Below the pieces are notes generated by a model. That model ran no database searches. It was not told the DNA's origin and saw only the letters and a list, made by a program, of their open reading frames with translations. A stretch of 53,702 nt of DNA. Origin: Prorocentrum cordatum (taxonomy: Eukaryota). Of this stretch, positions 1 through 53,702 are shown in pieces. Positions within the stretch are counted from its first letter, which is position 1. Each line of letters starts with the position of its first letter. Made by a program: the position numbers and the translations under genes. Location of the stretch: assembly GCA_963575745.1 (NCBI GenBank), contig CAUYUJ010000296.1, forward strand, positions 62,001-115,702, written 5' to 3'.

Positions 1-1084
1 TCCTCCTCCTCCTCCTCCTCCTCCTCCGCCGGTCCTGGGCGGAGGGTGACACGCAGGAGGGAGGGATTGAGGCTGAGCTGGCGGCAGGCTGCCACCCAGC
101 TGGTGATGTGGTGCACGCTGTGTGGTGCACTCTCAATCCAGCGGAGGGCTGAGTGAGGGTGAGGCCGAAGTGCAACGGCGTCCCCCCGCCGGGAGATCGG
201 TCTCGGCTTCGTGCTCGTGTCGCGCGTGCGAGGCCCGGCTGCGTGCGCGGGGGATGGGGTTTTGATCCTGCCGCTGCTGGGGCGACATCGAGACACATGG
301 TGTTTGTTCCCGGCCTGGTTGGCGGCTTGGGCCCGCGGTTGTCCCGCGATCGTCCCGTGGTTATCCCGCGGTTGTTGCCTGAGTGTCCTGTGGTTGTCCC
401 GATGGTTGTCCCGATGGTTGTCCAGATGGTTGTTCGGACGGTTGTCTGGGTGGTTGCCCCGGTGGTTGTCTCGATGGTTGTCCCGATAGGTTCCGGGGGA
501 ACACATACATCGGCGCCTTCGGCGCCTCGAGATTTTAACCACGATGCGAAAGTAATGCGCTCGTTGTCCTGATTGTTGCGCGGATGCATATGTCGTGAGG
601 TCAAAAACAGATATTTATATAGATAGATGGATCGCGAAGAAATGAAGCACATCGATATTGATGCACATCGTGAGATATCATGATATCGATCGACTGTTTG
701 TGGGGTTGATAGATAGACAGTGGCATGCGCAGATATATAGTGAGATCGATGAATCGATAAAGCGGTCGATCGTGGTATCGATTGGCAAATAAGTCGACAC
801 ATCTATCGGTAGTGGGATCGGTAGATCATACCGATAGATCGTGAGAACGATAGGGGTGGTTCGATGGACGGAAAAGGCTGCCCCGACGGTTGCCCCGTCT
901 CATGGCAATGCACGGCCGGTGCGGAGAAGGACAACCGACCGAAAGCGAAACCCAAACCGACAGCGTGCATAACCGAACCCACCGACCGAAACCGACTGAA
1001 CGCGCAGCGACGAACGACCCCGAAAAGGCGACGCTGTGATAATCATGGAACAACTGCAACAGCAACAATCAATTTTGCATCCCG

Positions 1085-1505
1085 GCAAACTCTTGGGGGC
1101 TCTCTGGGAATCCCTTGAAGGCGTCTTGGAGGCCTCCTGGGCCGTCGTGAAGCCATCAGGGGTCGTCTTGGAGCGCTCCGGGGCCGTCTCGGAGCCCTCT
1201 TGGACTGCCCTGAGGGCATCCCGAGCCATTTTGGGCGGCAGGTTCCCCCTCTTGGCCGGTCTTGGGCGCCTCTGGAATTGTCTGGGGCGCCTCTTTGGCG
1301 ATCGTGGCTCCCTCTTGGAGTGCCTTGAAGCCGTCTTGGGGACATTTTGGGCCGTCTGGGGATAATCTTCGGGGCCTCTTGAGCCATCTTTTGGGCGCCC
1401 TGAATGCTGGAAAGGCGATGCTGTGAAAATCATAGAACTGCAAGAAAAATCCATTGTCCCTCCCGGAAAGTCTTGGGGGCTCTCTGGGAATCATCTGGGC
1501 GTCTT
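1085..1505. repeat. Dispersed GC-rich repeat family (tcttggg/cccaaga-rich); related segments at 4271-4410, about 5150-5600, and inverted at about 34575-34950 and 35570-36180
   Basis: gtcttggagcgctccggggccgtctcggagccctc is shared between about 1165-1200 and 4327-4360; same word usage in the other segments. Confidence 0.7.
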
Positions 1506-1523
1506 TTGTTGCTGTTGTTGCTG

Positions 1524-3000
<1,477 letters not shown>

Positions 3001-3158
3001 GTCGTCGGTGTTGTTGTTTTGATCTGCAAAGTGTTGCACCCCGCAACTGCAACAAACAAAGCAGTGGCGAACAAACAACAATTGGCTGCATGGTCTTATT
3101 AATGAAGGCAGCTGGGTGGTCCCACGCAGCATGCCAAACCTGCTCAGTGCTACTGAAG

Positions 3159-4208
3159 TCACTGAGGGAGGGAATCACAACTGCTACTATCGGAGTCTGA
3201 GAGAACACCAAGTGCAACTGCGTCTTCGGTAAGTGCTGACTCGCAGATACTCAGCAGCCGCCTGCATTCCTCATCGGACATTTCCTCGTCCGCATCCCAA
3301 TCAACGAACATATACTCCTTCATCACATCGTAGCGTCCCAACTTCGCTAACAGGAGTGCCCGCATAATGTTCAACGACCATATGGCGTTGTGCGCGCTGG
3401 CGTTAGCTGGATTGATATGCATGATCGGGCGTTTCACTCGAAGACTCAAGACTTCGTGAATGTCGCCATGTTCCTGGAAACGCTGGCCGCGTACCCATGG
3501 TATACATATGGTCTTGATTGCGATAAGTAGCACGCCGAGTGCGGGAATGCTGGCAATAAACGCATCCAACTGGTTGCGCAACCGGTAGATCACTATTTGC
3601 GCGACCCATAACAGAATAAGTCCTACTGGGCTGACTGCCATCAATGCACTCATAACCTTGTACTGCATGCTTGAATACATATGTTCCGTGAACTCCAGAT
3701 ACGCAATGGTCTCGAAGCTCCAGATTCCGCTCCGCGCCAGGCAGAAGAGCTTGTAGAAGACAAGCAGTGCCGCGGTAAAGGGCAGGGCCCAAGCGAGGAA
3801 CAACCAAGCGAAATTCGCAGACAAAAATTTCAACGACGTTGCCGGGAGCACGAGTGTACACTCTTGTAACTGGCTCGTACAATCGTCCTTGTCCTGGTAA
3901 GTCGCAAACCATTTGATCGGAGTCTCTTCTGGATCTTCGATGAAATACGGATCCTTCACGCCACTGAAAATCGCACTCTGCTCCCAAGTGGAACCCAAGA
4001 AAAACAGAGATATGAAGTACTTATGGGCTACATCCTGGACGACTTTCCCAATCGATGTGGTTGTTTGGATTTGGCCGATCAAGACCACCCACGATCCAAG
4101 GGCTGCCCATATGGCGGAGCACTCAACTACCACGAAATGGATCCACGCTGTCGGCAATTTATGCCACCAGCTGAGGAGCTTCTTGGTCAAGCTGTTAGCT
4201 CTCTTCAT
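3159..4208 (-). CDS. Intronless 349-aa multi-pass membrane protein of unknown function (retrocopy of a trans-spliced mRNA)
   Basis: ATG at 4208 (MKRANSLTKK...) lies 40 nt after a perfect DinoSL; open to stop at 3159; complex sequence with several hydrophobic helices (e.g. FAWLFLAWALPFTAALLVFY, VGLILLWVAQIVIY, IASIPALGVLLIAI). Confidence 0.85.
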   Translation of the reverse strand: MKRANSLTKKLLSWWHKLPTAWIHFVVVECSAIWAALGSWVVLIGQIQTTTSIGKVVQDVAHKYFISLFFLGSTWEQSAIFSGVKDPYFIEDPEETPIKWFATYQDKDDCTSQLQECTLVLPATSLKFLSANFAWLFLAWALPFTAALLVFYKLFCLARSGIWSFETIAYLEFTEHMYSSMQYKVMSALMAVSPVGLILLWVAQIVIYRLRNQLDAFIASIPALGVLLIAIKTICIPWVRGQRFQEHGDIHEVLSLRVKRPIMHINPANASAHNAIWSLNIMRALLLAKLGRYDVMKEYMFVDWDADEEMSDEECRRLLSICESALTEDAVALGVLSDSDSSSCDSLPQ

Positions 4209-4248
4209 CGAGACCGACGGCCGAATACGTGGCAAGCACCTCGGAGCC

Positions 4249-4270
4249 CTTGAGCCAAAATGGCTACGGA
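4249..4270 (-). other. Complete dinoflagellate spliced leader in genomic DNA
   Basis: Minus strand reads TCCGTAGCCATTTTGGCTCAAG, 22/22 match to DCCGTAGCCATTTTGGCTCAAG. Confidence 0.97.
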
Positions 4271-4583
4271 ACCCTCTGGAGACGTCTTGGAAGCCTATTG
4301 GGCCGTCTCGAAGCTGTCTGGAGCCGTCTTGGAGCGCTCCGGGGCCGTCTCGGAGCCCTCGTGGGCCGCCCTGAGGGCGTCCTGGAGCCATTTTGGGCGG
4401 TCCTGGGAGCATCCTGGCGCCTCTGGGGGGGGGAAGCCACAGCCACTGGGCAAATGGAGGGCCCCCCTGGTTCAGGATCCCGTCCCTATTTTTGTATTTG
4501 TATATGTCGAGACACGCACAGGTAGGTGTGTGTGTAGATGTACGTATGCATTCATTCATGTATGTATGCATACATATATGTAG

Positions 4584-4633
<50 letters not shown>

Positions 4634-4658
4634 ATGTATGTATGTATGTATGTATGTA

Positions 4659-4820
4659 CTCCGAGTTTCTTAATAAGCGTGGGGGGGGCACCAGCCCCGC
4701 CGACAGCCCCACATCGACCCCCGTCACGGGCAGCCGCCGCGCGCCGAAGGCGCTCCGAACCCCGTCGCGGCGTGACGACGAGGCGAGGTTGATCCACCAC
4801 GCTTATTAAGAAACCCAGGG
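4659..4820. mobile_element. MITE-like element, 162 bp, TA-flanked, inserted in (TATG)n
   Basis: Inverted repeat gtttcttaataagcgtgg / ccacgcttattaagaaac; TA on both sides, consistent with a Tc1/mariner-type target duplication. Confidence 0.7.
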
Positions 4821-5884
4821 TATGTATGTCTGTCTGTCTGTCTATCTGTATGTATGTATCTGGATCTGCATGTATGTGTGTATGTGTGTAAAGTCTAGGC
4901 GTGTACAAGACTGCATTGGCGTTTCGGCCATGCACCTTGGTCCTTGAAGTTTAGCATGCTGGCGGAAGTGCAGGAAGGTAAGAAACAACATGTTGCGATA
5001 ACACCTTGCTGTGTTTTTCAGCATCGTCGTGATACTGATGTCATTCGTTATCCTTCCTTCATGTTTCCTCTTTCTCTTCCCTATTCTCGCCCTACGCTGC
5101 GAATTTTTCCCCATGCTCCTGAGCTATTTTTGCGCAGACTCCTCCTTGGAGAGCCTCTTGGGGGGTTCTCACACATTAAACAAAGATTACTTCTGGGAGC
5201 TTTCCGGAGGCCTCCTGGACGCCTTTTAGGGGCCTCAAGGGGCTTCGTCGGACCACCCTGCTTCCAACCACGGTCTCCCTGAATGACCAGGTTACGAGTT
5301 GGAATGCTTCTGGGGCGTCTTGGGCTCACCTTGGCCGTCATAAGGCTCCCTTCGGGCCTTGTTGGGCCGTCCTGGAGTTCTCTTGGACTGCCTGGACGCC
5401 CTTATAAATAATTGCTTGGCGATTTTCGGGCCTCCTGGGCGGTCGCGGACACCCAGAAGACGGAGGCACGTAGCATTTCCAACATCATGCGAAAACCTGG
5501 CGGACATTGACCTCTTTCTGCGCTTCGAAAGCATCTTGGGGGTCTTTTTGGGGGGTCGTCTTCGGGCGTCTGGTGGGCGTGTGGGGCCCTCTTGGGGCTC
5601 TCTCGCGAGGCAGCCTGATCGATCCGGGCCCGTTGCCCAGCGTCAAAGCAGGGGCGGACGCCCAGGAGCCCGCCGAAGCCCGGGGGGGACCTTCTGCAAG
5701 GGCGTCCGGGGGGCTCCTCGGGCCACGGATCCGGGGGTGTCCGTTTTTTTGGGGGGGGTCCCACCCCGCCATATTGTAAACCATAGATCGTGGTACGTTG
5801 GTACGTATATCGTAGCAGTGTGTGTAGTGGAATTGATGCGGCGCCTTGCCAGTAATGGGCTGTCAACTCCATTGCTCGCGTTAG

Positions 5885-6034
5885 GTCGGGTATGTCCTCC
5901 TACAGGCGCAGTGTGGAAGGAAAACGACAAATAATCAAAGCATGCTCAAACACTGTCAAACATAGTAGATAAATCGTCCCCAGACTATTTTTGTACTTTA
6001 TTAAATATTCCTCCTGTAGAGAGACTTGCCCGAC
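5885..6034. mobile_element. 150-bp MITE-like element, copy 1 (copy 2 at 29633-29782)
   Basis: About 22-bp imperfect TIRs gtcgggtatgtcctcctacagg / cctgtagagagacttgcccgac; internal tccccagactat shared with copy 2. Confidence 0.7.
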
Positions 6035-6828
6035 TTCATGCTCGCGCAAACATCCCAGCCTCCCACCCGCAACTCGTTCGGCTAAAGGCATGCAGCCACG
6101 ATTGCGGTTGCTGATCTACGGCCGCACTGGCGCGGGCACGCCCGCGCGCAGAACGACCAACTGGTCTGGTTTGGCACAACTGATACGGCCGCGATGGCGC
6201 TTACCGGTGCGAACTTCCCAACGTGTCTGGAAGGCTGCGCTGGCGCGTGGACACTTCAATCGGCAACTGAGGCGGGTGCGATATCATGTCGTCGACAATG
6301 GCGGCAATGATGATGATGATACTGGCGATGGTGGTGGGAACGATGACGGTGACGACGGCAAAGCCATTGACGGCGCCGATGCTAGTGACGATGTCCATGT
6401 GTCGATTATGAAAGTGATTGTGCTGATGATGCCGGCAATGGAGGCGATTTATGATGACTGTAACGGCAGTGATGTAATGACGCTGGTGAGGGTGATGAGG
6501 ACGTGCGCGCGCAGAAATTCAAGAAAGCAGACCGACTTGCTGTTGAACTTTTGTGTTCGTGTTTTCTGTGAGCTCTTTCTTGAGCTGCTTCGACAACCAA
6601 GGGCTTGGACGCGAGTGTGGCGGCGCTCTCATGTGGCCCGCATGTTTTTTTTTGATACGGATTCGTGCAGCGGGCGCATGCTAGATTAATGCGGACGCAC
6701 AGCGTGGTGAGATGATGCTGCGGGTGCTGGACGGGATTACTGCACACATTTTCCATGACTTCAGCAAGTGCGAGCGGGCAAAACGTCTGCAACATTGCAC
6801 ATTTGATGTTCGGTTCTAGACGCGCTCG

Positions 6829-6923
6829 CGTGTGTGTGTGTGTGTGTGTGTTTGTATGTGTGTATGTGTGTGTGTGTCTGTGTCTGTGTCTGTGTCTGTG
6901 TCTGTGTCTGTGTCTGCGTCTGC

Positions 6924-6972
<49 letters not shown>
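6829..6972. repeat. (TG)n/(TGTGTC)n microsatellite
   Basis: Direct reading. Confidence 0.95.
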
Positions 6973-6976
<4 letters not shown>

Positions 6977-7209
6977 GACTTTGTTGTATATTGTTGGCAA
7001 GGGGTTCTTGAAACATGATCTCTGGAGACAACCAAGCGCGTGCTTATGGTATTATTTGACAAAAAGGGGCGAGGGTATGAATGTCAATGCCAGTTTTGGC
7101 TCGGAAAGTATTTTCTCATATGGTAGTGGAAAGATGGGGCATATTCACATGTACATTACAATATCGCAGGGGGTCCGATAAGTGCGGGCTGGGGAGGGTG
7201 AAAGAGAGG

Positions 7210-7662
7210 GGGAGGAGGAGGAGGAGGAGGAGGAGGGAGGAGGAGGAGGAGGAGGAGGAGGAGGAGGAGGAGAGGAGGAGGAGGAGGAGGAGGGGGAGGA
7301 GGAGGAGGAGGGAGGAGGAGGAGGAGGAGGAGGAGGAGGAGAGGAGGAGGAGGAGGAGGAGGAGGAGGAGGAGGGGGAGAAGGAGGAGAGGAGGAGGAGG
7401 AGGGAGGAGGAGGAGGAGGAGGAGGAGGAGGAGGAGGAGGAAATGAGGAGGAGGAGGAGGAGGAGGAGGAGGAGGGAGGAGGAGGAGGGGGAGCAGGAGG
7501 GAGGGGAGAAGGAGGGAGGGGGAGGAGGAGGAGGAGGAGGAGGAGGAGGAGGAGGAGGAGGAGGAGGAAATGAGGAGGAGGAGGAGGAGGAGGAGGAGGA
7601 GGAGGAGGAGGAGGAGGGAGGAGGAGGAGGGGGAGGAGGAGGAGGAGGAGGAGGAGGAGGAT
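7210..7662. repeat. (GGA)n microsatellite; representative of many GGA/CCT tracts (e.g. 9340-9520, 15354-15660, 16225-16500, 19530-19990, 20715-21755, 27895-28140, 28827-29243, 30060-30270, 30510-30890, 38460-38960, 40780-41040, 42512-42595, 42815-43044)
   Basis: Direct reading; source of poly-E/G/R/P/L/S ORFs. Confidence 0.97.
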
Positions 7663-9067
7663 AGGCGAGGGGGAGAAGGACAAGCTAGGTGAGCTCGCGT
7701 CAGATCTTACGTCCTACCCCTCCCTCCCATCCCTTCCCATGGCGTAGATCTCCTCTCTATTCGTACACTCGGATGTCGCAGCATGGCATAGCATTACAGA
7801 ACATAGCATGGTGTCATAGCATTACATGGCATAGTATGGTGTTGAAGATCAACGCGTAGCCTGACATAGCATGGCGTGGCGACGCCCCAATTGGGGGGAG
7901 GGGCTTCTGCGGCCCAAAGAACATCGAATCGACACCGAATGTGTAATCAGTTCCAATGTTTTTTTCGGGGGGCTATTTTCTAGATTTTGGAGCCGATTTG
8001 GAAGGACCGAAGACCATGCCATGGCATGGCGCTGGAAATAATGACGCCAGCGCTGCAGCGGGGGCACGAATCGAAACGAGCGGTAACCCGAAAATGAAGC
8101 CAGCGCTTCAGCGATAGCAGCATTTGGAAACAAGCCCAAGCAAAAACCCGTTTCCCGGGAATCCGGTGTAAAAAACCGTGCGCGGAGGGGGGCCGAATGC
8201 TTCCCGGACGCCACCATGGGAGAGAGGAGAGTAGTATTCATGTTGCGTACTTGTGGAAGAGGAGGAAGAGGAGGAGGAAGGGCACCACCGCCTGGACGGG
8301 TGCCCCGCCCGCCACCGCAGGCCACGCCGCGGCAGCCCCGCCTCCGGCGCCGGGGACCTAAGGGGCCGAACCCCCTCCGCACGGGCGCTCCACCAGCACG
8401 CCCCCGCTGCTGCTGCCGCGGGCCCCGCCGCTGCCCCCCCGGCGGGCGGTGCGGCGCCCAACCTCCGCCGCCGCCGCCGCCGCCGCCCCTGCCCGCGCTT
8501 CTCCAGCGCTTCTCCAGCCGCTCCCGGAGCACGGGGCACGACCGTCGCCAGGACGAATGCCTTCTACTACTACTACGAGGCCGCGGCGGGTCGCCGCCAG
8601 GAAGTCGCTTGCCGCAGTCTGTCGGAAATGGCGCTCTCCCCTCGCCGTCTGCGTTGTCGTTGTCGTCGCTGTTGTGGTCAGGGTGGCGCGCCCTCCGCCG
8701 CGCCCCTCGGGGCGTCTCTCTCCGCCGCCCCCCTCGGGGCGTCTCCCTCCTCCCTCTCGTCGCCCCCCCTCGGGGCGCCTGCTCCCTCCCTCGGCAGGCA
8801 GGAGGTGTGGGTGTTGGACGAGGATGCCACGTGCGCAGTGGCGCCGCGCACTTGCGCGCCGCCCATTGGCGGGGTGGCATGCGCGGCTCTGCAAGGGCGA
8901 CGAAAACTGTTTCGCAGGTGCGAGACCCGGCCCCTGTAGAGCGGGCGCGCGCGCGAGCCATTTGCCCCAGCGCCAGAGCCCTAACTGGGACCATGCTGCT
9001 GCCTGCCCTTTGCAAAGGGTGACGGCTCAACGCGGCCAACTTGGGTAAACACAATCGAGCGGAGACC

Positions 9068-9119
<52 letters not shown>

Positions 9120-9192
9120 CTGCTGCTGCTGCTGATGATGATGAGGATGACGATGACGACGACGACGACGATGACGATGATGATGATGATGC

Positions 9193-9240
<48 letters not shown>

Positions 9241-9274
9241 GGATGAGGATGACGATGATGATGATGACGACGAC

Positions 9275-9332
<58 letters not shown>
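9068..9332. repeat. (GAT)n microsatellite
   Basis: Direct reading. Confidence 0.95.
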
Positions 9333-9524
9333 CTAAAAGAGGAGGAAGAGGAGGAAAAGGAGGAGAAGGAGGAAGAGGAGGAGGAGGAGGCGGAGGAGGA
9401 GGAGAGGAGGAGGAGGAGGAGGAGGAGGAAGAGGAGGAGGAGAAGGAGGAGGAGGAGGAGGAGGAGAAGGGGGAGGAGGAGGGGGGGGAGGAGGAGGAAG
9501 AGGAGGAGGGGGAGGAGGAGGAAC

Positions 9525-12500
9525 ATGAAGACCTTTTGCACCTTAGATGGCCCCCTTATGCGTGCAAGCTCAGCCCCACCACCCGCCTCGTTTGCCAGGG
9601 AACCCCATACCATGCTTAGGCGGGAGTTCCCTGCTCATTCTACTTTAGAAGAGGATGATCAGTCACGGCTTCCCCATGAAGGCCCCCAGCGGAACTGTCC
9701 GCAGCGGCGGGCCCAACCTGCGCAACGGTGCCCAACCCAGCGGTCCCAGGACACGGGAGAAGCCTAAAATGCTCTAACTTGCCCTTCAGGGCTGGGAACT
9801 TGCCGAAGCACCCCTGGCATTTCGACTGGGCTCCCACTCCCAAGATATCATGTCCCCGTGCCAACAATCGGGGCTTGCGCTGGTTCGGGGATGTGATCGC
9901 ATGCTTGGCTCGGTGCCGCTCTCGGCCTAGGCGATCGTCTCTGGACCTCGCGCGCGTCAGCACAACATGAAAATTGATCGCCAAGGGCCTCTTGAGCACT
10001 AAATATCTACGGTGGTCCTCTTTCTCGAGGTCGCTTATGTGCTTGGAATCTACCCCCCCCAGCCTTCAGCAGCTCCTGCAAACATGTCTGCCGCTGCATT
10101 CGCAACCAAACTGCGGACGACAGTGCGGTTCCCTCTGGGGGAACGCTCACGGGGGTGGCTCTTGACCCAATGGGCCGTCACATTGCCGTCTCTGGTGCTG
10201 AGCTGGTCCCGCAATTCCTGCCATGTGTCGAGCATCGCCGAGGTGCCAACAAGGGGCCCGGGGTCCTCCCTTCAAGGCATCAACGATTTGATTATAGTCG
10301 GTGCAGAACGGAATTCGGCCAACCGTGAGCTTCAACAGAAAAAAAACAGCAGTGAGCTCAGCACGGTGTGGACTCTGGTGGGGGCCTGCCAGGGTACCAC
10401 GTAGAGCGCCTTTTACTTCCAATGGTCCAGGTCGAAGGTGAACGACGCGCCACCCGCGCCCCCTCGTCCTCCAATCCTTGGCACTCTCTCCTCCAAGCCC
10501 ACCGGCGCCGAAAAACCGTTCACGATCCGTCTACCGCCATTTAGAGCTTCCAGGAACGATCCCCGCGCCCAAACTTTCAGCGAGGCCTCGGGAAGGGGGG
10601 GCCAAAGACCGCCCAAAGGGGGGCGAGCCTACGGGGCCAGAAACACGTGGCATCGTCGGCCCTTTGGGTGGCATCGGGAGCCATGCCTTGGGTTTGGCCA
10701 GCGTGGGGATCATCCAGCTCTCGGTTACAAATGCACTCCCAGAAAATGTGCATGGGCGTCTCGGCCTGGCGTCCGCATCTGGGGCGCAGGCCGCTCGAGT
10801 CATATCATCCATCTTTCAAACGTTGCTCAGGCTACTGTGCTCCAGTCATGAAGTTGCGGAGGATGCCCGCGCCCTCCGTGTCTCCGTCTATGTGCAGCTG
10901 CTTGCGGAGCCTACGGTGAGCAGTCAAGTCAACGGCTACATGCAGGCCGTCTCCACGCAAATGCTCAGCGGCTTTCAACCGCTGTCGTTCTGAAACGCAA
11001 GCAACGACAACGCGCCGCATGACAAAACGCGGACATCTCATCGATCGACTCGAACGATGTCCCCAGGAAGCTCCCAGCGAATGGGGCTCACCAAGGTGCC
11101 TCCCGAGCCTAAGCTGGTAATTATAACCGCGCGGACGGGCCACCTGGCCAGGCTCCGCATATTGTCGGGCCCAGCTCCGCGCATTTTCCGCGCCACCTCA
11201 TATCGGAGCTAATGCCCAGCGCCATCGTGATCAGCTCTCCCAAGCGCCAAAAGGGTAGCGACGCGGGCTCCTGGGCGGTGGTGTGCCGAGCGCCTGGTGG
11301 GCCCAAGTCCCGACTGCAATGGCAGCTGGTCTGAACAATCTGCTAGCCTTCGCGTTAAGGGCGGACAGGGGACTCAGCCTCTTGGACCTCCTCATAGCAT
11401 CCCTCTTTCGATCATTCATTTTCCACATAGTACGCCTACGCCTAGCAGCGGTGCCAACTCCCAGGTCTTTGACAGTGTCCACGAATTTGAAGGGGGAGCC
11501 CGGGCCTGGAAGAGGCAACCCTCGGCGGCCGCTCAAGAGCTTTGCCGAAAAGAACCGCGGCCGACTTCTCAGATATGGCACAACCACGAGCGCGGAATCT
11601 AGCGCAGAGATCGGCGGCTGCAGGAACAGGATGCTGGCGCGAATAGACAGCTGAGCCCTGCAGCGACTGCGTGACGTCATCCACGTGCGCAAAAACTGGG
11701 GCAAGAGGGGGCCGTGCATTGATGTGTTCGCGTATGCCATAAACATACCATTTGATCCATGGTAGTGACTGCGAGCAGCCGACAAGTACAGAGATCCCAC
11801 TGGGTACCGCAGAGGACGCCTTGTTGGTCGCGTCTAGAATCCTAGGGGCTGCGTGCATCATGGGGCCCGGGGTGCAGTGGGAGAAGGGAGTAGTTCAAAT
11901 TCAGCGCCGGCCCTATCAGCTGGACAGGGTCGATCCTGTCGGAAAACTTCTCCATGTCTCAATGGACGGAGGCATGCGCTCCTCCTAACTCTCGAGCGAC
12001 CTCGTGCACCAATTGCCTTTTCATAGCTGCCCTCAGGGCCGGCGGGTTTTTGACAGCGGAATCGCAGAAAGCAGTGTGAGTATCGGTCCACTCCAAGATT
12101 TGATCCCCGCCCCTTAGCATCGTGTAGACCCTATATAGGGTCGGGCATTTGGTGATGGGTCATTCAGAGGTCTAATTCTTGGGCAGTGGCGCGGCGATGT
12201 TCAAAAAGACCTGCTGAGGGAACGTGAGCATCCGCTCGACGTCTAGGTCAATGCCTGCGAGAGGCTCAGGGGCCTCGATTGGGGGCTTCACAGAATCTCT
12301 AGGGGGCCACTCGTCAAACCCAAGGCCAGTGCCCGCATGGCACCACCTCGACACTCGGAGCATGTCCTGGGGCCCAATGGGCTCCATCCCGAGCGCTTCT
12401 TCCTCAGCAGACGGCCGCGGGCGGCCCGTGGCAAACTCCTACTCATTTTTCTCGGCGGCGCTGGGGGTCCAAGACTTCCTCCAAAAACTTCGCGATGAGT

Positions 12501-15353
12501 CGTCGTCTCATTAGGCATCTGGGCAATCCCAGACTGGGTATTGTGAAACTGCACTTCTTGCTCAGACTCATTCTTAAGCCACCCGTGTATCTTCTTGGCC
12601 CCACCTTTCAGCCCGGTGGAGATCCAATCCCGCAGGGGCTGCCCGCCATTTTTCCGAGCCTCGCGACTGAGGATAGGCGCGCTGGCCCCGAGCGTTGGAA
12701 GTGAGCCAATCGGCCCACATCTGCGCGTGTTGTGGCTCTCCCAGCGGGCTTAAGTGATGATGAACTTCGGCTGCTTGGGCAGCCGACGTGGCCCCGAGTG
12801 CATGTAGGCGGTCGGCTCCACCGCGCCTAAGCGAACGAGCTAGGTCAACAAGTCTAGCAGAGATAGACGACCAAAAGGCGAAATCAGGGCACGCAGATCC
12901 CTGCTTGATGGTACCTCGTTGGGGAGGGGGCCCGAACCGAAGCTTGGCGCCAGAACCTCTGGCGCCTCGGGTGGGTTCCCGCTTGGCCCTCGACCTGGAG
13001 CGCGACGGGTTTCGGCCGCCGCGGACCCTTCCAAGTGCATTTTGCCCAGGTGTCCTGCGTGGGCATGCGCGTGGTATGACAGGGGAGCTCCTTCCACTTC
13101 CTGTGGCACTTGGTGGTCCTGGCTCGCACCAGCCCCCACTTCCTGCGCGTGGTGGCCCCGCTGTTGGTCAGGCCAAACTGCTGGCAAAAGGGAGGTGGCT
13201 TGCTTCGCTTGCAAACTTCAGCCTGCATGACTGCGTGAGGTAGCGTAGTATCTAATGGCGCATGGCTTCTTGGAGTGTTTCCAGATCAGCTTCAACGTGG
13301 ACAAATAACCCAAGATCATGGGGCTCAATGTCAGTACTCGTTTCACACGTATAGGTAACACTACTAGGTTCAATCACTCCCTCCTTCTCTTGCTCGCGGA
13401 AGCCACATTGATGCAGCGCGAGCGGTTCAACAATAAAGCCACCAACGAGGGCCCGCGGCATCTCGATCATATCAACGAAATCGGCGATCTGCTGGAGGCG
13501 CTTAACATTGGTGGCGTCTACTCCAACACCTGAAACCTGATGAGCCACCCCTGCTGCCAACGCAACACTTTTCGTCTTGATTTCCAGGAAGAACGGGGAC
13601 GCGCCAACTCCGATATCATGCGCTCCACCTGGGACCCCTCGAGGAAACCGTTCCATGTAGATGCCGTTCTGGGCCGCCGCGCCGACGCCTCCTTGAACGC
13701 AGCCTCCTGGTGGCGCTGCGGCAATCCGGAAATTGGGCCTCCGACCCATCTGTGCGCGCTCTCGCTCAGCGGCTTCGAGCCGCGCTTCGTCGCCCGCGTG
13801 ATGTTCAGAAAAGATAAGCGTCCGTGTCGGTCAGCGCCAAAGAGATGAAATCTTTCGCAAGCGGTGGCCCGCTAGCTGCGTCGGCCAACTTGAGACTCGA
13901 TTCTCGCCCGTGCTTGTTGCTGAAGCTGTTGCTGGACTGACTTGGGGGGTGGGCGGGGGTCGCGTTGCGCGCAAAAGCGGGTGCCAGAAGATCATTAACA
14001 TAGGCCGCCGCCTTGGGGCGGTGGGCCGTCTTGGCCCCGAACTTGTCGGTGAGGAGGGCCCCCAGCCGCTCCGGGTCGCCTGGGTCGACAGCGTCGGCCG
14101 TGCGCTTAAGCCTCGGCGCCTCGAGCTCCTTTGACCACTCTTCGTCGAGCAAGTCTTGTCTGCGTCATCGCCGATCCCGACGGGTCGTTCCTTGCCTCCG
14201 AGTTCTTCTTCGTTGTGAGCAGCTGGCCCTCCACCAGCGCCTTCTGCGCGAAGTAGATTACGCGCTGCCAGCTGGGCTGTGCGTAGAGCTTGCCATTCTG
14301 CGAGAGAAACTTGGGTGACGTCGGCAATGCGCCGCAGGTCGTCATCGTTGAACTCGCGAAGCCGATGTAGTAGATCAGGTTGGAAGGCTGCCGCGGCAGC
14401 GGCGGTGGCGGACCAGGGCGGGGCGCTCCCTGCAGCCGTTGGGCTGGCGGGGCTGGCCGCCTGACTGGCGGGGCAAGCCTCGCCGCCGTCGGGGTCAGGC
14501 GGCCTGGGGCCCCAAGCCCTCGCGGCCTCCGCTGCTGCCTGCTGCGCGCGCCTGTGCTCCTCCCCGTCGAACTGGGACTGGGTGGCTTTCGCTTCATCAT
14601 GCGTTTTGCGAGAGACCTCCAACTCGCTGGTAGCTTGTTGGTGCGCTCGCTGCTTCTGCCTCAGCCACGTTCGCACGATGTTTCGCCAACACCTGCTTCA
14701 CCGACTGGTACTGCCACGCCATCCTCCCCGATTTAGCCGCCTGCTCCACATCTTGAGCGGACTGGGTCCTCTTGGCCGCCGCGAGCGCGTCCAACTCAGT
14801 GGCGGGCGGCGGCCGACGGCGGCTGCGGGGGAAGCCTTGGCTGGCAGAAGAGCTTGAACGTGCTGCCGAAGACTTGGGAACGCATCAGTAGCTGCTTAAA
14901 CTTGCTGCGGAGGAATATATCAACGGACGTGCCATCTCATTGATAAACTGCTGGCGCCGATTCAGTTGAACTTTGTCGATCTGGGCACCCACACTTGGAG
15001 TGAGACCTGTCCCCAGTAGGTGTACTCCGAGTGCCCGCACTTGTTGTTGCCACTGTAGGGATAGCTCTGGTCCTCGGTTCGACGCTGCCGAGGCCGACGC
15101 ACACCACCTGCACCACGAGGGTGGCCAGCTTGAGAAGGCTGGCCCTGCCATACCCACGGCGCGCGGGTCCATTGCTGGCCATGCGCGCCCAGGTGCTCCA
15201 CCAAGAGCTCACAAAACTCAGCCCCCAGATAGCGTGCGGGCTTCTCTCTGGTAGCAATCTCGCTCTGCTAATGGGACTTGGGATTGCCACGCAGCTGCGG
15301 ACAAGCTCGAGGCCTCGCGGCAAGGTTTCGAACTTGAGCCAACATTCCTACGG
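9525..15353 (-). mobile_element. Decayed, apparently full-length non-LTR retrotransposon (LINE): ORF1-like, APE-like, RT and RNase H remnants
   Basis: Ordered frameshifted remnants: APE-like (GVGVDATNVKRLQQIADFV..PRALVGGF, about 13250-13750); RT (FLNIAAPLPK about 12180, VLVGCSQS, FAHVDDVTQ about 11680, VKDLGV about 11460); RNase H (QSPHRAELTA, FCTDY, WVKSH, ANAAADMFA, about 10050-10420); C-terminal Cys/His motifs; (GGA)n on both sides; 3' boundary approximate. Confidence 0.8.
15333..15353 (-). other. Degenerate DinoSL at the 5' boundary of the LINE
   Basis: CCGTAGGAATGTTGGCTCAAG vs CCGTAGCCATTTTGGCTCAAG, 18/21, directly abutting the flanking microsatellite. Confidence 0.8.
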
Positions 15354-16067
15354 GGAGGAGGAGGAGGAGAAGGAGGAGGAGGAGGAGGGGGAGGAGGAGC
15401 AGGAGGAGGAGCAGGGGGAGGAGGAGGAGGAGGAGGAGGAGGAGGAGGAGGAGGAGGAGGAGGAGGAAGAGGAGGAATATGAAGGGGAGGAGGATGAGGA
15501 TGAGGATGAGGAGGAGGAGGAGGAGGAGGAGCAGGAGCAGGAGGAGGAGGAGGAGGAGAGGCGGAGGCGAGGCGAGGAGAGGAGGAGGAGAGGAGGAGGA
15601 GAGGAGGAGGAGGGGAGGAGGAGGAGGAGGAGGAGGAGGAGGGGGAGGGGGAGGGAAGGGATGGAGTCGATTCTTGTTTCGGCAAGAGAGCATTCATGCG
15701 ACCAGCGCAATGAGCGCCCATGAGGCGGGGCGGCCCTGGGCGGCCATGAGGGGGAGCCACATCCCCCGACCCCAGCCATCGCACGGGGCGCCCCATGAGG
15801 CGCCCACGGGCGGCGAAAAAGCACCCCCATCACATTCCCCGAAAAGAGCCGAACTAAGCGCCCCCGAACGCGAACACTGTTTTGGTAGCGTCCTCCTCTT
15901 TCTCTCCTCCTCCTGCTCCTCCTCCTTCTCTTTCTCCTCCTCCTACCTCCTCCTCCTCCTCCTCCTCCACCTCTTCCTCCTCCTCCTCCTCCTCCTTCTC
16001 CTCCTCCTCCTCCTCCCTTCTACCTCCGAGGAAGGCGGTCCGATGACTCGCATGCGGAGGGGCGGTC

Positions 16068-16109
16068 CTCGTAGGTGCAGCGGGGCAGCGGCGACACGAG
16101 CCGGAACTC
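16068..16109 (-). CDS. UBX-domain protein, exon F (EFRLVSPLPRCTYE)
   Basis: ggag|GAG acceptor, putative GA donor; in frame with exon E; matches the UBX F-x-L-x-x-x-(F/L)PR motif; donor position uncertain. Confidence 0.7.
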
Positions 16110-16939
16110 CTCCAAAAGGATGCGGACGCGCAAGAGGGTCGCAGCGGGGACCGGCAGCGGGGAGGAGGCGGATAAGGGGGGAGGAGGCGAAAGAGGGAGG
16201 AAGAGGCGAAAGAGGGAGGATGAGGGAGGAGGAGGAGGAGGAGGAGGAGGAGGAGGAGGAGGAGGAGGAAGAGGAGGAGGAGGAGGAGGAGGAGGAGGGA
16301 GGAGGAGGAGGAGCAGGAGAAAGAGGAGGAGGAGGGAAGGAGGAGGAGAAGAGGAGGAGGAGGAGGAGGAGGAGGAGGAGGAGAGGGAGGAGGGGGGGGA
16401 GGAGGAGGAGGAAAAGGAGGAGGATGAGGAGGATGTGGATGAGGAGGAGACGGAGGGATGAGGCGGATGAGGGAGGGAGCAGGAGGAGGAGGAGGAGGGA
16501 GAAGGAAAACAGCAATAGGAGGAGGGAGGCGGAAGACCCCCATATCATTGAATTCCACCAGCACGCAGGAGGAGGGAGGAGGGAAGAGCGACGAGGAAGT
16601 TCTGGGATGTCCCTGCCATTGTGTGCGCACTATATGATCTGGAGGTCTTCCGCCTTCCTCCTCCTGCTCCTCTTCTCCTCCTTCTCTTCCTCCTCCCCCT
16701 CCTCGTCCTTTCAACGCACCTTTCCCTCGTCACGTCACCTCCTCCTTAGCCTCCTCCGCACCCCTCCCGCTCCTCCTCTCCTCCTGCTGCTGCATCTCTC
16801 CATCCCCCGCTCTGATCCTCCTTCTCCTCACTCCTCCTGCCGCTCCACCCGCTCTTCCCGCTCGCGCCCACACGCGCCCACAACGATAGGAAGATCCGCA
16901 GGGACAGCCTCAGTGAAACCAATAGGCTAGACATAGGCG

Positions 16940-19315
16940 CGGGCGGTCAAGGAGAACATGAATAGCACAGGGAAGAACGGCAAGAAGAGAGAAGAAGGGA
17001 CACAACTATTCAGAAGCAGACAAAGAGTGCCCCCACTCCAGCTCCTGCTCCAGCGCCAGGCCGTCCGCCCAGCGGACGAGAAGGCAGGATGAGGTGTGGG
17101 CCTTGCCTGCTGCCACCTGCTGCTAATGCCATCCTCATCGGCTCCACGGTGAGATCCCCCGGGTCTCCCATTAAAGGGCCGCTGTAACTCACCCAACTCC
17201 AGCGCCTAGACGGGAGGGGGCACTCTACATGGATGCGTGGGTGATGTCGCCTCAGATGGACACTCTTATGGAAAATGTTATATTGTTCACCTAGGCCGCC
17301 TCCGCCAGATGCGGACCCGCTCCTTCAATCCATGTCAAGGGAATCCACGACGCCCTGACCCATGGAGCGCACTTCAGCCTTGTAGCCTGGGATGCGGCCG
17401 TTGAGGTGCCAACACTGAACCCTAACTGGGTGCGCGCAGTCCTCCTCCACTTCTTGACCCTCGCCTTGAGCCTGGATGCCGAGGGACGAAATGGTGCCAG
17501 CCTGCGCCCGTCTGGTCCCCTCCATGTGGGGACGGGGCCAAGCTTGGGCTTGAGGGCGCACCTGGAGACGGGGCGTTGCTTGGGGCCTCGGGGCGAAGGC
17601 AAGGGCCCACTCACTCCTACTCCAACCATGGTCCTGCCCGCGAAACCAAATGTGCTCCTGCTGCTCCTGCTGGGCGTGCTGGTGCTTGTCCACGTCATTT
17701 GGGGAACCCGAGTAGTCCAACCCGTTGGGCGACCAGCGGAAGTCGGCCCCCAATTCCGACAACCTTGCTAAACTTGCTGTAGTTCTCGCAGGCGAGAAAC
17801 TTCGCAAGGTGGCGGGGCAGAACAGAGCAGCCGGAAACTCGAGACAAAGCTGCGAATGTCAAGAGAATGACCTGTGCCAACTTTGCGCGGGCACGGGGCA
17901 CTCAATGTCAGGGAACTCTTTGCTCCCGTGGTGAATCCGCCACATTCAATGGGAAATTGCCGCTGCCTTCGATCCAGCCTGAGTGTAAGGTATGATTATG
18001 CAGCCTGGTCGGTGTTACGACGTTCCTGACAACTGCTGGCTCCCGTCTGCAAGTCTTGTTTGTACCGGGTGAAACTGCCGCGCAAACAGTTCTCACATCT
18101 GAACTCTGGCCCGTGCCAAGTAGGACAATGCTTCGCGGCGGACACGCGGGGCTGGCGCTGCACCGTGGGTTTCTCCAATGGTTCGTATACGGCTTCGTTC
18201 GGTCACCAGGTGCTCACCGTGAGGCCTGCCCCCGCCGCCAGATCCTCATGCAAGCTGGCGCAAGCCTGCCATTTTGACAGTTGGCGGTTAGCTGCATGTG
18301 CAGCTGCTGCTTGCCCTGCGTGGTGGTCGGGGGCCCTCTTGCCTAAGGTGAGGAAGGTGCCCTCCTCGTCCGCTGCCTGCTCCAGCTTCCGACGGGCCTT
18401 GACCATCCTGAGCTGGGGCCAATCATGGAAGGAAGGTGTTACCGATTGCTCGCCAATCGGGGAAGGAAGGCATGTTACCATGCTGTCCCATGGAATGCTC
18501 TTGTAGGATTCATACACTTCATGAGGCCCGAGTAGTCCAGGATGGAAGGGGCCGTGCGTGGTTGCTGTGACCACCGAATTGCCATGACCAGGCTTCCATG
18601 TGCTGCGTTGCTGGAGTTATGGGGAAACCATCCTGGGAGAGGGGGCCTGGCCGCTTTGAACAATTGGTCCGGGGGAATGACCCGTGCTGCCCCGCAGCCA
18701 ACTCTCGAAATATACATTTTTCCCAGTTGGGTCCAGTGCACTTTCGTCGATCTGATGGGTCTGCTGTGCGCAGGCCTGATTTACAGGGGCCTTTGGCGCC
18801 GAAATGTTCTCGAGCACCCCGTCTTCTGCTACAACGGGGTTGGCCCAGGACGGGGGGCCCAGAGACGGCCGAACAACGGGTGACCTGGTCTGGCCGCTGC
18901 TGCGTGCTACGACGTCCCCCCGAGACCTCCTGCCAGAGCTCCTCGAGCATAAACGCGCCCCCAGATTCTGCGAATTACGGTGCCATCGTTCCCGCAATGT
19001 GGACATGCTCCCGTGCATCTGTATCCCCGCTGCTGTAAGTGCTGACATGGCGCGTGCGCGCCGCAGCACTCTGCCCGGCAATCCCTCCTCTGCCCAGCTG
19101 TCAGGCGCCTGGTTCGGGTAACAGTTCTTTGGGAAAGATCCTGCCCACCAAATTCCCTGAGAAACAAATGACTGGTCATTTGGGAACTTCTGCTGAACGT
19201 GCTCCTGAGCTTGGCGACAAGGGTCTTGGCTGCGTGCTCAATAAGCTGCGTGGGCTGCCGTCTGATCCCCGAATCGGGTCGGCGAGCGTGCGATCCAATT
19301 CCCCGCCCGAAGCCC
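16940..19315 (-). mobile_element. Heavily decayed, 5'-truncated LINE-like relic within the E-F intron
   Basis: Complex non-repetitive sequence with fragments resembling the LINE post-RT region (QNLGA..GRR about 18960, LDPTGK, TPTRLH about 18000); no intact ORF; boundaries approximate. Confidence 0.4.
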
Positions 19316-19430
19316 TCCTCTCTCCTCCTCCTGCTACTGCTCCTCCTCCTCCTCCTCCTCCTCCTCCTCCTCCTCCTCCTCCCCTCCTCCTCACTCCTCC
19401 CCCGCCGCCTCCGCCAGCGAGGGGCCGCTC

Positions 19431-19511
19431 CTGCGCCGCCAGCGCCTCCCCGGCCTCCGCCCGGGCGAAAAGGTAGATCTGCTCCACGGGGTCGGCGGCC
19501 CGGAAGGCCCG
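19431..19511 (-). CDS. UBX-domain protein, exon E (RAFRAADPVEQIYLFARAEAGEALAAQ)
   Basis: ccag|CGG acceptor, CAG|ga donor, 81 nt phase 0; continues RLK-RAF with the UBX 'D.V..IY.F' helix. Confidence 0.8.
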
Positions 19512-19989
19512 CTGGCGGCAGAGGAGGAGGGCGGAGGGCGGAGGGAGGAGGCAGGAGGGAGGAGGCAGGAGGGGGGAAGGCAGGAGAGAGAAAGGAGGAA
19601 GGAGGAAGGAGGGGGGAGGGAGGAGGGAGGAGGGAGGGAGGGAGGGAGGGAGGGAGGGAGGAGGTTGAGGAGGCGAAGGAGGAGGAGGAGGAGGAGGAGG
19701 AGGAGGAGGAGGAGAAGGAGGAGAAGGAGGGAGGAGGAGGGAGGGGAGGGAGGGTGGGGAGAGGAGGGAGGGAGGAGAGAGGAGGGAGGAGGGAGGAGGG
19801 AGAGGAGGGAGGAGGGAGGAGGAGGAGGGAGGAGGGAGGAGAAGGGAGGAGGGAGGAGGGGAGGGAGGGAGGAGGGAGGAGGGAGGAGGAGGAGGAGGAG
19901 GAGGAGGAGGAGGAGGAGGAGGAGGAGGAGGAGGATGAGGAGGATGAGGAGGATGAGGAGGAGGAGGAGGAGGAGGAGGAGGAGGAGGA

Positions 19990-20612
19990 CCAGTGTCAAC
20001 CCAAGAGGCACCAAAGATGTTGCCATTCACCCTCCCTCCAAACTCCCTCCTCATAGGCCCCTTACAACAGTTCATCTTTACTGAGGGAACTGCCTCGTTG
20101 GAAGGCAACTGTTTGAAGACCCTGAAGCATGCCAAGAGATTGTTCTCGGGATTCCAACGCCCCAGATCAACCTGACTGTTGCGTCTTAACAATCCTGAAT
20201 CGTGCCAGAACTCCATTCTTGGGAATTGATCACCGCGAATCAACATAACGTGTGCACCCCCATGGGCCTGAACCCGTCCGAAACAACATTTCTGGTACGT
20301 TGACCATGGGAACCCGTGAAACTCTTGCAACATTTTAATACGAAGGTGTGTGGCGCTAAGGCGAGAACCACACATCGAAAAGGAACCGCCCTCAAGCCGT
20401 GAAGCTCTTGCAAAGTTTTAAAACGGCTGTGCGCGGCGCTGAGGCGAGAGCCACATTTTGAAAACGGCGCGCCCTCACTGCGTGAAACTCTTGCGAATTT
20501 TTAAGACGAATGTGCGCGGCGCTAAGGCGAGCCACATGTTGCAAACCACCCGTCCTCCATAGGTGAAACTATTGCCAAACCTCAGAGTCTCAAGCGAAAC
20601 GCCCGGCCAGCC
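19990..20612 (+). repeat. Dispersed ~600-bp non-coding repeat family with internal gcgcggcgct(a/g)aggcgag subrepeats; other copies 21757-about 22200, 27269-27830, inverted about 51184-51870
   Basis: Shared start cagtg..aaccca.ga..ca.caa.gatgttg and shared end gcgaaacg.ccggcc.gcc (reverse complement at 51184-51210). Confidence 0.75.
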
Positions 20613-22889
20613 CTAAAAACAGGCTTCGAGGTTCGACAGAAATAACGTGCATACATACACAGATCCATAGGTTTACCACATATATATACATATGTATGAG
20701 GGGAAGGAATGGAGACAGAGGAGGAGAAAGAGGAGGGGGAGAAGGAGGAGGAGGAGGAGGAGGAGGAGAAGGAGGAGGAGGAGGAGGAGGAGGAGGAGGA
20801 GGAGGAGGAGGAGATGGAGGGGGAGGAAAGAGGAGCAGAGCAGAAGCAGGAGGAGGACGAGACGAGGATGATGGTGAGAAGGAGGAGGAGGAGGAGGAGG
20901 AGGAGGAGGAGGAGGAGGAGGAGGAGGAGGAGAAGAGGAGGGGAAGGGGAGGGGGAGGGGGAGGGGGAGGGGGAGGGGAGGAGGGGAGGAGGAGGAGGAG
21001 GAGGAGGAGGAGGAGGAGGAGGAGGAGGAGGAGGAGGAGGAGGAGGAGGAGGAGGAGGAGGAGGAGGAGGAGGAAGAGGAGACAAAAAAGGGAGGAGGAG
21101 GAGGAGGAGGAGGAGGGAGGAGGAGGAGGAGGAGGAGGAGGAGGGAGGAGGAGGAGGAGGAGAGGAGGAGGAGGAGGAGGAGGAGGAGGAGGAGGAGAGG
21201 AAGAGCAGGATCATGAGGAGGAGGAGGGGGAGGGGAGGGGATGAGACGGAGGAGGAGGAGGAGGAGAGGAGGAGGAGGAGGAGGAGGAGGAGGAGGAGGA
21301 GGAGGAGGAGGGGGAGGATGATGAGGAGGAGGAGGCGGAGAAGGTGGAGGAGAAGGAGGAGGAGGAGGAGGAAAGGAGGAAGATGATGATGAGGAGGAGG
21401 AGGAGGAGGAGGAGGATGGAGGAGGAGGTGAGGAGGAGGGGCGACATATGATGATGGTGACGAGAGAGGAGGATGAGGAGGAGGAGGAGGAGGAGGAGGA
21501 GGAGGAGGCGGAGAGGAGGAGGAGGAGGATGAGGAAGAGTAGCAGGAGGAGGAGGAGGATGAGGATGACGAAGAGGAGGAGGAGGACGAGGAGGAGGGGG
21601 TTGAGGAGGAGGAAGAGGAGGAGGAGGAGGAGGAGGAGGAGGAGGAGGAGGAGGAGAACGAGGAGGAGGAGGAGGAAGAGGAGGAGGAGGAGGAGGAGGA
21701 GGAGGAGGAGGAGAAAGAGGAGAGGAGGAGGAGGCGGAAGAGTAGGAGGAGGAGAACCAGTGTGAACCCAAGAAGCATCAACGATGTTGCAAGAAACCTT
21801 TTCTCTCAATTCTCTCTTCATATTTATCTAAAACACATTTTCATTGCGGAATAAATGATCCATTAGAAGACGACCGACCGAGAATCGCATATCGTGCCAG
21901 AAAGCTGTTCCTGGGACTTCAACGCCGCTAGTCAACGCGACTGTTGCGTCCTGGCAATCCTGGTGCTCGCGAATCGACCTGACTGTTGCGTCATGGCGCT
22001 CCCAAAGTGCGCCAGAGCGCCATTCCTGGGACTTCGGTCGTGCGAATCCTTCCGAACGGTTGCAAACTATTTCAAGCAAATGCGCGCGGCGCTGAGGCGA
22101 GAGAAGGGCAATCTCAAACGGACCCGCCTTCCATCCTCGCATTTTTTGCAAGCTTGTGAAGCGAATGTGCGCGGCGTTTGGGCAAACGCACCCAAGGAAG
22201 GAGCTGACACAGGGCAAGACTGCCGAGTACGTGAACGCCTGGGACCGTCCAGTCAACGACAAAATGATGGGGGTCGGGGTGGCTTCCCGTCCTCCGAAGG
22301 AAAGAAAATAGGTGGCGGCACGAGATGGAAACGGCTGTGCTATGAAGGCGGCGAGTCAGTGAGGGAAGAGAGAGGAGGTTGTTATTGCTTGTTTTTGTTT
22401 AAGGGGAGGGTTGCTTGCTTTGGGGGTGTGCTCCCCGCGAGACGGCGAGGGAGGCGGCGGACTCGAAAATTCGCCGACGGCACGGCGCGGCTCTGACAAG
22501 GGGGCCCCCCAAGCAAGCCCCAGAGAACCAGCGCTGATCCGGGGGCTCCGCGCGGCTCCCCGGGCCAGCCAGGCTGGACGAAGCCAAGACCTTGATAAAA
22601 CCAGACCACCGGGGTTCAGTCGGGGATCTCTGAAATCCATCGGTTCTGGAGAATATCGTGCGCCGCGGCCGTTCCAAAACTCTCCAGAACGCTTTGAGAG
22701 CGTTCCGGAGAGCTCTGGATCGGCTTCCGGCTGGACCTAGAACAGAAACACATCCTTCAAGAGCGTGAGACCCTATGCTGGCCAAAACTGAAGAACATTC
22801 GAGGGTACCCTCTCCCAGGATGCACAAGAACATCCAACAGACACGAAAAACATTAGGGTACCCTTCCCGAACCGACCTCGACCGTATGT

Positions 22890-23080
22890 AGAAGGAACAC
22901 GGCATGAGCATAAACTTTTGGCGCTCCGCGCAGATTTCTTGGATCCGCGCTGGACCCCCCTCCCTGGCGCGCGGAGCGCGCCAGGGGCGGCGCCAAAGGC
23001 GCCGCCAGGGGTGGCCCAGCGCGGATCCAAGAAATCCGCGCGGAGCGCCAACAGTTTATGTTTATGGCGTGTTTTCTTCT
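22890..23080. repeat. T-shaped palindrome: about 70-bp stem with two short internal hairpins
   Basis: Arms cataaacttttggcgctccgcgcagatttcttggatccgcgctgg / ccagcgcggatccaagaaatccgcgcggagcgccaacagtttatg; inner hairpins 22962-22986 and 22987-23005. Confidence 0.85.
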
Positions 23081-23203
23081 TCGAACAAGAACATCCAACA
23101 CACACGAGGAACATTAGGGTACCCTCCCCGAACCGATCTCGACCTTCTACCTCGGTCCGACCGTATCTCAGTCCCAATCTCGCCCAACCAAAGCCATGCC
23201 TAG

Positions 23204-23419
23204 AGGCCTCCGAAATGGGGTCGGAGTAAATGTGGTCGGGGGATCGCGCCGCATCGCCGATACGTCGGCGATGCATCGCCGATGCGTCGGCGATGCTTCG
23301 GCGACGTCGGCGAGGCATCGGCGCCATTGGCGTGGAGAAGTCGGGCTCCGCATCGAGCAGCATCGCCGCTGCGGCGCGATCCTCAGGCCCCATCTGCTCC
23401 GCCCCCATCTGGGAGGCCT
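23204..23419. mobile_element. MITE-like element with long imperfect TIRs and a catcggcgatg core, copy 1 (copy 2 at 26113-26342)
   Basis: Begins aggcctcc..atgggg, ends ccccatctgggaggcct; same layout in both copies. Confidence 0.65.
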
Positions 23420-23842
23420 AGGCATTAGGGCACCCTCCTCGAACCGACCTCGACCTTCTACATCGGTCCGACCGCAGCCCAGTCCCAGCCCCGCCCGACC
23501 AGAGCCATGCCATGCAGAGAGTCCGGGCTGGCCATGCAGCAGCTCCCGAGCCTGGGCCAGCTGGCGGACGGGCGGCGGGGGCCCGGAGGCCTCGCCGGCC
23601 AGGCCAGGGCACAGTCGGGCCGACCTACACAAGCAGCGCGAGCGTGGGGGATAGAATGCGAAAAGAACAACACAAACAAACACAACACCAAAACTGTAAA
23701 CGAGGACCGCACACGGCACCTGCCCGCGCCAACCCCACGCGAGCCCCGCGCCAACGCCACGCCAACCTGGTCAGGCCAGTTTGGCCCCTTTCCAGGCCTT
23801 TGCAGGGTCGGCGGATCGCGCCGCATCGCCGACGCTTGGCGG

Positions 23843-24013
23843 CGCGCACCGGGGGGCAGGGAGAGGGGAGAAGGCTTCTTAGAAGCACCTGTATCTAGAT
23901 GCAGGGCGGGCGGCTTCGAAGAAGCAGCCTCCTGCTAAGAAGCCGCCCGCCTTGCATCTAGATACAGGTGCTTCTAAGAAGCCTTCTCTCCTCCCCCTGC
24001 CCCCCTGTGCGCG
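23843..24013. repeat. Foldback inverted repeat, about 75-bp arms, about 21-nt loop
   Basis: gaaggcttcttagaagcacctgtatctagatgca and its exact reverse complement tgcatctagatacaggtgcttctaagaagccttc. Confidence 0.9.
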
Positions 24014-24770
24014 TGGCCGAGATGCATCAGCGACGGCGGGCTGTATCGCGCCGTATCGCCGATGCAGCAGTGATGCGGCGCGACCCTTCGAGCAGGGGAT
24101 TCACTACATAATCTTGATTGCCCCGGAACGTCTTGTCTTGTCGGACTTACAACACATGCGTATACGGTTCGTAGGTCTACGCACATTCTGCGGTCCTCTT
24201 CGCGGGTGCGACGACCACATCGACTCAGGGGCAAATCGAGGCTGACGTCGATCTCCAGCCCTCCGACCGCCACTGCTCGGGCCCTACATTGGGAGGCCTT
24301 GAAACAGGGCTAGGAGCGGGACAAATCGCTCCAGAGCGTTCTGGAGCGCTCTCGGAGCGTTCCGGAACGCCCTGGAGCGGCCGCGGCGCCCCATACATCC
24401 TCCAAGCCCGCCGATTCTCAGAGATTTCGAGTTATCCCGATCCGATTTTGTCCCGATCTTCGCGTCGTTTGAGGCCTGGCCCCTTTTCCCCATATGTTAA
24501 ATTTCGATTTCCCATGGAAAGCCTCAGGAAAACCCAAGGCAAAATGTACAGTAAAACAATTAAGGAACACCGAGCCCCTCCCCAACGAAAAGGGTTCCTT
24601 CTCCAGCGCCCCGACTGTAAACTGGGAGGCCTGGTACGTCGAGGCCCCGGCCCGGACCCGCGGAGCAGCTCCGAGACAGCGCGGGCCCGCGGAGGGCCTC
24701 GGAGATATCCGACGGCGCGAGAAGAAGAAGAAGAAGCCACCGCGAGAGGCACCGCGGCCGGAGCTTCGTG

Positions 24771-25930
24771 CGCCCTGCCTCTCTCTGTGCGGCTCTCCTC
24801 GTGCGAGGTACCGACCTGTGCGGCAAAGGGTGGGCCTGAACGGTGTTCTGGCGACTTCGTGGGCCATCTACGTGCGCCCTGCCTCTCTCTCCGTGCGGCT
24901 CTCCTCGTGCGAGGTATCGACCTGTGCGGCAAAGGGTGGGCCCAAGCGGTGTCTTTTGGCGACTTCGTGGGCCATCTTCGTGCGCCCTGCCTCTCTCTCT
25001 CTGCGGCTCTCCTCGCGCGAGGTATCGACCTGTGCGGCAGGGGGTGGGCCTGAACGGTGCTTTGGGCGATTTCGATTGCGTTTTGCGCGCGGCTCTCTTC
25101 GCGCCCTGCCTCTCTCTGTGCGGCTCTCCTCGTGCGAGATATCGACCTGTGCGGCAAAGGGTGGGCCTGAACGGTGCTTTGGGCGATTTCGATTGCGTTT
25201 TGCGCGCGGCTCTCTTCGCGCCCTGCCTCTCTCTGTGCGGCTCTCCTCGTGCGAGATATCGACCTGTGCGGCAAAGGGTGGGCTCAAACCGTGTCTGGGC
25301 GATTTCGTGGGCCGTTTTCGTTTCGATTTCGTTTTGCGTTCAAGGCGGATTGAAGACAACACTGGGGAACACGAGAACGAGACACCACGACCGGAGCCGT
25401 GCGCCCTGCCTCTCTCCGTGCGGCTCTCCTCGTGCGAGATATCGACCTGTGCGGCAAAGGGTGGGCTCAAACCGTGTCTGGGCGATTTCGTGGGCCGTTT
25501 TCGTTTCGATTTCGTTTTGCGTTCAAGGCGGATTGAAGACAACACTGGGGAACACGAGAACGAGACACCACGACCGGAGCCGTGCGCCCTGCCTCTCTCC
25601 GTGCGGCTCTCCTCGTGCGAGATATCGACCTGTGCGGCAAAGGGTGGGCTCAAACCGTGTCTGGGCGATTTCGTGGGCCGTTTTCGTTTCGATTTCGTTT
25701 TGCGTTCAAGGCGGATTGAAGACAACACTGGGGAACACGAGAACGAGACACCACGACCGGAGCCGTGCGCCCTGCCTCTCTCCGTGCGGCTCTCCTCGTG
25801 CGAGATATCGACCTGTGCGGCAAAGGGTGGGCTCAAACCGTGTCTGGGCGATTTCGTGGGCCGTTTTCGTTTCGATTTCGTTTTGCGTTCAAGGCGGATT
25901 GAAGACAACACTGGGGAACACGAGAGCAAA
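24771..25930. repeat. Tandem array: 8 copies of a ~65-bp core with unit lengths about 104, 108, 119, 117, then 183 bp repeated
   Basis: Core cgccctgcctctctc.gtgcggctctcctcgtgcgag.tatcgacctgtgcggcaaagggtgggc starts at about 24771, 24875, 24983, 25102, 25219, 25402, 25585, 25768. Confidence 0.92.
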
Positions 25931-26112
25931 ACGAAAACGACAACCACCGTCTGGGTTCAGCCCTGCTGTGCGGGTGCCACGGCCCAAAGAGGGGCGAAGA
26001 CGCCCAGTGCGGAGACGCTGGACACCGCAGGGCCAGAAACTCAGGGGTGGAGCGAGGCGGGGGTCGGGCCCAGGCGGCTCCCAAGCACAGGTCGGCCAGA
26101 GGGGATCCCCAG

Positions 26113-26342
26113 AGGCCTCCTAGATGGAGTCCGAGTAGATGGGGTCGGAGGATCCCGCCGCATCGCCCATACATCGGCGATGCATCGACGATGCATCGGC
26201 GATGCATCGGCGATGCATCGACGACGTCGGCGAGGAGAAAATCGGGCCCCACATCGAGCCGCATCGCTGATGCATCGCAGATGCATCGGCGATGCGGCGC
26301 GATCCTCCAGACCCATCTACTCGGGCCCCATCTGGGAGGCCT
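26113..26342. mobile_element. MITE-like element, copy 2 of 23204-23419
   Basis: About 55-bp imperfect TIRs aggcctcctagatggagtccgagtagatgggg.. / ..cccatctactcgggccccatctgggaggcct. Confidence 0.7.
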
Positions 26343-28166
26343 AGAATCACAAAGGAGGACTGGCCGACCCCCGTGGGCGCTGACCCCCGCCACGTGTCCC
26401 GGGATCACCTCCAGCTGGCTCTCGGGCCGTAGCTCGGGTGCGGGGCGGCTCGCCTTGTGCGACTCTGGGGTATCCCCGGGACGCCGCCGACGAGGCGCAC
26501 ATGACAATGCCAAGCGCCCTGGGTGGGCCCCGACGTGGGCAACCACATGTGAGCGACGATCAACAACGGGCCTTACAAGAGATGGCGTAGCGGCCTTACG
26601 CGGTGGCTTACGCGGGCCGCCCGCGCGGCACGCAGCATTGGAGACGAGCGTGCTTACGCGTGACCTTACGCGGGCAGCTTACGCGCCAATGTCGGCGCAA
26701 ATGACCCCGTCTTTTCGCGTCGCTCATGAGAACCCTGCACCTGCGGCTCAGAATCTGAAGGATGCCTGCAGCCGAGTGAACCCAAGCGGGGGTGTCCGAT
26801 ACCCCGGCGCCGACTGGATCCGCAGGGGTAGAGATCGAGAGCGGTCGAAGACGACACCCACCAAGAACTCCCGAAGTCCCGACCACGCTTGGGCCCGGAC
26901 CCCCGCTTTGGCACGAAGGAGCCAGGTCCTGAGGGAGGAGCGGGTCCTGGACCCTGGCACCCGTCCCCGCAGGACCAGCTCTTCAGCCCGAGTCGGGTCT
27001 TGATGGATGCGCGGTAAGGGTGCGTGCCCCTTGGACGCCTAAGTTGAAGTTCTTTGAGCTAAGGGTTGCCTGAGGATCGGCCGAATAGGCAAGGATCCAA
27101 AGATACCCTTGGGAATGCCACTCTACCTTACCATGCGAACTGACTCTAGCGTGTCGCCGGAACCTTCGCCGCGACACGCTGAGCAACAGTTCCCGACCGT
27201 ACGTCCCTCCCACGACGAGCCCCTGCGACCTTCAGAAGCAGGATGGGGAGGGTGCGGAGGAGAGAAGATCAGTGCAAACCCACGACTCATCAACGATGTT
27301 GGAATCTACTCTCCCTCCAAGCTCCCTCTTCATAGGCCCTTGCAAGGGTTCATTTCCACTGAAGGAAATGCCCCGTTGGGAGACAGCTGTTTGAAGATCC
27401 TGAAGCGTGCCAAAAGACCATTCTCATGACTTCAGCGCCACGAATCAACCTGACTGTTGCGTCTTGGCGATCCTGAATGGTGCCAGAACATCATTCCCGG
27501 GGCTTCGACACCGCGAATCAACGTAACTGTTGCGAACTGACAGTCCTGAATCGTTCCGCAACGCCATTCCTGGTACGTTAGCCATGAGAACCAATAAACC
27601 TTGTGCAATTTTTTAAAACGAATGCGCGCGGAGCTCGGGCGAGAACCACATGTTGAAACATAACCGCTTTTAATCCGTAAAACTTTTGCAAATACTTCAA
27701 CGAATGCGCGCGGCGCTGAGGCGAGAGCTACATTTTGGAAGCGACCCGCCCTCCATCTGTGAAACTGTTGTCAATTTGAATGAGGCTCATAGCTTGTAAA
27801 GGAAGCTCGAGCGAAACGGCCGGCCCGCCCTTCCGACTGGCCTCGGGGTGTGACAGGAAGGAGTTATTCAGAAGGAAAGGAATGGAGAGATGCGAAGGAG
27901 GAGGGAGGGGGAGAGAGGGGGAGGAGGAGGAGGAGGAGGAGGAGGAGGAGGAGGAGGAGGAGGAGGAGGAGGAGGAGGAGGAGAGGAGGAGGAGGAGGAG
28001 GGGCAGGAGGAGGAGGAGGAGGAGGAAGAGGAGGAGGAGGAGGAGGAGGAGGAGGAGGGGGAGGAGGAGGAGGAGGAGGAGAAGGAGGAGGAGGGGGAGG
28101 AGGAGGAGGAGGAGGAGGAGGAGCAGGGAGGAAGGGAGGAGGAGCCAACGGCGAAGCCCGGGCGGC

Positions 28167-28268
28167 CTTCAGCCGCCGGCCCTCGGGCAAGCGGATCTGC
28201 AAGAGCACCCGGCCGGCCTCGCTCGGCGCGGGCTCCTCCCGCAACCTGCCGCGCGCGTCGGCCACCGC
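28167..28268 (-). CDS. UBX-domain protein, exon D (AVADARGRLREEPAPSEAGRVLLQIRLPEGRRLK)
   Basis: gag|GCG acceptor, AAG|gc donor, 102 nt; L-x-EEP..QIRLPxG-x-RL is the typical UBX domain start. Confidence 0.82.
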
Positions 28269-29632
28269 CTCGCGTCGCGGGGCGCCGCGCCGTCGATCGA
28301 TCGATCGGTCGAGCTACAGCCAACCCGTATCATTAGGAAGCGCGATAAGGACACTCTGCTCTGCGAGGGGCCATGTCGACACTCTGCTCTGCGAGGGGGG
28401 GCGTGGCCAGCGAGAGCGGCCAAACGAACGAGCGAACGAACGAACGACCACTGGTACGGACAGCTGTCCAGGCCTCGTGATACCAGTTGAGTGAGGCCGT
28501 AACCTCATCACACACTGTAGTGTGTGATAAAGCATGCACGCGAGACATATAAAAAGTTGAATGTGGCGGAGGAGGAGGAGGAGGAGGAGGAGGAGGAGGA
28601 GGAGGAGGAGGAGGAGGAGGAGGAGGAGGAGGAGGTGGATTCCTTGCTGTCGATGCCGTCGTGTGTTGGTGGTGCCACGTCGCTGGGTGGAGTCAACGTC
28701 GGTAGATGGGCCGAAGGGGAAGGATGCAAGGGTAACCCTCGAAAAATGCTCATTCTTACTATGCGGGTTGACTCTTCTTGCGAAGCAATAAAAGCAGGCC
28801 CCCCCGACGCATCGAGAACGAGATGCGAGGAGGAGGGGGAGGGGGAGGAGGGGGAGGGGGAGGGGGAGGGGGAGGAGGAGAGGAGGAGGAGGAGGAGGAG
28901 AGCGGAGGAGGAGGAGGAGGACGGAGGAGGAGGAGGAGGAGGAGGAGGAGGAGAGGAGGAGGAGGAGAGGAGGAGGAGGAGGAGGAGGAGAGGAGGAGGA
29001 GGAGGAGGAGGAGGAGGAGGAGGAGGAGGAGGAGGAGGAGGAGAGGAGGAGGCGGAGGAGGAGGAGGAGGAGGAGGAGGAGAGGAGGAGGAGGAGGAGGA
29101 GGAGGAGGAGGAGGAGGAGGAGGGAGGAGGAGGAGGAGGAGGAGGAGGAGGAGGAGGAGGAGGAGGACGAGGAGGAGGAGGAGGAGGAGGAGGAAGAGGA
29201 GGAGGAGGAGGAGGAGGAGGAGGAGGAGGAGGAGGAGGGGGAGGACCTGGTCCCTGCGTCTTGGGCCTGCCAGGCATAACAAGGGTCCTCACTGCAGAGC
29301 TGGCGGAAAGGGGGGCTCCGTGGAGCCTGCCGCCCGAGCCCCCCCCCACCTCCAGGCCCTCCCGAACCCCGCGCCCGCCCGAGCGCGGTGGCGGCATCGC
29401 GCGGCAGCGCCCCTGGATCGGCAGAGCTCACAGATCCCGGACTCCCTGGCGTCGTGAAAAAATCGTGGTGCATCGCTTTTGTTGCCACTCTCGGCCTCTC
29501 TGGGCCCCCGCCGGGCCTTTTGACAGTCAGCAACCTGCTCCGGATGAGAAGCTGGCTGGCCCCAGGGAATGGGTCGAGACCTTCGGGGGACCCCGCATTC
29601 AACAAATCAAGGCGTCGGATGTCTGGGGTTCG

Positions 29633-29782
29633 GTCGGGCATGTCCTCCTACAGGCGGATCTGGAGGAACAATCAAAAATAGTAAACAAACATCCCAAATA
29701 GTGAATTGAGCACGAAGAATTATCCCCAGACTATCTTTTTAACCATTCTGGAATATTCCTCCTGTAGAGGGACATGCCCGAC
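29633..29782. mobile_element. 150-bp MITE-like element, copy 2 of 5885-6034
   Basis: TIRs gtcgggcatgtcctcctacagg / cctgtagagggacatgcccgac; same length as copy 1. Confidence 0.72.
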
Positions 29783-30319
29783 TTAAGTGTGGCGCATTCA
29801 CAAATCTCCGACGATGTGGTTTTGTCAGCCGCCGCTTTTCCTTCGACTTTGGCACCCGGGGGCCCTTCGTCGGGCCCCAGGACCAGCAAACATGGCCCCG
29901 GGACGAAGAACTGCTCCCAGGGAAAAATAACAACATATAGTCGGATTTATTTCCTATTGTGTTTTGTTTTCAAGCGTTCATGTTCACACTGGTCGGACGG
30001 GTTGTGTTCTGTTTTAAAGCGTTATGTTCATGATTCATGGGTGTTCATGTTCAGACCAGAGGGGGAAGGGGAGGAGGAGAAGGAGGAGGAGGAGGAGGGG
30101 GAGGGAGGGGGAGGAGAGGAGGGAGGAGAGGAGGGAGGAAGGGAGGAGGAGGAGGAGGAGGAGGAGGAGGAGGAGGAGGAGGAGGAGGAGGAGGAGGAGA
30201 GGAGGAGGAGGAGGAGGAGGAGGAGGATGAGGGAGGAGGAGGAGGGAGGAGGAGGGAGGAGGGAGGGGGGAGGACGAGCGAGGGGCACGCCAGCGGCAGC
30301 CCAAGGGCGCCCCGTCCGC

Positions 30320-30416
30320 CTCCGTGGCCTTGGCCTGCCGGCGCTCCGCCTCGGCGGCGGCCTCCGCCTCCTTCTGCGCCTGCTCCCTCCGGATGGCCTC
30401 CTGCTCCTCGGCCTCC
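30320..30416 (-). CDS. UBX-domain protein, exon C (coiled coil, EAEEQEAIRREQAQKEAEAAAEAERRQAKATE)
   Basis: cccag|G acceptor completes the phase-2 AG+G (Arg) codon from exon B; GC donor after 30320 (alternative after 30329, also in frame). Confidence 0.72.
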
Positions 30417-31143
30417 CTGGGGGAGTCGGGGGCGCCGTGGGGGCGCCGCGGGCGGGGTGGGGTGGGGGCAGCGAGGAGGCTGGAAGGGAGAGCAGCTCCT
30501 CCCGAATTACTCCCTCCTCGTCCCCATCCCTCCTCCTCCTCCTCCTCCTCCTCCTCCTTCTCCGCCTCGTTCCTCCTCGTTCCTCTCCTCCTCCTCCTCC
30601 TCCTCCTCCTCCTCCCTCTTTCCCCCTCCTCATCCTCCTTTCTCTTTCTACTCATCCTCCTCCCGCTCTGCCTCATTCTCCTCCTCCTCCTCCTCCTCCT
30701 CCTGTGTCTCCTCCTCCTCTCCTCCTTCTTCTTCTCCCTCCTCCTCCTCCTCCTCTTCTCCTCCTCCCTCCTCTTCCTCCTCCTCCTCCTCCTCCTCTCC
30801 TTTTCCCTTCCTCCCTCCTCCTCCTCGTGCGTCTCCTCCTGATCCTCCTTCTTCTTCTCCTCCTCCTCCTCGTCCCGCTTCTTCCTCCTACCAGGGGCAG
30901 CGAGAAGGCGGGAAGGGATGGCAGAGGGGAGGGGGTCGGGTGGGGGGAAAGGACGGGGGGGGGATTTGGAGTGGTGCTTTCCAACACAGGAGCGGTGCTG
31001 GAGGTGGAGATGGGGGTGGAGGAGCTGGCGGCAGAGTGAGAGGAACCTCTCTCTGTCTCTGCCTGTCTGTCTCATCACTCTCTTTTTATACATCCATGGA
31101 TGTGTATATCTCACATGTATATATTACACATGTAAGAGCGCGC

Positions 31144-31218
<75 letters not shown>

Positions 31219-32076
31219 TACGTGTGTGTGTGCATGTTTGCCTGCATCATTGTACACCTGTTCTGACACGCACAAGCATCTACCCATACACCTGTTCACA
31301 TGTGTATGAATATACCCATAAACGTATACGCCCCCCCCCACGCGTACACACATCCATACATACATAACAACACATATATATATATATACACATGCACATA
31401 CATACGTACAAACATACATACATACATACATACATTCCATTCCATTCCATTCCATTCCATTCCATTCCGTTCCGTTCCATTCCATTCCATTCCATTGCAT
31501 GCATACATACATGCACACATCATAATCAGGAGGCCGAGCGGTCATTCATTGTCCCTGGGTGCGTGGCTCTAGTGGTGATCCGTGGTGCAGATTCTGCTTG
31601 TTGCGTTGAACTCTCACTACTGAAGAATAATTATTGTTGATCCCCCCTCCGGTGAATATTGTATTTTTCAATTGAAGTGCCCCTCCCAGCGCTCGCACCC
31701 GGTTTTTTTATCATGGAACATCTTGAAGCTCAAACTGTGCCCCCGGCCCCCGGGTTACAACAACAACGGCTCCCACCTGAGACTTCCTCACAATTTAGCC
31801 AGGACCCCCGCTCCTGCATGAGACTTCCTCGCTATCCTCGCTATTAATTCAGGGATCGTGCTCTCGCTTGGGACTTCCTTACAATTTATTCAGGAATCGC
31901 TCTCTCGGCGCTCTGGAACCGCGCTCTCGCTGACGACTTGCTTGCAAGTTACTCAAGAATAGCGTTGCGTTGGAATTTCCCGCAATATGCTCAAGCGCCG
32001 CGCTCCCGACACTCAGGCACCCAGGACTCGCGCTCACGCTGAGGACTCCCTCACAAATTATCTAGTAATCGGGATC

Positions 32077-32885
32077 TCGCTGCCCTTCGTGGCCCCGTTG
32101 CAGCCCTTCGTGGCCCCATGTGCATGCCCTTCGTGGCCCCGCTGTCGCCCTTCGTGGCCCCCTCGCTGCCCTGGCCCCGTTGCAGCCCTTCGTAGCCCCC
32201 TCGCTGTCCTACGTGGCCCATTTGCTACCCCTCGTGGTCCCCTCGATGCCCTTCATGGCCCCACTGCAGCCCTTCGTGGCCCCCTCGCTGCCCTTTGCGG
32301 CCCCGTTGCACCCCGTCGTGGCCCCCTCGCTGCCCTTCGTGGCCCCGCTGCAGCCCTTCGCGGCCCCCTCGCTGCCCTCCGTGGCCCCGTTGCAGCCTCT
32401 CGTGGCCCCCTCGTTGCCCTTCGTGGCCCCGTTGCAGCCCTTCGTGGCCCCCTCGCTGCCCTTCGTGGCCCCGTTGCAACCCTTCGTGGCCCCCGCTCGT
32501 TCGCGCCCGTCGTGGCCCCATATGCATGCCATTCGTGGCCCCGCTGCTGTCACCCTTTGTGGCCCCCTCGCTGCCCTTCGAGGCCCCGTTGCAGCCGTCA
32601 GTGGCCCCGTCCATATGCCCTTCGTGCCCCCCGCTCGTTCGCGCCCGTCGTGGCCCCACGTGCATGCCCTTCGTGGCCCCGCTGTCGCCCTTCGTGGCCC
32701 CCTCGCTGTCCTACGTGGCCCATTTGCTACCCTTAGGGGGCCCGTCGCTGCCTTCTGTGACCACGCATTATCTGCCTTTCGTGGCCGCCGCTCGTTCGCT
32801 CTCTTCGTGGCCCAATACGCATTCCCTTCGTGTCCCCACTGTCGCCCTTCGTGGCCTGCTTCGTGCCTTCGTGGCCCTGCTGTCG
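32077..32885. repeat. GC-rich ~21-bp minisatellite (cccttcgtggcccc + gttgcag/ctcgctg)
   Basis: Direct reading; PFVAPLQ/PFVAPSL periodic translation. Confidence 0.93.
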
Positions 32886-33261
32886 TTCTCTCTCTCTCGC
32901 TCTCGCTGTCGCTCGTCGTCGTCGTCGTTTTCGTCGCCGTCGTCGTCGTCGACGTCGTCGTCGTCGACGTCGTCGTCGTCGTGGTCGGTCCCCTGTCCGT
33001 CCCTCTTGGGGTCGGGTTGCCGCCGATCAGCGCTGCCGCTGGCAAGGCCGACGGTCCGCGGCCGTTCCGCCGCTTGCCGGGGCCCTGCACGGAAGAAACA
33101 TATAATTACCCCCCAAAAGGGGTACGATCGAAGACGAAGAAGGCGGGTATCGAGGGTTTGGGGAATACGCGTCAACGGACACTCGAGCAGATAAGAGCGA
33201 GCAATCTTAAAATGATTGTTGTTATGGTTGTTGTTGCTATTGCTGTTGCTGTTGCTGTTGC

Positions 33262-33314
<53 letters not shown>

Positions 33315-33329
33315 GTTGTCGTCGTCCCC

Positions 33330-33715
33330 CTGCGACCCACCCCGCGACCCACCCGCGACCCAACCCGCGACCCACCCCGCGACCCACCCCGCGACCCACC
33401 CCGCAACCCAGCCCGCGACCCACCCGCGACCCACCCGCGACCCACCCCGTGACCCGCCCGCGACCCACCCGCGACCCACCCTGCGACCCACCTCGCGACC
33501 CACCCGCGACCCACCCCGCGACCCACCCCGCGACCCACCCCGCAACCCACTCCGCGACCCACCCCGCGACCCACCCGCGGCCCACCCGCGACCCACCCCG
33601 CGACCCACCCGCGACCCATCCGCGACCCACCCGCGACCCGCCCGTGACCCACACGCGACCCGGCCCGCGACCCATCCGCGACCCGCCCGCGATCCACCCG
33701 CGACCCACCCCGCGA
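33330..33715. repeat. 11-12-bp minisatellite (cccacccgcga)
   Basis: Direct reading. Confidence 0.93.
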
Positions 33716-33814
33716 TCAACCCACATTGCTGAACGAAAAAATCGGCGCCTGCGGCGGGCTCAATGCATAATTTGTTAAAAACAGTGGATGATTTGAAAGT
33801 AAATACTATGGATA

Positions 33815-34170
33815 TTGAGATCGATTGTGAGATCGATCATGAGATCGATAGTGGAATCGATAGTGCGGACGATTGTAAGGTCGATCGTGAGACCGAGAGT
33901 GAAATCGATTCAATGAGATCGATAGTGAGATCGATCGCGAGATCGCTCATGCGATCTCTAGTGAGATCGCTTGTGAGATCGATACTGAGATCGATTGTGA
34001 GATCGATGGTGAGATCGATAGAGAAATGGGTAATGAGATCGATGGTGAGACCGATCGATAAAAAGATCGACCAAGAACCCGGGACCCCGGGAATTTTGCT
34101 GCCGTCCGAAATCGGCCCGGAACCCGGAACCGGGAACTCGGGAACCCGGAACCGGGAACCCCGGAACCCA
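33815..34170. repeat. 12-bp gagatcgat-based repeat followed by ccgggaac repeats; a similar degenerate GATC-rich block lies at about 620-850
   Basis: Direct reading. Confidence 0.8.
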
Positions 34171-34376
34171 GCGTGCGACCAAAATCGGCGGGAAACTTTC
34201 GCCAAGTCCTTCAACTTCTGCGAGGACCCCTTCAGTGCAATCACTGATTGGGGAATTAGGCGCCTGCGGCGGGCTTCTTCAGAGCCTCGCAGACTGACGA
34301 CGTCCTCGCCGTCCCTCACTCTTATCCGCAACTGCGGGGTGCTACGTACATGCATGTATACATGCGCATATACATA

Positions 34377-34455
<79 letters not shown>

Positions 34456-35229
34456 TGTATGTATGCATGCATGCATGCATGCATGTAGGTAGGTAGGTAG
34501 GTAGGTAGGTATGTATGTAGGTATGTATGTATATGTGTGTATATATATATATATGTATATGTCTATCTATACATCGAGGGCGCCAAGGGCTCCAAGATGC
34601 TGCTCCGAGAGGGCCCCGAAGGGCGGAACGATCGGTCCAAGTCGCCCGAGATGGCCTCCCGTCGGCCGAAACCTGGTCCAAGACGTCCCAAGAGGCCTCC
34701 ACGAGCGAGGGCCCCGAGATGTCAGAACATTTTTTTGTGTTAAAAAACATCACCGAATTTTTGTTTTTAAATGTAAACCTGTGTTCAGGGTTCTCTACTT
34801 CTCGAGCTTCCCGGCGCTCCAACACGTCCCAAGAGGACCCCACGACCGCCCCAGGATAGCCTCAGAGGCCCCCAAGAGGGCCCGAAGACGGCCCAAGAGG
34901 CGACCGAAACGGCCAAAGAGGGCCCCCATACGTCCCAAGAGGGAAAACAGGGCTGATGAGTGCTGCGGCGTGTATGTGTGTGTATATACATATATGTATA
35001 TATATACATATATGTATATCTCTCTATATGTATATATGTATATATGTATGTATGTATGTATGCATGTATGTATGTATGTATGTATGTATGTATGTATGTA
35101 TGTATGTATGTATGTATGTATGTATATGTGTGTGTGTGTGTGTGTTGGAGACGTAGGCTGTGGAGTCCTGGGTGTGATGTTGGAGATGGAAGCTTTGGAG
35201 TAATGGGGTTTCGAAATCTTGCAAGTGCT

Positions 35230-37020
35230 GCACAGCAGACGGGCACGTCTAGTACAAAGGATATGCTTTGACCCACTTGGGGAGGGACCTGGTCTAGCAG
35301 AAAGTGGTATACGGGAGAAGGGCATGTCCAGCAGCACGTATGTTTTTTGTTTTCCATCAGCTTGGGGAGGGGCCACGTCTACTAGCGGGCGGTGCACAGC
35401 AGGGAAGCTCGTCTAGTACGCAGTATGTTATTGAAACATGAGCTTGGGGGATCCTCGTCTAGCAGAGGGTGGTGCACACGTAGTACGAATCATGCTTCTT
35501 TAGATTGTATCCGCTCACGCGTAAGATCCGCCACCGTGTCGCTGGGCACGGAGTGGGCGTGTCCTCCGATCCTGGGCCCAGGCCTCGTAGCCCCAACCCT
35601 CACACCCGAGGGGTCTTTCAAAGCCCGGACCCCACGCCCCCATCTCTCCCGGGCTTGGCACCTGCCCCCCGGGGGCTTCCCGCGTGCTCCCTGGGCTCCG
35701 GGAAGTGGTGGGGCTCGCCCCCAAGACGCTCCAAGAGGGCCCCGAGTCGCCAACCATCGGCCCAAGACGCCAAGGATGGCCACCAGACGGCCCAATAGGC
35801 CTCCAAGGGGCAAAAATGCTAGATTTTCCTGGAGTTCTTGAAGGGTTTGGGCGTTTTTGCCTTTTCGGCTTTCCGACGCTTGAAGACGGCCCAAGAGGCT
35901 CCCAAAACCACCCCAAAAAGGGCCCACACGGCCCAAGAGGCGCCCAAGCAGGCCCAAGAGGGCTCCAAGGCGGCCCCAAAAGGGGCCCAAGAGATGGAAC
36001 GCACACGCGCCGAAAATCCGAGCCTTCCGCCCCAAGAGGCCCCCAGGAGGTCCCAAGAAGCACCAGGATGCCCCAAGAGGCCCCCAATAGGTGCCAAGAG
36101 GCAATAAGCCTAACAGAGGCACCCAAACGGCCCGCAAGAGGCGTACAAACTGTCTCAAAGAGGCCCCCGAGAGGCCTCCCACGATATCCCAACGAACATT
36201 GAATACGCTTCGTACCCAAAACCCAGGCCGGGTGGCGGGATGGGCCGAAGGCCATTCGACATTGTGGAGGGGCCCCGTCTGCCAAGGATGACGCGCAACA
36301 CAGGGGTACGTGCAGTACCAAGGGTGCTTTTTGAATCAACTTGGGGAGGGGGCTCGTCTAGCAGCGGGTGGTGCACAGCTAAGGGGCGCGTCTAATATCA
36401 CGGATGCGTGTTCGAATCAATTTTGGGAGGGACCTCGTCTAGTAGCGGGAGGTACACAGCAGAGAGGCACGTCGAGTACCAATCATGATTTTTGGTAAAC
36501 AACAACTTGGGAAGGGCCTCGTTTAGCAGAGGGTGGTGAGCAACATAGAGGCACCTCTGATACTGAGGATGTATTTGTTTATCCGCTCTTGGAAGCGCCT
36601 CGTCGGAGTTTTCGGGTTATTGAGGGGAGGGATGTCGGTACTGCTGGTTGTGCACATCCCTCCGCTAGACAAGGCCCATTCCGGAAATGATTGAACAAGT
36701 ACTTGGGGAGGGGCCTCGTCTAGCAGAGGGTGTTGCGCTGCAACGGTGCACGTCTTGTATCAAGGATTCCTTTTTTAAATCAGCTATGGAGGGCGCCTCG
36801 CCTAGCAGAGAATGATGCATAGCAGAGGGACACGTCTAATACCAAGGATGCTTGTGTGATCAGCTCGGGGCGGGACCTCGTCTAGTAGCTGGCGGTACAC
36901 AGCAGAGTTACACAGCAGAGTGGCACATCTAGTGCCCAGGATGATTTATCTTATCAACTTCGGGAGGGGCCTCGTCTAGCAGAGGGTGGTTCACAGAAGG
37001 GGGAAACGTTCAGTACAATT
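35230..37020. repeat. Diverged ~80-bp tandem repeat (cttggggaggggcctcgtctagcagagggtggt...cacgtctagtac) interrupted at about 35503-36260 by another repeat
   Basis: Recurring ctcgtctagcag and cacgtctagta words at about 80-bp period on both sides of the interruption. Confidence 0.8.
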
Positions 37021-37149
37021 TTTTTACCAATCATCCTGTGGTGATGGGTCCTCGTTTTGAAGAGACAGCGCCTCGGGTCCCACTCACTCCTCCTCTTCCC
37101 CCTCCTCCCTCTTCACATCCATGGCTCTGCCCTCCGCACCAGTCAACCA

Positions 37150-37420
37150 TGTTAGTACATCCCTCACACGTTTCGTGGCCCCATAGGGAGCTCCACCGAA
37201 GCCCCAGTGGCGGTGTTCGCGTGCGTCCCCGCACCCGATCCTGGACACCTATCACACGTTTCGTGGCCCCATATGGGGGCTCCACCGAAGGCCTCAGAGG
37301 CGGTGTTCGCAGTCCCCGCACCCGAGTCGGGACACCCTCACACGTTTCGTGACGCAATAGGGAGCTCCACCGAAGGCCCCAATGGCGGTATTCGCATGCG
37401 TCCCCGCACCCGACTCGGGA
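37150..37420. repeat. Three tandem copies of a ~87-bp unit (cacacgtttcgtggccccatagggagctccaccgaagg...)
   Basis: Direct reading. Confidence 0.8.
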
Positions 37421-38508
37421 GGGGGTACTCCAGAGGAACAGCATCTCTAACCCCCCTAGGCCTCCCCAGTAACCCACCCTAAATGGGGTCCAGGGAACAG
37501 ACCCCCCTGATGCTCGATGACTTCCTCTGGCTCTTCCAAGACCCTCCCTAAGGAGGGCTCCGGGAAGAAATCCAAACTCCCCCCTCCATGAGGGGGGGTT
37601 CTCCTCTCTAACCTCTCCAAGCCTTTTCAAACGCCCTCCTGAAAAAGGAGGTTTCCGGGGGGGGACCTCCCCCGACTCCCCCGTGGGCTGGGGTATGGGG
37701 GAAATTCTTCAAGGGGTTTCTGGGCACCGCCGCGCCCTCCTACTCTTGATGGGTTGTGTTGTGCCCGAGCAAGTCTCTGGTCGTGCAGCCAGGAGCAGAA
37801 GGCTGTCCTTGGCTGGTCGTCGCCCCGCTGACCAAGGCAAGCCCACTGCCCCATGCAGTGGAGGCCAGTCCACGAGGAACCTTCCACAAGAAACCAACCC
37901 TGAGACCCCAGGATGTCCATGGACTTTTGGTGTAGGAGCGTCACGCGGTCCATAGAAAAGCCATCGGAACCCAGGAAACCCAGGGAACCCTGGAGGCAAG
38001 CAGGGTGTTCCTTTGGCATGGGGATTCCGCCGTACCCCAGGTCCCCGCGCTCTGCTCGTCGGAGAACCCGAGGCCTTCTGGGCCAGGGCCTTCGGCCTGC
38101 TGCGGCCTCGGGCCTAGGAGGAGGAGGAGGAGGAGGAGGAGGAGGAGGAGGAGGAGGAGGAGGAGGAGCAATTGGAGGAGGTGCTGGAGAATCGCTCCGC
38201 GCTGCCTCTCGTGCCGTCCTCGGGCTGGCCCCGGCCCGCTGGTGGAGCGACGCCCGCCCCCGCCGCGAGCGCCCCCGCCTGTCGCGCCAACCTCCACACC
38301 GAAGGCCGCCCCGCCCTCCGCCGCGCCGTGCTTCCCCCGCCGCGAGCCGCTCAGGTGGGGCGGGTGGGGCTCGCATCTGCGCCTCGGGGGGCCCCCACTG
38401 GGCCGCCCTCCTCGCTGTGCCTTCCCTGCGCCCCCGGAGCGCGGCGTCTGCCCGCCAGCGCCTCCTGCTCCTGCTCCTGCTCCTCCTCCTCCTCTTCCTC
38501 CTCTCCTG

Positions 38509-38539
<31 letters not shown>

Positions 38540-38987
38540 CTCCTCCTCCTCCTCCTCTCCTGTCCCTTCCTCCTACTCCTCCTTCTCCTCCTCCTCCTTC
38601 CTCTCCAGTCCCCTCCCTCCCCTCCCCTCTCTGCTCTCTGCTCTCTCTCTCTGCTCTCTGCTCTCTGCTTCTCTGCTCTCTGCTTTCTCTCTCCTCTCCT
38701 CTCCTCTCCGCTCCTCTCCTCTCTCTCCTCTCCTCTCCTCGTACTCGTACTCCTCCTCCTCCTCCTCCTCCTCCTCCTCCTCCTCCCCTCCTCCTCCTCC
38801 TCCTCCCTCCCTCCCTCCCTCCCCCCTCCCTCCCTCCCTCCCTCCCTTCCCTCCTTCTCTTCCTCCCACCACCACCACCTCCTCCTCTCGTCCTCATCCT
38901 CATCATCCCTTTTCCTCTCCTCTCCTCTCCTCTCCTCTTCTGACCTCCTCCTCCTTCTCCGCATGCGGCGGGGGGGGGGGGGCGGAC

Positions 38988-39107
38988 CTGCGCGCCCGCT
39001 CCTCCTCCTCCTTCTCCTTCAGGGCCTTCTGCTCGGCCTTCTCGCGGTCGATCCTGAGGCTCTCCTCGTACTCGCTCTCCTGCTCGTTGATCAGCATCGT
39101 GCGCTGC
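38988..39107 (-). CDS. UBX-domain protein, exon B (QRTMLINEQESEYEESLRIDREKAEQKALKEKEEEERAR)
   Basis: gcag|G acceptor, CAG|gt donor, 120 nt; EQ..EY..SL..D.EK is the coiled-coil motif preceding UBX in FAF1/FAF2/PUX-type proteins. Confidence 0.82.
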
Positions 39108-39727
39108 CTGCGGGCGGCCCAAACACGGGGGCTTGTGGAGGGAGAGAGGGCGAGACAGAGAGAGAGGGAGAGAGAGAGAGAGTGAGATAGAGAGACAGAG
39201 AGAGAGAGAGAGAGAAAGCGAGAGAGCGAAAGAGGGAGGGAGCGACACGATACATATATACATATATATATATATATTTACATACGTATATCGATATGTA
39301 TACAGACGTTGCACTACATTACAACACATTGCAACCCATCGCATCACATTACACTACAATGCATCACATTACATCGCATTCCATTCCATTATTCCATCAC
39401 ATTGCCTTGCGCTACCATGCATTCCATTCCGTTGCAATACATTACATTACATTACATCACATCAGACTACATCACGTTCCACTCCATCACGTTGTACTAC
39501 ATCATACCATTCTCCATTCCATTCCATTCTATTCCATGCATTCACATGCAGGCATACAGTCATCCATCCGTCCACCCATTCATCCACACGCACATACATA
39601 AATACCTACCTAACTGCACACGCACATACATACATCCATGTCTGCATACATACATACATGTAGCTATGGTTTTTGCGGACATGTAATCCGACATATATAT
39701 ATATATAGAGATAGAGATAAATGATAC

Positions 39728-39833
<106 letters not shown>

Positions 39834-40938
39834 GGCGCGCGATCTGGGGAATGGAAGGGGAAAGACTTGGGAAGAGGGCTGGGGGCGGGAGTGGAGGGGG
39901 GGGGCATGTAGAAAAATGGCGGGGTGGGGGAAGGACAGGACGGAAAGGGAGGGGAAGTCGGGGACCAGGCAACTGGGGAAGGGGAGGAGTGGCGAGCAGG
40001 ATATTTTCGCGGACGGGAGAGGGAGGCGGGAATGGGGTGGGGAGGAGATGGAGGGGAAAGGGGCGCACATGAGGGAGAGTGCTCCTCATCCATCCTCGCC
40101 TGGCTGCCCTCTGTTCTCATCTCTGCCTTGCCCTCCCCCTCCTTCTCCCCATACTCCCATACATACAACTCTCATACGCGTATCGCACGGCGAGACTCCG
40201 AGTATCAAACGCATGAGTAGCTCTGGCTGCAGATTCAGTCTTTGACACATGCTTGCCAGCGTGGGCCGCAAACAGCAAGGTCGTGCACATCTGATATGCA
40301 GTCTACGCGGTGCAAGCGATGTGGCATAATCAGTGCAGTGCAGCCAATGTCGCAAAATCTATCTGGACCGGTCTATATTGTGCAATCTATGCGGCGCAAC
40401 CCATACGGTGCAATTCACCAGGCGGCACCGCGCGTGACCACCTCCGATGCTCATCGTCCAGTGCCCGCGTGCGGCCCGCATGGTATTACTTGGTAGAAAG
40501 TATGGCAACACGCACTCGTTAAATCAACGCGGGTGCACCGCATGCATGGTATTCGTTTGACAGGGATGAAGAAGGTGGCAGACACCAGCCTGGCAGACAT
40601 GACAAACATTGGTGTCTCGAACGAATGGTCTTGCACCTGAAGAAGACAACTCAATACGCGGAGGGGAGGGGATACGTCCGGCCTCGGCAGGAGGGTACCT
40701 TCTCATATCGAGGCAGAGAGATCTATGCAGCCCAGCCTGTGTTGTGCAGTACACGTTCTGAGCGTGGTCTCCACTTCACCCTCCCCCTCGCCTCCGCCTC
40801 CTCCGCCTCCTCCTCCTCATCCTCCTCGTTCTCCTCCTCTTCCTCCTCCCCTCTCCTTCTCCTCCTTCTCCTCCTCCTCGTTCTCCTCCTCCTCCTCTTC
40901 CTCCTCCTCCTGCTCCTCCTCCCCTCCTCCTCTAGTCC

Positions 40939-40973
<35 letters not shown>

Positions 40974-42079
40974 CTCCTCCTTCTCCTCCTCCTCCTCCTC
41001 CTCCTCCTCCTCCTCCTCCTCCTCCTCCTCCTCCCCCTCCAGCTGCTGTCTGTGGTGCACCCAGGATGCAGGAAGCTGCGCGGTGTAACGCCAGTCGGCG
41101 CACGAGGCGGCGACGGGTGGCCACCGTCCGAAAGCCTGGAGACGCCCCAACCGGCGGGCTCGAGCCATTCGTCTCCGCGTGGATCCCTCTGCCTGCCAGT
41201 CGTGCACGCTGCTCCAGGCCGTCGCCTGCGTCCAAGACGCCGCAGATGGCACCCTTGACGCGCGCCCGTAGTCGTGGCACTCTCTCCCTCGGTCGTGCCT
41301 GCTCCACTCCAGGTGCCTCCTCGCCAGCCCGGCGACCAGCCTTGGAGCGTCTCGGTCCCGAACGCTCGCGCGTCGGAGCCGAGATCTGCTCCAGCCTGCG
41401 CCGTCTGATCTCCAGCGTGATTCCCACTCTGCTATGAGCTCCAGGGGTCGAACGGGGCCGAACGGATCTGGACTGTCGGATCCTCTACCGTACTCCGCTG
41501 GTCCCCCCCCGGGAGCTTGTGCACTGGGTTCGACTGTCGAGCTCCGCTGGGAGCCCCTCGTCGTCTCCAGCTGTGTAGCACTGAGGACGTCTCGTGCCAA
41601 TTTCTCGGCGTCGTCCTCGGAAATGGAGACCCTCCTGCTGCTTCAGAACTGCCATCACCGAACTCACCAGCGATTGACTTACCTCTGCTGCTGGTGATGG
41701 CCCTCGATTATCATCTTCTCCCGCCGCTGCCGTCATCGGTCCGTAGAATAGAGCTGCTCACAACTCCGCTACCACTGTCGCCCCTCAGGCGACAACGATG
41801 GGATTAAAGATGTAGAGAAACCGGTTTGCCACTAGCCAGCACCCTCGCACTCCAGTGCAGTGCACTGCAGCCACAGACCTATATTTGACCAGCAAGGAAA
41901 TTAGAGAGGTAGATGGGAAAGCGAGCATGGAAATGTGTATAATAAAAGGTGGATGGGAATTGGGAAAGGAAATGGGTCTTGAGCCAAAATTGTCAAGACC
42001 CTGTTTTCCTGGCCTTCAAACTCAGGGAATCTTGTGAGCTGTCCATCGGATCTGAAAACACAAACGCATCCAGACTCGA

Positions 42080-42505
42080 ATCTCAGGGACGGGGCCGCCG
42101 CCATGTCGGTGAGGACGAAAACACCGTGCATCGCCGCGTACAAGGTGAGGCAAGCAAACAGGGAGCGGAAAGCATTCGAAATGCCGTAGCCGTCTTTCGC
42201 TCAACCGTGGAGTCTCCATCGCAGCCCCCCTGCCCGCAAAAGGTGGTCAGGTCCTTCTGGATCCACCCCTCCATCTCGGCGAGGAAGACGTACCCGTTGC
42301 CCTTACACGTCCGGCTATTGTGAGCTGCGCAGAAGGGGGCCTGCAAGTGCCCGAGTTCTTGAACTCCATTTCCCTGCAACTGCTGCCTCAGGACTTCGCG
42401 ATCTCGTCGAAGCTGACGGCCCCGCCCTCTGCAGTCCAGCTTGTTGACGGTCGCCGCGGGCTGGTCCGCTTGGCGGTCGCCTCCGCCAGGCAGCAGCCGC
42501 CCATC
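42080..42505 (-). pseudogene. Frameshifted EF-hand (flagellar calcium-binding protein/calflagin-like) pseudogene fragment
   Basis: Across frames: MGGCC, GAVSFDEI, KGNGYVFLAEMEGWIQKDL (EF loop DxNGNGYVSLAE-like), AFRML..YAAMHGVFVLTD. Confidence 0.5.
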
Positions 42506-42798
42506 GGGGGTGAGGAGGAGGAGGAGGAGGAGGAGGAGGAGGAGGAGGAGGAGGAGGAGGAGGAGGAGGAGGAGGAGGAGGAGGAGGAGGAGGAGCAAGG
42601 CGGCCGTGGGGCAGCGCGGAACCAGCGGGTTCCTCGCCGCGCGCCACCGCTCACGGCGTGCCCCGCTCCTCCCCGCGGCCCCGCCGCCGCCTGGGGCGAC
42701 GAAGCCCCCGCCGCGCCACCGCCGTGGAGGCCCGCGCGGGCGGGGCGGAGGCGTGCGCTGGGGCCCAGGCTGCGGGTCTTTCACCCCCATCGGAGGAT

Positions 42799-42814
42799 CC
42801 AAAATGGCTACGGT
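42799..42814 (-). other. Partial DinoSL (5' 16 nt)
   Basis: ACCGTAGCCATTTTGG, exact match to SL nt 1-16, abutting a microsatellite. Confidence 0.6.
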
Positions 42815-43071
42815 CCTCCTCCTCCTCCTCCTCCTTCTTCTCCTCCTCCTCCTCCTCTCCCTCCTCCTCCTTTTCCTCCTCGTCCTCCTCCGCCTCCTCC
42901 TCTTCCTCCTCCTCCTCTTCTTCCTCCTCCTCCTCCTCCTCCTCCTCCACCTCCTCCTCCTCCTCCTCCTCCTCCTCCTCCTCCCCTCCCCCCCTCGTGC
43001 CCCTCCCCGGCCTCCTCCTCCTCCTCCTCCTCCTCCTCCTCCTCTGACAGGGCGCTCCAGCCCCGCGCAGC

Positions 43072-43121
43072 CTGTTCTCTTCCTCCATCCTCGACCGGTG
43101 GATGGCCTGTTCCACGAGCTC
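43072..43121 (-). CDS. UBX-domain protein, exon A (ELVEQAIHRSRMEEEN; UIM-like); upstream exons not located
   Basis: gcag|GAG acceptor, AG|gc donor, 50 nt phase 2, joins exon B in frame; 'L..AI..S' resembles a ubiquitin-interacting motif. Confidence 0.68.
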
Positions 43122-43429
43122 CTGCAGGACTGAGGCGAAGGCGGAGAGGACGAGCCTGAGGGAAGGAGAGGAGATAGGCCGAAGGCCCTCGACTCCGTCC
43201 GGGTGTTGCCCAAGGTGGCCCTGGCCAGGCCTCTCCCCTTCCCCTCAACCATGCCCTACACCCGTCACCTACTGCAGCCGAGCAAAAGAACTGCGTGAAA
43301 CTATCATGCGAGAAACCGGAGCTTGGCACCTTTAGTTGGTACGGGTAACCAGAACTTGGCACATTTCGTTAGGGTGGCTGGCAGCCCTCTCCACTTGCTC
43401 AGGGAACCTCCTCCTCCTCCTCCTCCTTC

Positions 43430-43806
43430 GCGCCATCATCACCCTCATGATGATGGTCACCACAATAATCACACCAATCACACGCACACCACAAAATATG
43501 TAACCACCATAACCATCCATCATCAGCGACAGCCTCGTTCCCATCCTCATCTTCACCATCAACATAAACATCATCCGCATCACCATCAACATCAGTATCA
43601 CCACCATTACCACCATACTCATCATACTCATCATCAGCACCACACTGATCATCATCACCATCATCATCACCACCAATATCATCATCAGCAAAGCGAGCAT
43701 CATGATCATCGCAACTATTACTATCACCATCACCAGCACCATCATCATCGTCACCAGCATCGTCATCGTCATCATCGTGATCATCATCATCGTCATTATC
43801 GTCACC

Positions 43807-43840
<34 letters not shown>

Positions 43841-44269
43841 TCATCGCCATCGTCATCATCGTCATCATCATCACCACCAGTACCACCCTCCCAATGTGAC
43901 AATCATGACAATCCATCACCAGCGACAGCCTCATCACCATCACCACCATCACCATCACCATCATCATCATCATCATCGTCATCATCAAATGGGGCGGTTT
44001 TGTTGGATGCTCTGGGTATGGCGAACATAAAAATTATGATTCTGCTGCTGCTGCTGATGATGATGATGCTGCTGCTGGCAATGCTGATGCTGATGATGCT
44101 GCTGATGATGGTGATGATGCTGATGGTACTGCTGCTGATGATGACGAAGCTGATGATGATGTTGTTGATGAGGATGATGCTGCTGCTGATGATGATGACG
44201 ATGATGCTGGTGAAGAAGAACATGATGATGCTGCTGCTGCTGATGATGATGATGCTGATGATGATGATG
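43430..44269. repeat. (CAT/CAC)n tract followed after a ~50-bp spacer by an opposite-polarity (GAT/GCT)n tract
   Basis: Direct reading. Confidence 0.92.
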
Positions 44270-44379
44270 ATCCCCCCGGGCTTCGTTTTCCAGCCAGACG
44301 GCGTAGCACGAGTCGACGACCTTTGCGAAACGGAGCGGGCGAGGCCAGAACATTCGGGAGCCGAGCTCGCACACCTCCC
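44270..44379 (-). repeat. Terminal repeat B2 (110 bp, identical to B1 at 44544-44653)
   Basis: atccccccgggcttcg...gctcgcacacctccc occurs twice. Confidence 0.96.
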
Positions 44380-44452
44380 CTTCAAAAACAACTAACGAGG
44401 AAGAAACCTTAAATTGAAAGAAAAACAGGGCGGCGGTTGGGGTAGATGGGGG

Positions 44453-44495
44453 TGAAGCTAGAGCCAAGATAGGACGGAAGACGCAAGGATGCTGC
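44453..44495 (-). repeat. Repeat A2 (43 bp, 41/43 identical to A1 at 50911-50953)
   Basis: tgaagct(a/t)gagccaagat(a/t)ggacggaagacgcaaggatgctgc. Confidence 0.93.
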
Positions 44496-44682
44496 CACGG
44501 CTGTCCCACTCCGCTCTCGAGGATTTCCGTACAAGTACAAGGCATCCCCCCGGGCTTCGTTTTCCAGCCAGACGGCGTAGCACGAGTCGACGACCTTTGC
44601 GAAACGGAGCGGGCGAGGCCAGAACATTCGGGAGCCGAGCTCGCACACCTCCCAAACCTGGCGGACCTCCAGGACCACCCGA

Positions 44683-45458
44683 TCAGCAATCTGGCCCCGA
44701 CGGGGCCGCAAACACCTTCTTGTCGAACAACTCGGCTTTAGACGAGGCCCACGCATTGTAGTAGATAGAAGCCAGGGCTTTACAAAGTCCAGGAGGATAA
44801 GGCTCGGCGATCTTGGACCAGAATACACCTTTGTCGTTTTTCCCTTGGATGGGGATGTGCGGCTGGCCGGTGCGCTTGCACAGGCCACGCCTGGTGCCGA
44901 GACAGCGACCCTCGGCGAGGGCGTCCATGCACAGCCCCGTGCTGAGGAAACTGGTCGACTTCCTCCACTGGGCGCCCCGCATGCAGAAATCGGTGACGGT
45001 GAAATTGATCTTGTTGGATTTTCGAAGTCTCTGCATGGCGGGGCAAATCCAGATGCGGCTCCGGGCGGGGTTCTCAAGAGTAGCTGGTATTCCCAAAAGC
45101 ATAGCATCCCGCATCACCGCCACGGAGAAAAACATTAACAAGTTGCCGACGCGAACCTTGTCGGCGTCGGCGGGGCTCAGGTCGTCGAGGCCCATGGGTG
45201 GCGAGTTAGACCTCACGGTGGAGGGCCTGGGGGCACATCGCGTGCCCGCGAAAACGAGGGGCATGGTGTTCCCAAGTGGGCGCCAATCACGATGCCTGAG
45301 CGGATCCATCCTCTGATGAGGCTGCGGTTCCGGGCCAGACGAAGATCGTAATCGGCACACGGCTCCACGTCCCAGAGAAGAACGTTCACGCCCTCCCTCG
45401 CGACCGCTTGGCCGAGCCGGCCTGGCCCCAAGAAGACCTCGAGGAAGAAGCGGACCTG
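44683..45458 (-). CDS. C5 cytosine DNA methyltransferase domain (one frameshift near 45215-45225)
   Basis: Motif I FLEVFLGPGRL, II LLWD, IV HLGTPCPSFS (catalytic PC), VI LENP, VIII-like QWRKST, X-like YPPGLCKALA, in canonical order. Confidence 0.9.
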
Positions 45459-46675
45459 GGGCCGGGGGCCGCCGGACAAGGCCGGCCGCGGACGATGGAG
45501 GCCATCGAGCGCTCGCAGGACAGCGCGTGGGCGCGGAGGTCCTCGGGCAGCTTGAGCAGCACCTGGCCGATGCGGCTGCCCTTCTCGTAGCGCCTGACCG
45601 AAGCCCGCGACCGCCAGCGCCCGCGGCGCCTCACGTCCCCCAGGCTCCTGAAGCCCCCGGCGGAGTCGTGCGAGGCGCCGCCGTGCCTGAGCTGGTACAG
45701 GTGGACGTCGCCGAGGTACTCGTCCAGCTTGAGGCTCCGCGCGACGCCGCACGCCGCCGTCACCAGGTCCTTCAGGGCGAAGTCGAAGATCGGCGAGCCC
45801 GGGCTCCGGCCCTGGCAGAGGGCCTTGAGCGCCGGACCGAGAGGGGCATGCCGCTCCAAGTCCAGGCGCATGGACTCGTCGAACTCGTTCGTCTTTGACG
45901 ACCTCCCGACCTCCTGCGCGTGAAGCGTGATGGCCCAGCAGGGGGCGCTCGCCACGCCCAGCACCGGGGGTATGAGGTCCACCACCCTCACGTTGAGAAT
46001 CTCGCCTGGCCGAAGGTACAGCTCGAAGATCACGACGATCGCGATCGCGAAGGGCAGCTTCCCCAACCTGACCAGCTCGTTGGCGATCAGGGCCACCGCC
46101 TCGCGCGGCAGCGGAAGCCGCGACTGGGGAGGGCAGCAGCGCCTGAACCCCTGGAGGGCCCTCCGGCTCCTGGGCATGAGGGCCCCCGCGGACTTCTGGA
46201 GGCCCGTGAAGAACGTCACCGCCGCGAAGCCCCACTGGGCCGAGCCCAGGTTCTCGCCGCCCAGGTGCAGCGCGTCCAGCCACCCCACGAGCTGCTGGTC
46301 GACGCCCGCCTCGGAGGTCGCCACCGGGACGGCGAGCCACGCCAGGAACTCGGCGAACAGCGACTGGTACTTCTGCCGCGTCCGGGGCCGAACCGAGGCG
46401 CTCTCGAGCACCGTGAGCCCGCCCACTGTGACAGCAGAAGCCCTCCGCCGGGCCGCGACGTCGGCCACCGTCTGGCGCTTCCTCTTGGCCGGAGGAGGGC
46501 GGGCAACGGCTGGCCGCCGGCGCGGCGGGCCGGGGGCCCGCGCAGACGTAGAGAGGTTCGCCGTCATGGCACCACGGGTGGCCTCCCGCCTGTCCAGCGG
46601 CGAGGCCAGCGGGGCCGTCGGCGCCGCCGTCCGCGCGCCGGTCGAGGTCGGTGCGGGGCTGGCCCGCAGGAGCAT
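45386..46675 (-). CDS. Tyrosine recombinase (integrase) of the element
   Basis: YLRPGE (Arg), SSKT (Lys), YQLRHGGAS (HxxR box), GRW, RRYEK (catalytic Tyr); upstream core-binding-like helices; the true start may be the later ATG (MTANL). Confidence 0.92.
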   Translation of the reverse strand: MLLRASPAPTSTGARTAAPTAPLASPLDRREATRGAMTANLSTSARAPGPPRRRPAVARPPPAKRKRQTVADVAARRRASAVTVGGLTVLESASVRPRTRQKYQSLFAEFLAWLAVPVATSEAGVDQQLVGWLDALHLGGENLGSAQWGFAAVTFFTGLQKSAGALMPRSRRALQGFRRCCPPQSRLPLPREAVALIANELVRLGKLPFAIAIVVIFELYLRPGEILNVRVVDLIPPVLGVASAPCWAITLHAQEVGRSSKTNEFDESMRLDLERHAPLGPALKALCQGRSPGSPIFDFALKDLVTAACGVARSLKLDEYLGDVHLYQLRHGGASHDSAGGFRSLGDVRRRGRWRSRASVRRYEKGSRIGQVLLKLPEDLRAHALSCERSMASIVRGRPCPAAPGPRSASSSRSSWGQAGSAKRSRGRA

Positions 46676-46689
46676 GTTTGGAGAAATCG

Positions 46690-49054
46690 AGCGGGCTCGG
46701 AGCAGCTGGAGCCCAGAGGCCTCGGGAAGGAGAGTCCGCGACGTTCCACTCCGAGGGCAACCATCGATAATGCAAGGCCGAACCGGTCGCGAGCGAGAGG
46801 GCCGCGATCGCCTGGGTGACCCGCATCATGCTACGGCTGTCGCTCCGAAACCGCGTCACCGCCCCGGCCGTCGACTGCGAGTCCCCCAGGACCAGCGCGT
46901 GCTTCCCGAGGTTCCGAGACGAACGAAGGAGATGACGAAAGCCGTACAGGGTGGCCCTGGCCTCGTGCACGGCGATGCTCTCCCCCTTGCGCCTCCACGG
47001 GAAGCGACCGACGACGGACCACTGCAGCTCGATCATATCCCGCGGGACCTCTGGGAAGTCCACGACCCGCCTGACCCGACCGAACCCGAAGACGTCGCCG
47101 GGGCTGTCCAGGACACCTGAGCCAGCTGAGGGGGGCTGAGGGGGTGCGCACTCGGGCCCCGGGACGTCGTTGGCGGCGGCGATCCAGGGGGCAGCCTCGC
47201 GGGCCTCCCCCGCCAGGGCCGCCGCCGCCTCGGCTTTACGAGCGTGGTCCAGCGCGTGGCGACGAGGACCCATGGCAGCGCCGACCCGACCCCAGCGCCA
47301 TCGCTCCGAGGTCCGGCCGACGCTCCGGGCCAGAGAGGCCCCACACTGTGCGGCGCACGCCCCCAGCCCCCACTCACTAGCATCGACGGCCGCCACCTCG
47401 TCGCTCCAGCCCGCCCGGAGGTCCCGCCAGAGGAGAGGAGCAAGCCCATCCCAGAGAGAGAGAGTTCGCGACGTACCGAAGCCCACAGACGCTCTTCCTG
47501 GGTGTAATTCTTCCTGACGAAGGCATAGCACGACCAGAACGGCGATAACCCCTCCCGGCGGGCCAGGGAGAGGAAGACAAGATGCCCCAGGAGGCGCTCC
47601 AGGTCACGCCCAGAGCACCCCCCCCTCCGGAGGACCGCCCGAATTGCCAGGCGGGCCCTCCAGAGGCGGACAGGGGTGGCAGCCACGCGGCCCCGGGGCC
47701 CGTCGATCTGCCACCCCAAAACCTGGGCCACCTTGTCCTCCCCAGAATACTCCTCCTCATGGACGACCAGACCCCGCCCTTCAAGAGCACGAATAGCATC
47801 AGCAACGAGAGAGCGAACAGCACTGGCGTCGGTAGAGACGGCGATGAAGTTGTCCACGTACTGCGAATGGCACGCTCGATGAAGGTCCAGCGTCACCTGC
47901 TTATCTACAATGCGGTTCTCCGGGGAAGCTCCGGCTTGTTCCACAATGCGCTCGTGGGCCGTTTGACGCATCCACAGGGCCCAGCTCCAGCCCATCGGTA
48001 TCACAGACAGTCGGGGGTAGACCATGGCTGACGGAGGAACGGGCTTCCCATTGACCCTAGTACACCCCGCCGCCCCCGCCCGCGCGGCCCTGAAACAGAA
48101 AAACGGTCTCAAATCGGGAGGCAACTGCATATGATAAAAGGCGTCTGACAAATCGGCTCCGCCAACATGCAACTCCTCACCCTCGCCGAGCTCCGGCCCT
48201 GCCAGGCCTTCGCCGGTGAGGAGGGGAACGGGGGCGGGGTCCTGGAAATGACAGTTGCTTCTACGACAGTCAACTACCAGCCGGAGCTTCCCGGATTTCT
48301 CGTGCGCGAAAAATGCTTCAACCCTTTCCTTGCATGAGAAGCTGAAATCTACCATGCCTCGCTGCTGCAATGCACGGATGAACTCCTCAAAAGCCGCGAC
48401 CCGACGCAGCTTAGGATCACTATGCGGCACCGCGACCTGATAATTTTTCAAACGAGTATCTACCTCACTAGACGGTAGCAATCGGCTTTGGACGAAGTCC
48501 CTAATCATGTCCGACCCGCCCGCGCCCCGAAAATCCTCGAGCGGTACCGGTGCCGGCGAGCCAGAGGGGGGCGAGACGCTAGCGAGGTTATAGGAACCGA
48601 GCACGGCAGAGTCCACATCATACCAGCTCGCCACGCGAAGCTTCCGGAGAGCTTCTGCGGGAGTCACCTCCGGCGGAGGCGGGCCGAGAGCAGCGACGGA
48701 GTCCCGGGCCCTATCAAGACAGTGACGCTGGCCCAGCGAAACAAAAACTGCTCGGTCGGCGCCCTGGCCGACGGGAGGCTGGTCCTGGTGAAGATAGAGC
48801 GAGTTCAAGGCGTGGACGGCGCGATCGCAGTCCAACTCAAAACTCTCGCGCTTACCCAGACGCTGCCGGACTGCACGGGAGAGCCCCCCGTCGGTACCCC
48901 GATACCGCTCCACCACCGGCCGCGGTAAAGGCAAGATGTCGCGGGGTACCGCGCGGGAGGGCTCGTCTCCGTAATTAAAAGCTTCGTAGGGCGGCGGCGC
49001 ACGGGGCCCGCGCGCGTCCCGGGCGCCGGGAGCGCGAGGCGCAGAAGTATGCAT
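46690..49054 (-). CDS. Reverse transcriptase + DIRS-type RNase H (frameshift in the (GA)n run at about 47453-47464)
   Basis: RT: KSGKLRLVVDCRRSN, ADLSDAFYHM, IPMGWSWA, QYVDNF; RNase H: VDASEWGLG, IAVHEARA, LGDSQ, RWLPSEWNVADSPSR; the end given is the domain end, as the frame stays open to 45213. Confidence 0.92.
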
Positions 49055-49166
49055 GAGGGGGAGAAACCCGGAGGACAGGAGGAGGGGGACGAACAGAGTA
49101 CAAGAGGCCTGCACTGCACCCTCAGAACAGCGCGGGCCAACCTCAGATGTAGATGTCGGCGGCGGC

Positions 49167-50467
49167 TCACGACTTGTCGCCCCCGCCTTTCTTTCGGGCG
49201 GCTTCTCGCTCCTCGCGGCCCTTCCGGAGGGCCTTGTTGAGCTGCGCCTCCCGCTCCACGTCAACGCGAACCACGTCGAGGAGCTCCAGACAGATCATCA
49301 GCTGCCCCGAGCCCCGGCTGAGCCCCGAGAACGCCTGCTGCTCCTCGAGGCTGAGGCGGCCACTGTACCCTTTCGACTCCGCCTCCTTCGCCCGCTCGAG
49401 GTGGGCGAATTCAATGGTTTGCATTCTCCTCAGCAGCATCTCCACCATGACCAGATTCGTGCCGTCGAGCTGGTCGACGAGGAGGCCGGCCTTGACCGCC
49501 GCCGTCTCGAGGTGCTCGGCCACCCCCCAGGCGTTGGGCTCCAGGCGGCGCAGCGATCGAAAACGATCATGGTGAGCGTCCAAGCTGCCGCCCTCCGAGT
49601 TGATGTGCTCCAGGCACCACCCCGCCGTCCGGACGCCACCGAGCGTCCAGTCCTTGCCGAAGTCCTCCTTCGTCACCGCGGCACACATGTCAGCCCACGT
49701 GCGCTCCCGCCGCCCAAGCCTGTTGCGGCGCACCGGGAGGATGCGGGCGTCGCTGGCCACGATGCGGTCGAAGAACTCCTGCTCGTCTGCCGGCCGCAAG
49801 TACTGCACGAAGAGGCCCGAGCCGTCCGCAAGCCGGTGGATGTCCTTGTCCCCGATGGCGCCCGCTCCGGCCTGGTGGGGCACGTCGTCCCCCACGCGGA
49901 AGCCGCCGAAGCACTCGGCGGCGACCCAGCGAGCAGCACCACGTCCGTCAGCCGCGCCAACAGCCACAACCCCCTGCAGGGGCCCGACAGGCGGCGGCAC
50001 ACGCGCGGGCGCCGCGGCTCCGGGAGCAGCGGGCGCGCCCGCAGCAGCCACCACCGCGGCAGCCCCCGCGCCGGCCGCGGGTCCGCCCACCGGGACCGGC
50101 AGCAGGCAGTGGGCGTCCACCGCCGGGGCCGCCACGCCTTGGGCCGCAGCCCGGCGCACTCGCCCGCGGCCTCGGGCACCGCCGCGGCGAGGAAGGCGGC
50201 CCGCTGCGCCACCGTCGGCTCCGCCCGGAAGCGGTAGACGTCCCCGGGAGGGATGCCGTCCGGCAGCACGTTGAAGGCCGTCGCCCACCTCACAGCCGCG
50301 ACGTCGGCCGAGCCTGCACTGTAGTCCTCCGCGTACACGTGCCGGTCGGGGGTGGCGATCACGAAGAGCTTACCAGCCGATAACGCCACCTGACCCAGCA
50401 CCAGCCTCTGGTGCCAGACCTGCCGGGGGCCGGCCCCGATGTACAGCACGTACGCCCACGTCGCCAT
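49167..50467 (-). CDS. Gag-like ORF of the element (one frameshift near 50150)
   Basis: ATG 50467 MATWAYVLY..WHQRLVL..ATPDRHVYAE; continues in the 49167-50288 frame with helical and coiled-coil C-terminus; position upstream of RT; Gag identity is positional inference. Confidence 0.7.
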
Positions 50468-50882
50468 CGCTCACGGGGGCAGGCCCTGGCTCCGAGTCGT
50501 CCTGGATGGCGGCCCGCCTGCGCCTGCGACAGCACCGAGCCGCGCGCCGAGCGCTCAGCAGCGCCGCGGGCGCCGCGAGGCCGAAGGCCACGCCGCACAC
50601 GAACCAGAGCAGCCCCCAGCCGCGGCCGGCGCACGGGGCTGCCTCCGGGGCCTGCGGGCAGGCCGGCCACGCCGCCGGCCCAGCCGCCGGCGCGAGGCCC
50701 GGGCAGGCCGGGCAGGTCGGGCACGAGAGGCCCGGGCACGCGGGCGCCTGGCAGGCGCCGCAAGCCTGGCAGGTGAGCGCCGGGCAGGCCGGGCACGGCG
50801 GCGACGCTGGGCACCGCGCGATGTAGTTCACCAAGCCCTGCGCGGCGTACTCCCCCCCGCGCTGCACCACCTAGTCGAACAT
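50370..50882 (-). CDS. ORF0: small Cys/Pro-rich single-pass membrane protein (probable TGG>TAG at codon 4)
   Basis: ATG TTC GAC TAG GTG at 50882; repeated CPxC motifs, hydrophobic GWGLLWFVCGVAFGLAAPAALLSA, then CC and RRRRR; lies between repeat A1 and gag, overlapping the gag start. Confidence 0.6.
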
Positions 50883-53129
50883 GGGGGGTCCGCCGCGGGC
50901 GCCGCGCCTTTGAAGCTTGAGCCAAGATTGGACGGAAGACGCAAGGATGCTGCGATGATGATGAGGATGACGAGGGGGAGGAGCGAAGGCGGGGAGGAAT
51001 GAAATGAGACCAATGAAGGGAAGGCGGGGAAAGAGGGAGCGGAGAAGGGGGCGAGGGAGGGCGAATCCCCCTCCTCCTTCCTCGTTTTCCATATCCCCTC
51101 TCCTCATCCCCCTCCGTCTATTTCTCCCTGCGTCCATACACGTGACTTCACTTATCCTCACCTGGCCATCATGCGTCTTGGTAGGGCGGGCCAGACGTTT
51201 CGCCTGAGATGGCCCTGGCGCTTGAACATTGCAACAAACACACGGGTGGATGGGGCGGCCAACACGTGGTTATCGCCGTTGCGCCGCGCACATTCGTCTT
51301 AAACGTTACCAACTTTTGCACGGATGGGAGGGGGGGTTCAAACTGTGAGCAAGCATTCCAACATGGGGGGGGGGGTTACCAGCCTTTGCACGGATGTGCG
51401 ACATTGGTATTCTAAGTTGCCAACAGTTACACGGATGGAGGGCGGTTGCGTTTTAAACGACAGCGCTCGCCTTAGCGCCGCGCATACTTGTCTTAAACAC
51501 TTCCGAGTACAACGTTGCCTTCAAGGGGGTGACCAACATGTGGTTCTCGCCTTTACGCTGCGCGCCTTCGTCTTACACAAGTCCAACAATTACGCGGGTG
51601 GAGCGGGGCGGTTTCCATCAATTGACTCTCGCATTAGCGCCGCGCATATTCGTAGTACAAGTCACAAACAGTCACACGGATGGGGGGAGGGGGCGCTTTC
51701 CAAAGGTGGCTATCTCCTTACGCCCGCGCGCGTATGTTTGAACAACTCCAAACGACGGTTGTAAAGATGGAGAGGCAATTCCTTCTCTAAGTGTGGCTCT
51801 TGCCTCAGCGCCGCGCACATTCATGTGAAACAACTTTCAACGGCTATATGTATGGAGGGCGGTTCGTTTTCGAAGCTGAACTTCCACCCTAATTATCATG
51901 TCCAGACGTTTTAGAGTTGTGCAGCGGCTGCACGGATGCGCGACGGCTCAATTTCAATTCGGCGTTCTCGCTGGATGCTTCCTTGGACTTTCTGGTCCCA
52001 CTTCGTGACCGCCCTTATAGCCAGAGGCATGGATGAAGGCTCCTTTTCAAACGGGGCTTTCGCCTGAATTGCAGGACCATGGCACGCCCGTCTTACAAAA
52101 GGGGCCCTTTCCGCAGTGAGCAGGAATTCTTGTAGGGGGCTAATGAGTAGGGGACTCGGGACGGGTGGGCGTACTGCAACATTGTTGATTCATCTTTGGG
52201 TTTACTCTGGTCCTCTTCTTCTCCTACTCCTCTTCCTCCTCGTACATCACGCTCCTTTATCCTCCCCGTCCTCCCCCGCCTCTTTGTCATCCTCCATTTT
52301 CTGTGTCCCCACGTCCTCCTCATCCTCACCCCACAATCTCTCCCCACTCCTCACACATCCAAACTTTTCAAGCCGTCACATTCAAAACTTGTGACCGCTT
52401 TTCTCAACACGTTTTACCCTGCACCGTGTTGGAGGGGGTGAAGGGACAGAAGCGACCCCGAGATGCTGAGAAGAACGACGCACATTTGGCGCGACACTTC
52501 CGAGCCGCCAAAACATATAATCCCCTTTCTTCTTGACGCGCCCGGCATGGGAACGGGAAGAACGAGAACGATTCCCAACAGCAGACGTTGTCCAACATCG
52601 ACAACGTCCGCTGCTGGGTAATTCGGCGACTTTCTCCCGACGACGCCCGCGGCGACGCCAACAGCGAACTCTACTCACGTGAACAAGAGTTGCTGTCGGT
52701 TTTCGTCCCCGCTCCCTTCCTTCCCACTTCGGTCCTCCAGGTCGGTACCGATCGGTCCTCTGCAGCGACCTTTTCGGCGGCGCCAAGGGTCTGGGTTCCC
52801 AGACGCCTCCACAAATTTCCAGGGGTCACAAGATCCCCGCAGGTCCCGGGAAGCCTCCGCTGAGATCCTCGGAGGCACCCCGAGGGCCTACAAACTTCCA
52901 AAAAAACGGCGGCGCTCGAGGGGGGGAACTGAGAGGGAGAAGGCCTTCTCAGAAGGTTCGGAAGTCCCCCGGCCTTCTGAGAAGTTTTCTAAGCCTTCCC
53001 CAAAGACCAACAAACCTCGTCAGAAGGCGCGAGGGCTTCTGAGAAGTCCCGCCGCCTTCTGAGAAGGCCTTGCTCTTCTTCTTTCCCCTCTCGCTCGCCG
53101 CCGAAAAAACGTTCAAAAACCTTGAGAAC

Positions 53130-53540
53130 CTCGAGCCTCGATCCTCAATTCCCCCGTCTCCTGATCCTCGGACCTCGATCCTCGAGCCTCGGCCTCCGAT
53201 CCTGGAACCTGGGTCCTCGATTCTCGATCCTCGCTTTTCGAGCCCTGGCCCTCGATCCTCGAATCTCGACCTCCGATTCTGGAACCTCGCTCCCAACATC
53301 GGGGATCTGCTGACCCGGGTCAATCCAGACCCGGGTCAGCCGGGCCCTGAAAGATCCTGCAGGACCCTGCACCCAAACCCGGGTCAATGCGACCCTGGCC
53401 CCGCAAGATCCTGCAGGATCTGGCGCTCTGACGGACCCCCGTTTGCACTGACCCCCGTGTCTCGAGCCCCGACAGCATCTCGAATCTCGGTCCCGGTCCT
53501 CGAACCCCGTCCTCCCCGAGCCCATCGATCCTTCCGCCCC
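53130..53540. repeat. Degenerate 7-bp (cctcgat)-based repeats with short palindromes
   Basis: Direct reading. Confidence 0.7.
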
Positions 53541-53702
53541 CCTTTTCGAGTCGGGCGAAAGGGGGGGATAGCAAAGGGGAAGGTTGAGCATCAGCTCACG
53601 TAGCTGATTTTCCCCGCGCCTCCCGGCGCCGGAAGCGGCTATGTATCGAGGAAGGGGCCCCTCGGTAAGGCCGAAGCCAGCTGCATGCAGCAAATTTCGT
53701 AA

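What the first reader, a model, noticed from the sequence alone, without database searches (positions are those of the whole stretch)
44270..50953. Structurally complete YR retrotransposon encoding its own C5 DNA methyltransferase
Seen: Gag-like, RT, RNase H, tyrosine recombinase and a C5-MTase with ordered motifs, all inside split direct repeats; identical B repeats suggest a fairly recent insertion despite a few lesions. Known: DNMT-carrying DIRS elements were reported in Symbiodinium (de Mendoza et al. 2018), while classical DIRS1 carry an adenine-MTase-like domain. Inference: the enzyme could methylate the element's cDNA or circle to mimic host CG methylation. The full set (membrane ORF0, SL-like terminus, microsatellite target) may define an undescribed family.
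Basis: partly seen in the sequence, partly recalled or inferred. Interest (0 to 1): 0.75.

Follow-up and report, generated by a model that had tools for sequence, protein, structure and literature searches.

The report
Dinoflagellate retrotransposon carrying cytosine methyltransferase
This is a decayed copy of a tyrosine-recombinase retrotransposon in a dinoflagellate genome that carries its own cytosine-methyltransferase-like domain, a kind of element already described in coral-symbiont dinoflagellates, so it is a new example of a known kind rather than a new kind.

Summary
The anatomy is real. On the minus strand, 50953 to 44270 reads A1, ORF0, ORF1, RT, RNase H-like, recombinase, methyltransferase-like domain, B1, A2, B2. 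The B repeats are 110/110 identical and the A repeats 41/43. The copy is dead: three frame-breaking indels plus an early stop in ORF0.

Intact relatives occur in Prorocentrum, Symbiodiniaceae and Amphidinium. In this clade the recombinase gene lies wholly inside the Pol reading frame, which is kept stop-free (0 stops in 8 of 8 elements; synonymous shuffles give 5 to 17).

The closest described elements are SymbioDIRS-Dnmt3 (de Mendoza 2018): same repeat layout, DNMT in Pol, separate recombinase ORF. Whether this domain is their "Dnmt3" could not be settled. I put it near 55%.

Verdict: new member of a known kind. The "undescribed family" claim is not supported as stated. Interest 0.4.

The parts
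50911..50953 (-). A1, the 5' split direct repeat (43 nt). It contains an SL-like motif at 50936-50916.
   Evidence: It is 95% identical to A2. TTGGCTCAAG occurs 4 times in the window against 0.18 expected by chance. A repeats of relatives end in the same ...CTCAAG(T/C)(G/T)TCA.
50373..50882 (-). ORF0, a small Cys/Pro-rich protein with one strongly hydrophobic segment. ATG at 50882-50880; in-frame TAG at 50873-50871 (codon 4).
   Evidence: Sequence. An ORF0 sits before ORF1 in L004-L008 and L010. A Kyte-Doolittle 19-residue peak of at least 2.0 is present in 7 of 7 ORF0s. Spacing to the RCP motif matches the N-terminus of P0003, by my own reading.
49170..50470 (-). ORF1 ('Gag-like' by position only), split between two frames: 50470-50156, then 49985-49170.
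   Evidence: tblastn with P0003 and P0004 shows the frame change. ORF1 is conserved in relatives. It has no family match: Pfam 0 of 5 and Atlas nothing.
49973..50169 (-). GC-rich stretch of 197 nt, absent from another copy. It accompanies the ORF1 frame change.
   Evidence: One X1 contig skips from 49972 to 50170. P0004 aligns contiguously across it.
47465..49294 (-). Reverse transcriptase part of Pol. Motif C reads YVDN (47860-47849).
   Evidence: Pfam RVT_1 gives E 0.016-0.057 for the window. All 7 RT pieces tested hit RVT_1, and L008 reaches 1.2e-10, above the curated cut-off. The closest proteins are 92-94% identical and named Prorocentrum cordatum.
47450..47468 (-). Frame break between RT and RNase H, inside a (CT)n run.
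   Evidence: The five relatives that span the RT-RH junction (P0001, P0004, P0005, P0007, P0017) all switch frame at 47468/47465. Contigs of other copies lack 2 nt at 47453 (X1 and X2). Sequence.
46689..47468 (-). RNase H-like domain with conserved D, E, D, D positions.
   Evidence: Alignment A8 has E169, D196 and D245 invariant and D29 nearly invariant. Only weak profile support exists: DNA_pol_viral_C in 2 of 9 pieces (E 0.0031 and 0.015). The profile found nothing real in the PDB.
45389..46825 (-). Tyrosine recombinase ORF (479 codons stop to stop). It is nested in the +1 frame inside the open Pol frame (47603-45216).
   Evidence: Alignment A3 conserves YLRP.E, LRHGGA, RG.W and Y. Pfam Phage_integrase hits 3 of 8 members (best 8.6e-4) but not the window itself. 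phrog_1 integrase hits 3 of 8 (best 5.8e-6). hhalign against the L036 recombinase, which passes Pfam's cut-off, gives probability 96.2 and E 2.7e-9. The Pol frame has 0 stops here against 5.5 expected; 4 of 2000 shuffles reach 0.
45216..45503 (-). MT-like domain, N-terminal part: motif I-like FLEVFLGPG and the GTPC catalytic loop. Same frame as RNase H.
   Evidence: It is row 34 of alignment A1, 57% identical to P0063. tblastn maps MT residues 11-86 here.
44686..45240 (-). MT-like domain, C-terminal part (LENP, WRKST, C..C..H, AEPYP), shifted by one frame. The break lies near 45216-45231.
   Evidence: phmmer found 2570 representatives at E<=1e-3; the best is 88% identical. tblastn shows the frame change. 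Other copies carry one more base at 45212-45215. Fold evidence comes through P0063.
44544..44653 (-). B1, internal copy of the 3' repeat.
   Evidence: 110/110 identical to B2.
44453..44543 (-). A2 (44453-44495) plus the 48 nt between B1 and A2. Those 48 nt probably belong to the full-length A repeat.
   Evidence: In L008, B1 abuts A2 and A is 82 nt long. Assigning the 48 nt to A is my inference.
44270..44379 (-). B2, the 3' terminal repeat.
44055..44271 (.). Flanking imperfect (TGA)72 microsatellite that abuts B2. About 23 nt of the same repeat lie beyond A1 (50953-50975).
   Evidence: Tandem Repeats Finder; sequence.

Best explanation
The region 44270-50953 (minus strand) is one inactivated copy of a dinoflagellate retrotransposon of the DIRS order. 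These elements integrate with a tyrosine recombinase, and this one is bounded by split direct repeats (A1-coding-B1-A2-B2).

Its family encodes ORF0 (a small hydrophobic protein), ORF1 (unknown fold), and a Pol of about 1370-1400 residues. Pol reads RT, RNase H-like, a poorly conserved bridge of about 390 residues, then a compact C5 cytosine-methyltransferase-fold domain of about 250 residues. The recombinase gene lies entirely inside the bridge, in the +1 frame.

Shown here:
- the anatomy of the copy;
- homology of each enzymatic part to its family;
- the C5-MTase fold and conserved catalytic-type residues of the MT domain;
- selection keeping the Pol frame open across the recombinase gene;
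- the lesions of this copy.

Inferred, by analogy with the DIRS model and with the yeast assays on SymbioDIRS-Dnmt3:
- RNA running from A1 to B2 is reverse-transcribed;
- the internal B1-A2 junction templates the joining of the ends;
- the recombinase inserts the DNA without a target duplication, probably at a CAT triplet, which would explain the (CAT)n flank;
- the Pol-borne MT domain methylates CG sites of the new cDNA, so that it resembles the heavily CG-methylated host DNA.

This copy cannot do any of that on its own.
For: Anatomy.

Host context:
- 6 of the 12 RT homologs are named Prorocentrum cordatum, up to 92% identical.
- A perfect 21-nt dinoflagellate spliced-leader sequence lies at 4249-4269.

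Enzymatic domains:
- RT: RVT_1 in 7 of 7 pieces, with L008 above the curated cut-off.
- YR.

MT domain:
- 2570 representative proteins at E<=1e-3.
- Invariant Cys after a near-invariant Pro; near-invariant E-N-P, W.K.T and Y-P.
- AlphaFold2 pLDDT 94.5, pTM 0.90.
- All listed Foldseek matches are C5 MTases, E 7e-5 to 2e-3.
- PHROG 'DNA methyltransferase' families match 19, 16 and 11 of 35 members, best 4.5e-8.
- The Atlas's nearest cluster is auto-named cytosine-5 methyltransferase.
- One relative's domain (L026) passes Pfam PF00145's cut-off with 26.6 bits. Its clade is homologous to the window's clade over 230 columns (hhalign probability 100, E 4e-58).

Nested recombinase gene:
- Pol ORFs of 1369-1402 codons each contain a YR ORF of 367-402 codons in L005-L008.
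- The Pol frame has 0 stops in 8 of 8 elements, against shuffle means of 5.5-17.1.
- 0 of 2000 shuffles reach zero in 7 loci, and 4 of 2000 in the window.
- The YR frame is the better conserved one in 28 of 28 pairs.

Lesions.

Placement: the window groups with 3 P. cordatum proteins (100/100) inside the nested-YR clade (88/86).

Published parallel: SymbioDIRS-Dnmt3 has A-coding-B-A-B repeats, DNMT in the Pol ORF and a separate YR ORF. Two distantly related copies methylated CG de novo in yeast (PMC5890265, passages).
Against: Profile and sequence searches mostly fail:
- The window's own MT peptides hit nothing in Pfam, PDB sequences (one unrelated hit at E 1.7) or PHROGs. The link to C5 MTases is transitive, through relatives.
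- PF00145 is passed by only 1 of 30 MT domains from loci.
- PF00145 is flagged on 1 of 94 and 0 of 56 long relatives, and found in 0 of 13 at E<=0.5.
- Profile searches of PDB sequences gave only DNMT2 at E 0.19, and nothing for the MT-first clade.

Fold evidence has limits:
- The usual large target-recognition domain is missing. A short Cys/His stretch stands in its place.

Other gaps:
- RNase H has no significant profile or structure support.
- No activity data exist for this clade.
- CpG observed/expected in the element is 1.01, so no deamination footprint is seen. The published DIRS-DNMT elements show none either.
Confidence: 0.8

Rival explanations
1. The MT-like domain belongs to a C5-MTase lineage separate from the published 'Dnmt3' of SymbioDIRS elements, for example an independent capture of a phage-like methyltransferase. 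On this reading the family is an undescribed DNMT-bearing branch of DIRS-type elements that Pfam-based screens scored as 'DIRS without DNMT'.
For: - PF00145 is almost never detected.
- No profile hit to DNMT3A/3B sequences in the PDB.
- The significant sequence matches are to phage DNA-methyltransferase PHROGs.
- The 2018 screen used the Pfam model (section 15) and reports DIRS elements lacking DNMTs (section 7).
- Hoguin 2023 says dinoflagellate DNMT3s, including those of the 2018 paper, align close to red-algal DNMT3s (passages). That implies more canonical sequences.
Against: - The same MT family occurs in two domain orders, MT-RT-RH and RT-RH-MT, with the recombinase ORF placed differently. 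This is what the 2018 text describes for SymbioDIRS-Dnmt3.
- It is present in S. kawagutii gene models, the genome studied in that paper.
- One member does pass PF00145.
- No second DNMT-like domain was seen in any of these elements.
Confidence: 0.4
2. The domain has the C5-MTase fold but does not methylate DNA. It could act on the element's RNA, as Dnmt2 acts on tRNA, or serve only as a nucleic-acid-binding module.
For: - Dnmt2 enzymes are among the best sequence and fold matches.
- There is no canonical target-recognition domain.
- No CpG depletion in the element.
- The 2018 paper raises RNA methylation for the LINE-borne DNMT.
Against: - The catalytic-type Cys is invariant; the Pro before it, E-N-P and the motif I glycines are strongly conserved (near-invariant in A1, invariant in the 6-row A2). 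A mere binding module would not need these.
- The DIRS-borne DNMTs that were tested methylated CG in DNA, if they are the same family.
Confidence: 0.15
3. The copy is really intact, and its frame breaks are assembly or sequencing errors.
For: - One break lies in a (CT)n run.
- The region is 68% G+C.
- Contigs from public runs carry the frame-preserving lengths at all three sites.
- All conserved MT, YR and RNase H residues are still in place.
Against: - There are four independent defects, including an in-frame TAG at ORF0 codon 4 and a 197-nt difference.
- The A repeats differ at 2 of 43 positions.
- The laid contigs are mostly 90-99% alike, so they are other copies and not this locus.
Confidence: 0.12

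Closest known systems
SymbioDIRS-Dnmt3 retrotransposons of Symbiodinium (de Mendoza et al. 2018, PMC5890265)
   Same: Both are dinoflagellate DIRS-type elements with A-coding-B-A-B repeats. Both have a divergent RT that Pfam barely detects, a DNMT domain sharing the Pol ORF with RT, and a separate recombinase ORF. The MT family found here also occurs in two domain orders, as that paper describes. Neither shows CpG depletion.
   Different: The host here is Prorocentrum-like, not Symbiodiniaceae. The MT domain is almost invisible to PF00145 and has no profile match to DNMT3 structures. In this clade the recombinase ORF lies wholly inside the Pol frame. The paper's main text has no word on nested or overlapping ORFs. 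Its figures and main supplement could not be read.
PAT-like elements (PAT, Toc, kangaroo) of the DIRS order
   Same: Split direct repeats, and a methyltransferase-position domain after RT-RNase H in Pol (Piednoel 2011, PMC3266345, passages).
   Different: The classical MT domain is Dam-like (adenine N6), according to the 2018 and 2026 texts. Here the fold is that of C5 cytosine MTases, and no N6 MTase appears among the listed matches.
DIRS1-like elements with 'long ORF overlap'
   Same: The Pol and recombinase reading frames overlap extensively.
   Different: DIRS1-like elements have inverted terminal repeats with an internal complementary region, and the catalytic part of their recombinase is encoded outside the overlap. 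Here the repeats are direct and split, and the whole recombinase, catalytic motifs included, is inside the Pol frame.
Ngaro elements
   Same: Split direct repeats, RT-RNase H and a tyrosine recombinase.
   Different: [quoted passage not shown] This family has both.
C5 cytosine methyltransferases (M.HhaI, DNMT1, DNMT3A/B, Dnmt2)
   Different: The domain is only about 250 residues long. It lacks a canonical target-recognition domain and has conserved Cys..Cys..His in that place. Sequence identity is 8-18%. It is below Pfam's threshold in nearly all members.
Other DNMT-bearing retrotransposons (the Gypsy elements with Dnmt3 in Klebsormidium; EpiLTRs of Cymbomonas and Euglena)
   Same: A retrotransposon Pol carries a cytosine methyltransferase.
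   Different: Those are LTR (Gypsy-type) elements with DDE integrases, in other eukaryotic lineages, and their DNMT domains are assigned to Dnmt3 or near DNMT4.

Membership tests
DIRS order (tyrosine-recombinase retrotransposons) | Reverse transcriptase | tested here: met
   RVT_1 hits 7 of 7 RT pieces. The window scores E 0.016 and L008 scores 1.2e-10, above the cut-off. Window ORFs gave E 0.025-0.057.
DIRS order (tyrosine-recombinase retrotransposons) | RNase H after RT | tested here: inconclusive
   The D, E, D, D positions are conserved in alignment A8. Profile support is weak: DNA_pol_viral_C in 2 of 9 pieces, E 0.0031 and 0.015. The profile found nothing real in the PDB.
DIRS order (tyrosine-recombinase retrotransposons) | Tyrosine recombinase in place of a DDE integrase | tested here: met
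   The R..HxxR..W..Y-type motifs are conserved. Phage_integrase hits 3 of 8 members, though not the window itself. phrog_1 integrase hits 3 of 8. hhalign E 2.7e-9 to a recombinase that passes Pfam's cut-off. No integrase or protease family appeared in any Pfam scan.
DIRS order (tyrosine-recombinase retrotransposons) | No target-site duplication | tested here: inconclusive
   The flanks are a microsatellite, so a duplication cannot be read. In L008 the element starts and ends with CAT, and B1 overlaps A2 by CAT. This fits 3-bp homology without a duplication.
PAT-like superfamily | Split direct repeats A1...B1 A2 B2 | tested here: met
   The same layout with 100% identical repeats is found in L008.
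PAT-like superfamily | Dam-like (adenine) MT domain in Pol | tested here: not met
   The domain in that position has the C5-MTase fold, and all listed fold matches are C5 enzymes. No Dam or N6 family appeared in the Pfam scans of this clade.
DIRS1-like superfamily | Inverted terminal repeats plus an internal complementary region | tested here: not met
   The only inverted repeats found are microsatellite arrays outside the element. The terminal repeats are direct.
Ngaro superfamily | No MT domain | tested here: not met
   An MT-like domain is present at 44686-45503.
SymbioDIRS-Dnmt3 | A-coding-B-A-B repeats | tested here: met
   published layout from the legend of Fig. 1e.
SymbioDIRS-Dnmt3 | DNMT domain in the same ORF as RT; recombinase in a separate ORF | tested here: met
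   Intact relatives L005-L008 have one Pol ORF spanning RT to MT and a separate, nested YR ORF. In the window the frames agree apart from the indels.
SymbioDIRS-Dnmt3 | DNMT recognised by Pfam DNA_methylase and placed in the Dnmt3 clade | tested here: inconclusive
   The window gave no hit. In the wider family, 1 of 30 domains passes the cut-off. No Dnmt3 sequences were available for a tree. Fold scores for DNMT3A/B, DNMT1 and M.HhaI are tied within about 1 Z.
SymbioDIRS-Dnmt3 | Host in Symbiodinium | tested here: not met
   The nearest named proteins, 87-94% identical, are from Prorocentrum cordatum. Symbiodiniaceae relatives are 33-44% identical in RT-RNase H.
C5 cytosine DNA methyltransferases (PF00145) | Profile match above Pfam's cut-off | tested here: not met
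   The window peptides gave 0 hits up to E 10. Among A1 members, 2 of 35 hit, best E 0.019.
C5 cytosine DNA methyltransferases (PF00145) | Fold, with motif I (F.G.G), the Pro-Cys loop and E-N-x in order | tested here: met
   The motif residues are present in the window copy.
C5 cytosine DNA methyltransferases (PF00145) | Methyl transfer to cytosine C5 | not testable with these tools
   Assays exist only for the published SymbioDIRS-Dnmt3 domains.

The most novel reading that the evidence does not exclude
The dinoflagellate DIRS-type elements carry a compact C5-MTase lineage of about 250 residues that standard profiles do not see, with a Cys/His mini-insert where the target-recognition domain normally sits. 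It spans at least Prorocentrales, Symbiodiniaceae and Amphidinium. On this reading, methyltransferase capture predates Symbiodiniaceae, and Pfam-based censuses have scored many such elements as DNMT-less.

In the window's clade the entire recombinase gene, 1.1-1.4 kb, is dual-coded inside the Pol frame between RNase H and the MT domain. That would be a third architecture beside the two in print.
Probability: 0.35. Interest if true: 0.6.

Novelty: new member of a known kind. Interest (0 to 1): 0.4.

Why it matters
The 2018 paper asked for data from other dinoflagellates, to learn whether DNMT-bearing retrotransposons arose before or after the unusual dinoflagellate methylome (Discussion passage).

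This window and its relatives place the same kind of element in Prorocentrum, and the MT family in Amphidinium as well. That points to an old acquisition.

They also show that profile-based counts of transposon-borne DNMTs can be large underestimates. Pfam detects 1 of 30, 0 of 56 and 1 of 94 members.

Finally, the family offers a clean case of a complete enzyme gene overprinted on a polyprotein frame.

Tried and rejected
Profile and sequence searches that found nothing useful:
- Pfam on the window's six long ORFs and five domain pieces: only a weak RVT_1 hit.
- phmmer of the MT piece against PDB sequences: one unrelated hit, E 1.7.
- PHROGs on the window's two MT pieces and three P. cordatum relatives: no methyltransferase hit.
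- NCBIfam on A1: dcm in 2 of 35 members, best 0.001; a daptide MTase in 3 of 35.
- tblastn of P0063 against 50,697 phage records: no match.
- Profiles against PDB sequences: YR found nothing at E<=1, RT-RH only a group II maturase at E 0.065, the MT-first clade nothing, and RNase H only designed repeat proteins.
- ESM Atlas on ORF1: no usable hit.

Window and scan look-ups:
- A second copy in the window: none at DNA level or protein level.
- Earlier findings of this scan: nothing by sequence or for this genome.

Public sequencing runs:
- No RNA holder listed.
- The one run guessed to be RNA was laid only as contigs, so nothing can be said on expression, transcript starts or trans-splicing.

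Tools that were not available:
- Search of the window's own genome.
- A second structure job for RT-RNase H.
- Cluster members and their names.

Other points:
- The first metagenome scan with the 35-row alignment had no stretch conserved enough. A six-row alignment worked.
- Supplements of PMC5890265: the main supplementary PDF is too large to read. The readable files are the peer-review file and a species table. Supplementary Fig. 3, with the DNMT motifs, and Fig. 1e could therefore not be compared with this domain.
- The idea that the element is a classical PAT or DIRS1 member was rejected on the membership tests.

Full report
ANATOMY

The element lies on the minus strand.
- The repeat finder gives B2 44270-44379 = B1 44544-44653 (110 nt, 100%) and A2 44453-44495 ~ A1 50911-50953 (43 nt, 95%).
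- On the minus strand the order is therefore A1, coding region, B1, 48 nt, A2, 73 nt, B2.
- The only inverted repeats found are microsatellite arrays outside the element.
- The frame map and tblastn with relatives place the parts as follows: ORF0 (50882-50373), ORF1 (50470-49170, in two frames), RT (49294-47465), an RNase H-like part (47468-46689), a tyrosine recombinase ORF (46825-45389), and a methyltransferase-like (MT) domain in two frames (45503-45216 and 45240-44686).
- No second copy is in the window at DNA level or protein level.
- The element is 68% G+C against 58.5% for the rest of the window. Its CpG observed/expected is 1.01 against 0.80.

HOST

Of 12 RT homologs, 6 are named Prorocentrum cordatum (best 92% identity), 1 is from S. 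kawagutii, 1 from Symbiodinium sp. CCMP2592, and 4 are unnamed. A 21-nt sequence that I recalled as the dinoflagellate spliced leader occurs perfectly at 4249-4269 (minus strand), against 0.01 matches expected. The window is dinoflagellate DNA, most likely Prorocentrum.

RT, RNASE H, RECOMBINASE, ORF1, ORF0

RT:
- Pfam on the window's own pieces gives only a weak RVT_1 hit, E 0.016-0.057.
- All 7 RT pieces tested (6 loci and the window) hit RVT_1, and L008 passes the curated cut-off at 1.2e-10.
- The 2018 paper itself notes that Symbiodinium DIRS RTs fit Pfam poorly (section 15).

RNase H:
- It is supported by E169, D196 and D245 being invariant and D29 nearly invariant. It also has two weak hepadnaviral RNase H hits, in 2 of 9 pieces.
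- A profile search of the PDB found nothing real.

Recombinase:
- The motifs YLRP.E, LRHGGA, RG.W and Y are conserved in 8 of 8 rows.
- Pfam Phage_integrase hits 3 of 8 members (best 8.6e-4) but not the window's own ORF.
- phrog_1 integrase hits 3 of 8, best 5.8e-6.
- The alignment matches the recombinase of locus L036, which does pass Pfam's cut-off (E 2.1e-7), with hhalign probability 96.2 and E 2.7e-9.

ORF1 has no match anywhere, so 'Gag-like' is a guess from position.

ORF0 is poorly conserved in sequence. It has a strongly hydrophobic 19-residue segment in 7 of 7 elements.

THE MT-LIKE DOMAIN

The window's peptides fail Pfam up to E 10, PDB sequences and PHROGs. Even so, phmmer of the C-terminal piece against 1.84 billion representatives finds 2570 proteins at E<=1e-3 and 1090 at E<=1e-10. 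Many of these matches sit at the C-terminus of proteins of 1300-1500 residues.

An alignment of 33 stand-alone members plus the two window pieces shows an invariant Cys preceded by a near-invariant Pro. E-N-P, W.K.T, two further Cys, a His and Y-P are also near-invariant.

Sequence-level links to methyltransferases are weak but consistent:
- The profile's best PDB hit is DNMT2 (E 0.19), aligned in register at motif I and the Pro-Cys loop.
- PF00145 appears in 2 of 35 members, best 0.019.
- TIGR00675 dcm appears in 2 of 35.
- Three PHROG 'DNA methyltransferase' families match 19, 16 and 11 of 35 members, best 4.5e-8.
- The Atlas's nearest cluster is auto-named a cytosine-5 methyltransferase and has no common Pfam family.

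Structure:
- AlphaFold2 on member P0063 with this alignment gives pLDDT 94.5 and pTM 0.90.
- Every listed Foldseek match is a C5 MTase: DNMT1, MET1, DIM2, Dnmt2, DNMT3A/B and M.HhaI, at E 7e-5 to 2e-3.

All conserved motif residues are still present in the window copy. The domain is a compact C5-MTase-fold module of about 250 residues. Its activity is inferred, not shown.

FAMILY-WIDE ARCHITECTURE

A metagenome scan returned 46 loci. Three layouts carry this MT family:
- (A) ORF0, ORF1, and Pol = RT-RNase H-[recombinase region]-MT, with the recombinase ORF in the +1 frame. This is the window's layout, shared with L001-L013.
- (B) Pol ending in RT-RNase H-MT, with the recombinase ORF downstream.
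- (C) an ORF of about 985 codons that begins with MT, followed by RT-RNase H.

The MT domains of A and C are clearly homologous (hhalign probability 100, E 4e-58, 230 columns). One C member, L026, passes PF00145's cut-off with 26.6 bits. It is the only one of 30 MT domains to do so, and none of the clade-A MT domains among those 30 gave any PF00145 hit.

In a maximum-likelihood tree of 40 MT rows, the window groups with three P. cordatum proteins (100/100) inside clade A (88/86). Layouts A and C each need a single change on the tree. Rows with frame breaks or stops (L011, L015, L019 and shorter pieces) were left out. Two rows have very long branches.

THE NESTED RECOMBINASE GENE

- In L005-L008 (45-52% G+C), Pol ORFs of 1369-1402 codons contain recombinase ORFs of 367-402 codons entirely within them.
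- Across the recombinase ORF, the Pol frame has 0 stops in 8 of 8 elements.
- Synonymous-codon shuffles that keep the recombinase protein give means of 10.4-17.1 stops, or 5.5 in the GC-rich window.
- Zero stops are reached in 0 of 2000 shuffles for each of the 7 loci, and in 4 of 2000 for the window.
- The third frame has 18-28 stops, or 8 in the window.
- The recombinase frame is the conserved one in 28 of 28 pairs (median local score 628 against 176).

The Pol frame is therefore kept open as a bridge to the MT domain, but not conserved as protein. A related 'long ORF overlap' is in print for DIRS1-like elements. There, however, the catalytic part of the recombinase lies outside the overlap (PMC3266345, passages).

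LESIONS OF THIS COPY

- ORF1 changes frame between 50156 and 49985. One contig of another copy skips 197 nt here.
- The five relatives that span the RT-RNase H junction (P0001, P0004, P0005, P0007, P0017) all switch frame at 47468/47465. The site is a (CT)n run. Contigs in two runs have 2 nt fewer at 47453.
- The MT domain changes frame near 45231. Contigs in two runs have one more base at 45212-45215.
- ORF0 has TAG as its fourth codon. The spacing to the next conserved motif matches P0003 (my reading).
- The laid contigs are mostly 90-99% alike, so they are other copies and not this locus.
- The 48 nt between B1 and A2 have no counterpart before A1. In L008, B1 abuts A2 and A is 82 nt long. 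I infer that A1 is shortened at its 5' end. The A1 of L011 is likewise only 29 nt long.

TERMINI AND TARGET

- The A repeats of the window, L008, L011 and L017 all end in ...CTCAAG(T/C)(G/T)TCA.
- In the window the preceding bases resemble the spliced leader: the last 10 nt are identical, and overall identity is about 18 of 22 with one gap by my alignment.
- That 10-mer occurs 4 times in the window against 0.18 expected.
- The B repeats end in ...CAT in L008, L011 and L017. L008 begins and ends with CAT, with a 3-nt B1/A2 overlap.
- The window copy sits inside an imperfect (TGA)72 array, which reads (TCA)n on the element's strand (the same repeat read as (CAT)n in another phase). There are 217 nt of this repeat on one side and about 23 nt on the other.

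Integration by 3-bp homology at CAT would explain the microsatellite flank. This is inference.

COMPARISON WITH WHAT IS KNOWN

De Mendoza et al. 2018 (PMC5890265; I read passages, sections 7 and 15, one supplementary table and the review file; the figures and main supplement were not readable) describe the following for SymbioDIRS-Dnmt3:
- A-coding-B-A-B repeats, a DNMT in the Pol ORF, and a separate recombinase ORF;
- two distantly related architectures with different domain orders;
- no CpG depletion;
- de novo CG methylation in yeast by two copies.

All of this parallels what I find. Against identity with that family:
- Their screen used PF00145, which misses nearly all members here.
- They place the domain in the Dnmt3 clade.
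- Hoguin 2023 (passages) says dinoflagellate DNMT3s sit near red-algal ones.
- My profiles find no DNMT3 in the PDB.

I put the odds that it is the same domain family near 55%. The 2018 main text does not contain 'nested', 'spliced leader' or 'Prorocentrum', and uses 'overlap' only for transcription.

Library searches for SymbioDIRS (2 papers), for Prorocentrum with DIRS and DNA methyltransferase, and for dinoflagellate, tyrosine recombinase and spliced leader found no further description. The 2026 preprint on adenine MTases lists only SymbioDIRS-DNMT3 and SymbioLINE-DNMT for dinoflagellates (passages).

VERDICT

This is a dead copy of a DNMT-bearing, split-repeat tyrosine-recombinase retrotransposon, a kind in print since 2018, here in a Prorocentrum-like genome.

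The features worth keeping belong to the family rather than to this copy:
- an MT domain that profile libraries do not see;
- a recombinase gene fully overprinted on the Pol frame;
- a conserved SL-like motif in the A repeat;
- YVDN in place of YxDD in the RT.

Interest 0.4.

Noticed in passing
window 47860-47849 (minus); relatives P0002, P0005, P0006, P0007, P0017, P0032: RT motif C reads Y-V-D-N instead of the usual Y-x-D-D. This holds in the window and in every relative read, and Y393 V394 D395 N396 are near-invariant in 49 rows. The family has young copies with 100% identical repeats, so this variant is presumably active.
   Followed up: partly
window 4249-4269 (-), 15333-15353 (-), 41978-41987 (-): There is a perfect 21-nt dinoflagellate spliced-leader sequence, a 3-mismatch copy directly preceded by a (CCT)n array, and a third site sharing the last 10 nt. 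These are probably SL relics of retroposed genes or SL genes, all on the minus strand.
   Followed up: no
window 43619-43987 and 44055-44271: Two long imperfect trinucleotide arrays, (TCA)123 and (TGA)72, face each other as an inverted pair just beside the element.
   Followed up: no
L020-L031 and L034, L036, L037, L040, L044 (metagenome loci): The same MT domain occurs at the N-terminus of an MT-RT-RNase H ORF (about 985 codons). It also occurs at the C-terminus of a Pol that has the recombinase ORF downstream. That makes three layouts for one MT family.
   Followed up: partly
P0197 (1748 aa), residues 1478-1512: A Pol with this MT domain also gives a weak N6_N4_Mtase hit (E 0.0045). It may be an element with two methyltransferase modules, or the hit may be chance.
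   Followed up: no
L008 1885-8158: A complete young element of 6274 nt: A1 and A2 are 82/82 identical, B1 and B2 are 113/113 identical, and B1 overlaps A2 by CAT. It would serve as a reference for the intact form of this clade.
   Followed up: partly
L011 1928-1956 and window 50911-50953: In two of three elements where both could be compared, A1 is much shorter than the internal A2 context (29 and 43 nt against about 77-91 nt). What is retained begins at or just before the SL-like motif. This may mark the transcript start.
   Followed up: no
P0005 (Skav216048) and P0003, P0013 (P. cordatum gene models): Public gene models join RT-RNase H to the recombinase, or ORF0 to ORF1, in one frame. The S. 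kawagutii locus is about 73 nt longer than its coding length. This suggests invented introns that hide the overlapping-frame layout.
   Followed up: no
window 42083-43255: Extreme low-complexity, GC-rich stretch that gives long open frames of poly-Arg, poly-Glu, poly-Leu and poly-Pro on both strands.
   Followed up: no

What the first reader, a model, noticed from the sequence alone, without database searches (positions are those of the whole stretch)
50370..50882. Extra 5' ORF: Cys-rich single-pass membrane protein in a DIRS-type element
Seen: first ORF after repeat A1, with about 11 Cys in CPxC-type repeats, one hydrophobic helix, then CC and a poly-Arg stretch. Known: TM + dicysteine + polybasic tail is the layout of reovirus p10 FAST fusogens and other small viral membrane proteins; I know of no membrane ORF as a standard part of YR retrotransposons. 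Inference: an envelope-, fusogen- or egress-like accessory protein that could allow cell-to-cell spread. This is an architectural analogy only, and this copy has a probable stop at codon 4.
Basis: partly seen in the sequence, partly recalled or inferred. Interest (0 to 1): 0.78.

Follow-up and report, generated by a model that had tools for sequence, protein, structure and literature searches.

The report
Retrotransposon-encoded small membrane protein gene
A family of dinoflagellate jumping genes carries, just ahead of its capsid-like gene, a conserved gene for a small membrane-spanning protein that I did not find described for this kind of element; the copy in this window is a broken one.

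Summary
On the minus strand, 28 nt after terminal repeat A1, a 171-codon frame (50882-50370) reads TAG at codon 4, then 12 Cys in a Cys/Pro-rich part, one hydrophobic helix, and RRAARCCRRRRR. ORF length alone means little here: the DNA is 77% GC and 223 of 2000 shuffles stay as open. Comparison makes it real. Sister copies named Prorocentrum cordatum read Trp at codon 4. Two stand-alone 156/157-aa relatives (41-45% identity) keep the same layout. In 25 of 28 related elements on metagenome contigs (~50% GC), a 144-202-codon ORF sits in the same place and the same frame relative to gag. It has 0 stops, against 86-171 in each other frame. It has a strong membrane helix and an invariant C-terminal motif encoded by varied synonymous codons. 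Between its ATG and the gag ATG lies 1 ATG where about 157 are expected, the signature of leaky scanning. So dinoflagellate DIRS-like elements encode an accessory small membrane protein. The layout resembles FAST proteins and insect sORF2, but membership fails on several features. Fusion or egress is untested. The window copy is dead.

The parts
50911..50953 (-). Terminal repeat A1, the 5' end of the element.
   Evidence: 95% identical to A2 at 44453-44495. Contigs of other runs carry the A2 flanks at these edges (table 7).
50370..50882 (-). Small membrane-protein ORF: 171 codons, TAG at codon 4, TAA stop at 50372-50370. This copy is a pseudogene.
   Evidence: Sister copies read Trp at codon 4. 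Relatives P0025 and P0026.
50631..50813 (-). Cys/Pro-rich part, residues 24-84, with 12 Cys. Predicted to lie on the lumenal or outer side.
   Evidence: 6 of these Cys columns are kept in both P0025 and P0026. Disordered in the model.
50556..50612 (-). Hydrophobic membrane helix, residues 91-109.
   Evidence: KD 2.17. Reached by 1 of 2000 shuffles. Helix 83-123 at pLDDT 70-80 in an otherwise poor model.
50514..50549 (-). Juxtamembrane basic cluster with dicysteine, RRAARCCRRRRR.
   Evidence: Net charge +8 in the 15 residues after the helix.
50370..50467 (-). 98-nt overlap of the small ORF's tail with the start of gag (gag ATG at 50467, gag in the +1 frame).
   Evidence: The overlap is 2 mod 3, as in all related loci.
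49167..50467 (-). gag-like ORF, broken in this copy. The N part is in the frame of ATG 50467. The frame is lost near 50160 inside an Ala/Pro-rich linker (49973-50169). The C part runs in another frame to 49167.
   Evidence: Other copies skip 197 or 196 nt at 49972/49973 to 50170 (table 5).
47033..49264 (-). Reverse transcriptase ORF.
   Evidence: RVT_1 at E 0.056 here, 0.002 in sister P0022 and 1.1e-9 in L012. tblastn to 30 loci.
45213..47531 (-). RNase H-region / pol continuation. It lies in a different frame from the RT ORF, so pol is frame-broken in this copy.
   Evidence: In L012 pol is a single 1278-codon ORF.
45386..46675 (-). Tyrosine recombinase ORF, nested in another frame inside pol.
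   Evidence: PF00589 matched in 5 of 10 aligned members, best E 2.7e-5, below Pfam's cut-off.
44683..45360 (-). C-terminal pol domain with cytosine-methyltransferase-like motifs, frame-shifted from the preceding ORF.
   Evidence: No Pfam or PDB match. Motifs read by eye.
44544..44653 (-). Repeat B1.
   Evidence: 100% identical to B2.
44453..44495 (-). Repeat A2.
44270..44379 (-). Repeat B2, the 3' end of the element.

Best explanation
The frame at 50882-50370 is a decayed copy of a genuine accessory gene of dinoflagellate DIRS-like (tyrosine-recombinase) retrotransposons. It is the first ORF after repeat A1 and encodes a protein of about 145-180 residues.

The protein has a variable low-complexity outer part, which is Cys/Pro-rich in the Prorocentrum-type elements and Thr/Pro/Ser-rich in the others. 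Then come one strong membrane helix, basic residues, and a cytoplasmic tail whose end overlaps the gag start in the +1 frame.

It is translated from the first AUG of the element's mRNA. Ribosomes that pass this AUG scan an AUG-free stretch to the gag AUG (leaky scanning), so the two proteins are made together.

Shown: the gene is conserved, is under selection at the protein level, has the hydrophobic and charge layout of a membrane protein, and is followed by the AUG-free stretch.

Inferred: the tail faces the cytoplasm (positive-inside rule). My best guess at function is that the protein anchors or directs gag/particle assembly at a cellular membrane through its conserved tail, that is, it supplies a membrane-targeting function in trans.

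The window copy cannot work. It has TAG at codon 4, a frame-broken gag and a frame-broken pol.
For: (1) Sister copies. Gene models named Prorocentrum cordatum carry the same frame colinearly, with Trp at codon 4 in 5 of the 5 models that reach it. Amino-acid identity to the window is 84-93% in the small ORF.

(2) An HMMER scan of 1.84 billion representatives gave 2 hits. Both are stand-alone proteins of 156 and 157 aa aligned end to end (E 6.8e-12 at 45% identity; E 5.3e-5 at 41%). Both have a Cys/Pro-rich part, a TM helix (KD 2.43 and 2.30), a basic flank and no internal Met.

(3) Related loci. In 25 of 28 metagenome loci with a mapped gag start, an ORF ends 14-104 nt inside gag, always at 2 mod 3 (22 whole, 3 cut by the contig end). 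The other 3 hold broken remnants.

(4) In the 21 distinct whole ORFs (GC 0.50-0.54), this frame has 0 stops against 86-171 in each of the other five frames.

(5) Met1, Gly2 and the C-terminal A..QLAE.R motif are invariant, yet are written with mixed synonymous codons, including CGN/AGR for Arg. Codon-position identity in the motif is 0.61/0.85/0.37.

(6) A main TM helix is present in 25 of 25 sequences (KD 1.85-3.08). Net charge is higher after the helix than before it in 20 of 25. The AlphaFold model of the L006 protein (pLDDT 76.5) has helices at 3-57, 83-108 and 132-150.

(7) There is 1 ATG between the small-ORF ATG and the gag ATG across 21 loci. About 157 are expected from shuffles, and 217 occur in equal-length stretches after the gag ATG. 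The gag frame is closed 0-38 codons upstream of its ATG in 22 of 22 loci and in the window.

(8) The gene order small ORF-gag-RT-RH/YR-C-terminal domain is the same in the long loci. L012 is a whole element with the ORF 16 nt after A1.

(9) Third-position GC is 0.935 in this frame of the window.
Against: No DNA of Prorocentrum-type sister copies could be fetched, so there is no dN/dS for the window's own family. There the small ORF differs 2-3 times more than gag at the protein level (84-93% against 92-99%). That fits weaker constraint or faster CpG decay.

The Prorocentrum-type family (A3) and the metagenome family (A2) show no detectable sequence homology: hhalign probability is 0.3% and the HMMs do not cross-hit. 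Their equivalence rests on position, frame and layout.

The window's own ATG-free stretch is not significant (0 seen, 1.5 expected, 419 of 2000 shuffles give 0).

The -3 base of the small ORF's ATG is a purine in 15 of 21 loci and +4 is G in all 21. By the vertebrate rule that is a strong context, not a leaky one.

One diverged gene model (P0024) lacks the whole Cys-rich part. That may be a modelled intron or a real deletion.

There is no expression evidence, and no test of topology, localisation or binding to gag. The window model is poor (pLDDT 50).
Confidence: 0.62

Rival explanations
1. FAST- or sORF2-like fusogen. The small protein merges or bridges membranes of neighbouring cells or gametes, so that the element's particles pass from cell to cell.
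For: The layout is shared with FAST proteins and insect sORF2: a small size, one TM helix, a juxtamembrane basic patch, a place upstream of gag in forward orientation, and an invariant Met-Gly start in the A2 family (PMC11952523 abstract and sections 8 and 10; PMC12945298 passages). The window protein also has a dicysteine after the helix, as in p10.
Against: The part before the helix is 46-107 residues, not about 30. The canonical Ser/Thr at position 6 of the myristoylation motif is present in 2 of 21. There is no Gly2 in the Prorocentrum type. CC is not conserved. The conserved tail motif is not amphipathic (hydrophobic moment 0.05-0.27). There is no structural match in BFVD (0 of 12 listed matches at E<=0.001). 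The hosts are unicellular. No activity was tested.
Confidence: 0.12
2. In the Prorocentrum lineage the frame is a chance ORF in a very GC-rich leader. It looks conserved only because the copies are young.
For: Five of six frames are open here. 223 of 2000 shuffles stay open. The close copies differ more in this part than in gag. The near-length protein search found 0 relatives.
Against: P0025 and P0026 keep start, end, length, TM helix and 6 Cys columns at 41-45% identity. Third-position GC of 0.935 marks this frame. The hydrophobic stretch occurs in 1 of 2000 shuffles. A counterpart in the same place and frame exists in every related element examined.
Confidence: 0.1
3. The small ORF is the membrane-anchoring N-terminus of a Gag fusion made by a +1 frameshift or a small splice, and not a separate protein.
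For: The overlap with gag is constant, with gag always in the +1 frame. Deposited gene models join the two with tiny introns.
Against: The ATG-free stretch points to separate initiation at the gag AUG. The gag frame has a stop 0-38 codons upstream of its ATG and gag relatives start at that Met. The joins differ between models (AAIQ|VWHQ, DGDV|WHQ, ALVK|VWHQ), as expected of predictor artefacts.
Confidence: 0.08
4. The ORF acts only in cis as a long upstream ORF that throttles gag translation, and its peptide has no function.
For: It lies on the path of scanning ribosomes to gag and overlaps the gag AUG.
Against: The TM helix, Gly2 and the C-terminal motif are kept at the amino-acid level with synonymous codon turnover over elements that are otherwise 17-35% identical.
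Confidence: 0.05

Closest known systems
SymbioDIRS-Dnmt3 retrotransposons of Symbiodinium (de Mendoza et al. 2018, PMC5890265; passages read)
   Same: A dinoflagellate host. The A-coding-B-A-B repeat layout. A divergent RT that Pfam barely sees. A separate tyrosine-recombinase ORF. A conserved extra domain at the end of pol. The paper reports transcription biased to the 5' region, which is where the small ORF and gag lie.
   Different: The main text names neither a gag nor a membrane ORF ('transmembrane', 'gag', 'capsid', 'additional ORF': 0 occurrences). I could not confirm the Dnmt3 identity of the C-terminal domain with Pfam or PDB searches. Figures and supplements were not seen.
sORF2 of MDG1-group LTR retrotransposons of insects (Voichek et al. 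2025 preprint, PMC11952523; abstract and sections 8 and 10 read)
   Same: A short accessory ORF upstream of gag in forward orientation. One TM helix. A basic patch after it. A Met-Gly start (A2 family). Very fast sequence divergence, so that only the layout is recognisable.
   Different: The element class is different (tyrosine-recombinase, not LTR/integrase) and so is the host kingdom. The protein is 144-202 residues instead of 63-107. The pre-helix part is long, and 16 of 21 A2 proteins have a second N-terminal hydrophobic segment. The conserved tail motif is not amphipathic. No function was tested.
Reovirus FAST proteins, e.g. p10 (features as listed in PMC12945298, passages read)
   Same: About 100-200 residues. 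Ecto/TM/endo layout. A polybasic motif. A membrane-proximal dicysteine in the window copy. Pro-rich stretches.
   Different: It is not from a non-enveloped fusogenic virus. The dicysteine is not conserved. No 11-residue cystine-noose hydrophobic patch was identified. The ectodomain is 2-3 times longer.
Bicistronic viral mRNAs read by leaky scanning, with a small membrane protein first (HIV-1 vpu-env; avian reovirus S1 p10/p17/sigmaC). Recalled, not from a call.
   Same: The small membrane protein comes from the first AUG, the downstream structural gene is reached by scanning, and intervening AUGs are avoided.
   Different: Here the downstream gene is gag of a retrotransposon, and the AUG-free stretch spans a whole coding region of about 420-490 nt, so the protein has no internal Met.

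Membership tests
DIRS-order (tyrosine-recombinase) retrotransposon, SymbioDIRS-like | Split direct repeats in the order A-coding-B-A-B. | tested here: met
   Window: A1 50911-50953, B1 44544-44653, A2 44453-44495, B2 44270-44379. L012: A 82 nt at 100%, B 116 nt at 99%.
DIRS-order (tyrosine-recombinase) retrotransposon, SymbioDIRS-like | Reverse transcriptase. | tested here: met
   RVT_1 at E 1.1e-9 (38.8 bits, above the 29.6 cut-off) in L012 pol. In the window only E 0.056. The window's RT is 33-57% identical to the loci by tblastn, apart from 26% in L035.
DIRS-order (tyrosine-recombinase) retrotransposon, SymbioDIRS-like | Tyrosine recombinase instead of a DDE integrase. | tested here: inconclusive
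   PF00589 is matched by 5 of 10 aligned members, best E 2.7e-5 and below the 27.1-bit cut-off for the one shown. There is no PDB hit with the profile. Invariant R, H..R, W and Y columns have Cre-like spacing, read by eye and recalled.
DIRS-order (tyrosine-recombinase) retrotransposon, SymbioDIRS-like | Dnmt3-type cytosine methyltransferase domain in pol. | tested here: inconclusive
   A conserved 270-residue domain (63% mean column identity) carries FxGxG, GTPCxSFSRARD and ENPxRSR motifs. It has no Pfam or PDB match.
FAST proteins | About 100-200 residues with an N-terminal ectodomain, one TM domain and a C-terminal endodomain. | tested here: inconclusive
   Size and one strong TM helix are met in 25 of 25. 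Topology is only inferred from charge (20 of 25). 16 of 21 A2 proteins have a second N-terminal hydrophobic segment.
FAST proteins | Juxtamembrane polybasic motif. | tested here: met
   Window: +8 net charge in the 15 residues after the helix. The other A3 members: +2 to +5. A2: -2 to +3.
FAST proteins | Acylation: a palmitoylated dicysteine or N-terminal myristoylation. | not testable with these tools
   Motifs only. CC stands in 4 of 7 P. cordatum copies and in neither P0025 nor P0026. Gly2 is present in 21 of 21 A2 proteins, but Ser/Thr at position 6 in only 2 of 21, and there is no Gly2 in A3.
FAST proteins | Short ectodomain (about 30 residues, per PMC11952523 section 10). | tested here: not met
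   46-107 residues precede the main helix, and 86 in the window.
FAST proteins | Encoded by a non-enveloped fusogenic virus and causes cell-cell fusion. | not testable with these tools
   It is encoded by a retrotransposon.
sORF2/FAST-like proteins of insect LTR retrotransposons | A short ORF with a TM domain upstream of gag, in forward orientation. | tested here: met
sORF2/FAST-like proteins of insect LTR retrotransposons | MGxxxS/T myristoylation motif. | tested here: not met
   MG is present in 21 of 21 A2 proteins, but S/T at position 6 in 2 of 21. The window family starts MF/ML/MW.
sORF2/FAST-like proteins of insect LTR retrotransposons | Length 63-107 residues, and an amphipathic motif in the cytoplasmic tail. 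| tested here: not met
   Length is 144-202 residues. The conserved tail motif has a hydrophobic moment of 0.05-0.27. Other parts of the tail were not scanned.

The most novel reading that the evidence does not exclude
A retrotransposon of unicellular algae encodes its own FAST/sORF2-like membrane-merging protein, made together with Gag from one mRNA. This lets the element pass between cells, for instance at gamete contact or in dense symbiont populations. It would be an envelope-independent route of horizontal spread that arose independently in tyrosine-recombinase elements.
Probability: 0.1. Interest if true: 0.92.

Novelty: new variant of a known kind. Interest (0 to 1): 0.7.

Why it matters
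Tyrosine-recombinase retrotransposons are described as gag, RT/RNase H, recombinase and sometimes a methyltransferase. A conserved membrane-protein gene would add a new module to that plan. It would give these elements a link to cellular membranes that only env-carrying or sORF2-carrying LTR elements were known to have. The AUG-free coding stretch is a clean, testable prediction of how two proteins are made from one dinoflagellate mRNA. Because these elements are abundant in reef-symbiont-like and bloom-forming dinoflagellates, the protein may also be a widely mis-annotated piece of their gene catalogues. In the window it is fused in a deposited model to a host UBX-domain gene.

Tried and rejected
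- No whole genome is held for the window, so copies could not be collected from the assembly.
- The look-up of sequencing runs listed 3 partial holders (shares 0.24, 0.17, 0.11) and no RNA holder.
- Read laying placed 162, 405 and 60 contigs. The table of other letters showed 40 of 491 rows, none inside the ORF, so no substitution pattern or dN/dS came from it. Thin or absent cover at 50588-50761 in X1 is not interpretable.
- The near-length protein search with the ORF gave 0 hits among 2387 candidates.
- Scans of viral contigs and genome contigs found no relatives.
- Pfam found no family for the small protein: the window, P0020, P0025 and P0026, and only chance-level hits in 21 A2 members.
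- The PDB profile search had a best E of 0.043. BFVD Foldseek gave 0 matches at E<=0.001.
- ESM Atlas gave no usable hit for the window protein. For L006 it gave only unnamed small bacterial membrane-protein clusters at 0.91-0.92, a lead at most.
- hhalign and HMM cross-searches between the two small-protein families were negative.
- Pairwise dN/dS in the metagenome family was dropped. Apart from two identical pairs, the closest pair is 46% identical, so synonymous sites are saturated.
- Complex prediction (gag with the tail) was not available, so binding of the tail to gag is untested.
- Earlier scan notes: nothing on this genome or on this kind of ORF.
- My first reading of the 197-nt skip as an insertion in this copy was dropped. 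Sister models carry the linker in frame, another subfamily lacks it, and the window has a frame-breaking indel in it.
Full report
WHAT IS IN THE WINDOW. The finding lies on the minus strand of a retroelement spanning about 44270-50953. Repeat A1 (50953-50911) recurs as A2 (44495-44453, 95%). A 110-nt repeat B occurs twice (44653-44544 and 44379-44270, 100%). This gives the order A-coding-B-A-B.

Between the repeats lie, in order:
- the small ORF;
- a gag-like ORF;
- an RT ORF (RVT_1, E 0.056);
- a pol continuation in another frame;
- a nested tyrosine-recombinase ORF;
- a last ORF with methyltransferase-like motifs.

Proteins identical or 95% identical to the window's translations are named Prorocentrum cordatum by their source. 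The layout is the one described for SymbioDIRS-Dnmt3 elements of Symbiodinium. In that paper I read passages only, not figures or supplements (PMC5890265).

THE OBSERVATION. From ATG 50882 to TAA 50372-50370 there are 171 codons with TAG at codon 4. 12 Cys lie in a Cys/Pro-rich part. One hydrophobic stretch has a Kyte-Doolittle peak of 2.17 at residues 91-109. RRAARCCRRRRR follows. The ATG is 28 nt after A1 and is the first ATG after it.

The stretch is 77% GC. Five of six frames carry ORFs of 106-188 aa, and 223 of 2000 dinucleotide shuffles stay open for 166 codons. So the open frame by itself proves nothing.

Composition does not explain the rest:
- 1 of 2000 shuffles has as hydrophobic a stretch, and 9 of 2000 have 15 Cys.
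- Third-position GC in this frame is 0.935 against 0.727 and 0.732 at positions 1 and 2. This is the bias seen in gag.
- Tandem repeats inside are short.

SISTER COPIES. A near-length protein search found nothing. The search for longer proteins found 2 hits: P0019, the window's own chimeric gene model, and P0001. P0001's 90% cluster and a neighbouring cluster gave five more models.

All carry this frame colinearly. The 5 models that reach codon 4 read Trp there, and the start is M-L/F-D/E-W. The deposited models join the small ORF to gag through tiny introns placed differently in different models. I take these joins as predictor artefacts.

Identity to the window is 84-93% in the small ORF, against 92-99% in gag, for the five close copies. 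For the diverged P0024 it is 75% against 78-81%. So the small ORF changes faster than gag. Without their DNA I cannot separate weak constraint from CpG decay. P0024 lacks the Cys-rich part in its model. This may be an intron call or a deletion.

MORE DISTANT RELATIVES OF THE SAME PROTEIN. HMMER against 1.84 billion representatives gave 2 hits: P0025 (156 aa, E 6.8e-12, 45%) and P0026 (157 aa, E 5.3e-5, 41%). Both are aligned from end to end. Both are unnamed proteins on short ENA contigs.

They keep the N-terminal W/Y..RCP motif and a Cys/Pro-rich part. 6 Cys columns are shared by all three proteins. They also keep a TM helix built of different residues, a basic flank and the tail. They do not keep the dicysteine.

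THE SAME GENE POSITION IN RELATED ELEMENTS. A gag alignment pulled 35 loci from metagenome contigs. In the long loci the order gag-RT-RH/recombinase-C-terminal domain matches the window. L012 is a whole element with identical A repeats and four open ORFs. Its small ORF starts 16 nt after A1.

Of 28 loci with a mapped gag start, 25 have an ORF that ends 14-104 nt inside gag. 22 of these are whole and 3 are cut by the contig end. The overlap is always 2 mod 3, as is the window's 98 nt. The remaining 3 loci (L016, L023, L033) hold remnants found by an HMM of the family.

These loci are about 50% GC, so the open frames are not a by-product of composition. The 21 distinct whole ORFs have 0 stops in frame, against 86-171 in each other frame.

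The proteins are only 17-35% identical, yet they share several features:
- Met-Gly at the start in 21 of 21;
- an N-terminal hydrophobic segment in 16 of 21;
- a Thr/Pro/Ser-rich middle;
- a strong helix (KD 1.97-3.08);
- the invariant tail motif LAxxQLAExRLRR directly before the gag ATG.

The invariant residues are written with mixed synonymous codons. Codon-position identity is 0.61/0.85/0.37 in the motif and 0.35/0.46/0.29 elsewhere. So selection acts on the protein.

The AlphaFold model of the L006 protein (pLDDT 76.5, pTM 0.33) shows three helices (3-57, 83-108, 132-150) joined by disordered linkers. The window's model is poor apart from helix 83-123.

HOW IT IS EXPRESSED. Between the small ORF's ATG and the gag ATG (418-493 nt) the 21 loci hold 1 ATG in any frame. 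About 157 are expected from shuffles, and 217 occur in equal-length stretches after the gag ATG. ATGs do occur just upstream of the small ORF's start (0-7 within 150 nt).

The gag frame is closed 0-38 codons upstream of its ATG in 22 of 22 loci and in the window. This is the signature of a bicistronic mRNA: the small protein starts at the first AUG, and gag is reached by ribosomes that scan past it.

Two points count against an easy reading. The first AUG has a purine at -3 in 15 of 21 loci and G at +4 in all. And in the window the absence of ATGs is not significant (expected 1.5).

WHAT IT IS NOT SHOWN TO BE. The Prorocentrum-type family (window, P0025, P0026, L001) and the metagenome family are not detectably homologous: hhalign gives 0.3% and the HMMs do not cross-hit. 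I call them counterparts by position, frame and layout only.

COMPARISON WITH KNOWN SYSTEMS. The nearest functional parallel is sORF2 of insect MDG1-group LTR retrotransposons. It is a short TM protein upstream of gag with a myristoylation motif and a basic patch, and it was shown to move capsids between cells (PMC11952523; abstract and sections 8 and 10 read). Behind it stand the reovirus FAST proteins (features as listed in PMC12945298, passages read).

Shared with these: small size, one TM helix, the basic flank, the place before gag, and the Met-Gly start in one family.

Different:
- the element class and the host;
- a length of 144-202 residues;
- a pre-helix part of 46-107 residues;
- Ser/Thr at position 6 in only 2 of 21;
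- a tail motif that is not amphipathic;
- a dicysteine that is not conserved.

So it works perhaps like these proteins, but it is not a member by their own criteria.

NOVELTY. Five full-text searches found no paper describing a membrane ORF in tyrosine-recombinase retrotransposons or in dinoflagellate elements. The term sets were:
- dinoflagellate / DIRS / tyrosine recombinase / retrotransposon;
- SymbioDIRS;
- tyrosine recombinase / retrotransposon / transmembrane / envelope-like;
- DIRS / retrotransposon / transmembrane / small ORF;
- dinoflagellate / retrotransposon / membrane protein / gag.

The two papers that mention SymbioDIRS have 0 occurrences of 'transmembrane'. Figures, supplements and Repbase were not seen.

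VERDICT. The interpretation as a membrane accessory protein of the element is supported, and the fusogen or egress role is untested. The window copy is dead: TAG at codon 4, a frame break in gag near 50160, and pol in three frames.

Noticed in passing
window 45386-46675 (-) inside 45213-47531 (-); L012 9364-10521 inside 7455-11291: The tyrosine-recombinase ORF lies wholly inside the pol ORF in another frame. In L012 both frames are open over about 385 codons. This is a long dual-coding stretch.
   Followed up: partly
window 44683-45360 and 45213-45450 (-); alignment A6 of 8 loci: The C-terminal pol domain has invariant FxGxG, HLGTPCxSFSRARD and ENPxRSR motifs that look like cytosine-5 methyltransferase motifs I, IV and VI (recalled). 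It has no Pfam or PDB match, even with a profile.
   Followed up: partly
window about 43000-50830 (-), protein P0019: The deposited gene model for this place is a chimera. It starts inside the small ORF, runs through gag, RT, recombinase and the last domain by way of predicted introns, and ends in a host UBX-domain gene (PF00789).
   Followed up: partly
window 49973-50169 (-): The Ala/Pro-rich gag linker is variable. Contigs of runs X1 and X3 skip 197 or 196 nt here, and models P0002/P0024 lack it, while P0001 and P0020-P0023 keep it in frame.
   Followed up: partly
window 50954-50982 and 44033-44273: Both ends of the element abut GAT/CAT/CTG-type trinucleotide repeats. Word depth of the bin 50936-51022 is thousands-fold higher than its neighbours in all three runs. 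This may be a target preference or only a common microsatellite.
   Followed up: no
window 51230-51950, also 20375-20578 and 27696-27781: An array of repeats with a period of about 80-87 bp lies upstream of the element. It has two conserved blocks per unit, and weaker relatives stand at two other places in the window.
   Followed up: no
L030 1-900: In this contig a HLGTPCNTFSRARD-type motif lies upstream of gag. It may be the end of a preceding element or a different domain order, as the SymbioDIRS paper reports for a second architecture.
   Followed up: no
window 1909-2008: A run of 100 N (assembly gap).
   Followed up: no
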